Positions 1 through 64,000 of a stretch of DNA of 64,000 nucleotides are shown here, piece by piece. How positions within the stretch are numbered: the stretch's first letter is position 1; each line of letters opens with the position of its first letter. The translations under genes and the position numbers were made by a program. The stretch comes from Eledone cirrhosa (Eukaryota): NCBI GenBank assembly GCA_964016885.1, contig OZ024753.1, positions 7,192,001-7,256,000 on the forward strand. Direction: 5' to 3'. Below the pieces are notes generated by a model that saw nothing but the letters and a program-made list of their open reading frames with translations, was not told the DNA's origin and did no database searches.

Positions 1-169
1 ATATATAAAGATAAAACTATATCCATCACGGGTAAACAATACGCTCTCTCTTCGACAGATTTGATTTGGCTCTTTATTTAACCTCATACTTGAGCACGAT
101 AAAAATATTTACGACCATCACTGACGGTGCGAATACACAGATAGATATGTGTGTTTGTTTGAATATAAC

Positions 170-170
<1 letters not shown>

Positions 171-257
<87 letters not shown>

Positions 258-312
258 GATGTGTATATGTATATATATATATTTATATTTGTACGTATAT
301 ATATATATAATG

Positions 313-347
<35 letters not shown>

Positions 348-373
348 CATATATATATGAGTGTGTGTGTGTG

Positions 374-435
<62 letters not shown>

Positions 436-524
436 GGCGGGTGTATCCGTATGAGTATGGGTATACGCCTGTGCGTTTGTAAGTATTTCTGTATATATAA
501 TACATTGTTTGCTTGTTTATGTGC

Positions 525-598
<74 letters not shown>

Positions 599-726
599 AT
601 ATATATATACATATATACATATATACATATATATACATATATATATACATATATACATATATATATACACACATATATATACATACATATATATACATAT
701 ATACATATATATACACACATATATAT

Positions 727-790
<64 letters not shown>

Positions 791-815
791 TAATATACAT
801 ATATATATATATAGA
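171..815. repeat. Compound (TA)n/(TG)n/(TACA)n microsatellite block
   Basis: Directly visible; source of the spurious YI/CV ORFs. Confidence 0.97.
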
Positions 816-1239
816 TATATTTGTATCAAAAAGACATGGTGGTGGTGGGGGGGGGGGGGCACTTGATTTCCACAAAGTCGGGAACTGCAAAGGCGCAGTT
901 ATCTAGAACACATTTTACGAATAAGCTTTGAAGTTTAAACAATATAAGCGATGATATATATTGGATGAAGGAACCGAATCAAAGAAAATGGACAGCTTTA
1001 TCTGATATTTGGATATTAAAGAAATGGATATTGAACAAAAGAAAATCTGGTGGAATAGAAACGGAGATATTGTATGGTATGCTTGGCTGAGAGGATTCTG
1101 AGCTGAACCATATTTAAGCGCACAGCTAATAAAAAGGATACAGAGCACTTGAAAGAAGAGTAAAAATGGTTATAAATATATGCATGCACACAAGAACCTG
1201 CACAAGACCGCGTGCACACGATGTAGTCTCATGTACATG

Positions 1240-1270
<31 letters not shown>

Positions 1271-1324
1271 GTATGTAGGTGTATATATATATATGTAGGT
1301 ATATATATATATATATGTATATGT

Positions 1325-1460
<136 letters not shown>

Positions 1461-1541
1461 ATATATACATGTGTGCGTAAATGTTGTTTGCGTTTATGGA
1501 TATATGGAAGCAGCTTTTCTTTTGAATATATAAGTACACAT

Positions 1542-1598
<57 letters not shown>

Positions 1599-2934
1599 CT
1601 CTCCCCCTCTCTCTCACCCTCTCGCTCCCCCCCTCTCTCTCTCTTTGTGTGTAGGTGGGTGTCTTTAAATACTTATTGGTATTAAAACGCGAGAGAACAC
1701 TTCTCAATACATATTTTAGGCTTCATAAATAAGCATAAAGTATTGCATTTGCACCTGTGTTCAGATTTCACACACACACACACACACACACACAGGTAAA
1801 ACATATTATAGTCTACTCATGGATGTTTGGCTTGTATCACTACTCCACACTGGTACAAATCTCCCTAAACTTGTATAAAAGTTTACGTTGCTTTTAGATT
1901 TTGTTTTATTTAGTTATTTACTCACTTTTAACACACATACGTACAACGTTTAGATATACCTGTATGTTTCATCACCTCACATCGATGTTCATTTATGTCT
2001 CTATTCTCACCCTATATATTTTGTTATCTAAATGAAGCCTCATTTGTCCCCCTCACTGCCAACAATAATGTTGCGAACATATCTAAATTAATAATTGTTT
2101 CTACTTTAGGCACAAGGCCAGCAAATTACCCAGCATATCTAAATTAATAATAATAGGGGAAAACATATGACTCATTGAAAATTTTCCCGCTGTAGGTCGA
2201 CTAAATAATGAAAAGAAATTGAAATTGTAGTGAAAGGACAAAAGAACGACTTAAAATAATAAATTTGGGAATTTTCCAGGCTAAATGTTCACAAATACGT
2301 TTGTGGGTTTCTTAAGTTATTTGACCACTGAACTAAATTGATATACTTTAAACCTATACACTAATTGGTTCTCTGCCTTGAAAACTATTACTAAACGGCA
2401 ACTTAGGAAGTTGTCATAGATAAATTGTGAACGATGTTGCCAATAGGTCAAGAAAAGTATATATATTTCTCTATCTCTTAGCTTTCCTTTGACCACTTTT
2501 ATTTTCTTGTCGGTTTTCTCTTCATGTTTTCACTTTCATTTTATAGAAACATGCTAGGAATTCAAACTTTGTAGTAAATTATGTTTCTGTCATTGATGGA
2601 AATTAAGGCAAGCTTGTTTGGTGGCAATTCCAATAGATTATATTGAAGCAGGAGCTGAAGTTCATTAGTTAACTCTCCATCAATCTTTCAGTACAGTACA
2701 TCAGTAACTGATTAATCGATGCGAAATTATATGAAATCGCATCGGCTACAATCAGTGTCAGCTTCAAGCGGATAACATTTTCAACTCATAAGGATACACA
2801 ATGTTGTTCTTGTATGTGTTAATGTTCGAAAATCAAGTTCTTAGGTCTTATTCAGGAAATATCGGAGTTGCATTACATTCATATGTTGGCACGTACAAAC
2901 ACACGGAACTGTACCATTATATATATACACACAG

Positions 2935-2967
<33 letters not shown>

Positions 2968-2981
2968 TTAATATATATATA

Positions 2982-3171
2982 GGGCGGTGAATTGGCAGTG
3001 TCGGTAGAGGGTTGGACGCCATGCTTTCTAGCATAGTTACATCCCTTTACGATCTGAGTTCAAATCCCGCCGAAGTTAACTTTGCCTTTCATCCTTACGG
3101 GGTCGATAAAATAAAGTACCAGTAATGCACTGGGTAATTGCTGGCCTTGTGCCTAAAGTAGAAACAATTAA
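2982..3171 (+). mobile_element. Full-length tRNA-derived SINE with Meta/MESC-like central domain
   Basis: A-box-like TGGCAGTGTCGGTAGAG and B-box-like GAGTTCAAATCCC; body GCCTTTCATCCTTACGGGGTCGATAAAATAAAGTACCAG; tail GGCCTTGTGCCTAAAGTAGAAACAATTA; about 30 copies or fragments in the window. Confidence 0.9.
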
Positions 3172-3305
3172 TATATATATATCCTACTTGCTTCTGGTTA
3201 TATAACGCGAAGGTCATTTATTAGTGATCTTCCCTGTTTTCTAACCGCCCATATAATATAGACACAAACGCACACACTCAAACACACACACATACCCCCC
3301 CTCTC

Positions 3306-3367
<62 letters not shown>

Positions 3368-3435
3368 CATAACTTATGTATTTGCTAGCATTAGCGTACA
3401 TCTGTACGCATATGTTAGTAGATATACTAAATTCA

Positions 3436-3586
<151 letters not shown>

Positions 3587-3896
3587 GGGTTTAGGCTGAA
3601 AAGAACTGGACTGTATGGTGATTTTCGACCAGATCGGTTCAAAATTCACCTTGCAGGGATTTTAACTTAAAAACAATTGAACCTAATAACAAATATTTTG
3701 AAGATGCAAAACTGAAAATTCTGTCTTTGCTTAAATCAATTTTCTATTCGTGTTAAAAAGATCCGTTTAAAATATATAACAGCTGCGTTTTGTTTTTAAA
3801 CACTTTTTAAATCATATAACGTGGTCTGTATAGAAGCTTTTCTGAAGTCCACACATTTTGCTTCACTCTCTTTATCTATATGTATATCAACAGTAC

Positions 3897-4105
3897 ATCG
3901 ATTTTCGTCAAATCGAACTGAGGAGACAATGTTTCTGTTGCTCTTTCCAATTGCTAATACTATATATCGGCCGCAACTCCAGGTAGAAGGAGCAACATGA
4001 AATAAAGTGTCTTGCTCAAGGACATATCGGATCGCCTGGTCCAAGAATCGAACTAACAACCTCACGATTGCTAATACTGATCTCAATCCACTAAGCCGCG
4101 CACCT
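3897..4105 (-). mobile_element. tRNA-derived CORE-type SINE
   Basis: Minus strand reads as a tRNA-like head followed by GTCCTTGAGCAAGACACTTTATTTCA (CORE-like); same family as 25345-25548. Confidence 0.85.
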
Positions 4106-4140
4106 CCTAAATAATGATTGTCAGATATAATAATGTTCTG

Positions 4141-4144
4141 AATG

Positions 4145-4208
<64 letters not shown>

Positions 4209-4270
4209 CATGAGTGCACATGTGCATACTTACATTTATATATCAGCTCTGCTAGGCCGAGAAATAAAAT

Positions 4271-4364
<94 letters not shown>

Positions 4365-4534
4365 CATACATATATATATATACACACATACATATATATA
4401 TATATATATACACATACATATATATATACATTACATATATATATATATATATACACATACATATATATATATATATATACACACATACATATATATATAT
4501 ATATACACATACATATATATATATATATACACAT

Positions 4535-4579
<45 letters not shown>

Positions 4580-4594
4580 CATATATATATATAT

Positions 4595-4645
<51 letters not shown>

Positions 4646-4705
4646 TATACATATATATATACATATATATATATATATACTATATATACATATATATACA
4701 TATAC

Positions 4706-4764
<59 letters not shown>

Positions 4765-4877
4765 CATGTATATACATATATATATATACATATATATACA
4801 TATATATATACATATATATATACATATATTAACATACATACATATATATATATATATACATACATATATACATATAT

Positions 4878-4914
<37 letters not shown>

Positions 4915-5275
4915 CATACATATATATATACATATATATATATATACATACATATATATACATATATATATATATACATACATACATATATATACACATA
5001 CATATATATACATATATATATATATATATACATACATATATATATATACATATATATATATGCATATATATATATACATACATATATATATATATACATA
5101 CATATATACATACATATATATATATACATACATACATATATACATACATATATATATATATACATACATACATATATACATACATATATATATATATACA
5201 TACATATATACATACATATATATATATATATACATACATACATATATACATACATATATATATATACATACATAT

Positions 5276-5372
<97 letters not shown>

Positions 5373-5487
5373 TATATACATACATACATACATACATACA
5401 CATACATATATATATATACATACATATATACATACATATATACATACATATATACATATATATATATACATACATATATATATATAT

Positions 5488-5552
<65 letters not shown>

Positions 5553-5599
5553 CATACATACATATATATATATATACATACATACATATATATACATAC

Positions 5600-5630
<31 letters not shown>

Positions 5631-5699
5631 CATATATATATATATATATTTACATGTATATATATATACATATATATATATACACACATATGTATATAC

Positions 5700-5730
<31 letters not shown>

Positions 5731-5827
5731 CACACATATGTATATACATATATATATATACATATATTTATAATAACACATATATATACACATATATATA
5801 TATATATATACACACATATATATAAAT

Positions 5828-5858
<31 letters not shown>

Positions 5859-5915
5859 CATACATATACATATATATACACACATATATATATACATACA
5901 TATAAATATACATAC

Positions 5916-5975
<60 letters not shown>
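4141..5975. repeat. About 1.8 kb (TA)n/(TACA)n microsatellite tract
   Basis: Directly visible. Confidence 0.97.
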
Positions 5976-5976
<1 letters not shown>

Positions 5977-6390
5977 ACCGTAAATTATTCGAACACGTCA
6001 TTTCGACACGACGACGTACTCCTGTGCGCTTGTATAGCTATACACAATAAGAGTTGAACTTAAATTCCACCATTGATATGAATCAACTGAGACTAGATAA
6101 TTAGCTCACTATTGGAGTGGTGAACTTCAATAGGACAGTCTCAAGTAGAATTAGATTTAATAATTTCGTAAAACAAGATCTTGCTCTAATAATGTACCAA
6201 TTTACCAACATAGCTATTGTGATATGAATATACAACATATAAATTGTATAATCGTATCAAGGAGATATCAGTTTGAATAACACAATAATAGCAGGTTTTT
6301 GAAGATTATAGAATATTGTGAATATGATATTCATGTGGAAAGCACAAGACAATGCAAAGTATATTATCACACACAAACAAACACGAACCC

Positions 6391-6980
<590 letters not shown>

Positions 6981-7112
6981 GTGCGGTAGTCAATGGTGTT
7001 TAGTATGACAAATATATTGGCATTGATGCAAGAATTAAATTCAACTGACTTCAACAATATTGTAACTTCAAGAATAAAGAATCTGTAACAAATATATATC
7101 TCTCTTTCTCTC

Positions 7113-7183
<71 letters not shown>

Positions 7184-7249
7184 ATATATATAATAATTAT
7201 AATGAAATGACAGGAGGCTGGATTTGTGTAAATCCTTGAAAGGTTTATT

Positions 7250-7307
7250 ACACCATGATCATTTCAATGACCGGGTTCCGTATGAATCCGGTGATATCAT
7301 CAGGTAT
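7250..7307 (-). ncRNA. Type I hammerhead ribozyme motif with non-canonical G at the cleavage position
   Basis: Minus strand: AUAC-CUGAUGA-UAUCACCGG(auucauacggaac)CCGGUCAUU-GAAA-UGAUCA-UG-GUGU; helices I and II pair and helix III is palindromic. Confidence 0.65.
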
Positions 7308-7890
7308 TCGAAATATAATACGTGAATGTAATAGGTAAAATCCATGGGGCTGAAAATCGAGACCCGAGGGCGACCGCTATTCTGTTCCTTCAACCACAGC
7401 CGGTCGCCCTATATATATATATATCATGGAATACGGTGACAGCTCATACCTCCGTAGTATAGACCTACTATTAGCAGAAAAGTTAATGTCGGACGAATTG
7501 CTCTACGTCACATCTTCCGGTTCCTTGAATTTGGAGCTTAGTTGTCACAGTAGTCAAATTAGCTTTTCAACCTTTCATATCTCAATAAATATATCACTAA
7601 TCTAAGGCCGTTCAGTGAACAAATCGATAGACGGCTGCTAGTATTCAGCAAAATATTAGATTTAGACACATATTCTATAGAAACTCCGAGTTTTATCTGG
7701 TTGAGTCTGTGTGCAGAGACAAGGGAAAGAAATTTGTAGGAGAACCACATTGTGGATATTTTTTGCTTGTTTCTTGGGGCCTGTTAAATTTTTTTTAATG
7801 GCGACACAATTTCACTGCGCTAGAGTTGCTCCGTGAAACGATCACAGATGTAACACATTTCGAGACTTTAAATAATTATTTAGCTATACC

Positions 7891-8091
7891 CCGGGATTTG
7901 AACTCAGAACGTAAAGGGCTATAATTCTATGCTGCAAAGCATGGTGCCTGGCTCTCACCTGATACTGCCAATCCTCTGCTCTGCATATAATGATTTCTAG
8001 TATAGGCTCAAGGCCAGTTGGGGGAGGGGAAAATCGATTAAATCTACCCCAGTACGTTACTGGTGCTTTATTTTATCGACCCCGTAAGGAT
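7891..8091 (-). mobile_element. Two Meta-type SINE fragments
   Basis: 5' half at 7891-7975 and 3' half at 7988-8091 match the family at 2982. Confidence 0.8.
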
Positions 8092-8092
8092 A

Positions 8093-8439
8093 AGTGGCCC
8101 GCGATGACCGTTTTTTAATTTTTCCCTTGTAGACTTATCTAGAAATCTTTTCGTAACCGTAATACAATTTTCTGTTAGTTGACCTATATTAAAGGGCTTC
8201 ACTGATAGGGTTATGTGTGTTATAATTTCCCAGTTCCATATTATGGAAAGATGTTATGGTTTTGACCTATACTAAAGGGCTTCACTGATAGGGTTATGTG
8301 TGTTATAATTTCCCAGTTCCATATTAGGGAAAGAAGTTGTGGTGAATCTTTGTAATAGTGCTTAATAAATATTAATGGCCCTAATAGTTGTTCCAATGTT
8401 CAAAAGTCGCCCGCCAATGGAATATGTTTCACACCCCTG
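8093..8439 (-). mobile_element. Non-autonomous hAT-like element with 2 copies of an 83-bp internal repeat
   Basis: Reverse-complement homolog of 34248-35220; ends in TTTCACACCCCTG followed by TTCTAAAA (hAT/Charlie-type end and target). Confidence 0.65.
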
Positions 8440-9060
8440 TTCTAAAACATATTGAATGTTTTTATGTAAACCAACAAAGATGTTTCCATGTGGTTGTTCG
8501 GCCTACTAGAAACACCAGCCAAATAATTTTTAAATCTGATTATATACTGCCAACCGTCGAATAAAATGCTTTACCTTATTCGTTCCGGCTCTCTGCTCTC
8601 GAGTGAAAAGTATCTTAGAATGGTATAACTCCACAATAACCCACATCACTGCCCTCAAAACCAGCAAAAAGCCGCACTATTTCATATATAAACGAGATAT
8701 TAGGAAATGTAACAAATAAAAAGTCGAGGGAAAAATAGTGTAATGAAAGGTAACAAAGTTAATATTGCAATAAAATGTTGTAAAATTCTCAAATAGGCGG
8801 TATGCCGTAAAGTAAATTTGATCAGCAGTAAATAAAACGAGCGATAACAATCAACGACAACGGAAATGTCTACCCGAAATAAAAGGCTTCTTTTCGGCCA
8901 TAAATCGAAGAAGCAATAATTTTCACATCTGATTAAACCGTTCCGCCCATTTTACAAAGCATTATCATTTGGCAGCTCACACACACACACACATACACAC
9001 ATACAACTACACAACACAAACACACACATATATATGTATATGTATGTATATAAATACATA

Positions 9061-9104
<44 letters not shown>

Positions 9105-9151
9105 CATATATATACAGATATACATATATATATGAAATCACACACACACAG

Positions 9152-9186
<35 letters not shown>

Positions 9187-9262
9187 GATATAGATATATA
9201 TATATATAGAGAGAGAGAGAGCGAAATATAAATATATATATATATTGTATATATACACGTAC

Positions 9263-9347
<85 letters not shown>

Positions 9348-9666
9348 ACATTGTGTGTATATAGCTGTGTATATATACATTGTCGATGTTTATAGAAATT
9401 AAGGTTACATCAAACGTTAAAGATTAAGGTTCGATCACTTCGATGTTTGATGTGGCTTCTGTCATTAATGTCGTTGCTGTTGTGGTTGTTGTTGTTGTTA
9501 TTATTGTAGCGATTGTTGTTGTTGTTGTTGTTGTTGTGGTCCTTCTTACTGTCAGAATTGCTTCTGCTGCTCTTAGTTTTATAGTTTATTACATACACAC
9601 ACACACACACACACATACATATATATATATGTATGTGTGTGTGTGTATGTGTGTGTATATATACAT

Positions 9667-9712
<46 letters not shown>

Positions 9713-9728
9713 TTGTGTATATATACAT

Positions 9729-9761
<33 letters not shown>

Positions 9762-9762
9762 C

Positions 9763-9833
<71 letters not shown>

Positions 9834-10048
9834 AATATATATATATATATGTGTATATATATATATATACACAAATATATATATATACATATACATATAA
9901 ATATATATATATATACATATACATATATATATATATATTTACACATATATATATATACATATACATATACATATATATATATACACATATACATATACAT
10001 ATATTTATATACACATATATATATATACATATACATATATACACATAC

Positions 10049-10091
<43 letters not shown>

Positions 10092-10143
10092 TATATATAC
10101 ATGTGTATCTATCTAAATATATATATATATATATATATATAAA

Positions 10144-10183
<40 letters not shown>

Positions 10184-10216
10184 CAAGTACATATATATAT
10201 ATATATATACAAGTAC

Positions 10217-10259
<43 letters not shown>

Positions 10260-10296
10260 ATGTATATATACATATATATACATATATATATACATA

Positions 10297-10393
10297 CAGG
10301 ATGTCCCCAAAAAGTGTATACACACTCTTGTTAACAGTCCAGGCAATGTTTATTAGAATGCAGTAGAAATACATACACAATGTTTTAGTACAT

Positions 10394-10397
<4 letters not shown>
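10297..10397. mobile_element. Tc1/mariner-type MITE of about 100 bp
   Basis: Imperfect TIRs TA-CAGGATGTCCCCAAAA and TTTTAGTACATCCTA-TA flanked by TA. Confidence 0.55.
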
Positions 10398-10458
<61 letters not shown>

Positions 10459-10460
<2 letters not shown>

Positions 10461-10677
10461 CAAAGGAATTGTGCTAAGGAACCAGATGGACCATAACGCA
10501 CCAGAGTACTCAATACATAGGGTAGTAGAGTGGGAAATAGGAAAAAGTATGACCCCGACGGCAGAGCTTAAGCCGTTTCGACTGCTATTTCTGGACTAAA
10601 TTAGAATTTAGTCTAATTTAATCGAGAAATAGCCGTCGAAACGGCTTAAGTTCTGCCGTCGGGGTCATACTTTTTCC

Positions 10678-10681
<4 letters not shown>
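10459..10681 (-). mobile_element. HHR-half element family A with fold-back (56-bp arms 10537-10592 and 10625-10680)
   Basis: GTC-GAAA-CGGC-loop-GCCG-TC-GGGGTC (HHR 3' half) plus tail CCACTCTACTACCC..GTATTGAGTAC..GGTTCCTTA; six copies in the window. Confidence 0.75.
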
Positions 10682-10716
<35 letters not shown>

Positions 10717-10971
10717 ATGTGTGGGTGGGATTCTGTAGGCGTGCGTGTGTCCGTGTCTGTGTGCGTGAGTGTGTGGTGTGTGTGTGTTTGCGCGTGTGTG
10801 TGTGTGTCCAGGCTCAATCATATAAATACATAAGCGCGTAAATGTGACACACGTCATTAAATTGATTATATATCGTCCTTTTTTTATCGGTTTTCTTCCC
10901 GCCTTCGCAGTTACGCCTTCACATTAATGGTGGACCAATCATGAAATAACTGTCTCACAAACAATTGTCAC

Positions 10972-11046
<75 letters not shown>

Positions 11047-11490
11047 GTATGTATATATATATATATATATGTATGTATATATATATATATGTAAATATAT
11101 ATATATATATATGTATATCTATATATATGTATGTATATATATATATATATATGTATGTATATATATATATATATATGTATGTATATATATATATATATAT
11201 GTATGTAAATATATATATATATATGTATGTAAATATATATATATATATATATATATTAATATGATATCCCCGAAATATATATATAATGAAATATATATAT
11301 ATATATATATGTAAATATATATATATATATCTATATATATATATATATATATATATATGTAAATATATATATATATATATGTAAATATATATATATATAT
11401 GTATCTATATATATATATATGTATGTATATATATATTTATATATGTATGTAAATATATCTATATATATCTATATATATATATGTATGTAT

Positions 11491-11531
<41 letters not shown>

Positions 11532-11587
11532 TACATATATGTATATATATATACATATATGTATGTATATATATATATACATATATG

Positions 11588-11740
<153 letters not shown>

Positions 11741-11747
11741 GTATGTA

Positions 11748-11784
<37 letters not shown>

Positions 11785-12000
11785 CAAATATGTTAGATTT
11801 TTGTGCTTCTCAATAAACCAGCTCAATAGACTTTATCCAGAGCAATAATAATTCAAATATACAGGATATATATATATATATATATATATACAGTATTTTC
11901 CGTTGTGTTGTAATATAAATATTACACACAGTAGATTATCAGCTCACGTAGAGTTTGCTCGACGGTTCCAGTTGTAGTTCCAAAAGTAATCCGGAGAAAA

Positions 12001-12545
<545 letters not shown>

Positions 12546-12849
12546 AGTTACGATATATCAGAGAGAATACTCAATATATCGTATATATACAAAGTACATA
12601 TTTTAAAGAGAAATATGTACTCTAGATGGAGTCAGTAGAGTTCTCGATAGCGCTATTTCGTGTTCCGTAGACTGCAATTTAAAATCAATCTCTGTAATCG
12701 AATATCGATCATAAACTCGATTATTCTTAGAATGCGAAGACCAAACCCTTGAGGAGTGTCGGGAGTCTCCTGTGGTTTAATTATAATCGGTAGTTTGTGA
12801 TCGATAAACGATTTGCTTACCGAGTGAGGTGGAACTCGTCAATCACACC

Positions 12850-13012
12850 AAAGAAACAATATTTTTCTAATTGCTATTATCTGCTCATCGTAACTCCTGA
12901 CAGAAAGAGCAACGTGAAATAAAGTGTCTTGCTCAAGGACCTAACGCATCACCGGGTCCGGGCATCTAACTAACAATCTAATACTAATTACAATCCTCTA
13001 AGCCACGCACTT
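12850..13012 (-). mobile_element. Degenerate CORE-type SINE
   Basis: GCAACGTGAAATAAAGTGTCTTGCTCAAGGAC. Confidence 0.8.
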
Positions 13013-13600
13013 TCTGAATCTGATATAAATACACAAAAAAAGTTGCGTATCTCTGAAAAGCCGGCCTTAACAAGTACTTAGAGCAACAGCTGAACAGTGT
13101 TGTCTTAGATGACGCTTCTTATTACTTTCGATCACATTTGAGACTATTCTGTCTGATGAAGGATAGCCTGGGGTTAAACATCAACAAGAAGAACAACAAC
13201 TGGAGTAACATTAGAAACCTAAAACCAATTTTTGTATCAACAGGTGAGAAATGTAATCAAAACTAAGAGAAATTATTTCCACAACACTGAACAAAATTAA
13301 AGAACTTCAAAGGAAGTCGAATTAATGTGCATATGAATAATATTAAGGTAAAATAATTACCTATAGAAAAGAAATCTTCATTCAAAAAGCTTTACTTTGG
13401 AACATCTTATTATAAATATTATAATTTATTTTATTAACGTCCATGAAAACCTACATTATATAGTAAGTGTCATCTTTTCTCTTTTATGTTAATCTATGTA
13501 TGTAGTTATATGACTTTCGGAATATAACAACATACCCCATTTTATTATCAATGTCGTTATTGATGTTGTTAATATTATTATTATTATTATTATTATTATT

Positions 13601-13878
13601 ACTAGTAGTAGTACCCGACGTTGTCCGGGGAGTAAAGATGAGTCACTCGCTGGATAATATGCTTGTAAAAAAATAATTGCAGCTCTGCATAAATATGTTT
13701 GTCCCTTTTTATATGTATTTTTGGATGTATTTGTTGAAGTGACACACCTCTAGTGTGTCATGAAGCTGATACTTCAAACATTCAGGAGGCTCCTCACCAC
13801 AACCCCCATCCCCACCCCACCCCCTCCACACACACATCACTGACTCATTACCGTTAACCCTAGATTATATATATATAT
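13601..13878 (+). mobile_element. Possible non-autonomous Helitron/Helentron-associated element
   Basis: Starts ACTAG..ACCCGACGTTGTCCGGG (subterminal hairpin) after (ATT)n and ends in (TA)n; assigned from general resemblance only. Confidence 0.4.
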
Positions 13879-13879
13879 A

Positions 13880-14094
13880 ATAATAATCATTGTTTCTACT
13901 TCTGGCACAAGGCCAGCAATTACTCAGTACATTATTGGTACTTTATTTTATCGACCCCGTAAGGATGAAAGGCAAAGTTAACCTCGGTGGGATTTGGAGT
14001 CAGACCGTAAAGGGAACTCAAATCACACCGAGGTTAACTTTGCCTGTTATCCTTACGGGGACGATAAAAATAAAGTACCAGTAATGTACTAGTA

Positions 14095-14169
<75 letters not shown>

Positions 14170-15154
14170 TGTTTCTACTTTAGGCACAAGGCCAGCAATT
14201 TCCAGTTCATTACTGGTACTTTATTTTATCGACCCCGTAAGGATGAAAGGCAAAGTTAACCCCGACGGGATTTGAACTCAGGTCGTAAAGGGACGTAACT
14301 ATGCTGGAAAGCATGGCGGCCGGAATAATAATAATAATTGTTTCTACTTTTTGGCTCAAGGCCAGCAATTATTCCAGTACATTACTGGTAATAATAATAA
14401 TCTGTTTGTTGATAGATATGAGCATCCCATGTGATCACAATATCGCGGCAAAAGAGTTTGACAAGCTACGAAAATATAAAGATCTGCTTCTTGAAATTGA
14501 GAAAATGTGGCACCTCAAGGCCGTTACAATACCAGTGATTGAGGGAGGACTTGGAATGATCAAGAAAGGAACAGAACAATATTTGCGAATGATTCCTGGT
14601 TTACCCTCTCTGCACGAGGTGCAAAAAATTGTTTTGACTGGTACTGCACACATATTGTGAAGAGCACTATCTCTGTAAGATTGATATCCCTCCTTGTATT
14701 TACATATGCATATGCACATGTGTATATATGTATACTGGCGGGTTTTAGCTTTTTTTTCTTAATTATAATCAATGTGCTGTATTAACTGGCTTACCGATGC
14801 ACACTGTGAATTTATTTGCCCTAGGTGTCGAGAAGACACTCGGCATATATCTCAGAAACAATAATGAAATAAAATATAAACAATAATAATAATAATTGTT
14901 TTTACTTTAGACACAAGGTCAGCTATTACCCAGTACATTACTGGTACTTTATTTTATCGACCCCGTAAGGATGAAAGGCAAAGTTAACAATAATAATAAT
15001 AATTGTTTCTACTTTAGGCACAAGGCCAGCAATTACCCAGTGCATTACTGGTACTTTATTTTATCGACCCCGTAAGGATGAAAGGCAAAGTCAACCTCGG
15101 TGGGATTTGAACTCAGATCGTAAAGGGACATAACTATGCTGGAAAGCATGGCGT
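13880..15154 (-). mobile_element. Cluster of six Meta-type SINE pieces in (TAA)n, including an inverted piece at 14018-14093 (+)
   Basis: Pieces at about 13880-14017, 14018-14093, 14165-14325, 14335-14390, 14890-14988 and 14998-15154. Confidence 0.88.
14398..14885 (+). mobile_element. 3' end of an R4/Dong-like non-LTR retrotransposon (restriction-like endonuclease C-terminus plus 3' UTR)
   Basis: CLLIDMSIPCDHNIAAKEFDKLRKYKDL..PVIEGGLG..VQKIVLTGTAHIL*RAL; premature stop at 14658; flanked by (TAA)n. Confidence 0.85.
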
Positions 15155-15165
15155 ACAATACAATA

Positions 15166-15525
15166 CAAGGACGATTTGTTAAGACTTCATTACGTTTATT
15201 GATTGCTGACGCACGTTTCGCTATCGATCAGCTCAAGGTTCGATCTGTATCGATCTAGCACGACTCTGTCATTAAAACAGCAGAGGTCCGACGAGCATTT
15301 GATTCCAGAATCCTGCCATATCGATACAGATCGAACCTTGAGCTGATGAATAGCGAAACGCGCGACACCAATCAATAAACGTAATGAAGGCTTAAAAAAA
15401 ATCGTCTTTGTTATATTATTATATTTACACTCTGTCTAGCTCTACACCTCGTTACAGACGTCAATCTAAACATCGAGTGTTCACTCGGGTGAACCTACAG
15501 TAACTTCATGTTACACTCCCTGGAT
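15166..15525 (+). mobile_element. HHR element family C with 5' inversion (arms about 15166-15254 and 15320-15410)
   Basis: GGU-CCGACGA-long helix II-GAAA-CGCGCG-AC-ACC at 15285-15369 (U16.1 mutated); homologous to 47701-47958. Confidence 0.75.
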
Positions 15526-15542
15526 ATATGTGTATATATATA

Positions 15543-15667
<125 letters not shown>

Positions 15668-15749
15668 TAGATACGCCGTATGACGGTACCTCTACGACAC
15701 CACAAGGAGTTATAAGATCTTTATCCTTTATATATATATATATATATAT

Positions 15750-15968
15750 ATATTAATAAAAGGAATTCCAACTTTGTCTGATTTACTCGTTTTATTTACA
15801 ATCCTTTAAATTTATAATGGTATTAGAATGAAATAGTATGGTAGAATATTAAATGTTAAGTGTTAAATATTCTACCATACTATTTCATTCTAATACCATT
15901 ATAATTTTTAAAGGATTGTAAATAAAACGAGTAAATCAGACAAAGTTGGAATTCCTTTTTTTAATATA
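15750..15968. repeat. Near-perfect palindrome with about 100-bp arms and a 15-nt spacer
   Basis: 15750-15850 is the reverse complement of 15866-15968 with few mismatches. Confidence 0.92.
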
Positions 15969-16006
15969 ATCTTCTTTAAACAATCATACACACCCGTGTA
16001 TATTTA

Positions 16007-16051
<45 letters not shown>

Positions 16052-16053
<2 letters not shown>

Positions 16054-16107
16054 ATGATTTCTAAAGAATGAAACAGTTCTAGTCCTGTAGAATCTCATCT
16101 ATATTAA

Positions 16108-16112
<5 letters not shown>
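16052..16112 (+). ncRNA. 5'-truncated inverted copy of the HHR at 16227 (family D)
   Basis: TGATGATTTCTAAAGAATGAAACAGTTCTAGTCCTGTAGAATCT; C3 and the 5' strand of helix I are lost to (TA)n. Confidence 0.7.
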
Positions 16113-16143
<31 letters not shown>

Positions 16144-16226
16144 CGTTATTCCGGGTTGAATCGGAGGTAGCCACAGTAAGTAAGGTACTCAATACATTGC
16201 AGAGTATAAAAGTTTTAATATAGATG

Positions 16227-16277
16227 AGATTCTACAGGACTAGAACTGTTTCATTCTTTAGAAATCATCAGGAATCT
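16227..16277 (-). ncRNA. Complete type I hammerhead ribozyme motif (family D)
   Basis: Minus strand: AGAUUC-CUGAUGA-UUUC(uaaa)GAAU-GAAA-CAG(uucuaguc)CUG-UA-GAAUCU; 6-bp helix I, 4-bp helix III, GUA site. Confidence 0.85.
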
Positions 16278-16294
16278 GGGTATCAAAAAATCAC

Positions 16295-16378
<84 letters not shown>

Positions 16379-16864
16379 TGTGTGTGGGGGGGGGGGGGGT
16401 ATGTGTTTGGTGTGTGTGGTATGTGTGTGATCTACAAAGTTGTGTCTCTATGTGATGAGTCTGTGTATGTGAATCTAAATACGCTTATTCATTACTCTTT
16501 TACCTGTTCCAGCCATCCGGTTGAGGCCATGCTGGGGCACCTAAATACAATATACTTCATATGTCGGTCGGTCGGTCAGTCTGCCAGTTTGTCGGTTTAT
16601 GTCTTTTTATGTTTTTACACTCCCAAAAGGTTGTTTTGGAAAACAGAGATAAATATAATCAATACAAAACTAAAATAAGTAACGTGGTCGATATGATCGA
16701 TTAAATCTGATGAGTATATCTGTGAAACAACAAATACATGAATAAATATCATGTTTTGATCATCAAATTTAACAGAATAAACTTTCCTCTGTCTTAGCTT
16801 TTAACATTTCATAGAAATTCGTTCCTTCATTTTTAAGCATTTTGCATGTTTTTCCCTTAAAAAA

Positions 16865-17530
16865 GTGGTGGTGTTGGTAGTGGTAGTGTTTATAGTGGTG
16901 GTGTTGTTAGTGGAGGTGTTTAGAGTCCTGTTGGTAGAGGTGGTGTTTATAGTCTTGATGGTAGTGGTGGTGTTTATAGTGGTGTTAGTAGTCTTGGTGT
17001 TTATAGTGGTGTGGTTAGTAGTCTTGGTGTTTATAGTGGTGTGGTTAGTAGTGATGTTTATAGTGGTGTTATTAGTAGTCTTGGTGTTTATAGTGGTGTT
17101 GTTGGAAGTGGTATGGTTAGTAGTGGTGGTGTTGGTAGTGGTGGGGTTGGTAGTGGTGTTTATAGTGGTGTTGTTAGTAGTCTTGGTGTTTATAGTGGTG
17201 TGTTAGTAGTGGTGGTATTAGTAGTGGTGTTGTTGGTAGTGGTGTTAATGGTAGTGGTGGGGTTGGTAGTGGTGTTTATACTGGTGTTATTAGTAGTCTT
17301 GGTGGTAGTAGTGTTGTTGGTAGTGGTATTGTTGGTAGTGGTGTTGTTGGTAGTGGTGGTGTTAATAGTGGTGGTGTTGGTAGTGGTGGTGTTGGTAGTG
17401 GTGGTGTTTGTAGTGATGGTGTTGATGGTGGTCGTCTTGATAGTGGTGGTGCATACAGCGGTGTTGGTGGTAGTGGTGGTGTCGATATTAATGGTCGTGT
17501 TATTAGTTGTGGTGTTGACGTGGGTGAGGT
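16865..17530. repeat. Degenerate (GTG/GTA/GTT)n low-complexity tract with about 30-bp sub-repeats
   Basis: Directly visible; gives poly-Val and poly-Thr ORFs. Confidence 0.9.
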
Positions 17531-17646
17531 AAATTATGGTTGTAATGGCGGCCATGTTGATCCTAACTGTGTTAACACACTGATGCTATCGATGATATTC
17601 AATATGGTGACATATTATAACAATAATCTTCTATTTATTGGTATCG

Positions 17647-17865
17647 GTATTGCTTTAAAGGAAGAAGCAGCGATGGTGCCGGACATATCTTTGAAGTCAA
17701 CCTCGGAGTTCAAATCCCGCCGAGGTTGACTTTGCCTTTCATCCTTACGGGGTCGATAAAATAAAGTACCAGTAATGCACTGGTTAATTGCTGGCCTTGT
17801 GCCTAAAGTAGAAACAAGTATTGCTTTAAAGGAAGAAGCAGCGATGGTGCCGGACATATCTTTGA
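17647..17865 (+). mobile_element. 5'-truncated Meta-type SINE (17695-17817) flanked by a 48-bp direct repeat
   Basis: GTATTGCTTTAAAGGAAGAAGCAGCGATGGTGCCGGACATATCTTTGA is identical at 17647-17694 and 17818-17865. Confidence 0.9.
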
Positions 17866-18273
17866 TGACATTGGATCGGAGCAGGAGAAAACTCTCGATA
17901 ACGCGAAACATGTTTAACATATCATTAAATAAACTTAGCCACTTAACTGCTTTCAAATTAGTCAGTTAAATAGACTTTAATTGGTACGTTGGTCAATAAT
18001 GGGCAGTTTTAAAACTGATTAATCGATGTTATTTGGAGAAATATTTGCAGGACATCTGTGTATCGTTCGCCAGTGTCTGTGTTTCTACTTATATAGTATG
18101 TATGTGCTGCAATTGAACAGCAGTAAATGTTGTCGTTTATCATCTTGTCTATTGTTGCTTTCGTCTACATGAAAAATACAGCCTTAACAAACTATTCACT
18201 GATATTGTGACACTTTAGAAAAGATAATTGCAGCGCAATATGTGTGTAGAGAGGGAGAGACAGGCAGGCACAG

Positions 18274-18327
<54 letters not shown>

Positions 18328-18412
18328 GTATATATATATATATACATATATATATATGTGTGTGTGTGTATATATTTTTGTCTGTCTGTATGTATATATA
18401 TATGTGTGTATG

Positions 18413-18497
<85 letters not shown>

Positions 18498-18515
18498 ATG
18501 TATATATATATATAC

Positions 18516-18564
<49 letters not shown>

Positions 18565-18565
18565 C

Positions 18566-18618
<53 letters not shown>

Positions 18619-18636
18619 TTTGGGTCTTTCTGAGAA

Positions 18637-18695
<59 letters not shown>

Positions 18696-18696
18696 T

Positions 18697-18731
<35 letters not shown>

Positions 18732-19090
18732 GAGAGAGAGGGGGGGGGGATAGATAGATAGATAGATAGATAAATAGATAGGTAGACAGGTATCCATGGA
18801 TGTTGGCACACGTTTATACATATGTAAAATGTAAAATGTAAAATGTAAAATGTAAAATGTAAAAGTTAAGCAATCGTTGAATCCCTCGTTAACCCGACTC
18901 ATATTTAAATATCTGTGATCAATGTATATTACCATAAACGATTGTAACAGAGTCAAACAACATATGGCATCACTAAATAGATATAGATATATTGAACTCA
19001 CGTTAAATTGAGGATCAGATGTTCCATTTCACTTATCAGAAAACCAAAGATCAGTTGGATCAATAGACACAATAATGTAGCTATTTAGAT

Positions 19091-19610
19091 TTGGTTTCTT
19101 ACTTCTACTTCTTTGGCTTCTTCTTCTTCTTCTTTACTTCTTCTTCTTCTTCTTTTCCTTGTTGTTGTTATTTTCTTTTTTTCATTGTTGTTGTTGTTGT
19201 TGTTTTCTTCTTTTCCTTGTTTTTGTTGTTCTTCTTCTCCCCCCCTCCCCTTGTTCTTTTTCTTCTTCGTCTTCTTCCTCTTCTTCTCCTTGTTGTTGTT
19301 GTTGTTGTTGCTGTCGTCGTTCTTCTTCCTCTCTTCTCCCCCTTGTTGTTGTTCTTTTCATTGTTGTTGTTGTTTTCTTCTTTTCCTTGTTTTTGTTGTT
19401 GTTGTTGTTCTTCTCCTCCCCCTCTCCTTGTTGTTCTTTTTCTTCGTCTTCTTCCTCTTCTTCTCCTTGTTGTTGTTGTTGTTGTTGTTGCTGTCGTCGT
19501 TCTTCTTCCTCTCTTCTCCCCCTTGTTGTTGATGTTGTTGTTGTTCTTCTTCTTCTTGTTACAGGTCTTCTTCGTCTTCTTTTTCTTCTTCGTCTTCTTC
19601 TTCGCCCACT
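19091..19610. repeat. (CTT)n/(GTT)n low-complexity tract with an internal duplication of about 180 bp
   Basis: 19171-19350 resembles 19351-19530. Confidence 0.88.
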
Positions 19611-20475
19611 TATCCTTGAGAGGGCCGGGGGGGGGGAAGAGTCCTTAAACACTCCTCACAATGTGAGAAAGAATCACTGTACTAAAGTCGCACTTCTTTT
19701 ATAGACCTCCATTCGTTGAAATGCCAAAGTTGACCTCGGCTGGATTTGACCTACGAGAGCTGAGAGCCGAAATGGATACCGCAAAGCATTCTACTCCGTC
19801 TTCTAACAACTCTGTTAAGTCTCTGCCTCTCAAATAATAGTTAACTTCTACTAAATATAGATTGTATAATGTAGTCAAGAGTATGTTGTCTTTAAATATG
19901 ATTGGGTGGTCATTTCTGGAATGTTTTCAGTTCCAGCTTTATTTCAATAAAGTTGACCTGACTTGAAGCTACCTATAATCATCTTCAATATCAACAACAA
20001 CATCAAAAGTAAACATTAGTGTAGTTAGAGAAAAATATTGTCTGCAAACCACACCAAATGGCCACGTCTGGAGCGGTTTGATCTTAAATCTGTTTAGTTA
20101 GTCAGATGAAAACCGTAATAAATAAAAAAAACAGCCTCTTTCACGACAATGTATTTATGGACGACATCTTGATGTGAGAGTAAGATAGGATGGCCATGTC
20201 TGGAAATCTTTGATCATAAGACGGCTCAGTGAGTCCTGATCGGGAGCTAATCGTCACCATCAACAACAAATAAAACAACAACATTATCTTCAGCCCAATT
20301 CAAACGATGTAATCTTTTCATTTAACTTTTTTATACATTAAATCATTTCCTTTATCATTAATTATTAATATCGAATTAATTCGATCAATGATAAACCAGA
20401 AATCGTTTATATATGACCCTATAATTTTCTCGAATGTTCTGAAGCTATTTTCTTATGACTTCCAAAATTGTGATA

Positions 20476-20530
<55 letters not shown>

Positions 20531-20535
20531 CGTAC

Positions 20536-20586
<51 letters not shown>

Positions 20587-20591
20587 CGTAC

Positions 20592-20645
<54 letters not shown>

Positions 20646-20722
20646 TTAGGGTAAACATTGATGCAATTCACATCAAGCACTCAACGTACTTATTCCACAT
20701 AGGAGTGACGGAGTAAATATCA

Positions 20723-21146
20723 AATAAGGAAAAGCGAAGTAGTTTCAGATGTTCAAGTCCTCCTTTAATAATAATGCTGTGATATTTATTTCAATGGCGA
20801 AAGTGGCCAGTTCCCTCTCTCAGCCAGTCATTGTATGGCTGAGAGAGGGAACTGACTAAGCGAATTTGTTTAAATCTGCGGTAGCTAATGGTCAACTTCC
20901 CCCTGGACCTGCGCCTGCGCAGACCAGTGGGGGTGAATTGGTACTCACAGGGGAACGGATGAAGAACCCAAAAGCACATACTTCGTCCGTTCTCATGTCG
21001 ATTCAATTTGGATTGCCTCGGAAACATAACCTTATTATGTAACAAGCTGTCTGACGATGTCGCGAGACTGGCCACTTTCGCCATTGAAATATATATCACA
21101 GCATTATTATTAAAGGACTTCTGAAACTACTTCGCTTTTCCTTATT
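20723..21146. repeat. Inverted repeat (about 20723-20811 and 21067-21146) with a nested 19-bp hairpin (20808-20854)
   Basis: Direct reverse-complement comparison. Confidence 0.88.
21046..21102 (+). ncRNA. Complete type I hammerhead ribozyme motif
   Basis: GCUGU-CUGACGA-UGUCGCGAGA(cuggccac)UUUCGCCAUU-GAAA-UAUAUA-UC-ACAGC; perfect 5-bp helix I, palindromic helix III, AUC site. Confidence 0.85.
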
Positions 21147-21297
21147 CTCTCTATATATATATATTTAGAATTTGCTTCACATCTTTTGTCATTTTTTTTA
21201 TTTTTTTACGTAATATATTGTTTAAAATATAAAGAATTTATGTTTTGAAAATTGTGTAAAATAATTTGAGTATTATTGTTATCATTATTATTATTAT

Positions 21298-21730
21298 TTT
21301 TTCATTTGAAAAGGAAAATCAGAGTAGGGGGGGGGGGGGTGCTCTCTCCCAGCTTTTTGTTGAAAAATGGGTGAGAGAGGCAAGAATGACCCGAGTAAGT
21401 GGACATACTCTGAGTATATGCCTGTAAATTCAAGGTGGAAAACTGGGAGAGGACAATTGCCCTGGTGGTCAGGTTCACCGTGGCTTTTTTTAATGGGCTT
21501 TCTCCACGATGGCCCTCAGAAGTCTCCCCCCTATTGGGGAATTTTTTCATTGTTCTATTATCACATCCTCTGTTTTTTTGTTTTTGTACACGCAGAAATG
21601 CTCTTTTGTACCGTCCTGTATTGTTCCGTACTGTCCTTAATGTCTACTTTGTGTATACCCTTGTGGTTAAAAAAGAAAGCATTATTATTATTATTATTTA
21701 AATAAATAATAAAGAAATCATTATTATTAT
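21298..21730 (+). mobile_element. 3' end of a Tx1/L1-like LINE (short copy)
   Basis: Begins FHLKRKIRV as in the next copy; 3' UTR ends AATAAAGAAATC-(ATT)n. Confidence 0.7.
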
Positions 21731-21734
21731 GTCT

Positions 21735-22690
21735 CCATGCGCTCACTGCCCTCTGTCAGCTGGGCACCAGTATCGGTGGAACATCCACCTCAGCGTTCTA
21801 TAGAGGATTAGTGGAGGGGAAGAGCAACGACATTCTCGGAGAGATCCTGGGCGTCGAAGATCAGCTGTTTGCTTTCTTCCGGAGAACTTTCAGCTAAGGG
21901 CCTATGGATAACTTCCAAAAATCCCTGGCCTGGCAGTGCTACCGGTTCTAGATAAGCTCTACAGGCACGGAAGTGCCGTCAGCCGAGCCTGTCCGAGATG
22001 CGCGCAGAGCGACGAAACCGTCGTGCCCGAGCATTGCTGACTTGTGGGCCTATGTCGAACAGTTGCTGTCGCGTGTATGACTGATCTGGTTATCGACTGA
22101 ATCCATTGTGCAGATGGTCTCGCCGTCTTCCCTCGAGGAAGATGGGCAGGCGGTTTTCATCTGCCTGGTGGCCATGGCGAAAGAGATTGTGTGGTGGACA
22201 AGGTTGAAAGGGTTAAAAACAGACTCTTTCCTCTTCGGCGAATCACTAATTAACTTTTTCAAGTTTCACTTGAAGAGGAAAATCAGGGTGGAGAGGCAAG
22301 TTCTGCCTTCTAGCAAGTTTGTTGAAAGGTGGGTGAATGTAGCGAGAATGGTCCGAGTGAACGGGACCGCTCTGAATATACGTCTGTAGTTTGAGAGATG
22401 GAAAAATTCAGAGAGGGTGCTTGCCCTGGTGGTCAGGGTGGCCGTGGTCTTTTGTGTGGTTTTCGCCACGAGTAACCCTCGGAGGTTTCCCCCTTATTGG
22501 GGAATGTTTCATTGTTTCAATTTTCATTTTTATTGTTTATATATATATATGTTTCTATGTCTTTTTCTTTTCTTATATAAATAATAAAAATATTTACACG
22601 CACAAAACCCACATCGTGCCGTCCTGTGCCGTATGTAATGTTTTTCTTGATGTCAGCCCTTGTGACCAATAAAGAAATCATTATTATTTT
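21735..22690 (+). mobile_element. 3' end of a Tx1/L1-like LINE (frameshifted ORF2 C-terminus plus 3' UTR)
   Basis: Broken Cys-rich segment (CPRC..DET..CP..LW) then AKEIVWWTR..FFKFHLKRKIRVER..FVERW; ends AATAAAGAAATC-(ATT)n; clade assigned from recalled motifs. Confidence 0.7.
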
Positions 22691-22854
22691 TTTTTTTATA
22701 TTTCACCTTCTTATTAAGTTTTGTCTTATCAGATAATCTTCCGCTGTGAAACAACACATTTATCATTTAGATATTTTTTATTGTATAAAATAATATTCGC
22801 CTAATTTGATGTTTTGATTTTTATTTGGTTATTTTCATCCGTTGTTGGTGCTCC

Positions 22855-22900
<46 letters not shown>

Positions 22901-23158
22901 CATTACCTGTTTCGTTTTTTTCTTCTTTATCCATGAAATTTATTTATTTCATAATTTATAGTCAATTGACAAAATATTAAAAGCAGAAAAGGAAATAGGA
23001 TTAAATTTGTTTCAATTTTTTTTCGAAGATATCTCTAATATATACACAAATGCGAACGAAGGAAAAAAATAAACAGGCCACCCTGGGCCCATCTACCAGC
23101 AAATAAATAAAGGTAGGACTTCTTTACGAGGTAAATATGCTTGATCTGCCCAAAATAA

Positions 23159-23580
23159 CCTCTTCTTCTTCTTCTTCTTTCGCCGAACTTATACTCGCAA
23201 AGATTCAGCATGCCCTCTCCAACCCTCTCGGTCGGACATGACATACCTCAGTTCATCGATGTTATCAATGTTGGCATCTATCAGCAGGGTATCAATGAAT
23301 GAGACGGCCTGTCTTCCCACGCTTCTATGTCCGACCACCGGTTTCCAGAGCACAAGTTGTGATGCTGTCTCTTCTGGATGCCGGATGCAGTGCCCAGCCA
23401 GTTTCCTTCGTCTGCAGGCAACTTCTTTTAAGACTGGTGGTAGTGATCTGTATAGCTCCTTATTTGTCAGCTTCTGTTTCCAAGAAATGTTGAGACCCAT
23501 TCTCAACATCCTCGTGTAACATCCGTCAAGTCTGTTGCATAACACTTTGTCAATAGTCCACGTTTCACTGCCGTAAAGCG
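23159..23580 (-). mobile_element. RTE-clade LINE 3' fragment
   Basis: LYGSETWTI..RLDGCYTRMLRMGLNISWKQKLTNKELY..RRRKLAGHCIRH..MSDREGWR, stop, (AAG)n tail. Confidence 0.9.
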
Positions 23581-24087
23581 AGTCGTAAGGAAGCCGTATT
23601 GATACAAGGCCTTTTTTAGGGCATTTTTAAACGTGGTGGAGCACACACAACTGCTCTCCAGGTCTGAATACAGCATTTTTTTCCCAGAGAAGGACAGACA
23701 GTGTGAGAGAATGAAAGTGAGAAAGATATATAGAATAGGAATCGGCACCAGTATTAGACTGATAGACAGATACCTTTTTATCGACCTCGAATGGATGATA
23801 GGCAAAGCTGAAACGAATACCTCATGGCATTATATCTGATGTTCTAACGATACTGGTATTTCATCAATTCGCCGGCTAACACAGTCATATACGTCCTTAA
23901 ATATTTAACTTAAACTGGCTATGGCTTTCATTGGCGTTGATCCACTACTAAACACAAGCAATGACAACAAGAGACAGTAACTAATTTCCAAAATAGGCAG
24001 AAGACATCAAATTTTAAGGAAGTAAGAGAAACAAAGAGAAACGACTCACAACTTAACAGACATCAATCGCTTATAGGGTGGAGTAGA

Positions 24088-24277
24088 ATTCGTGAAATTG
24101 GACCAAGGAAACAATGATTCCTTTGATCATTCTATAGCTGATACTATCTACCGATCGCAACTCCTGGCAGAAAGAGCAACGCGAAATAAAGTGTCTTTCT
24201 CAAGGACATAATACATTGCCCAGTCCGGGAATCAAACTCGCAACATCACGATTGCGAATCTAAATCCTTAACCACAT
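24088..24277 (-). mobile_element. CORE-type SINE
   Basis: GAAATAAAGTGTCTTTCTCAAGGAC plus tRNA-like head. Confidence 0.8.
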
Positions 24278-24299
24278 TATATCTGAGGATTTTTCCACT

Positions 24300-24870
24300 A
24301 GAAAGGCCCAAGCATAATCAGCATACAACAAGATGGATCGAGTTTGGTGCTCAAATCTTTCCAACCACACCAAAATCAGATTCTTTCAAGTAACAATTCA
24401 ACCAACAATCAACAAAAGCGCCTTAGGGCACCTACACTCTCTTGCTTCGACACATTCAGAACATAAGCTGGCGACATCTGACTTTGAAAGAAATATATGC
24501 CGGCCTCCCACGCATACATGTCGTTGTACGTAAAATGAGAATAAGATTTGCTGACCACTGCCATCGTGCCACCTCTGAGGCTGTGTCCCCATTAGTGCTT
24601 TGAAAATCACAAACTGTCATTAATAACAGGGGGTGCAAGCTCTCCTATACTGATTTGCTGTCCACTGCCATCGTGCCACCTCTGAGGCTTTGTCCCCATT
24701 AGTTCTTTAGACACTACAATCAGTCATTAATAACAGGGGGCCTATCCCCATATCATTTCCAGAGATTCTGGTATTGAAATCTAGGATTTGGCAGCGGCAA
24801 TGAACGACAGGCCCACGTGGAGATCAATTGTTGAGTGAATTTCGGCCGAGGCCGCCGGATGTTAATGATA
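24300..24870 (+). mobile_element. Decayed RTE-clade LINE 3' fragment with an internal duplication of about 107 bp
   Basis: MDRVWCSNLSNHTKIRFFQ..FADHCHR..LAAAMNDRPTWRSIV; TTTGCTG.CCACTGCCATCGTGCCACCTCTGAGGCT occurs twice. Confidence 0.75.
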
Positions 24871-25212
24871 ATATCTGAGTTTAGAGTGTACGAAGGAAAC
24901 ATAGCAAGAATGTTAAGTGTGTAATTGTGGCGGTAGTGCTAACGATATGTCATGTGTTAAACCTGGCGGAGACCGTTCCTCTTCAGGTCTAAATACAGCA
25001 GGTTTCTTCCAGAGTAGAGAGTGAGAGAATGGACTCGAGAAAGAGATATAGAGGAAGAACAAACTCAGTACTTGACTGGTAATTTCTTTTTATCGTCGTG
25101 AAATGAATGAAAAGCAAAATTGACCTCGGCGGGATTTGAACTCCGCAAAGCATTCTATCTATATTCTACAGTAAAACTAAGTAAGTTAAGGTTTTAACAG
25201 TAAAATGTTATT

Positions 25213-25248
<36 letters not shown>

Positions 25249-25254
25249 GAGAGA

Positions 25255-25344
<90 letters not shown>

Positions 25345-25345
<1 letters not shown>

Positions 25346-25548
25346 GTGTGGCCTAGTGGTTAGAGGATTGGATTCACAATCATGAGGTTGTCCGATTCCC
25401 GGACCGGGCGATGCGTTATGTCCTTGAGCAAGACACTTTATTTCACGTTGCTATTTCTACCTGGAGTTGCGACTGATAGATAGTATTAGCAATTGGAAAG
25501 ACCAATGGAAACATTGTTTCCTCGGTCCGATTTGACGAAAGTCAATCG
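25345..25548 (+). mobile_element. Full-length CORE-type SINE
   Basis: A-box TGGCCTAGTGG, B-box-like GTCCGATTCCC, CORE-like GTCCTTGAGCAAGACACTTTA. Confidence 0.87.
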
Positions 25549-25550
25549 CT

Positions 25551-25589
<39 letters not shown>

Positions 25590-25665
25590 AAAAAAAAAAA
25601 ACAATAACGAAGAGTGCAGTACAAACTGTTGGTATTAGGTTCACGCTTGAGAGTGAGGTGTGGGG

Positions 25666-25700
25666 GACCACGTTTCGGGCATAAGCCCTTCATCGGGAGA
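25666..25700 (-). ncRNA. Minimal HHR motif, family B (U4C, G17)
   Basis: Minus strand: CCGAUGA-A-GGGC(uuau)GCCC-GAAA-CG-UG; downstream AAGCGTGAACCTAATA is shared with other family B copies. Confidence 0.6.
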
Positions 25701-25765
25701 AAAGTAGGCAGGAAAAGAGTTCCGAGGGTGTGAGGGCGAGTGATGGAAAGATATATGTATATGTG

Positions 25766-25837
<72 letters not shown>

Positions 25838-25850
25838 TATAGGAACAAGT

Positions 25851-25975
25851 AAGACACCGACGGCTGAGCTCAAGCCGTTTCGACGGCTAATTCTGGACTA
25901 TGTCCACTCTACTACCCTAAGTATTGAGTACGTGGTGCGTTATGGTCCACCAGGTTCCTTACCACATTTCCTTCG

Positions 25976-25978
<3 letters not shown>
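25851..25978 (+). mobile_element. Family A element with the HHR half inverted relative to the tail
   Basis: CCGACGGCTGAGCTCAAGCCGTTTCGACGGC joined to the CCACTCTACTACCCTAAGTATTGAGTAC tail. Confidence 0.7.
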
Positions 25979-26052
<74 letters not shown>

Positions 26053-26163
26053 GAGAGTGGGGGGGGATGTCAGATTGGAAATACCACTGAAAATATATTT
26101 AACGGTGTGTTTTTCATTTTTTTTTTCCTTTTCTTTGATTCGTCAAAGTGGCTATATATATAC

Positions 26164-26253
<90 letters not shown>

Positions 26254-26797
26254 CTACGCTGAAACTCTGTTAACTTTGACTATGTTTGTCAAGACATCAC
26301 GGGTTTCTGTAAATAGGTGAGTGTCTATAACGCTTGGCCTGAAGTGAAAGGGCAAATATGATAATACAGAAGATTCGCCGTATGTCTAAAGTGAGTCGAT
26401 ATTGCGATTCGCTTTTGCCTAAGTACATGCTGATAATCACTTCTATGTAAACATGAAACAAAATTCGCGTATATAACATCACTATATACACGGTATATAC
26501 TCTATGTATATTTTATATATTCTATGTATATTTTAAAATGAGATCACGCAGTAAACACGGTTCATACAAAACACAAGGATTTGCTATCTATATATCTGCT
26601 GCCTACACACGAAACACGGAATATATCATTTCATATCGCAAATACACAAACACACACGCACATATAGATACATATATATAAACATATATACCGTACTATA
26701 TACATTTATTATGTGTGCGAGCGAGGATTTGCTATCTCTATACCTATTTACACACCAAATATATCATATATATATATACATACATATATATAGATGC

Positions 26798-26830
<33 letters not shown>

Positions 26831-26952
26831 CATACATATATGCATATATATATAAATATAAATGTGTGTGTGTGCGTGTTTATGTCTATATGTAAATATA
26901 TATATATATATATAAATATATACACATGTATATGTATATATATGTATGTGTG

Positions 26953-26985
<33 letters not shown>

Positions 26986-27053
26986 TGAGAGAGAATATGT
27001 ATATCTATCTATATATATATATATATATATATATTTCTGTGTGTGTGTATTCA

Positions 27054-27094
<41 letters not shown>

Positions 27095-27127
27095 TGCATC
27101 CATATAGATGCATTCATGTGTGTGCGT

Positions 27128-27188
<61 letters not shown>

Positions 27189-27605
27189 CGCCTGCGTGAG
27201 GCTATGTGAAACTGAGGAAATCAGTCATCTTCATCTGCGCCGCCGATCGTCTGCTATTCACTATCATACGTTCATGACATTCTCCTTTCATAGCGTTCGC
27301 AAAGACTGTATTATAATTTAGAGATTATTATAGCGATATATTATATACCATTGGCGAAAACAGCCTCGGGCTATCAAGAATAGATGCTATTATATCCTTC
27401 AAACTATATCCAGTAATATTTTAATATATTGAGGAAATAGCTAGAAGCAAAAATCTTTCTTATATTTCAGAATTTTATTATTATTACAAAAGGACACTTT
27501 TGATTAGAAGTTTCAAACAACTTTGGAATTGACGTATACGTATAACTATATATTTTTTAAACTCTGTGTATTTCAATAAAATGTACTTCGACACATATAA
27601 ACATG

Positions 27606-27661
<56 letters not shown>

Positions 27662-27662
27662 T

Positions 27663-27830
27663 GAAGGTTCGTGGCAGAGTGGTTAGAGAATTGGATTCGC
27701 AATCGTGAGGCTGTGAGTTCGATTTCCATGTCAGGCGATGCGTTGTGTCCATGGGCAAGACGCTTATTTCACGTTGCTCCTTCTACCTGGAGTTCCACCT
27801 CCATCGATCGATAGATTGTATAAACGGACT
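27663..27830 (+). mobile_element. CORE-type SINE
   Basis: TGGCAGAGTGG, GAGTTCGATTTCC and GTGTCCATGGGCAAGACGCTTATTTCACGTTGCTCC. Confidence 0.82.
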
Positions 27831-27894
27831 AAATTTACGAGCAGGAGAAAGCTCTCAACGTTCGTAGTTTCTGGTTACGATAGAGATTCAGAAT

Positions 27895-28511
27895 AATAAT
27901 TGCTTCTACTTTTGGCACAAGGCCAGCAAATACCCCAGTGCATTACTGGTACTTTATTTTATCGACCCCGTAAGGATGAAAGACAAAGTTGACCTCAGCA
28001 GGATTTGAACTCAGACCGTAAAGGAACGTAACTCTATGCTGCAAATCATGGCGTCCAACCCTCTACTGATACTGCACATCCACCACGCTTCAGTATAATA
28101 ATTGCTTCTACGTTAGGCACAAGGCCAACAACAACCCAGTGTATCACTGGTACTTTATTTTTATCGACACCGTAAGGATGAAAGGCAAAGTTAACCTCGG
28201 CGGGAATATAGGCACAAAGCCAGTCATTTTGGGGAGGGGAAAGTCGATTAAAACGCCCCCAGTGCGTGACTGGTACTTTATTTTATCGGTCCCGTAAGGA
28301 TGAAAGGCAAAGTTAACTTCAGTATTAATAATTGTTTCTACGTTAGGCACGAGGCCAGCAATTACCAAGTGTATTACTGGTACTTTATTTTATCGACCCC
28401 GTAGGATGAACGGCAAAGTTAACCTCGGCGGAATTTGAACTCAGAATGGCAAGGGCCGTAACTCTATGGGTCAAAGCATGGCGTCCGACCCTCAACCAAC
28501 ACTGCCAATCA
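27895..28511 (-). mobile_element. Head-to-tail stack of four Meta-type SINE copies or fragments
   Basis: About 27895-28088, 28097-28207, 28208-28320 and 28328-28511. Confidence 0.88.
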
Positions 28512-28602
28512 AACGTAATAATATTAAGAAAGATACTGATGTTGCAAAAATCGTTTATTCATTATCAATTAATCTAACCTCTTCCTTGCTGTTATTATGT
28601 AT

Positions 28603-28700
<98 letters not shown>

Positions 28701-28749
28701 GCAAGAGGTATAAGTCAACATTTCATAATTTACTTCTTTCATTACTATT

Positions 28750-28801
28750 ATGTATATTTCGGTGGTAGTCACAATTCAACAGCTATGTCCTCTTCAGACA
28801 G
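28750..28801 (-). ncRNA. Minimal HHR motif terminating the 49-bp array
   Basis: Minus strand: CUGU-CUGAAGA-GG..CC-GAAA-UA-UA-CAU; helix I is weak. Confidence 0.6.
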
Positions 28802-29575
28802 TTAAAAGAGGTGATAGTCACAATTCAACAGCTATGACCTCTTCAGACAGTTAGAAGAGGTGATAGGCATAACATCTATGACCTCTTCAGACAGTTAAAA
28901 GAGGTGATAGCCACAATTCAACAGCTATGAGTTCTTCAGACAGTTAGAAGAGGTGATAGCCGCAACAGCTATGACCTCTTCAGGCAGTTAAAAGAGGTGA
29001 TAGCCACAATTCAACAGCTATGACATCTTCAGACAGTTAAAAGAGGTGATAGCCACAATTCAACAGTTACGACCTCTTCAGTCAGTTAAAAGAGATGATA
29101 GCCACAATTCAACAGTTACGACCTCTTCAGACAGTTAAAAGAGGTGATAGCCACAATTCAACAGTTACGACCTCTTCAGTCAGTTAAAAGAGATGATAGC
29201 CACAATTCAACAGTTACGACCTCTTCAGACAGTTAAAAGAGGTGATAGCCACAATTTAACAGTTACGACCTCTTCAGACAGTTAAAAGAGATGATAGCCA
29301 CAATTCAACAGTTACGACCTCTTCAGACAGTTAAAAGAGGTGATAGCCACAATTCAACAGTTACGACCTCTTCAGTCAGTTAAAAGAGATGATAGCCACA
29401 ATTCAACAGTTACGACCTCTTCAGACAGTTAAAAGAGGTGATAGCCACAATTTAACAGTTACGACCTCTTCAGTCAGTTAAAAGAGATGATAGCCACAAT
29501 TCAACAGTTACGACCTCTTCAGACAGTTAAAAGAGGTGATAGCCACAATTTAACAGCTATGACCTCCTCAGACAG
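28761..29575 (-). repeat. 49-bp minisatellite, 17 units (two of 44 bp), with 98-bp dimeric periodicity on the right
   Basis: Unit GGTGATAGCCACAATTCAACAGTTACGACCTCTTCAGACAGTTAAAAGA; starts at 28761, 28810, 28859, 28903, 28952, 28996, 29045 ... 29535. Confidence 0.95.
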
Positions 29576-29841
29576 GTAGAAGCAACACATAGAAAACATT
29601 AAAAAATATAAAGTTTTTCTTGGAGGTGAAAGAATAATAACAGAGAAAAGTAAAGATGTTAATGGTTAAGCTAACTTTCCGATATTGTCAGTTGTGTTTG
29701 TTGTTATATTTATAACGGTAATCAAAGAAATGTTGACTTATAGATCTAGTTTATAAATTTACTCCGGAGTTAACTGACCCTCTTGTGGACATCGTTGAGT
29801 GCTTTACACTGCATACTGAACTATTCCTGTTAAACACATAA

Positions 29842-29902
<61 letters not shown>

Positions 29903-29905
29903 TGT

Positions 29906-30045
29906 GTAACCCCGACGGCAGAGCTCAAGCCGTTTTCACGGCTATTTCTGGACTGTAAATCTATTTATTACCACTCTACTACCCTAAGTATTGAGTACTC
30001 TGGTGCGTTATGGCCCATCTGGTTCCTTACACACTTCCTTCGTTA
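29906..30045 (+). mobile_element. Family A element with the HHR half inverted relative to the tail
   Basis: Same arrangement as 25851. Confidence 0.7.
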
Positions 30046-30107
30046 TATATATATATATATATATATACATGTCCAAGAGATGTCAACATGAATGGACCTT
30101 TTATATA

Positions 30108-30266
30108 TACATGGACACACTAGAAGAGGAAGACCAAGGTTAACATATGTTGATGCCCTAAGGACAGACACTGGTCTGTTGGAGATGCAGGATATGGCAG
30201 CGATAATGAGGGACAGAGACCGCTGGAGAGAACTCGTCCATGGATCTCGGGAATTTTACCCGCCTT

Positions 30267-30268
<2 letters not shown>
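30108..30268 (+). mobile_element. RTE 3' tip, same family as 62510-62802
   Basis: CATGGACACACTAGAAGAGGAAGACCAAGG...GGAATTTTACCCGCC is nearly identical in both. Confidence 0.8.
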
Positions 30269-30319
<51 letters not shown>

Positions 30320-30571
30320 TATAGAGAAAAATACTGCAGGTAGCACATGGTAACATGTAATAAAATACGTCCCTCATCAGTGATTTGCCGAAGATCATAG
30401 ATATTTCATTGCATTAAAAATCATATATCTCACTTCGGTGCAATAATAACCAAAATAAGTTATTAGGACAATTAAAACGCGTAAAGCGAGTGAGACGGGA
30501 GAACATATATATATATATGGAAAAAATGAAACGAAATTTCATTTCTCACTCTTAGTACGGCTGTTACTTAA

Positions 30572-30858
30572 ATATAAGTACGTATACGTACATACATATA
30601 TGTATACAGACGTACAGTAGTATGTATATATATATACATACATGCACACATATATATATGTACGTATAGATTTACCGAACATTTATTATAATGCTCGGTT
30701 TGTTTGTAAACAAACATCCCGAATTAAGCCGTACATTACAAACAAACCGAGCATTATAATAAATGTTCGGTAAATCCATACGTACATATATATATATGTG
30801 TGCATGTATGTATATATATACATACTACTGTACGTCTGTGTATGTACGTATACATACT

Positions 30859-30863
<5 letters not shown>
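30572..30863. repeat. Inverted repeat with about 130-bp arms and a 26-nt spacer
   Basis: 30572-30709 versus 30736-30863. Confidence 0.88.
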
Positions 30864-30890
<27 letters not shown>

Positions 30891-31000
30891 CGAATATATG
30901 AATATATGTAATGTATATTTGTCAATATACTGTATGTTTAATTAAAAACATTTTTGACGACCATATACATACACACGCGCGCACACACACATACACATAT

Positions 31001-31033
<33 letters not shown>

Positions 31034-31035
31034 CT

Positions 31036-31098
<63 letters not shown>

Positions 31099-31477
31099 AT
31101 GTTTGTTTGATGTCACAACAACTTGGACATTTGAACCTCTAATGGGAATTCAAGTAACAGCTGAAATATTAAATTTCGCACGTTTCAACTTGAAACCGTC
31201 GTCAATAATTTTGCTCCTACACGTTGAAAATTGCACCCATTCCCGTTATGTAGTTAACTAGAAGAATGTCTGGTTTCAAAGGACATTAAATTAACACAAA
31301 TTACAACTTATGAAATTACAGAACCAACACCACCAGCAAACAACACTTCATAACATTGTATTAATCAACAAGGTGAGAAGACTCTATTGCAGATTTAGTT
31401 AGGTTATATGATTTAAACTACATCGTCTAAGTTCCTCCTTCAGATCTCTACTATTCTGTATGAAACACTGTGTAGAG

Positions 31478-32139
31478 TATCATGTCAAACTGAGGGTCCT
31501 CCATGGGCCACATGGGTTACGTATGTGTAGTCTGACGGCTACACATGGCAACAAATTGCGTCCTTGGCCCTAGGGCTACCTCTCTACTCACCACCATAGG
31601 CGCTGAGCTGGCCAGCAGCAGGTGTGAGCCTCGCGAGATGGAATGGCTATTCCAGCGCATCTCCCTTACCATCCTACGGGGAAAACGCCTTCTCCATTCT
31701 GTCTGCCGCCGGGGCTGTGGGGAGGCGGCCAGCACGTGGGACCCCATTTGCTCACCATACAGAGAGATGGGGAGGGCGAGAGAGATGGAGGCGATGACAG
31801 TGGGAGTTCTGCTCTTCCACGTTCAGACCATATCCATAGTGACAAGTTATTCTGATTCCTTTCCCTTCTCTTCATTACTTCTAGATTCCAAAACTATCCT
31901 TATTTTGCTCTCTTTCTCATTAGGATTTTATAATTGTTTCTACTTTAGGCACAAGGCCAGCAATTACCCAGTGCATTACTGGTACTTTATTTTATCGACC
32001 CCGTAAGGATGAAAGGCAAAGTCAACCTCGGCAACCTATTATGATTTTATAATACAAAGATAAAATAGGCTCGCACTGTAAAAAACGTTTGTACGGGCCA
32101 CAGGTGAGCATGTAAAGGGCCGCATGTTTGACTTGCTTG
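31478..32139. mobile_element. hAT MITE with 8-bp TSD GTGTAGAG carrying nested LINE and SINE pieces
   Basis: TSD at 31470-31477 and 32140-32147; imperfect TIRs TATCATGTCAAAC and GTTTGACTTGCTTG with GGGCC subterminal motifs. Confidence 0.72.
31540..31830 (+). mobile_element. 3' end of a CRE-like (RLE-type) non-LTR retrotransposon
   Basis: VLGPRATSLLTTIGAELASSRCEPREMEWLFQRISLTILRG resembles the CRE C-terminal FQRxSxxxQRGN motif; homologs at 40692-40815 and 42500-42980. Confidence 0.7.
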
Positions 32140-32254
32140 GTGTAGAGCACAAACGGTTTATAGTAATGTAATTAGTAATATAGTAATGTTTATAGTAATG
32201 TTTATGGTAATATTTATAGTAATATATTAAGTAAAAAAATCTCTGGTATCTGCA

Positions 32255-32458
32255 AAACATGGTAGAGCGTGAGACACCATGCTTTGTAGCAGAGAGTTAT
32301 GGCTCTTTACGTTCTGAGTTCAAATCCCGCCAAGGTTAGTTTTGCCTTTCATCCTTACGGGGTCGATAAAATAAAGTACCAGTAATGCACTGGGGTTGGT
32401 TTAATAGACTTTCCACTCGCCGAAATTGCTGGCCTTGTGCCTATATTAGAAATCATTA
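32255..32458 (+). mobile_element. Meta-type SINE, long-tail variant
   Basis: Family core plus CACTGGGGTTGGTTTAATAGACTT insert. Confidence 0.85.
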
Positions 32459-32524
32459 TATATGTAATATTCTAAACGCTATACAACATGTATATGTTTG
32501 TGTGTGTGTGTGTATGTTTATATA

Positions 32525-32597
<73 letters not shown>

Positions 32598-32807
32598 ATA
32601 TATATATATTTATACACATATATGTATATATACATATATATGTATATATAAATATATTTATATACATATATGTATATATATGTATATATAATATACATAT
32701 ACGTTTATATATATATACATAAATATATACATACATATATATATATACATATGTATGTATATATTTATGTATATATATATAAATGTATATGTATATTATA
32801 TACATAA

Positions 32808-32962
<155 letters not shown>

Positions 32963-33015
32963 AACGTATATGTGTATTATATACATAAATATATACATAT
33001 ATATATATATATATG

Positions 33016-33092
<77 letters not shown>

Positions 33093-33093
<1 letters not shown>

Positions 33094-33699
33094 GTCAGGT
33101 CACCAGTTGGTGCTACTGGTAACATGTATCCCAGTACAACCTGTCCCATGGTCGGGTCGTTGGCGACTAAACTGGCAACCCCACCAAGGTTTCTTGGTGA
33201 GGAGGGTGACTTTGGACATCCTGCAGGACTAAAAACAAAACCTGTCAAAGGGCGAAGGAGCTCTTAAGAGTCAATGGCCATCCAAAATCACCGGGAGAGA
33301 TGACCCCTTAGCCTTTGTCAAGGCAGAATTCTAGGAGAAGGAAAACTCTGATATAACACCTGCAACCCTGATGGTATCCAATGATGTTGACTTGTTCTTC
33401 TTTTTGGTAAATATCATCTTGGTTAAGAGAGTGGGATTGGCTTTGTGCAGTGCCTTTGCTCACTATAAAAGCTTCACGGCACAGGCATTACTTTATATCT
33501 GGAGATCTCTCTGCACTTGTCGTCACATGGTACCATGGGCCCAGCACTATGTGTCAATAATTGTCACAAGTGAAGTGTTTGTACCAGAATTTTCAAGTTG
33601 CTGGCTGGACTAAAAAGTCACACTCGTTCAGCGCATCGGTAGGGGTTCCCCTACATGGATATAAAGTAGTGGCCGTACTCGAAAACGAGTTGGCAGCCA

Positions 33700-33702
<3 letters not shown>
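33093..33702 (+). mobile_element. Non-autonomous bipartite RTE-derived retroelement
   Basis: GGAGAAGGAAAACTCTGA (RTE 5'-UTR-like) and 3' end TGGCCGTACTCGAAAACGAGTTGGCAGCCACCAT; near-identical truncated copy at 60504-60916; relatives at 35735-36025 (-) and 59679-59720 (-). Confidence 0.65.
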
Positions 33703-33749
<47 letters not shown>

Positions 33750-34247
33750 ATATATATGTATATATATATATACATATATATATATGTATATATATATGTG
33801 TATATATATATATATGTTTATATATATATATATATACATACATGTATATGTCTATGTATATGTATATGCATATATGTGACTGGAAATGTAAGAGTGTTAA
33901 CAAGAGTGTTAGAATTCCTGTTGACATTTGTACATTAGTGATTCTAGAAACAGCCTGGCACGTCATAACCAGTTCGTCTGCCCTACCTTATTGGATTAAG
34001 AAGAGAGGAACACATTACATGATAAAGAAATACACACGCACACACACACACACACATATGCAGACATAGGCACACACTCATACATTAACATACATACGTG
34101 GACCAGCATCAAAACAAATTACGAAACTGTGGCATTGGCATACAAATATACAAAAGAGAAAAATACGCAGATATTTTAAACACTTACATATTTATCTATC
34201 TATCTATCCATCCCCCCCTCTCTCTCTATATATATATATATATTTAT

Positions 34248-35273
34248 ATTGCAACAATCTAGTAGGGCTATTAATATTCATTAAGCACTATTCGAAAGAT
34301 TTACCACAATTTCTTTCCATAACATGGAACTGGGAAATTATAACACACATAACCCTATCAGTGAAGCCCTTTAGTATAGGTCAAAACCACAACTTCTGTC
34401 CATAACATGGAACTGGGAAATTATAACACACATAACCCTATCAGTGAAGCCCTTTAGTATAGGTCAAAACCACAACTTCTTTCCATAACATGGAACTGGG
34501 AAATTATAACACACATAACCCTATCAGTGAAGCCCTTTAGTATAGGTCAAAACCACAACTTCTGTCCATAACATGGAACTGGGAAATTATAACACACATA
34601 ACCCTATCAGTGAAGCCCTTTAGTATAGGTCAAAACCACAACTTCTGTCCATAACATGGAACTGGGAAATTATAACACATATAACCCTATCAGTGAAGCC
34701 CTTTAGTATAGGTAAAAACCACAACTTCTGTCCATAACATGGAACTGGGAAATTATAACACACATAACTCTATCAGTGAAGCCCTTTAGTATAGGTCAAA
34801 ACCACAACTTCTGTCCATAACATGGAACTGGGAAATTATAACACACATAACCCTATCAGTGAAGCCCTTTAGTATAGGTCAAAACCACAACTTCTGTCCA
34901 TAACATGGAACTGGGAAATTATAACACGCATAACCCTATCAGTGAAGCCCTTTAGTATAGGTCAAAACCACAACTTCTGTCCATAACATGGAACAGGGAA
35001 ATTATAACACGCATAACCCTATCAGTGAAGCCCTTTAGTATAGGTCAAAACCACAACTTCTGTCCATAACATGGAACAGGGAAATTATAACACACATAAC
35101 CTTATCAGTGAAGCCCTTTAGTATAGGTCAACTAACAGGAAATTGTATTACAGTTACGAAAAAAATGCTAAATAAGCCTACAAGGTAAAAATTATAAAAC
35201 GGTCATCGTATGCCACTCTGACTAGTCTGGCGGGCCAGATTGTGGCCCGTGGGCCGCTTGTTACAATCCCCTC
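34248..35273 (+). mobile_element. Non-autonomous hAT-like element with a 10 x 83-bp internal array (34304-35131)
   Basis: AACATGGAAC recurs at 34321, 34404 ... 35068 (period 83); right end GGCGGGCCAGATTGTGGCCCGTGGGCCG..CCCCT is Charlie-like. Confidence 0.8.
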
Positions 35274-35675
35274 CCTCAAATGATAAGGCCTGCTTATACA
35301 TGTTAGGGAAAGAACTCCTGCAGCTCTGTTGCACACCTCTGTTGTAGATAAATACGTGTGGCTGTTAATTTTGTGGTTTTGTTGTTGCTCATACGAAAGA
35401 CCTCCATCTTGGTGAAGATTTCCTTTCTGTTGTTTTCTTCTCTCACTGGTGCTGCCTATTGCACGCCCCTCTTCTAGAATCTAGAGAAACAAGGACTAAT
35501 ATACTAATGTACCAATATACCAATCCCGGGTGACCAAATAATAAGCTTGTTATTTTTTTTTTTTTTTTTTTTTGTTAGTTAATTGTCCCTAACAGAGCAA
35601 GAATCATTAAAGCTGCGTCTGATTGTTAGACCACTGATGACGGATATTCCTGGCTTCTATTTCTAATTCTTCAAT

Positions 35676-35718
<43 letters not shown>

Positions 35719-35734
35719 TATATATATATATATA

Positions 35735-36025
35735 TGATGGCTGCCCCCTCGTTATCGAGTATGGCCATCGCACGATATACCATTATTAATAATTATTAAT
35801 TCTATCGTGCAATGCCTGTGCGTGAAGATATTTTTTAAAGTGAGGAAAGACTGTGCACTGAGCCAATCCCACTCTCTGAGCGACAGTAGCTATAACCCGA
35901 AAAGAAAAGAAGATCAACATCATCGGTAGCTACTGAGCCGCAGGTTTTATATCAGAGTTATCCCAGGCTCCTGAGTTCCCTTCTAGAAGAATGCCCTGAC
36001 AAAGCTAGGGGTCCTTCACCGCGCG
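35735..36025 (-). mobile_element. Diverged relative of the RTE-derived element at 33093
   Basis: Reverse complement matches GAGAGTGGGATTGGCT..TGCACAGT and the GGCAGCCA(T/C)CAT end. Confidence 0.6.
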
Positions 36026-36038
36026 GTACATACATACA

Positions 36039-36085
<47 letters not shown>

Positions 36086-36086
36086 C

Positions 36087-37152
36087 CCCTTCGGTCACAA
36101 ATGACCATGGGATTTGCACCAAGAAAGTTTCCCTCCGAGGCACAAGTCCGGGCAAGTTTTTTTTTGTGGAACTCCAGCCTCCTCTCTCCAAGCCACCGAT
36201 GGTGTCCAAGGGAAAGGCTATGGCTGTTACAGCTTGGCACCAGTGACGCCACAACATATATATACATTAGATATATAGTGTATATATTCTTTACATACAG
36301 TATAAGATGGTGTCCAAGGGAAAGGCTATGGCTGTTACAGCTTGGCACCAGAGACGACACAACATATATATACATTAGATATACTCTATGTAAAGTATAT
36401 ATACACTATATATGATGATGTCCAATGGAAAGGTTATGGCTGATGCAGCTTGGCACCAGTGACGACACAACATATATATACATTAGATATACTCTATGTA
36501 AAGTATATATACACTATATATAATGATGTCCAATGGAAAGGTTATGGCTGATACAGCTTGGCACCAGTGACGCCACAACATATATATACATTAGATATAC
36601 TCTATGTAAAGTATATATACACTATATATGATGTTGTCCAAGGGAAAGGCAATGGCTGATACAGCTTGGCACCAGTGGCGCCACAACATATATATACATT
36701 AGATATACTCTATGTAAAGTATATATACACTATATATAATGATGTCCAATGGAAAGGCTATGGCTGATACAGCTTGGCACCAGTGGCGCCACAGCATATA
36801 TATACATTAGATATACTCTATGTAAAGTATATATACACTATATATGATGATGTCCAAGGGAAAGGCAATGGCTGTTACAGCTTGGCACCAGTGACGCCAC
36901 AACATATATATACATTAGATATACTCTATGTAAAGTATATATACACTATATATGATGTTGTCCAAGGGAAAGGCAATGGCTGATACAGCTTGGCACCAGT
37001 GACGCGCAACATTTCTACAGCTGAAAGAACTGGAGCAACGTGAAATAAAGTGTCTTGCTCAAGGACGCAACGCATCAGCCGTTCCGAGAATCAAACTCAC
37101 AACCTTTCGATTGCAAGCCCAGTGCTCTAACCGGTAAGGCGTGCGCCTTCAC
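36087..37152 (-). mobile_element. CORE-type SINE with an alternative tail, interrupted by a 108-bp tandem array
   Basis: Head at 37005-37152 and tail at 36087-36250; TCCAA recurs at 36205, 36313, 36421, 36529, 36637, 36745, 36853 and 36961. Confidence 0.85.
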
Positions 37153-37196
37153 AATACATAGGTTTATTTAAATATATATATACACACACATACACA

Positions 37197-37309
<113 letters not shown>

Positions 37310-37587
37310 CAATAACAGAGATAGTTTAAAGCTAATCTCTGATTGGTAACCATCTCACTCAACAAACATTAGGTTATATTTTAATATAAACCCAATTTAA
37401 GTGTTTGGGGTGCTATCAATTTGTATTATGTGGAAAAGCCAGTTGTATTATTTTATGAGATATAATTAAAGTAAAAATATATCTCTCTTTCCAAACAATT
37501 GTTTCATTATAAGTTTTCTACAAATTCGGAGAATATTGCCAGTTTATGTAGAAGCCTATATATACATTTATTAAAATAACAGATTAA

Positions 37588-37638
37588 AGTTTAAGCAAAG
37601 AATCGCTGCTTTCACCCTTAACGGGATCTTCTGAAACT
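37588..37638 (-). ncRNA. Type I HHR motif, U4A variant
   Basis: Minus strand: AGUUU-CAGAAGA-UCCC(guuaa)GGGU-GAAA-GCA(gcgauucuu)UGC-UU-AAACU; 3' part repeated at 58104-58168 (+). Confidence 0.7.
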
Positions 37639-38284
37639 AACAAAGTCAATCTGTAAACGCAGAAGTGGATATTTCAAATAACGTTGCAGCCGGAGGAAGA
37701 CAGGAAGACGATACTTTGGTTCATGGAAACATTTGCTGGCAAGAACGGGGAAAAATGAATAAGATACGTCATTAATAGGAGCGGTGAAAAACAATTACGC
37801 GCAAAGACAGAACCACGTTTTGAAATTTATATATATATACACACACGTATGTGTGTGTGTGTGTGTATGTATGTATATATCATATGGAGAAAATATCTTA
37901 AAGCCATCACGTACCAGTGGCGACCTCTGTCATGATAATAATCTGCACGAATACGGAAAGGTCTCCGATCGCTAATGAGATGAAACGCCCCTAAAGGAGC
38001 GACAATCGAAATGTGATGTTGAGTGGAGTTAAAAAGAGAACCGCGTCCATAAAACGAAGACAAAATGAACGACGGGGGAGATATAATGTCAATCGTACTT
38101 AAGTACTTAATATAACATAAATTTAGCTGTAGGTATCATGACCACACAGTCAAGTTTTCGAGTGATTTGGGCTGTCTGTGAAGCCGCCATTCGGTTTTGC
38201 ATGGTTTTGAGCGATCTCAAGTGGTTTTCGGCTCAACTTCCGAATATATTCGTTGTCATTGAAAATGTTGATATATTCATGTGA

Positions 38285-39461
<1,177 letters not shown>

Positions 39462-39480
39462 CATTTATACTGACATCATT

Positions 39481-39530
39481 CGAAGGTTGGCTGAAAGTTC
39501 ATAGGATGACTAAGATATTCTCATGGAATG
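39481..39530 (+). mobile_element. Possible mariner-type TIR remnant
   Basis: CGAAGGTTGGCTGAAAGTTC resembles mariner ends; no partner end found. Confidence 0.3.
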
Positions 39531-40154
39531 ATCAGAGAAAATGTTTCATCCCAGCCCCTACACAATCTAAAGTTATGACCAAATGAAGTTTATCTATCAA
39601 TACTGCCAATCTCCGGCCATTTAAGTAAGAAATAATAGAATATCTTGATTTGAACAAGGTGAAACAAGATGAAATATTTCTAAATATTAACAACACGAAT
39701 GTGCCCTCTGACGAATGTATAGGTAATATTTTAAATAACATAAATATGTTGAACGCAAACAATAATTTGATAAACTATAATTTGATAAACATAAATAACA
39801 ATTTTATTTAGTGTTATTAGCGGTCAACAAACAAACAGACTAATTTACATTTTATAAGTATGATAAACAGATAAGTATATACATTACTAAGAAAAACAAG
39901 AAAATGTGAAATAAATCTTCTTATATAAACTTAAAGGGATGAGCATTTATTCAATATTCAATCGTACAATATCATGAAACGGATATTGACATTATACAAA
40001 ATAATTTAGCAGTGCCTAATAAAAACAAAACAACTACTAAACGTATGATATTAAAAAATAACTGAGGGAAGATATGTGTCTCATACTATAATATATAACA
40101 GTAATTAAATGTGGTGGACATGGTGAAGCGGTATAATGAAATGTCCCTTCAAAT

Positions 40155-40449
40155 TACACAGCAGTCTAAAATCTATGGCAAACTCCCTCGGGCCTCTGCC
40201 CTTCTAAAATCCCGGAGAGCTCAATTTGCTGGCCACTGTCACCGTGCCAGCAATGAAATCATATCCGCTCTCTTGCTCTGGAACCCTGACTCCAGCCTGA
40301 CTAGGAGTAGGAAGCTGTCATTCCCTGACGTTATCTCTAGGGATACGGGAATCAGTAGACAGGACCTGGGGGCAGCGATGGGGGACAGGGAATTCTGGGG
40401 TATGAGAGTGAGATCCATCATCTCGACAGTAGTCGACGAGTGATGATGT
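40155..40449 (+). mobile_element. RTE-clade LINE 3' fragment
   Basis: IYGKLPRAS..RRAQFAGHCHR..LLLWNP..AMGDREFW; (TGA)n tail. Confidence 0.85.
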
Positions 40450-40691
40450 GTGTGACACAGCAGTAATGATCCTGAAGTTCTGTTTCGCTGTCGTCAGAGA
40501 TAGAAATTATTTCTCAGGGTTTGAATGTTTGAGCTTCGAGTTAAATGTCAAGCAGTATTTATCTCTGCAGTCTATAATCAAATCTTATGGTCATCTACTT
40601 TCCCAGCAACCTTTCGTTACTTAATTATCGAAGCCAGTGAGTGAGTCTATTATAACTACATAAGACTATTCAACAGAATTCGTAATATAAT

Positions 40692-40815
40692 CGGCGCACA
40701 GAATAGAGAAGGCGTTTCCCCGGAGGACGGCAAGAGAGACGCGCTGGAAGAACCACTCTAACTCGCGAAGCTCACAGTCTGCGGCAGGCCAGCTCATCGC
40801 CTATGGTGGTGAGAT
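40692..40815 (-). mobile_element. CRE-like LINE fragment
   Basis: Minus strand encodes EWFFQRVSLAVLRGNAFSIL. Confidence 0.7.
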
Positions 40816-41778
40816 CCTATGGTTTGGAAGAATAGATAGAGCATCAGGTGGGATGCCCTGTGGTATCGGTTTGGATTTCTGCAGTCTCATTTGAAATCTC
40901 GCCTTATGTCATCGGAAAATGGCGGCATGATATGACTGCGGTAGCTATCATTAAAACACACGAGAAAGTTGAAGCCTCGTTGGAGGCCGGTTATAATTAC
41001 GCAAGCGTGTTAAGTAAGTCAGATGCACTAAACGATGTTGATATAATGATCCATACTCTCTGTAAGCTAAGATAAGAGTAGCATTAACTGCCTATGAGCA
41101 CAGCTTAAAGTATAAAATGAATAACTGGCAATTCCATTTGTTTGCACGTACCGAGGCATCTTCCACATGCGCAATTTCAACGACCATTTAGCTGAATACG
41201 ATTCCTGAATAATTATGTTTTTCACCTCCATGCTTTCTCTATAGAAGGACGAATAATGGTGGATAAATCGAACGTATGCATTATATTTTTATCGGCAATA
41301 ATTCGAACGTATGTATAAACACTGTCATGGAGTCATTTCTCTCTCTATATTTTTTCTTGTATCTCTATTTCGTCTCTCAAATGTCGTTTTATCTTACCAT
41401 TAAAGCCGATAGTCGAATCTTATGTCAAAGTGCAGTACGTCATACACAGTTATCTACTGAATGGATCTGTTGAAAACCCATTTTATACACCGCTTTACAA
41501 TAATCAATTTCTTAATCAAACAGTTGCCAAAAAAAATCGAAGCATTTATGTTTCCTACAGAATCTGTCTTAATAATAACCGTCCATAAGAGAATATCAAA
41601 CAAGAAATATACAAAAATAAAAATATAAACAATAATATATTGTCAAATATGCGAATTATTTTTCCTGTCCATTCTTAAAATAATTGCTTATTATTAATGT
41701 CATTGGTCAATATTTACCTTTTTGGCCTTCAATATGCCATAGATATGTGTATAGAGAATGAATATAATTATATATGGC

Positions 41779-42363
41779 ATTGGTAGTATCGGTAGAACGT
41801 TGGACACCATGCTTTGCAACATAGATTTACGCCTCTTTACGATCTGTGTTCAAATCCCCGCCGAGGTTAACTTTGCCTTTCATCCTTACGGGGTCGATAA
41901 AATAAAGTACCAGTAATACACTGGTGTAATTGCTGGCCTTGTGTCAAAAAGTAGAAACAATTATTATCAGGGTGGTGGATTGGCAGAATCGGTAGAGGGT
42001 CGGATAACATGCTTTGTGTCATAAAGATACGGCCTTTTACGTCCTAAATTCAAATCCCGCAATGTTAGCTTTGCCTTTCATCCTTACGGGGTCGATAAAA
42101 TAGAGTACCAGTAATGCTATTTAATCGCCTTTACCCTCCCGTAAAAACATCGTTGGCCTTGTGCCATTATTTATATATTTGGCAGTATCGGTAGAGGGAG
42201 GGTCAGACACCATGCCTTGCAGCATAGAGTTGTGGCCCTTTATGGTCTGAATTCAAATCCTGCCGAGGTTAACTTTACCTTTCATCCTTACAGGGTCGAT
42301 AAAATAAAGTACCAGTAATACACTGGGATATTTGCTGGCCTTGTGCCAAAAGTAGAAACAATT
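41779..42363 (+). mobile_element. Three tandem Meta-type SINEs
   Basis: About 41779-41965, 41969-42168 and 42179-42363. Confidence 0.88.
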
Positions 42364-42386
42364 ATTTATATATTTATATAATTTAT

Positions 42387-42499
42387 CACTTTATTTCACG
42401 TTGCTCTTTCTATATGGAGTTGCGAGCGATAGATAGTATTAGCAATTGGGAAGACCAATGGAAACATTGTTTCCTCGGTCCGATTTGAGGAAAGTCGAA
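42387..42499 (+). mobile_element. 5'-truncated CORE-type SINE
   Basis: Matches the 3' half of 25345-25548. Confidence 0.8.
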
Positions 42500-42980
42500 C
42501 GTACACCAGGTCCGAACACGGAAGAGCCAAACACCCGTTGTCATCGCCTCCATCTGTCTCCCCCCCCCCCTATCTCTCACGTACACCAGGTCCGAACACG
42601 GAAGAGCCGAACTCCCACTGTCATCACCTCCATCTCTGTGGCCCCTCGCCATCTCTCACGTACACCAGGTCCGAACACGGAAGAGCCGAACTCCCACTGT
42701 CATCACCTCCATCTCTGTGGCCCCTCCCCATCTCTCACGTACACCAGGTCCGAACACGGAAGAGCCGAACTCCCACTGTCATCACCTCCATCTCTGTGGC
42801 CCCTCGCCATCTCTCACGTACACCAGGTCCGAACACGGAAGAGCCGAACTCCTACTCTGTCATCGGCTCCATTTCTCTCTCCCCCCCCTCGCCCCTATCT
42901 CTCCGCATGGTGGGCAAATGGGCTCCCACGTGTTGGCGTTTTCCCGGAGGATGGTAAGGAAAGATGCGCTGTCGAATAAC
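42500..42980 (-). repeat. 5 x 79-80-bp tandem array formed from the 3' terminus of the CRE-like LINE
   Basis: GTACACCAGG at 42501, 42581, 42660, 42739 and 42818; unit is the reverse complement of about 31760-31830. Confidence 0.88.
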
Positions 42981-43396
42981 TTATCACCACATTTTCCCAT
43001 CGTTCCGACTTCATTTTAGTATTTTATATTTTCACTTTGGTTTATATTTCTACTTAACTTTATATTTTTACTAATTTTATTTTTCTTCTTACATCTAACT
43101 CCTTTCTTTCGCTGTTTTCTTCTTAAGATATATTGCTACTGTAAACATTCAGCGCAGTCTATCTTCCAGCATGTATGTAACCTACTCATTAATTTAATAA
43201 GTACAAGGTGTCAAAACTTTTATCAGAATGTTCGATCAATTAATTTCAACGATCTCATTTGAAATTAAACTAATTCACATGTACAACATAACACATTCAT
43301 GCACACACTGTACACTGGACACTGCTATTAATATATATAATTCTAGATACACACATAGCCATAAATCCATATATATATATATATATATATATATGC

Positions 43397-43461
<65 letters not shown>

Positions 43462-43473
43462 TATATATATGCA

Positions 43474-43505
<32 letters not shown>

Positions 43506-43523
43506 CACACACCCGCGCACACA

Positions 43524-43562
<39 letters not shown>

Positions 43563-43726
43563 TATTCATATGTATATATATATACATACATATATATACA
43601 TATATATAAATATACATATATAAATACACACACACACATATCTATACATATATATAAATATACATATATAAATACACACACACACATATCTATATATATA
43701 TATATATATATATATATCTATGCATG

Positions 43727-43896
<170 letters not shown>

Positions 43897-44453
43897 TATG
43901 TATATATATATACATATATATGTATATATATATATATATACCTATATATACGTGTATATATATATATATATAATTTATCTATTTATCTATTTTTGTATCT
44001 CTCTATATATATACATATATATATATATATAATTTATCTATCTATCTATTTTTGTATCTCTCTCTATATATACATATATATACATATATATATATATATA
44101 TACATGTATATATATAGAGAGATACAAAAATAGATAGATAGATAAATTGATAGATAAATAGATAGGTCTATATGTGTTCATGTATGTTTGTAAACATATA
44201 TATATGTATATATTCGTTTTGATAGCTTTAGTTTGGGGACTGCGGCCATCCTGAAGCATTTCCTTTAAGTATTTAATTCTGTTTAGTGTTTATAACATCG
44301 ACCGCCCTTTATTAAAATACTGGATTTCGGGATTTAATGAACACAGCATAATATGTATGGGTTTTTTTATGTAAACATAAGCTCACATGTACCTTTATCT
44401 ATCTATCTATCTATCTCTGTATATTTATTTTATTTTTATATATTGTTATTGCC

Positions 44454-45088
44454 TCCTCCTTATTGAGGACGCCTTGTTATGTAAACTCCCCAATAGTACT
44501 TGTCCCACTTTTGATGCCCTGGTGGCAAATAAAAGAAACATATCTATCTCTCTATATAAACCTGTGGTTGAGGAAGATAAACAGAGGGAAGACAGGAACA
44601 CCTACAAAATATGTTCCTGGTGTTTAGGGTTGTTCTATCCACGGGGTGTAAAACAACCCTGCAGTAACGTTCCCCCCTATTGGGGATTTCAATTGTTATT
44701 TTATTAATTATATATAGTTTATTATTATTTGTTAATGTTGAAGTTATTTTTATATAAAAACCCCGCCATCACGTCTTGTAATGTCCCATTTGTGTACGCC
44801 CCTGTGGCAAATAAAGAAAGATATCTATCTATCTATCTAGGTTGAGGAAAAGGAGGAGGAGAGGAAAGGAGTACAAGCTCTTCGTACTCCTGGAGATGAG
44901 GGTTGCACATTTTTTTTCGGGGGTATGTGTTACCCATATAAACTGTCTCCCTCTATTGGGGAAAATCGACTAACTTTTAAATTCCATCTGTGATAACATT
45001 TTACACGTTTTTATTGTATGTAAACTTCCCCCTTTGTATTTGTCCCCTTCTTTTGTGCCCCTGTGGCTAATAAAGAAATATATCATAT
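44454..45088 (+). mobile_element. Three stacked 3'-UTR fragments of Tx1/L1-like LINEs
   Basis: Each ends GCCC(C)TG(G)TGGC.AATAAA(A)GAAA plus an ATCT-type tail and carries the TCCCC-yyTATT-GGGGA hairpin shared with 21298-22690. Confidence 0.65.
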
Positions 45089-45105
45089 AAGAAAGAAGGG
45101 GTGGT

Positions 45106-45284
45106 AAGATACCAGGTGGACCATAACGCACCAGAGTACTCAATACTTAGGGTAATAGAGTGGGTAATAGGAAAAGAGTGAGGGCTCCGACGACTGAGCT
45201 TCGGCCGTTTCGACAGCTAGATACGAACTGTTTGGATCTAGCAGTCGAAACGGCCGGAGCTCAGCTGTCGGGGTCATGACTCTT
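45106..45284 (-). mobile_element. Family A element with fold-back (about 45187-45272)
   Basis: Tail on the minus strand; hairpin centred on GACAGCTAGATACGAACTGTTTGGATCTAGCAGTC. Confidence 0.72.
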
Positions 45285-45437
45285 GTCATATCTATTTATG
45301 TAACTATATATATGCGTGTGTGTGTGTGTGAGTGATTTTGTGTATGTGTGTGCATATTACAAGACAAAGCTAAGTAGAAGCCGGCGTCACGACACGGGGG
45401 AAACGAAATTGGTATCAGGTGGCTTTTATTTGACACT

Positions 45438-45478
<41 letters not shown>

Positions 45479-45964
45479 GTGTATATATATATAGATATAT
45501 ATATATACATATATATACATACATATATATACATATATATACATACATATGTATATGCATATATATGTATATACATATATATACATACACATATATACAT
45601 ACACATATATACATATATATACATACATATATTTACATACATATATATACATATATTTACATACATACATATACATACATATATATACATATATTTACAT
45701 ACATACATATACATACATATATATATATATATATACATACATACATATACATATTTACATACATCTATATACATACATACATATATATAGATATATATAT
45801 ACATACATACATATATATACATATAATATAATACATACATACATACATATATATAGATATATATATACATACATACATATATATACATATAATATAATAC
45901 ATACATACATACATATATATACATATATATACATATAATATATATATAATATAATATATATATA

Positions 45965-46019
<55 letters not shown>

Positions 46020-46123
46020 CATACATATATATACATATATATATATATAAATACATACATATATATATATATAAATACATACATATATATACATATATAT
46101 ATATATAAATACATACATATATA

Positions 46124-46221
<98 letters not shown>

Positions 46222-46618
46222 TATACACATATACACACACATATATACACATATATACATATATAACTTAAATAAATTTCATTAACGAATTGATTAATGT
46301 CTTATAGATTTATTCATTAACACTGATTAAGTTTTCCGTGTAAGTTGTATAAAAATTTATTCTTTATTTTTTTAATTTTCCTTACTTTTCGTTCTCTGTC
46401 TTTGAAGAAAATATTCTTACCTTCTTTTTTCTCTTAAATTTGTTTCGTTTCGTTTGATTCTGTTTTCTTTTTAATTTTTATGTTTGATTGCTCTTATAAT
46501 TTATTTAAATTTTCTTTCTAGTTGTTGCTAGAGTTTTTTTTTTAGATTTAACATGTGATTTTACCAGGATTTTAGTTCAACGTTTATATGTATGTATCTC
46601 TCTTTCACACACACACAC

Positions 46619-46704
<86 letters not shown>

Positions 46705-46868
46705 ATATATATATGTATATTTATACATATAAATATGTATACACATATGTGGGTGGTGTATTTATTTAGATATGTAAATAAATACACCACACACATATGT
46801 ATATATATGTAGATACACACACACATACATATATCTATGTATATAAACATATACATATATATATATAT

Positions 46869-46903
<35 letters not shown>

Positions 46904-46953
46904 CTTATATATATGTATATATATATACACATACTTATATATATACATATATA

Positions 46954-46995
<42 letters not shown>

Positions 46996-47454
46996 TATAT
47001 ATACACACTTATATAAATATATATACTTATATATATATATATATACTTATATATATATACACACATATATATATATACATATACATATATGTATATATTC
47101 GTTTCATATATCTTTATTCGTTTTTTTTTAATTTTGATGTTACAAAAATCAACATAATAATATACATTAAATAAAAATATATAATAAATGATTAAAAGAA
47201 ATATGTAAACATAAAAATTGAAATAAAAAAGCAAAGTTGGAACGTTAAGTTTTCAGAAACTAGATTACACACTAAATAACATCACCTTGAATTAAAACAG
47301 AAAATAAAATGGCGATTATAATTATTTGTTGAATACGCCATTTTGTACCCTATAATCCTCTATCATTTTCTCACCTATAATTAACATGCAATGACCACGT
47401 TTGTATATTCATTAATAATAAATTATTAGGTAACTACTTGTGTATGTCCCTGTG

Positions 47455-47529
<75 letters not shown>

Positions 47530-47557
47530 TGTTGTGCATGCGTGTGTGAATATATAC

Positions 47558-47595
<38 letters not shown>

Positions 47596-47640
47596 GTGTG
47601 TGTGTATATATATATATACATACAGACACACATTCACGCA

Positions 47641-47705
<65 letters not shown>

Positions 47706-47855
47706 AGGGAGTGTAACTCGAGCGTTACTATAGGGTCACCCAGGTGTGCAATGGATGTTTAGGTTCACGTTGGTATTGAGGTGTAGAGCTAGACAGAGTG
47801 TAATATAATAATAATACAAAGATGAATGGTTAAGCCTTCATTACGTTAATTGGTT

Positions 47856-47940
47856 GGTGACACGTGTTTCGCTATTGATCAGCTCAAGGTTCGATCTGTA
47901 TTGATTTAGCCCGACTCTGTAATCAATGGCTCGTCGGACC
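47856..47940 (-). ncRNA. Complete type I HHR motif, U4C variant with long helix II (family C, element 47701-47958)
   Basis: Minus strand: GGU-CCGACGA-GCCAUUGAUUA(loop)UGAUCAAUAGC-GAAA-CACGUG-UC-ACC. Confidence 0.8.
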
Positions 47941-48110
47941 TCTTTGGTAGTAATGAGAGAATATATATATACATATATATATATATATACATACAGACAG
48001 TCACACACATAAATATATATATAGTTGATAAATGAAACAAACGATACGCAAGAGGCAGTTTTAACCCAGTTATATATATTAGGTTCACGCTTGGTGGAAG
48101 TGCAGAACGT

Positions 48111-48145
48111 CTTGACGTTTCGGACAGAAGTCCTTCTTCGGGAAT
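48111..48145 (-). ncRNA. Minimal HHR motif, family B (U4C)
   Basis: Minus strand: CCGAAGA-A-GGAC(uucu)GUCC-GAAA-CG-UC-AAG. Confidence 0.7.
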
Positions 48146-48302
48146 GTTCGGATAGGGGCAAAAACAGATACACGAAAGAGTAGTTAGAGAAGGTTAGGGA
48201 AAGAAATTATATTGAAATAAGTAATAAAATCATTTATATTTAACAAAGAGTTACGAAATTTAGTACATAAATTATGTAATATTCATTTATTATTTATTCA
48301 AA

Positions 48303-48932
48303 TCCTCGGCGGGATTATGATAAGGGTTCAAATCCCGCCGAGGTTAACTTTGCCTTTCATCCTTACGGGGTCGATAAAATAAAGTACCAGTAATGCACTG
48401 GAGTTGATTTAATCGACTTTCCCCTTCACCGAAAATAGCTGGTCTTGTGCCTATATAAGAAACCCTTATTTATTCAAAGTAATCCAACTTATTTTACTAA
48501 AGGGATAAAAAAAGTATATTCAGGACAGAGTTCGGCACCCTTTATTATATTATGATTTACTTTGGGACGACTACATTTAAATTTCTAATATTCTGAAAGG
48601 TTCTTATGTCAAAAGGCTGATACCAGTTAAATATAAATACACACACATGCTGACACATGCACACACACACGTACAAACAAACACACTCACTGACACACAC
48701 ACCTGATGATGAGGATGATGTTCAGAATGATGATGATGGTGATAATAATTGTTTCTACTTTTGTCACAAGGCCAGCAATTATCCCAGTGCATTACTGGTA
48801 CTTTAGTTTACCGACCCCCGTAAGGATGAAAGGCAAAGTTAACCTCGGCGCGATTTGAACTCAGAATGACAAGGGCCGTAACTCTATGCGTCAAAGCATG
48901 GCGTCCCAACCCGCTACCGATACTGCCAATCC
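48303..48932. mobile_element. Two Meta-type SINEs: 48325-48470 (+, with 5' micro-inversion) and 48745-48932 (-)
   Basis: Family core sequences. Confidence 0.85.
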
Positions 48933-48934
48933 AT

Positions 48935-49048
48935 CAATGATGATGATGTTGATGGTCTTGAAGATGTTGATGGTGTTGAAGATGACGGTGGTGATGAAGA
49001 TGATGATGATGATGAAGATGGTGGAGATAATGGTGATGATGGTGGTGT

Positions 49049-49084
<36 letters not shown>

Positions 49085-49275
49085 CGGTGGTGAGGTTGAT
49101 GATGATGATGATGATGATGTCGATGGTGGTGATGCCGGTGGCGGTTGTGATGATGATGGTGATGAAGACTATATCGATGATGACGACGACGACGATTCTT
49201 TTTTTTTTTTGTTGTTATTGTTGTTGTTGTTTTAATGTTAATTTCTGGGTGTGATTGTGATGATGATTGTTATGA
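48935..49275. repeat. (GAT)n/(GGT)n low-complexity tract
   Basis: Directly visible. Confidence 0.9.
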
Positions 49276-49955
49276 ACACGAACATGCTCTCTGGTGATGT
49301 TATTGCCGAGTAACTACGAGTAATTATTTCAATTTTTATATTTAAAAAATCTAATTCTCCTCCTTGTGCGTGTGAAAGATAGCAATCTCATTTAAAAATC
49401 GTAAACGTGTAAAAAAAAAATGTACACATTTAGAAATTATTTTGAATATTTTTCTTCTTTTTTTGAGAAAGTACTTCAGGAAATGTTCAATTTGTATGTT
49501 TCATTGATTATCTCCTAAGCAATCACCCTTACCTAATATACTAAAGTTCCCATTACTTTAGATGTCTCACTCCTTATCTCTCCCAGCCACCTCTCTCTCG
49601 CTCTCTCACTCACTCTTCTCAATCGATAATCGATGTATCTATCTCTCATCTGTATACCCTTCACTACCCCTCCCTGTCACTTTTTACTTTCTGACTTTTC
49701 CTTACGTATTACCAGTTCAATTTAATTAATATGTTTGAAATAATTGATTTACATGCTTAAATCTACCTGGAAATACCTATAAACATATATCATGTAATTA
49801 ATATCCTATGGTGTTAATTATAGAGCAAAGGTTATTGAGTCATTGTGAAATGTCAGCCTTTTCTTGCCGAAAGTCAAATGAAATTAAATATCTGATTTTC
49901 AAATGATTTCGAAAATATAGGAAAATTTTGAGTGATTTAATAATACAGACAGATA

Positions 49956-50012
<57 letters not shown>

Positions 50013-50024
50013 TTTTTTTTTAAA

Positions 50025-50240
50025 CGATCGACTTTTTTGTCAAATCGGACCGAGGGAACAATGTTTCCGTTGGTCTTTCCAATTGCTAATACTATCTATC
50101 GGTCGCAACTCCAGGTAGAAGGAGCAACGTGAAATAAAGTGTCTTGCTCAAGGACATAACGCATCGCCTGGTCCAGGAATCGAACTCACAACCTTACGAT
50201 TGCGAATACAATTCTCTAACCACTCAGCCACACGCCTTCA
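50025..50240 (-). mobile_element. Full-length CORE-type SINE
   Basis: Reverse complement of the family at 25345. Confidence 0.88.
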
Positions 50241-50276
50241 CAATATATATATATACATATATATATATACATATAC

Positions 50277-50515
<239 letters not shown>

Positions 50516-50520
50516 ACTGT

Positions 50521-50632
50521 CAAATAGCCGGAGCTCAGCCGTCGGGGTCCGGAATCTTTTTACATTACCCACTCTACTACCCCAAGTCTCGAGTATTCTG
50601 GTGCATTATGGTCCACCTGGTATCTTACAACA
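50521..50632 (+). mobile_element. Family A element, internally deleted
   Basis: AAATAGCCG-GAGCTCAGCCGTCGGGGTC..CCACTCTACTACCCC..GGTGCATTATGGTCCACCTGG. Confidence 0.65.
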
Positions 50633-50639
50633 CACTCTT

Positions 50640-50684
<45 letters not shown>

Positions 50685-50699
50685 TCTTTGTGTGTGTGC

Positions 50700-50731
<32 letters not shown>

Positions 50732-50864
50732 ATATATATATATTTTATATACATACACATAATATATATATATATATATATATATATACAAAGACTGATA
50801 GAAAGGTAGAAGTGTGTGACCGTCTTTATAAATATGCGCATTTGTATGTGTGTATGTATATATG

Positions 50865-50943
<79 letters not shown>

Positions 50944-51083
50944 CTATGTATATATATATTTTATATATATATATGTATGTATATATATATATTTTATATA
51001 TATATATGTATGTATATATATATATATATGTATGTATATATATATATATATGTATATATATGTATATATACATACATACACAC

Positions 51084-51194
<111 letters not shown>

Positions 51195-51375
51195 AAGATA
51201 GCACTCACAAGTAACAAGTAACAACTATTTTAATCTAGTAACTCGAAATATTTCTCACAAACTTTTCTTATGGAAAAAACATGTTGAATTGTAGCAACAC
51301 CACTGCCACCACTCTCCAGTTACATATACATACATACATAAAACATATATCTATACATATACACACACACATATA

Positions 51376-51481
<106 letters not shown>

Positions 51482-51597
51482 AATATATATATACATATAT
51501 TTATATATATATATAAATTTGTATATGAATGCAAGTTGTATATATAAAATTTGCATACGTATATATATATCTATATATATGTGTGTGTGTGTGTGTA

Positions 51598-51651
<54 letters not shown>

Positions 51652-51709
51652 TACATATATACACATGTGTATATACACATGTACACACACACATATTTCT
51701 ATATATGTA

Positions 51710-51797
<88 letters not shown>

Positions 51798-52308
51798 GTA
51801 TATATACATATATGTACCTCTTGGATCTTCTCTCTTTTTAACACTCATCTTAAAATTCTGTTTTCCGCCAAATCCGATCAGGAACACGAGTGAATGTGTC
51901 AAGATTTAATTTGCTCTAACACCTCTTTAGACAGAGGTGTCACGAGTGAAATGTACTTTGCTAGTGTTAGTTTGGAAAGGTTTTAAGTTTTAATTCAAAG
52001 AGAAGGGAATTACCGCTGCAATATATGTCGTATTGCGTTCCTGCGTTAATTAATATCTAGTAAAGTGTTTTGATTTTTTCGATAGAAGACCCTCGTGGTG
52101 TGATTGCCATACTAATAAGGTGTTAAGCTATGGGAATCCATCTCATAAGATCAAACTTACTACTAGCTTTCTAGTATTTCGTTGTACATTCTTCAGTTCT
52201 AAACGTGATATTTATTTTAATTGCTTACTAGTTTTCGGAGGCGTAAAGTAGTAGTCAATACAGCATCGGATAGCACTCCCTGCAACATTTCTCCCCATCA
52301 TTTTCTCA

Positions 52309-53290
52309 TTTGAGTTCGAATCCCACCGGGGTCAATTTCACCTGTCATTATTTCCAATCAAAAAGGGCGGTGGATTGGCAGTATCGGTAGAGGGTCGGAC
52401 GCTTTGCTTTGCAGCACAGTTACGTCCCTTTATGGACTGGGTTCAAATCCCGCCGAGGTTAACTTTGCCTTTCATCCTTACGGGGTCGATAAAATAAAGT
52501 ACCAGTAATGTACTGGGTAATTGCTGGCCTTGTGCCAAAAGTAGAAACAATTATTTCCAATCAAAAAGGGCGGTGAATTGGCAGTATCGGTAGAGGGTCG
52601 GCGCGACGCCATGCTTTGACGCAGAGTTACGGCCCTTGCCATTCTAAGTTCAAATCCCGGCGAGGCTAACTTTGCCTTTCATCCTTACGGGGTCGATAAA
52701 ATAATGTACCAGTAATCTACTGGGATAATTGCTGGCCTTGTGCCAAATGTAGAAACAATTATTTCCAATCAAAAATGACGGTGGATTGGCAGCAAAGGTC
52801 TCTACCTATGCAGCCAATCGGACGCCATGTTTTGCAGCATAGAATTACGGCCCTTTACAGTCTGAGTTCGAATCCCACCGGGGACAACTTCACCTGTCAT
52901 TATTTGAAATCAAATAATGACAGGTCAGTGGATTGGCAGTATCGATAGAGGGTCGGACGCCATGCTTTGACGCATAGAGTTACGGCCCTTGCCATTCTGA
53001 GTTCAAATCCCGCCGAGGTTGACTTTGCCTTTCATCCTTACGGGGTCGATAAAATAAAATACCAGTAATGCACTGGAAATTGCTGGCCTTGTGCCTAAAG
53101 TAGAACAATTATTTGAAATCAAAAATGGCGGTGGATTGGCAGCATAGGTGAAGGCGCATGGCTTAGTGGTTAGAGCATTGGGCTTGCAATCGAAAGGTTG
53201 TGAGTTCAATTCTCGGACCGCGTTATGTGTTGTTTCCTTGAGCAAGATACTTTATTTCACGTTGCTTCAGTTTACTCAGCTGTAGAAAGG
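52309..53290 (+). mobile_element. SINE hotspot: tandem Meta-type SINEs separated by a recurrent linker, then a CORE-type SINE (53147-53290)
   Basis: Linker TTATTT(CC/GA)AATCAAA at about 52348, 52551, 52759, 52899 and 53109. Confidence 0.87.
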
Positions 53291-53401
53291 AGATGATAAG
53301 ACTAGGGGTCCCTATTATTAAATTACCCAAGACACCTCCAACGAGATATACCTTGGAGGAGGCCAGCTAAACCTGCATAGGTGTGAGCTGTCACACACAT
53401 A

Positions 53402-53730
53402 GGTAGAGGGTCGGAAGCCATGCTTTGCAGCATAGAGTTACGGCCCTTCATGATCTGAGTTCAAATTCCGTCGAGGTTAACTTTGCCTTTCATCCTCACG
53501 GGGTCGGTTTTAATTTCATTTATTAGGAATTTAATTAGTATTAATTGTTCTACTTTTGGCACAAGGCCATCAATGATCCCAGTGCATTACTGGTACTTTA
53601 TTTTATCGCCCCGTAAGGATGAAAGGTAAAGGTAAACTCGACGGAATATGAACGCAGATCATAAAGGGACCTAACTCTAAACTCTATGCTTGAAAGCATG
53701 GAGTCCGACCCTCTAGCAATACTGCCAATT
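53402..53730. mobile_element. Tail-to-tail Meta-type SINEs: 53402-53507 (+) and 53541-53730 (-)
   Basis: Family core sequences. Confidence 0.82.
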
Positions 53731-54152
53731 ATCCATATGCTTTGCTCTTTAGCTAACTGTTAGACCTGGCACACTCACTTTCACTCTACTACATTCCTTG
53801 ATTCTCAGAGGCTGATTTTACCGCCATTAGAGATAGTTGTAAAGAATTCTCTCTTAACGCATGTCCGGCTGGCATCCATAGGTCAGAATGTCCTCTTATT
53901 CCCTCTCCTTTGTTCTACCGGCCAGTGTAGCCACCGCCCCCGTCGCTATGAAGGGCTTTAACCATGTATATGACATCCCAAATCATTGACCACTCCCCGT
54001 GTAAGACGAGAAAAACAACATTTTTGCCACAGCTTGAGGTCGGACCTGCGTAAAGACCTGCAAACCCGCCTCTTCATTGCTGTAGTGGATTATATATATA
54101 TAAAAACCCGTACGGCAAGTATTTCGTTTGACTATATATATATTTATATATA

Positions 54153-54360
54153 TAGGAAAAAGTATGACCCCGACGGCAGAGCTCAAGCCGTTTCGACGGC
54201 TATTTCTGGTTTTTAGTCTTACTCTAGAAATAGCCGTCGAAACGGCTTGAGCTCTGCCGTCGGGGTCATACTTTTTACTATTTCCCACTCTACTACCCGA
54301 AGTATTGAGTATTCTGGTGCGTTATGGTCCATCTGGTTCCTTACCACAATTCCTTTGTTA
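54153..54360 (+). mobile_element. Family A element with perfect 51-bp fold-back (54157-54207 and 54226-54276)
   Basis: Direct comparison. Confidence 0.8.
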
Positions 54361-54573
54361 TATAGATATATGTGTGTGTGTGTGTGTGTGTTTGTATAGA
54401 TATATATATATATAGAGAGAGATTTTGAGTATATGTTGGTTGCTTACCAACACCTCAGTATGCAGGCTGGAGCACTCGACGAAGTGCGCAGGTTGGTTTG
54501 GTTACTCCGGAGTAATGTAAAATAAAGTTAAATAAAAAGTCAAATGTTTAAAATTTAGCTTCGTTTATTACTG

Positions 54574-54640
<67 letters not shown>

Positions 54641-55025
54641 CAGGCGAAACGAATTCCTTTTGTTTCCAGTATAATAGGCGGATTATTATTGCAACGAAAC
54701 ACCGGTGCAGCTTGATAAAGGGTTATGATTATAGTGCAGTGAAATAACATAATAACTTGCAAATAGCTAAGAACCTCTGTCTGGTGATATCGTGACATCT
54801 CAGTATGTTGCAGGATATCTGAAAACTTCTATAGTATTACAGTGAATTTTTCAACGGTCACGAACAATAACAGTAATGGAATTGTTCGTTACTCATGGCT
54901 TTTCTGCGATATACATCAAGATTTATTTGAGCTGAGAAGACGTGATAAAAAAATATATATATATTTACAAACACGCACACATATTCAAACATTTACACAG
55001 ACAAACACACACAGAAAGACGTGCT

Positions 55026-55103
<78 letters not shown>

Positions 55104-55177
55104 TATTGAAATTTCCGTTGAAAACAGAAAGGGTCATAGAAGTGAAGAGTGCTCTATGTAAGTATCAGAGCAAAATT

Positions 55178-55417
55178 TAATGTATAAAAATCAATACAAT
55201 ATAATTACCTCATTACCAGAGGTTTCCCGAATGAGGCGAATACGAAAGAAACGTCTTTTTTGTTTTTTTTGCTTTTCTTGATGAGACTTTCCAAGTATTT
55301 ACCCATGTTTTATATTGCCTCGTCTGACGAACGAATGAAGACGTTTCTTTCGTATTCGCCTCATTCGGGAAACCTCTAGTAATGAGGTAATTATATTGTA
55401 TTGATTTTTATACATTA
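55178..55417. repeat. 80-bp inverted repeat (1 mismatch, 80-nt spacer) overlapping an HHR motif at 55324-55389 (+)
   Basis: CUGACGA-ACGAAUGA(..)UCAUUCGG-GAAA-CCUC(uaguaau)GAGG-UA; helix I is weak. Confidence 0.8.
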
Positions 55418-55435
55418 TATATATATATATATATA

Positions 55436-55600
55436 TTTAATATAGAAATGGCTTCTACAGGACTAGAACTGTTTCATTTGATTTCTCCCAAATCAAACAC
55501 TTCTAGTCCTGTAGAAGCCATTTCTGTATTAAATATTTATATTCTACCATGCATTGAGTTTCTTAATTACTGTGGTTACCCGCAATTGAACCCGGGTTAA
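55436..55600 (+). mobile_element. Family D element with fold-back at helix II (arms 55436-55474 and 55495-55533); a further rearranged copy lies at 55818-55890
   Basis: TTCTACAGGACTAGAACTGTTTC and its complement flank TTTGATTT-CTCCC-AAATCAAA. Confidence 0.72.
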
Positions 55601-55890
55601 ATTTATATAGATTATATCGTTGCTTTGTTGTATTATGTGGCTAGGCACGCTTGTCGCAGTTTTCAACTTGTCACGCTATCTAACGTATGTTTCATTACTC
55701 TTAAGGTGATACATCGTTATTGAGTGCTTTGCACAAACCTAATTGTATCTCGTTAGCTTGACCACCGCAAAAGCTTTGATTTTATAACCTTCCATGTATA
55801 TATATTTATATATATATAAGTTTTAATATAGATGAGATTCTACAGGACTAGAACTGTTTCATTCTTTAGAAAGGTTACCGGAATAACGTA

Positions 55891-55935
<45 letters not shown>

Positions 55936-55990
55936 GTGAGGTTTTTTTTACAAATTGAAAAATAACCGAGGTGTCCTACACGAGTGAAAG

Positions 55991-56283
55991 TATAAAGAAA
56001 AGGAGATGAAATCGAAAATGCAACTGGAGTCTTATTTTTTTTTTAAATATATATATTTATTTGCTTCCTTTACCGGTTTCACAGTTCTTCTGCTTTTCAA
56101 AAGTAGAGTTGAGATGGAGGGTCTGTGGTTTTTCTCACAGATGTGAGAAAAACCACAGACCCTCCATCTCAACTCTACTTTTGAAAAGCAGAAGAACTGT
56201 GAAACCGGTAAAGGAAGCAAATAAATATATATATTTAAAAAAAAAATAAGACTCCAGTTGCATTTTCGATTTCATCTCTTTTT

Positions 56284-56290
<7 letters not shown>
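55991..56290. repeat. Palindrome with 149-bp arms, 2-nt spacer and one mismatch; U3-A8 HHR motif on each strand (56178-56213 +, 56068-56103 -)
   Basis: Centre TCTCACA-GA-TGTGAGA; CUU-UUGAAAA-GCAG(aagaa)CUGU-GAAA-CCGG-UA-AAG. Confidence 0.93.
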
Positions 56291-56365
<75 letters not shown>

Positions 56366-56390
56366 GTGTGTGCGTATATATATATATGTG

Positions 56391-56888
56391 TGCTAAACCT
56401 TGATTATATATGTTCTGGCTCGTTAATTTATTAACCTGCCATTGAACCACATTGGCTTATGGTTGGACAATACATGTGTCCCTAGACGCTTTTTGCGTGT
56501 AGGGATAAATACTTTATTATTATTAAACTCCTCTTGGTCGAGATAAAATTTAGTCGTTCTGACTGCTGCTATTTATAGTGGTAGTAGACTGACCTCCCTG
56601 CCTCTGCTTCTATCTTTACACACGGCACTGGACAGAATTGCTTCCACATCATTCATTCTCATCTCGGGAACAATTTTGAATAGCGCCAGTTCGTAATTTG
56701 AACTCGGGAATTTTATATTCTCCGAGTGAAAAGAACCTTCTGACGAGAGTTTATCTTTTCACTGGAAGGCCGCAAGAACTGTCCATTTATTTTTGAGACT
56801 CGAAACCGATTCGGTAAAGGTAACCATAGTGAGTACAGTGAATTTTTAAAAATTTATTTTGAAACTTTTTCTTATTTGCTAAACCTTG

Positions 56889-56897
<9 letters not shown>
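56391..56897 (+). mobile_element. 486-nt non-coding unit with a 21-nt terminal direct repeat (candidate retrozyme or Penelope-type terminal unit)
   Basis: TGCTAAACCTTGATTATATAT at 56391-56411 and 56877-56897; contains a complete HHR; embedded in microsatellites. Confidence 0.65.
56725..56821 (+). ncRNA. Canonical type I hammerhead ribozyme with a predicted 10-bp pseudoknot
   Basis: ACCUU-CUGACGA-GAGUUU(43-nt loop)AGACUC-GAAA-CCG(auu)CGG-UA-AAGGU; AGUGAAAAGA (56725-56734) is complementary to loop II UCUUUUCACU (56754-56763). Confidence 0.88.
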
Positions 56898-56951
<54 letters not shown>

Positions 56952-56992
56952 ATATATACACACACACATATAATATATGTGATAAATTTGAA

Positions 56993-57200
56993 TATGGTTT
57001 CTTATATAGGCTCAAGGCCAACAATTTTGGGGGTGGGAGAGTCGATTAAATCCACAAAAGTTCATTACTGGTACTTTATTTTATCGATCCCGTAAGGATC
57101 AAAGGCAAAGTTAACCTCGGCGGAATTTGAACTCAGAACTTAAAGGTCCGTAACTCTAAACCCTATGCTGCAAAGCATGGTGTCCGACCACACACCGATA
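56993..57200 (-). mobile_element. Meta-type SINE
   Basis: Family core. Confidence 0.85.
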
Positions 57201-57538
57201 TATATGTGTATATATTTGGATCGCAATATTATAAAAGTATATTCGATTTTTCTTTTGCCAAATATAAAACTTGTTTTGCGAAGAAAACTAAAATTGTATC
57301 TTTTCTTAAATTAATTTTTCTGCTTCATTCATAGCGTACAGACAGAACAATTCTAAAACTGGAATTCAATTGAAAGATAATTAAAAAAATTAATTACATA
57401 AACTGGTATTCTATGTTTCATTCATTTCGCGCACAGACAATTTATCATAGTTATTCTGATAAATTCCATTTAACGAGCTAAGCCAGGGAAGAAGAGTGAA
57501 TGAATTGTTCCACATCACCATGAGAATAGAACATAAAT

Positions 57539-57577
<39 letters not shown>

Positions 57578-57579
57578 AA

Positions 57580-57613
<34 letters not shown>

Positions 57614-57625
57614 CATACACACAAA

Positions 57626-57697
<72 letters not shown>

Positions 57698-57763
57698 CAT
57701 ATACATACATGTACATATATACATATATAAACATATATATACATAATCATATATACATATAAG

Positions 57764-57794
<31 letters not shown>

Positions 57795-57918
57795 ATATAT
57801 ACATACATATATATATATGCAGTATATGTGTGTAAAAGGTAAACAGAAATAACAACACAATCGGTACAGTATATGGAAGGTATATATTAGGTTAACGCTC
57901 GATATAGCAGGAAGAGGG

Positions 57919-57954
57919 TCTTAACGTTTCGGACGCTAATCCTTCATCAGAAGA
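57919..57954 (-). ncRNA. Minimal HHR motif, family B (element about 57825-58056)
   Basis: Minus strand: UCUU-CUGAUGA-A-GGAU(uagc)GUCC-GAAA-CG-UU-AAGA. Confidence 0.8.
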
Positions 57955-59045
57955 AAGAATGAGAAATAAAATAGATTATGGGGACAGGCGCGATGGAATT
58001 GGAAAACATGTCTTTAGATAAAAATAATAGGTCCATTCATGTTGACATCTCTAGCAAATATATATATTATATATATATAGTAATAATAATACATTTGAAG
58101 ACTAAGATCCCGTTAAGGGTGAAAGCAGCGATTCTTTGCTTAAACTTTAATCTGTTATTTTACTAAATATATATATATAATATATAAATATTTATATAGT
58201 CATATATATATATATACACACTGTATATATACATATAAAACAGTTAGATTGATAGATCAACGAATATTTATAACAGATAGATAGATAGATAGATATTAAA
58301 TGTAAGTGTACAAACCGATCAAGAAGGAGTGATCAGAGATTAGTTTGTGAGTAGTGAAGAGGACAGTGTGCTCAATACGTATAAGATGCAAGACAAGCGT
58401 TCAGTGAGAGCAAGCAAAACAAATATAAGCCATGCAATAAGTTTATAGGAAGAGCGTAAATATAAAAAATTATAACTCTTGGTATATTGCTCTCTCTATA
58501 TATATGTCTCATATACATATATATATATATATACATATTTATATTGGAAAATGTGTGTAATCCTTGGTACAGTTAGGTATATTAAGACAGGGGGGAAGAA
58601 AAAATGGCTTCACTTGTGCTTTCAACAAATTTATTTTCTTCACAAAATTCAAAAGGAATTTTTCTTAAAAAAAATTATTTTATAAATTAAGTTGTTGGTT
58701 GTTGGTTAGGTCTTAGGAGTTCTTGATTAACGTAGGAGGTATTGTTTCGTTTTTAGAAAGACCTTTCACGCTGAGGTGCGCTTGTCAAACTGATGTGTAT
58801 GTGGTGTGTTGTTCTATATATAGGGATTTAACATGTCTGTGGTGTGGTGGGGGTTCTTTTCTCCCCCTTTAATAAGTGCATGGGTGTAGGTGTGTTGAAA
58901 AAGTGTTCATAGCAGTAATGAGTTGAGACGGTGAGTAGGGTTGGGTGGGGAGCAATGTAGCAAGTGCGGCCTGCCCCGGTCATTCTCGAAAAATTCCTTT
59001 ATTCAGGGAAAAAAGCTTTTAGTATTGCTTTTGTGTTGAGATATG

Positions 59046-59074
<29 letters not shown>

Positions 59075-59077
<3 letters not shown>

Positions 59078-59603
59078 AGGAAAAAAGATGAAATCGAAAA
59101 TGCAACTGGAGTCTTTTTAAGAATATTTATTTGTTTCCTTTACCGGTTTCACGGTTCCTATGCTTTTCAAAAGTAGAATTGAGGTGGAGGGTTTGGGGTT
59201 TTTCTCGCATCTGGTTGGTCTTAGAATGTTACTTGTGTTTTATGTGGAAAAAAGTGGCTCGAAATGATGGCTTTTTTTAGAAAAGTAATTTGGTTGGTTG
59301 ATGACTGTCACGTGAATTAGTGTAATACATTTCGCGCCAGTTCGTGTTATAGAGTTCTAATTGTATCTGCCTTTAAGAAAAGGAGGGGGTGGGGGGTTCA
59401 GATTGTTTTTTTCATATATCAGTGAAATTTGGTTGGTTGATGCAGTCACGTGAATAAGCACATCAACTTTCGCGCCAGTTCGTGTTCGAGGGTTCTTTTC
59501 ACTTTAGAATGTGGCTAAAAAAAAGTTGTATTTTTTATAAATGTAATTTGATTGGTTATGACTGTCACGTGAATAAGTACATTAGATTTCGTGCCAGTTC
59601 GTA
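59075..59603 (-). mobile_element. Single-arm relative of the 55991 palindrome (U3-A8 HHR at 59138-59173) with three upstream imperfect repeats
   Basis: 59075-59210 aligns with 55991-56139; repeats at about 59289, 59428 and 59546. Confidence 0.75.
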
Positions 59604-59684
<81 letters not shown>

Positions 59685-59886
59685 TGCCCCCTACATATAG
59701 AGTATGTCCATTGCACGATATAGCATGGCCTCAGGTAAAAGAGTAATTGTGATTTTGTCCTCTGAAACAATTGTAATACGATTGTGAAACAAATAAACAT
59801 TTTTTCAAGAATTCTGGTTGTTTATTCACCTGCTATAAAATTATATAATAAACAACATAATATAATTATTCCATTGCCTAAGACGA

Positions 59887-59983
59887 TTCTAATAGAAACG
59901 TCCAGTTCGTTCTTCAGATGAAATATGCTATCCATAACATAAATATTTCATCTGATGAGCGAACTGGATGATTCTGTTAGAGA
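59887..59983. repeat. Imperfect 40-bp inverted repeat containing an HHR 5' half (CUGAUGAGCGAAC..)
   Basis: 59887-59926 versus 59943-59983. Confidence 0.7.
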
Positions 59984-60076
59984 TAACAATATGAATAGAC
60001 CTGTTATTTTTCTCTAAAAACATTTTTTTCTATTTCCCCCTCGACTGTCCCTTAAATCTCTCTAATTTCTCATTTT

Positions 60077-60113
60077 TCTTTCTGATGAAGGACTATTATC
60101 CGAAACGTTAAGA
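60077..60113 (+). ncRNA. Minimal HHR motif, family B (element about 59975-60206, inverted relative to 57825-58056)
   Basis: CUUU-CUGAUGA-A-GGA(cuauua)UCC-GAAA-CG-UU-AAGA. Confidence 0.75.
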
Positions 60114-60342
60114 CCCTCTTCCTGCTATTTCAAGCGTTAACCTGATATATCCATCCCATATACTGTAGCAATTGTGTTGTTATTTCTGTTTACACTACAC
60201 TTTACATACGTACATATGCATGTGTGTATATATTTATACATATATATATATATATATGGAAAACAATACCAGAGAAAGCGATGTAAGCGACACTCTACAG
60301 TAAAGAAATATATTAGTTTTGTGCTTGATATAGTAGGAAAAG

Positions 60343-60382
60343 ATATATGAGGTTTCGGACACTAGTCTTTCATCAGAATATA
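60343..60382 (-). ncRNA. Decayed minimal HHR motif, family B
   Basis: Minus strand: CUGAUGA-A-AGAC(uagu)GUCC-GAAA-CC-UC-AUAUA. Confidence 0.55.
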
Positions 60383-60408
60383 TACATATATATACGTGTG
60401 TGTGTGTG

Positions 60409-60440
<32 letters not shown>

Positions 60441-60503
60441 TGTATGTATGTATGTATGTATGTATGTATGTATGTATGTATGTATGTATGTATGTATTTG
60501 TAT

Positions 60504-60916
60504 CCGGGAGAGATGACCCCTTAGCCTTTGTCAGGGCAGAATTCTAGGAGAAGGAAAACTCTGATATAACACCTGCAACCCTGATGGTATCCAATGATGT
60601 TGACTTGTTCTTCTTTTTGGTAAATATCATCTTGGTTAAGAGAGTGGGACTGGCTTTGTGCAGTGCCTTTGCTCACTATAAAAGCTTCACGGCACAGGCA
60701 TTGCTTTATATCTGGAGATCTCTCTGCACTTGTCATCACATGTTACCATGGGCCCAGCACTATGTGTCAATAATTGTCACAAGTGTAGTGTTTGTACCAG
60801 AGTTTTCAAGTCGCTGGCTGGACTAAGATGTCACAGTCGTTCAGCACATCGGTAGGGGTTCTCCTACATGGATATAAAGTTGTGGCCGTACTCGAAAACG
60901 AGTTGGCAGCCACCAT
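60504..60916 (+). mobile_element. 5'-truncated copy of the RTE-derived element at 33093
   Basis: Near-identical to 33291-33702. Confidence 0.85.
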
Positions 60917-61399
60917 GTATTTGTATTCGCAGCTATATTAACGTCTAGAGAAGTAGAGGTACCGTACTTCATTTAACATTTCGTTACAATGTGGTATGGC
61001 GACTAATTTTCTTGTTTCGAAAAATGCAATTTTGTTAAATTACTATTAAAGTATCATTCTAAATTAGTTTACAATTATTGTACGGTGGCTACCATAATAA
61101 AATTGCATTAGTGTTACATGTCTGTAAGATATCAACTTTCTTCTATAGTAAATAATTATAAATTTGACTACTAGGGCACATTTTCAAGCAATATATATAT
61201 ATATACATATATAAATAAATAAATATATAAATATATATATATACGTATATGTATAGATGTATAGATACGTATGTCTGTGTGTGTAGGTATATTTGCATAT
61301 ATATATATACAGCTGCATACACACACACACACATGTATGTATGTATGTATGTATGTATGTATGTATGTATGTATGTATGTATGTATGTATGTATGTATG

Positions 61400-62316
61400 T
61401 TTTCTCTTTCTCTTAATTTCGAGTATATTTTTTTGACCGGCCACCTTCCTGGTGGCAAGGTTGTAAAAGAAAAGAAATTGTCATCCCTTGAATCGCAAGA
61501 ATGTTTTGCAAATTTTGAAGGTGCCAGCTATCGCAGCCATTTGTAGACTATGAATTAGGGAGCTGCGCTTTTTGTCCACAAGTCCAAGTTCAGTCATACT
61601 TTGGTCCAAGCGGGTTGGTATATAACCCGTAGCACCAATAATGATGGGTATGAAGCTAAAGGTGTATCTTGGATACTGGATTTGTAAACTCCTCATCAAT
61701 GGTCCGTAGATGTCCTCCTTCTCCTGTATTTTTCTGACAACGTTTACATCAAGTGGGCAGCTGATCGCCACAACAGAACACGTTTTCAATGTGTGGTCCC
61801 AAACTACAATATCAGGCCGGTTGTGCTTTAATTTGGTGGCAGTTTTTATTTTCAGGTTCCACCAGTATTCCTTAGTGCCATCTGTCTCAATATATTCTTC
61901 CTCGTTTGTTGTTAATTTTGTTTTCCGAAGTGCGTTCCAGATGGTTCTAGCTATCCCATCGTGTCTCATGGGGAGGTAGTAGCGAGATGACATTCTTTCG
62001 CAGCTGGCAACAATGTGGCTTCCATCCTCGATCTTTGTTTTACATAGCCTACATTTATTGTCAGCTGCTGGCCCTCCTCTTTTGTGCAGCAGATATTTGG
62101 TAGGGAGTTCTTGTTCCTGTATTGCATAGAGATATCCCTCAAGGTGTGATGTCATAAACTTGTCGGAACTCCATGCCAGGCTTTTTGAGTGGTTTATCCC
62201 CTCTATGGTCTGTGTTTTACGCCTCAAGTATCCATGCACAACTTTTTCTGTAAATTGGTCAATTTTTTTATCTTGTTTGAACATTGAATAGGATCTTCCG
62301 ATTTCTCTGGGTGAGA
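61400..62316 (-). mobile_element. 5'-truncated R4-like non-LTR retrotransposon: CCHC zinc knuckle, RLE endonuclease and 3' UTR
   Basis: Uninterrupted frame: AIQEQELPTKY..CRLCKTKIEDGSHIVASC..RHD..NRPDIVVWD..KEDIY..PIIIGATG; stop at 61481; (TACA)n on both sides. Confidence 0.9.
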
Positions 62317-62509
62317 TGTATGTATGTATGTATGTATGTTTGTATGTATGTATGTGTATATATCTATATATATATTCGATATATGAATATATCAAGCCTC
62401 GCCTTTTACGATCATTTAGCTGCACATAGATTGTGTTTCATTTGGTAGAACAGTATACTACTCATCCAACACCTATGATGTAAATTGTGTGGTCCATATA
62501 TGCCCATAT

Positions 62510-62802
62510 ATGAACTCAGAGCTGTACGGGAGCCTCCCAAAAGTCAGCTCAAAAGTGACACAGAGGGGACTGAGGTTAGCTGGACATGCTCACCGACATC
62601 CAGAGTTGACATTGTACTCAGTACTCCTTTGGGAGCCCCTACATGGACACACTAGAAGAGGAAGACCAAGGTTAACGTATGTTGATGCCCTAAGGACAGA
62701 AACTGGTCTGTTGGAGACGCAGGACATGGCAGCGATAATGAGGGGACAGAGACCGCTGGAGAGAACTCGTCCATGGATCTCGGGAATTTTACCCGCCCTA
62801 GA
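62510..62802 (+). mobile_element. RTE-clade LINE 3' fragment
   Basis: NSELYGSLPKVSSKVTQRGLRLAGHAHRHPE..LLWEPLHGHTRRGRPRLTYVD. Confidence 0.88.
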
Positions 62803-63027
62803 ATATATGCCCATATAGCAACAGCAATAAGGGCCCAAACCAATAAATTAGGATCATTGACAGGAATAGAGGAAAACCATTGTAACCAAGCAGACAAATC
62901 CCAGCAACACCAGCAGCAGCAACAATAGCAATCAACAAAGCCATCGATGTAAGGAAGGAACCTCCCCCCCCCCCCTATCACTTCACCACCAACTATACAC
63001 ACAACAACCACAACCCCAGATCAAATA

Positions 63028-63425
63028 ACTGTTTCTATTTTTGGCACGAGGCCAGCAATTATGCCAGTGTATTACTGGTACGTACTTTATTTTATCGACC
63101 CCGTAAGGATGAAAGGCAAAGTTAACCTCGGCAGGATTTGAACTCAGCCCGTAAAGGGACGTAACTCTATCTTGAAAAGCATGCCGTCTGACTCTAATAA
63201 TACTGCCAATCCGCCCCCCCCCCAAAAAAAAAATCAAATAACTGTTTCTATTTTTGGCACAAGGCCAGCAATTATATCAGTGCATCACTGGTACTTTATT
63301 TTATCGACCCCGTAAGGATGAAAGGCAAAGTTAACCTCGGAATGATTTTAACTCAGACTGTAAAGGAACGTAACTCTATGCTGCAAAGCATGGCGTCTGA
63401 CTCGCTACTGATACTGCCAATCCAC
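63028..63425 (-). mobile_element. Two tandem Meta-type SINEs
   Basis: 63028-63215 and 63238-63425, each preceded by ATCAAATAACTGTTTCTA. Confidence 0.88.
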
Positions 63426-63449
63426 TGCAAATCAAACAAAACCGACACT

Positions 63450-63680
63450 ACGGGATCGCCACCAACACCAACTCCACTGGAGGCTAACGACACTAACGCC
63501 AGCATGAAACTGACTGACACCAGGCACGAACACAAACACCACCAACACCAACAACACCAACATCAATCAAACAACATAAACGACGACAAAAACAACAATA
63601 CCATTAGCAAAACAAAAAAGAAGCACAAGAACAACAAAAATAACAAAAGCGACAACAATAACAGCAACAACAATACAAAA
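63450..63680. repeat. Degenerate (CAA)n tract
   Basis: Directly visible. Confidence 0.85.
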
Positions 63681-63915
63681 TGAAAGATCATCAGCGATTG
63701 AAGAATTGCTAGTCAAAGAACAAATAAGTCAATTATAGAAAGTAGCATAATTTAATATTTTATTCGGCCATTGAATTAAACAACTTTTTTCTTGTCTGAG
63801 GAATATAGAAAACACACGAGGATTTGGAAATAAGCCAACCGTAGGTCTGATATTTGAGAATAACTCATCTCTCCGTCAATGTTTCCCCGTGTCTCATACA
63901 CGGACACACACACAC

Positions 63916-64000
<85 letters not shown>

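What the first reader, a model, noticed from the sequence alone, without database searches (positions are those of the whole stretch)
56391..56897. 486-nt terminally redundant unit with a canonical hammerhead ribozyme and a 10-bp pseudoknot: candidate retrozyme or circRNA element
Seen: a complete type I HHR with helix I ACCUU/AAGGU, CUGACGA at 56740-56746, helix II GAGUUU/AGACUC, GAAA at 56802-56805, helix III ACCG/CGGU and a GUA site after 56816. The 10 nt just 5' of helix I are perfectly complementary to loop II. The non-coding unit starts and ends with the same 21 nt, 486 bp apart. Known: loop I-loop II contacts, including pseudoknots, allow fast HHR cleavage at low Mg2+, and metazoan non-LTR retrozymes and Penelope-like (PLE) termini carry type I HHRs, with retrozymes giving circRNAs. 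Inference: this is a cDNA slightly longer than one turn of a circular or tandem RNA template. A plain target-site duplication is the alternative.
Basis: partly seen in the sequence, partly recalled or inferred. Interest (0 to 1): 0.9.

Follow-up and report, generated by a model that had tools for sequence, protein, structure and literature searches.

The report
Pseudoknotted-hammerhead retrozyme family targeting TA repeats
This is one copy of a 486-base non-coding repeat, present more than a thousand times in this animal genome's TA microsatellites, that carries a conserved hammerhead ribozyme predicted to cut its own RNA and is likely copied around by Penelope-type retrotransposons: a known kind of element, with an unusual predicted ribozyme fold and off-switch.

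Summary
The hammerhead and the 21-nt terminal repeat are real. The repeat is not a target-site duplication: it is the family's fixed 3' end plus a TA-like junction. The unit is one copy of an ORF-less retrozyme family (1,389 exact 3'-end matches) within a larger superfamily (1,860 further hammerhead matches). Copies show Penelope-type layout: fixed 3' end, variable 5' truncation, partial tandems, head-to-head inversions with a ~110-nt tail on one arm only (52 of 70), and (TA)n targets. Helices I, II and an extra helix IIb covary. The pseudoknot is supported by two compensatory pair changes and broken at one pair in subfamily C, but it is 7-8 bp; the 10-bp version rests on a substitution private to this copy and clashes with a conserved hairpin. 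New details: loop II is a conserved U-rich internal loop (possible triple helix), and a decoy strand at the 3' end is predicted to switch the ribozyme off. Neptune-type Penelope elements with the same end anatomy are the likely mobilisers; none of 58 examined shares the sequence. Cleavage, expression and circular RNA are untested. Verdict: new variant of the known animal non-LTR retrozymes.

The parts
56391..56403 (+). 5'-truncated remnant (13 nt) of the upstream unit: the family's 3' end motif; first copy of the terminal repeat
   Evidence: other copies such as L191, L194 are truncated at the same place
56404..56889 (+). One full 486-nt unit, no ORF of note, 37% GC; subfamily A; fixed 3' end at 56889
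56404..56411 (+). TA-like junction TTATATAT; site 1 at which most insertions end and run into (TA)n
   Evidence: 102 of 126 single-arm insertions end here
56412..56447 (+). Predicted tail hairpin 1, nearly invariant across the superfamily
   Evidence: 7 pairs kept in 13-14 of 14 sequences, no double-sided change, so conservation only
56479..56505 (+). Predicted tail hairpin 2, with compensatory changes between families
   Evidence: 5 of 9 pairs with a double-sided change
56503..56525 (+). TA-rich site 2: where the 'tail' arm of inverted insertions ends (unit positions about 100-122)
56702..56727 (+). Predicted hairpin abutting the pseudoknot strand; no difference among subfamily A-E majorities; uses A56725-T56727, which the 10-bp pseudoknot would need
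   Evidence: a hairpin at this place in 27 of 30 rows folded
56727..56734 (+). Pseudoknot 5' strand (TGAAAAGA)
56735..56821 (+). Type I hammerhead: helix I 56735-39/56817-21, core 56740-46, helix IIa 56747-52/56796-801, GAAA 56802-05, helix III 56805-08/56812-15, predicted cut after 56816
56754..56761 (+). Pseudoknot 3' strand (TCTTTTCA) = 5' side of the internal loop in arm II
56762..56786 (+). Helix IIb (56762-66/56782-86) and apical hairpin; this copy carries two substitutions here (56762, 56777) that break a IIb pair and an apical pair
56787..56795 (+). U-rich 3' side of the internal loop, unpaired in the 2D model but conserved (four T columns at 85-96% family-weighted); candidate third strand of a triple helix (inference)
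56817..56887 (+). Predicted terminal hairpin; its base pairs the helix I 3' strand (56817-21) with a decoy ACCTT (56883-87), two bases before the fixed 3' end
56890..56957 (.). (TA)n microsatellite: 3' flank / target; the 5' flank (about 56287-56390) is (TA)n(TG)n
   Evidence: for the family
55914..56290 (.). Neighbour, a separate insertion: head-to-head 3' end of a Neptune-type autonomous Penelope-like element with a minimal U3-A8 hammerhead (core 56181-56187) and a tail on one arm; candidate mobiliser family
   Evidence: 96% identical to the 3' end of the RT/GIY-YIG element in L054

Best explanation
The unit is one genomic copy of a non-coding, hammerhead-bearing repeat family (an animal non-LTR retrozyme) that likely spreads by borrowing the reverse transcriptase and GIY-YIG endonuclease of a Neptune-type Penelope-like element, which likely nicks (TA)n DNA and primes on a TA-like site inside a more-than-unit (tandem or circular) RNA. 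Shown: copy number, fixed ends, truncation, tandems, inversions, one-sided tail, TA flanks, no ORF, covarying helices. Inferred: (1) a tandem locus is transcribed on the + strand; (2) the ribozyme, braced by a 7-8-bp pseudoknot between the strand 5' of helix I and the internal loop of arm II, cuts after 56816 while the RNA is being made; (3) once the next 70 nt exist, the decoy at 56883-87 captures the helix I strand, so uncut multimers or ligated circles stay intact; (4) priming starts just 3' of that hairpin (site 1) or about 110 nt further on (site 2) and cDNA runs through the ribozyme site, here for 499 nt; (5) inverted insertions arise when both target ends are used, one at each site.
For: 1,389 exact terminal 3'-end matches, 0 in the control; 352, 248, 241 and 1,860 matches to four hammerhead patterns, 0 in each control. 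Of 237 distinct insertions, 126 are single-arm (102 end at site 1, 9 at site 2), 70 head-to-head (52 with one site-1 and one site-2 end, 6 with two site-1 ends, 0 with two tails), 41 unclassified; (TA)3 lies in the 3' flank of 112 and the 5' flank of 83 of 126, background 11%. This is the layout drawn for Penelope-like elements, tail included (PMC8557442 passages). 80 of 92 ends run past the cut site, 24 exceed one unit, 14 pass it twice. Helices I, IIa, IIb and the pseudoknot each have double-sided changes in 40 copies of subfamilies A-E; across 13 family groups two pseudoknot pairs switch A-U to G-C independently, cognate strands pair better than crossed ones. Neptune-type RT/GIY-YIG elements with long open frames (938 and 1,096 aa) are in the genome, with minimal hammerheads and the same one-sided tail (3 of 4 inverted pairs). 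Decoy pairing is predicted in 130 of 159 folded copies and helix I has near-zero probability in a folded monomer or circle.
Against: No autonomous element sharing the sequence was found: 0 of 58 GIY-YIG loci (of 10,597 candidates) carry the superfamily hammerhead as their own end; the two hits are separate nested insertions, and similarity to the neighbouring Neptune end is marginal (15, 4, 188 and 101 of 300 shuffles reach it). 5' junctions do not pile up sharply at the cut site (1 of 321 exactly there; two other windows are as full), so the genome holds no clear footprint of cleavage. Subfamily C breaks one pseudoknot pair without repair (8 of 40) yet amplified to at least 248 copies. The decoy test across families is weak (P 0.03-0.04) and those folds lacked the competing upstream strand. 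The isolated ribozyme region folds best into an inactive hairpin (-24.5 kcal/mol against -13.3 for the core without pseudoknot). Only 1 of 9 predicted Xenopus retrozymes cleaved in vitro (bioRxiv 2026.07.22.740005).
Confidence: 0.8

Rival explanations
1. The template is specifically a circular monomer made by double self-cleavage and ligation, reverse-transcribed in rolling-circle fashion.
For: Both priming sites are internal, 73 and about 190 nt past the cut site, and cDNAs cross the cut site once (80 of 92) or twice (14 of 92); arrays stay short (3 of 126 single arms reach two units); related animal retrozymes give abundant circles (PMC7229834 passages); the decoy would protect a circle.
Against: An uncut tandem transcript gives the same products. 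The rise in truncation follows position in the unit rather than length from the priming site: for tail arms 11 of 14 stop in the second 3' zone by position, 8 of 21 at the same total length (small, selected sample), a slight lean to a linear template.
Confidence: 0.45
2. The units are only 5'-truncated 3' ends (pseudo-LTRs) of an autonomous Penelope-like element, not an independent non-autonomous family.
For: Truncated ends of autonomous families are common here and look alike (window 55914-56290). Only 58 of 10,597 GIY-YIG candidates were examined.
Against: 92 full units join 3' end to 5' start with a 483-486-nt period and no ORF; none of 92 ends picked by the 3' motif continues into a shared non-family 5' flank (the shared flanks listed are inverted family arms); the period is kept over subfamilies only 77-80% identical and similar periods (459, 485) recur in distant families.
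Confidence: 0.07
3. The ribozyme is a dead relic or the tandems arise at the DNA level (satellite-type duplication); the pseudoknot is a chance match of A-rich and T-rich runs.
For: The 10-bp form is a private accident; low-complexity runs pair easily; slid controls reach similar covariation scores in the wide alignment (0.20-0.22 against 0.20).
Against: Core positions are invariant across 34 sequences of about 70% mean column identity; compensatory changes in four helices; partial tandems share one fixed 3' end at dispersed sites, which DNA slippage would not give; percentage paired drops from 79 to 43-68 when slid.
Confidence: 0.07
4. The 21-nt repeat is a plain target-site duplication around a 465-nt insert.
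For: It flanks the unit exactly at this locus.
Against: The same motif ends 1,389 dispersed copies and joins the units of tandem arrays.
Confidence: 0.01

Closest known systems
Animal non-LTR retrozymes (Cervera and de la Pena 2020, PMC7229834; Li, Clavereau and Pollet 2026, bioRxiv 10.64898/2026.07.22.740005)
   Same: Canonical type I hammerhead in a few-hundred-base, low-GC, ORF-less repeat; monomers, dimers and short multimers; co-occurrence with Penelope-like elements.
   Different: Unit slightly above the 150-450 bp of the 2020 paper (within 51-972 bp of the 2026 one). Loop I-loop II contact replaced by a Watson-Crick pseudoknot into an internal loop. The 2020 paper says most animal retrozyme circles leave the ribozyme free to fold; here self-pairing is predicted to block it. 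Mostly dispersed, truncated, inverted insertions rather than long arrays. The 2026 paper found pLTR homology for 24 of 57 Xenopus families; none found here.
Neptune-clade Penelope-like elements (Craig et al. 2021, PMC8557442; Cervera and de la Pena 2014, PMC4209133)
   Same: Partial tandems, inverted 5'-truncated copies, a tail at one end only, (TA)n targets, hammerhead near the 3' end.
   Different: No RT/EN ORF; full canonical hammerhead instead of the minimal one; tail about 110 nt instead of 30-40.
Pseudoknot-containing hammerheads (Perreault et al. 2011, PMC3088659; crystal structure in Zhan et al. 2024, PMC11300833)
   Same: A base-paired contact between the arm I and arm II regions stands in for loop-loop contacts; reported for about 40% of hammerheads and for all three types.
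   Different: Here the partner is one side of a U-rich internal loop between helices IIa and IIb, with a stacked 5' hairpin; in the solved pistol-like form the pseudoknot replaces helix II, whereas here helix II is intact.
ENE / MALAT1-type U-A-U triple helices (recalled; only search listings seen)
   Same: A two-sided U-rich internal loop flanked by helices, engaging an A-rich strand.
   Different: Only 3-4 possible triples, no covarying third-strand position shown; a lead, not a test.

Membership tests
Type I hammerhead ribozyme | Conserved core CUGANGA / GAAA / NUH | tested here: met
   core columns invariant
Type I hammerhead ribozyme | Three helices, helix I open, supported by compensatory changes | tested here: met
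   helices I and II have double-sided changes; helix III 98% paired without double-sided change
Type I hammerhead ribozyme | Match to an Rfam hammerhead model | tested here: not met
   no hammerhead hit; the 43-nt insert in arm II is the likely reason (inference)
Type I hammerhead ribozyme | Site-specific self-cleavage | not testable with these tools
   needs an in vitro assay; 5' junctions give no sharp footprint
Pseudoknotted hammerhead | Covarying Watson-Crick pairing between arm I and arm II regions | tested here: met
   two pairs switch A-U to G-C; one pair broken in subfamily C; 7-8 bp, not 10
Pseudoknotted hammerhead | Pseudoknot needed for fast cleavage at low Mg2+ | not testable with these tools
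   bench assay
Animal non-LTR retrozyme | Short, low-GC, ORF-less repeat unit with a canonical type I hammerhead | tested here: met
   486 nt, 37% GC, longest ATG frame median 44 aa over 92 units
Animal non-LTR retrozyme | Tandem copies with at least two complete hammerheads (the 2026 preprint's 'active' criterion) | tested here: met
   met by the family (trimer in L002/L010; dimers to tetramers); this copy has a single hammerhead and would count as a monomer
Animal non-LTR retrozyme | Expressed and processed to linear and circular monomer RNA | not testable with these tools
   no RNA holder listed
Non-autonomous Penelope-like element | Partial tandem, inverted 5'-truncated copy, one-sided tail | tested here: met
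   70 head-to-head insertions, 52 with exactly one tail
Non-autonomous Penelope-like element | Microsatellite (TA)n target bias | tested here: met
   112 and 83 of 126 flanks against 11% background
Non-autonomous Penelope-like element | Sequence homology to the pseudo-LTR of an autonomous element | tested here: inconclusive
   0 of 58 GIY-YIG loci, marginal similarity to one Neptune end; 10,597 candidates exist
Target-site duplication | Repeat is locus-specific host sequence | tested here: not met
ENE-type triple helix | U-rich internal loop whose second strand covaries with the A-rich duplex | tested here: inconclusive
   U tract conserved but no consistent C opposite G-C pairs

The most novel reading that the evidence does not exclude
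A lineage-wide superfamily of circular-RNA parasites of Neptune retroelements whose hammerhead uses a new tertiary module (5' hairpin, pseudoknot into a U-rich internal loop, U-A-U triple helix) and a built-in decoy strand that allows cutting only during transcription and marks the priming site; the thousands of dated insertions, with one arm primed at each of two internal sites, record how Penelope machinery copies a circle.
Probability: 0.25. Interest if true: 0.75.

Novelty: new variant of a known kind. Interest (0 to 1): 0.5.

Why it matters
Which enzyme moves animal retrozymes, and what keeps their RNA from recutting itself, are stated as open in PMC7229834. This family gives direct genomic signs of Penelope-type integration (inversions, one-sided tail, TA targets) for an ORF-less hammerhead repeat, names a testable partner in the same genome, and offers a simple self-pairing off-switch. 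The natural series of 13 family groups supplies ready-made compensatory variants of an unusual hammerhead fold. The class itself is known, so the surprise is moderate.

Tried and rejected
Rfam: no hammerhead hit. Target-site duplication: rejected. 10-bp pseudoknot as a family trait: rejected. After subfamily C alone I took the pseudoknot as unsupported; subfamilies D-I reversed that. A pile-up of 5' ends at the cut site (12 of 92) did not survive finer alignment as a sharp peak: the 11-nt window stays above uniform (11 of 115) but neighbouring windows are as full and 1 of 321 ends is exact. Truncation hazard as a circle-versus-linear test: inconclusive. Search for an autonomous parent by BLAST, nhmmer, excluded-motif patterns and shared flanks: none. 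One search used a structure string shifted by one column and is superseded. In one search two of nine decoy representatives were poorly chosen or extracted; one search repeats the test on many copies. Earlier findings by sequence and by genome: nothing. Literature searches listed no paper describing this family or a triple-helix hammerhead in a retrozyme; subscription journals, Repbase/Dfam and supplements (bioRxiv closed; those of PMC7229834, PMC4209133, PMC3088659 not opened) may hold it.

Full report
Observation. A strict type I descriptor hits once in the window and never in 60 shuffled windows (the simple shuffle can shorten blocks, so the control is approximate). Rfam does not recognise it. 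The host is a 3.0-Gb animal genome; its repeats look cephalopod-like to me, which is recalled and untested.

The family. A DNA search of the own genome gave 2,545 candidates, 40 scored, 96-97% identical, including a head-to-tail trimer with 486-nt spacing. The terminal motif running into (TA)n has 1,389 exact matches, control 0. So the repeat is 13 nt of element end plus an 8-nt TA-like junction that, inside arrays, is the start of the next unit; it is not a target-site duplication. Patterns for subfamily hammerheads gave 352, 248 and 241 matches. 92 full units (483-486 nt) fall into subfamilies A-E, 77-93% identical between groups, on a ladder-like tree with rough supports. They hold no ORF of note. 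This copy differs from the subfamily A column majority at 8 of 486 sites; the 34 A units average 2.3%. A pattern built to exclude A-D found 1,860 more hammerheads, control 0; the 30 loci inspected fall into further families with the same plan and periods of about 457-485 nt.

Insertion anatomy. Of 254 loci, 237 distinct insertions were classed (loci were picked partly by full-length hits and hammerhead patterns, so proportions are indicative). 126 are single-arm: 102 end at site 1 (56889 equivalent), 9 at site 2 (about 110 nt into the next unit), 15 elsewhere. 70 are head-to-head inversions: 52 have one site-1 end and one site-2 end, 6 two site-1 ends, none two tails, 12 other. 41 were left unclassified. 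(TA)3 flanks 112 (3') and 83 (5') of 126, background 11%. In 92 ends picked only by the 3' motif, 80 pass the predicted cut site, 24 exceed one unit and 14 pass it twice. 5' ends are spread, without a sharp peak at the cut site. This matches the Penelope-like layout of partial tandem, inverted truncated copy and one-sided tail, and the (TA)n bias ascribed to Neptune and Naiad clades (PMC8557442, passages).

The ribozyme fold. In 40 copies of A-E, 92.7% of cells pair; helix I, IIa, a second helix IIb and the pseudoknot each show double-sided changes, and slid controls fall to 31-55% (related copies are not independent events). The pseudoknot pair at columns 8-36 is A-U in 22 and G-C in 17 copies; pair 7-37 is broken in all 8 subfamily C copies; pair 12-32 is broken in 12. 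The ninth pair needed for 10 bp forms only in this copy (1 of 40), and the bases it needs belong to a hairpin at 56702-56727 with no difference among A-E majorities and a counterpart in 27 of 30 rows folded. In 34 sequences from 13 family groups a second pair switches (A-U 12, G-C 10, unpaired 11, of which 7 are family H rows that the aligner sets one column off); allowing free register, cognate strands pair for a summed 78 nt against 56 in permutations, none of 100,000 as high (groups are related, so this overstates the case). Pseudoknotted hammerheads are known (PMC3088659, PMC11300833, passages). The 3' side of the internal loop is a conserved U run with no partner in the 2D model; a U-A-U triple helix on the pseudoknot is my inference, by analogy to ENE motifs (recalled), and I found no covarying third-strand base. 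Helix III is a perfect palindrome in subfamilies D, E and part of B, which would allow dimeric folding as described for animal hammerheads (PMC4209133, passages).

A decoy. The 70 nt after the cut site fold into a long hairpin whose base pairs the helix I 3' strand with a second ACCTT at 56883-56887. This is predicted for 14 of 16 family representatives and 130 of 159 copies folded, with matching sequence changes between A-E and the distant families; the cross-family test is weak (P 0.04) and the folds lacked the upstream strand. In a whole natural monomer, linear or circular, helix I has probability near 0 and the decoy pairing 0.54-0.65 (pseudoknots are not modelled). PMC7229834 (passages) states that most animal retrozyme circles are not blocked by self-pairing, so this would be a difference. 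In this copy the private change at 56762 also strengthens an inactive hairpin and 56777 breaks an apical pair, so it may be a poorer ribozyme than its source.

The partner. GIY-YIG candidates number 10,597. Inspected loci include RT-CxxC-GIY-YIG elements of Neptune type with frames of 938 and 1,096 aa and minimal hammerheads, some with the U3-A8 core swap reported for Penelope-like elements. One such family left the inverted end directly 5' of this unit (55914-56290, 96% identical); it has a hammerhead about 77 nt before a TA-like end, a predicted pairing of the post-cut strand with the end and a one-sided tail. Sequence homology to the unit is marginal and none of 58 GIY-YIG loci carries the superfamily hammerhead as its own end. 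The partner is therefore inferred from anatomy, not identified.

Mechanism and verdict. Most likely a Neptune-mobilised non-LTR retrozyme (0.8), copied from a more-than-unit template; whether that template is a circle is open (0.45). The class and its Penelope link are in print (PMC7229834, passages; bioRxiv 10.64898/2026.07.22.740005, parts 1-3 of 5 read). Seven searches listed no description of this family or fold. An earlier AI note on another genome (e1-7810660) reports the same insertion pattern for a tRNA-bearing repeat; I did not test it. Novelty: new variant of a known kind. Interest 0.5.

Noticed in passing
window 55914-56290; also 59074-59358: Head-to-head 3' end of a Neptune-type Penelope-like element with a U3-A8 minimal hammerhead (helix I looks mutated in this copy); a second, 79%-identical fragment lies at 59074-59358.
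   Followed up: partly
window 55200-55400: Another head-to-head inverted end with a hammerhead-like motif (CTGACGA at about 55324, 7-bp arm II, GAAA, helix I CTCGT/ATGAG); helix III is mismatched on the + arm and intact on the truncated - arm. A different family.
   Followed up: no
window 55433-55545 and 55820-55870: Further inverted or repeated termini in (TA)n, resembling the 3' region seen in Neptune-type locus L065; 55.2-56.9 kb is a nest of at least four TA-targeted element ends.
   Followed up: no
L054:6510-7419; L388-L417: Distant retrozyme families (period about 457-485 nt) with the same pseudoknot plan, arrays of up to four or more units, some with internally deleted units (spacings 335 and 297 in L392).
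   Followed up: partly
L161-L163: A separate hammerhead-like family (long arm II, helix III ACCT-type, cut triplet GTC) unrelated in sequence to the unit.
   Followed up: no
L058:33, L065:4462, L420, L426: Another (TA)n-ending hammerhead group with an 8-bp helix I and a palindromic helix III.
   Followed up: no
L051, L052: Whole insertions duplicated with their flanks 2,441 and 1,545 bp apart: local segmental duplications or assembly repeats.
   Followed up: no
window 61481-62437 (-), 23189-23626 (-), 14289-14660 (+): Open frames that read like fragments of non-LTR retroelement proteins; not examined.
   Followed up: no
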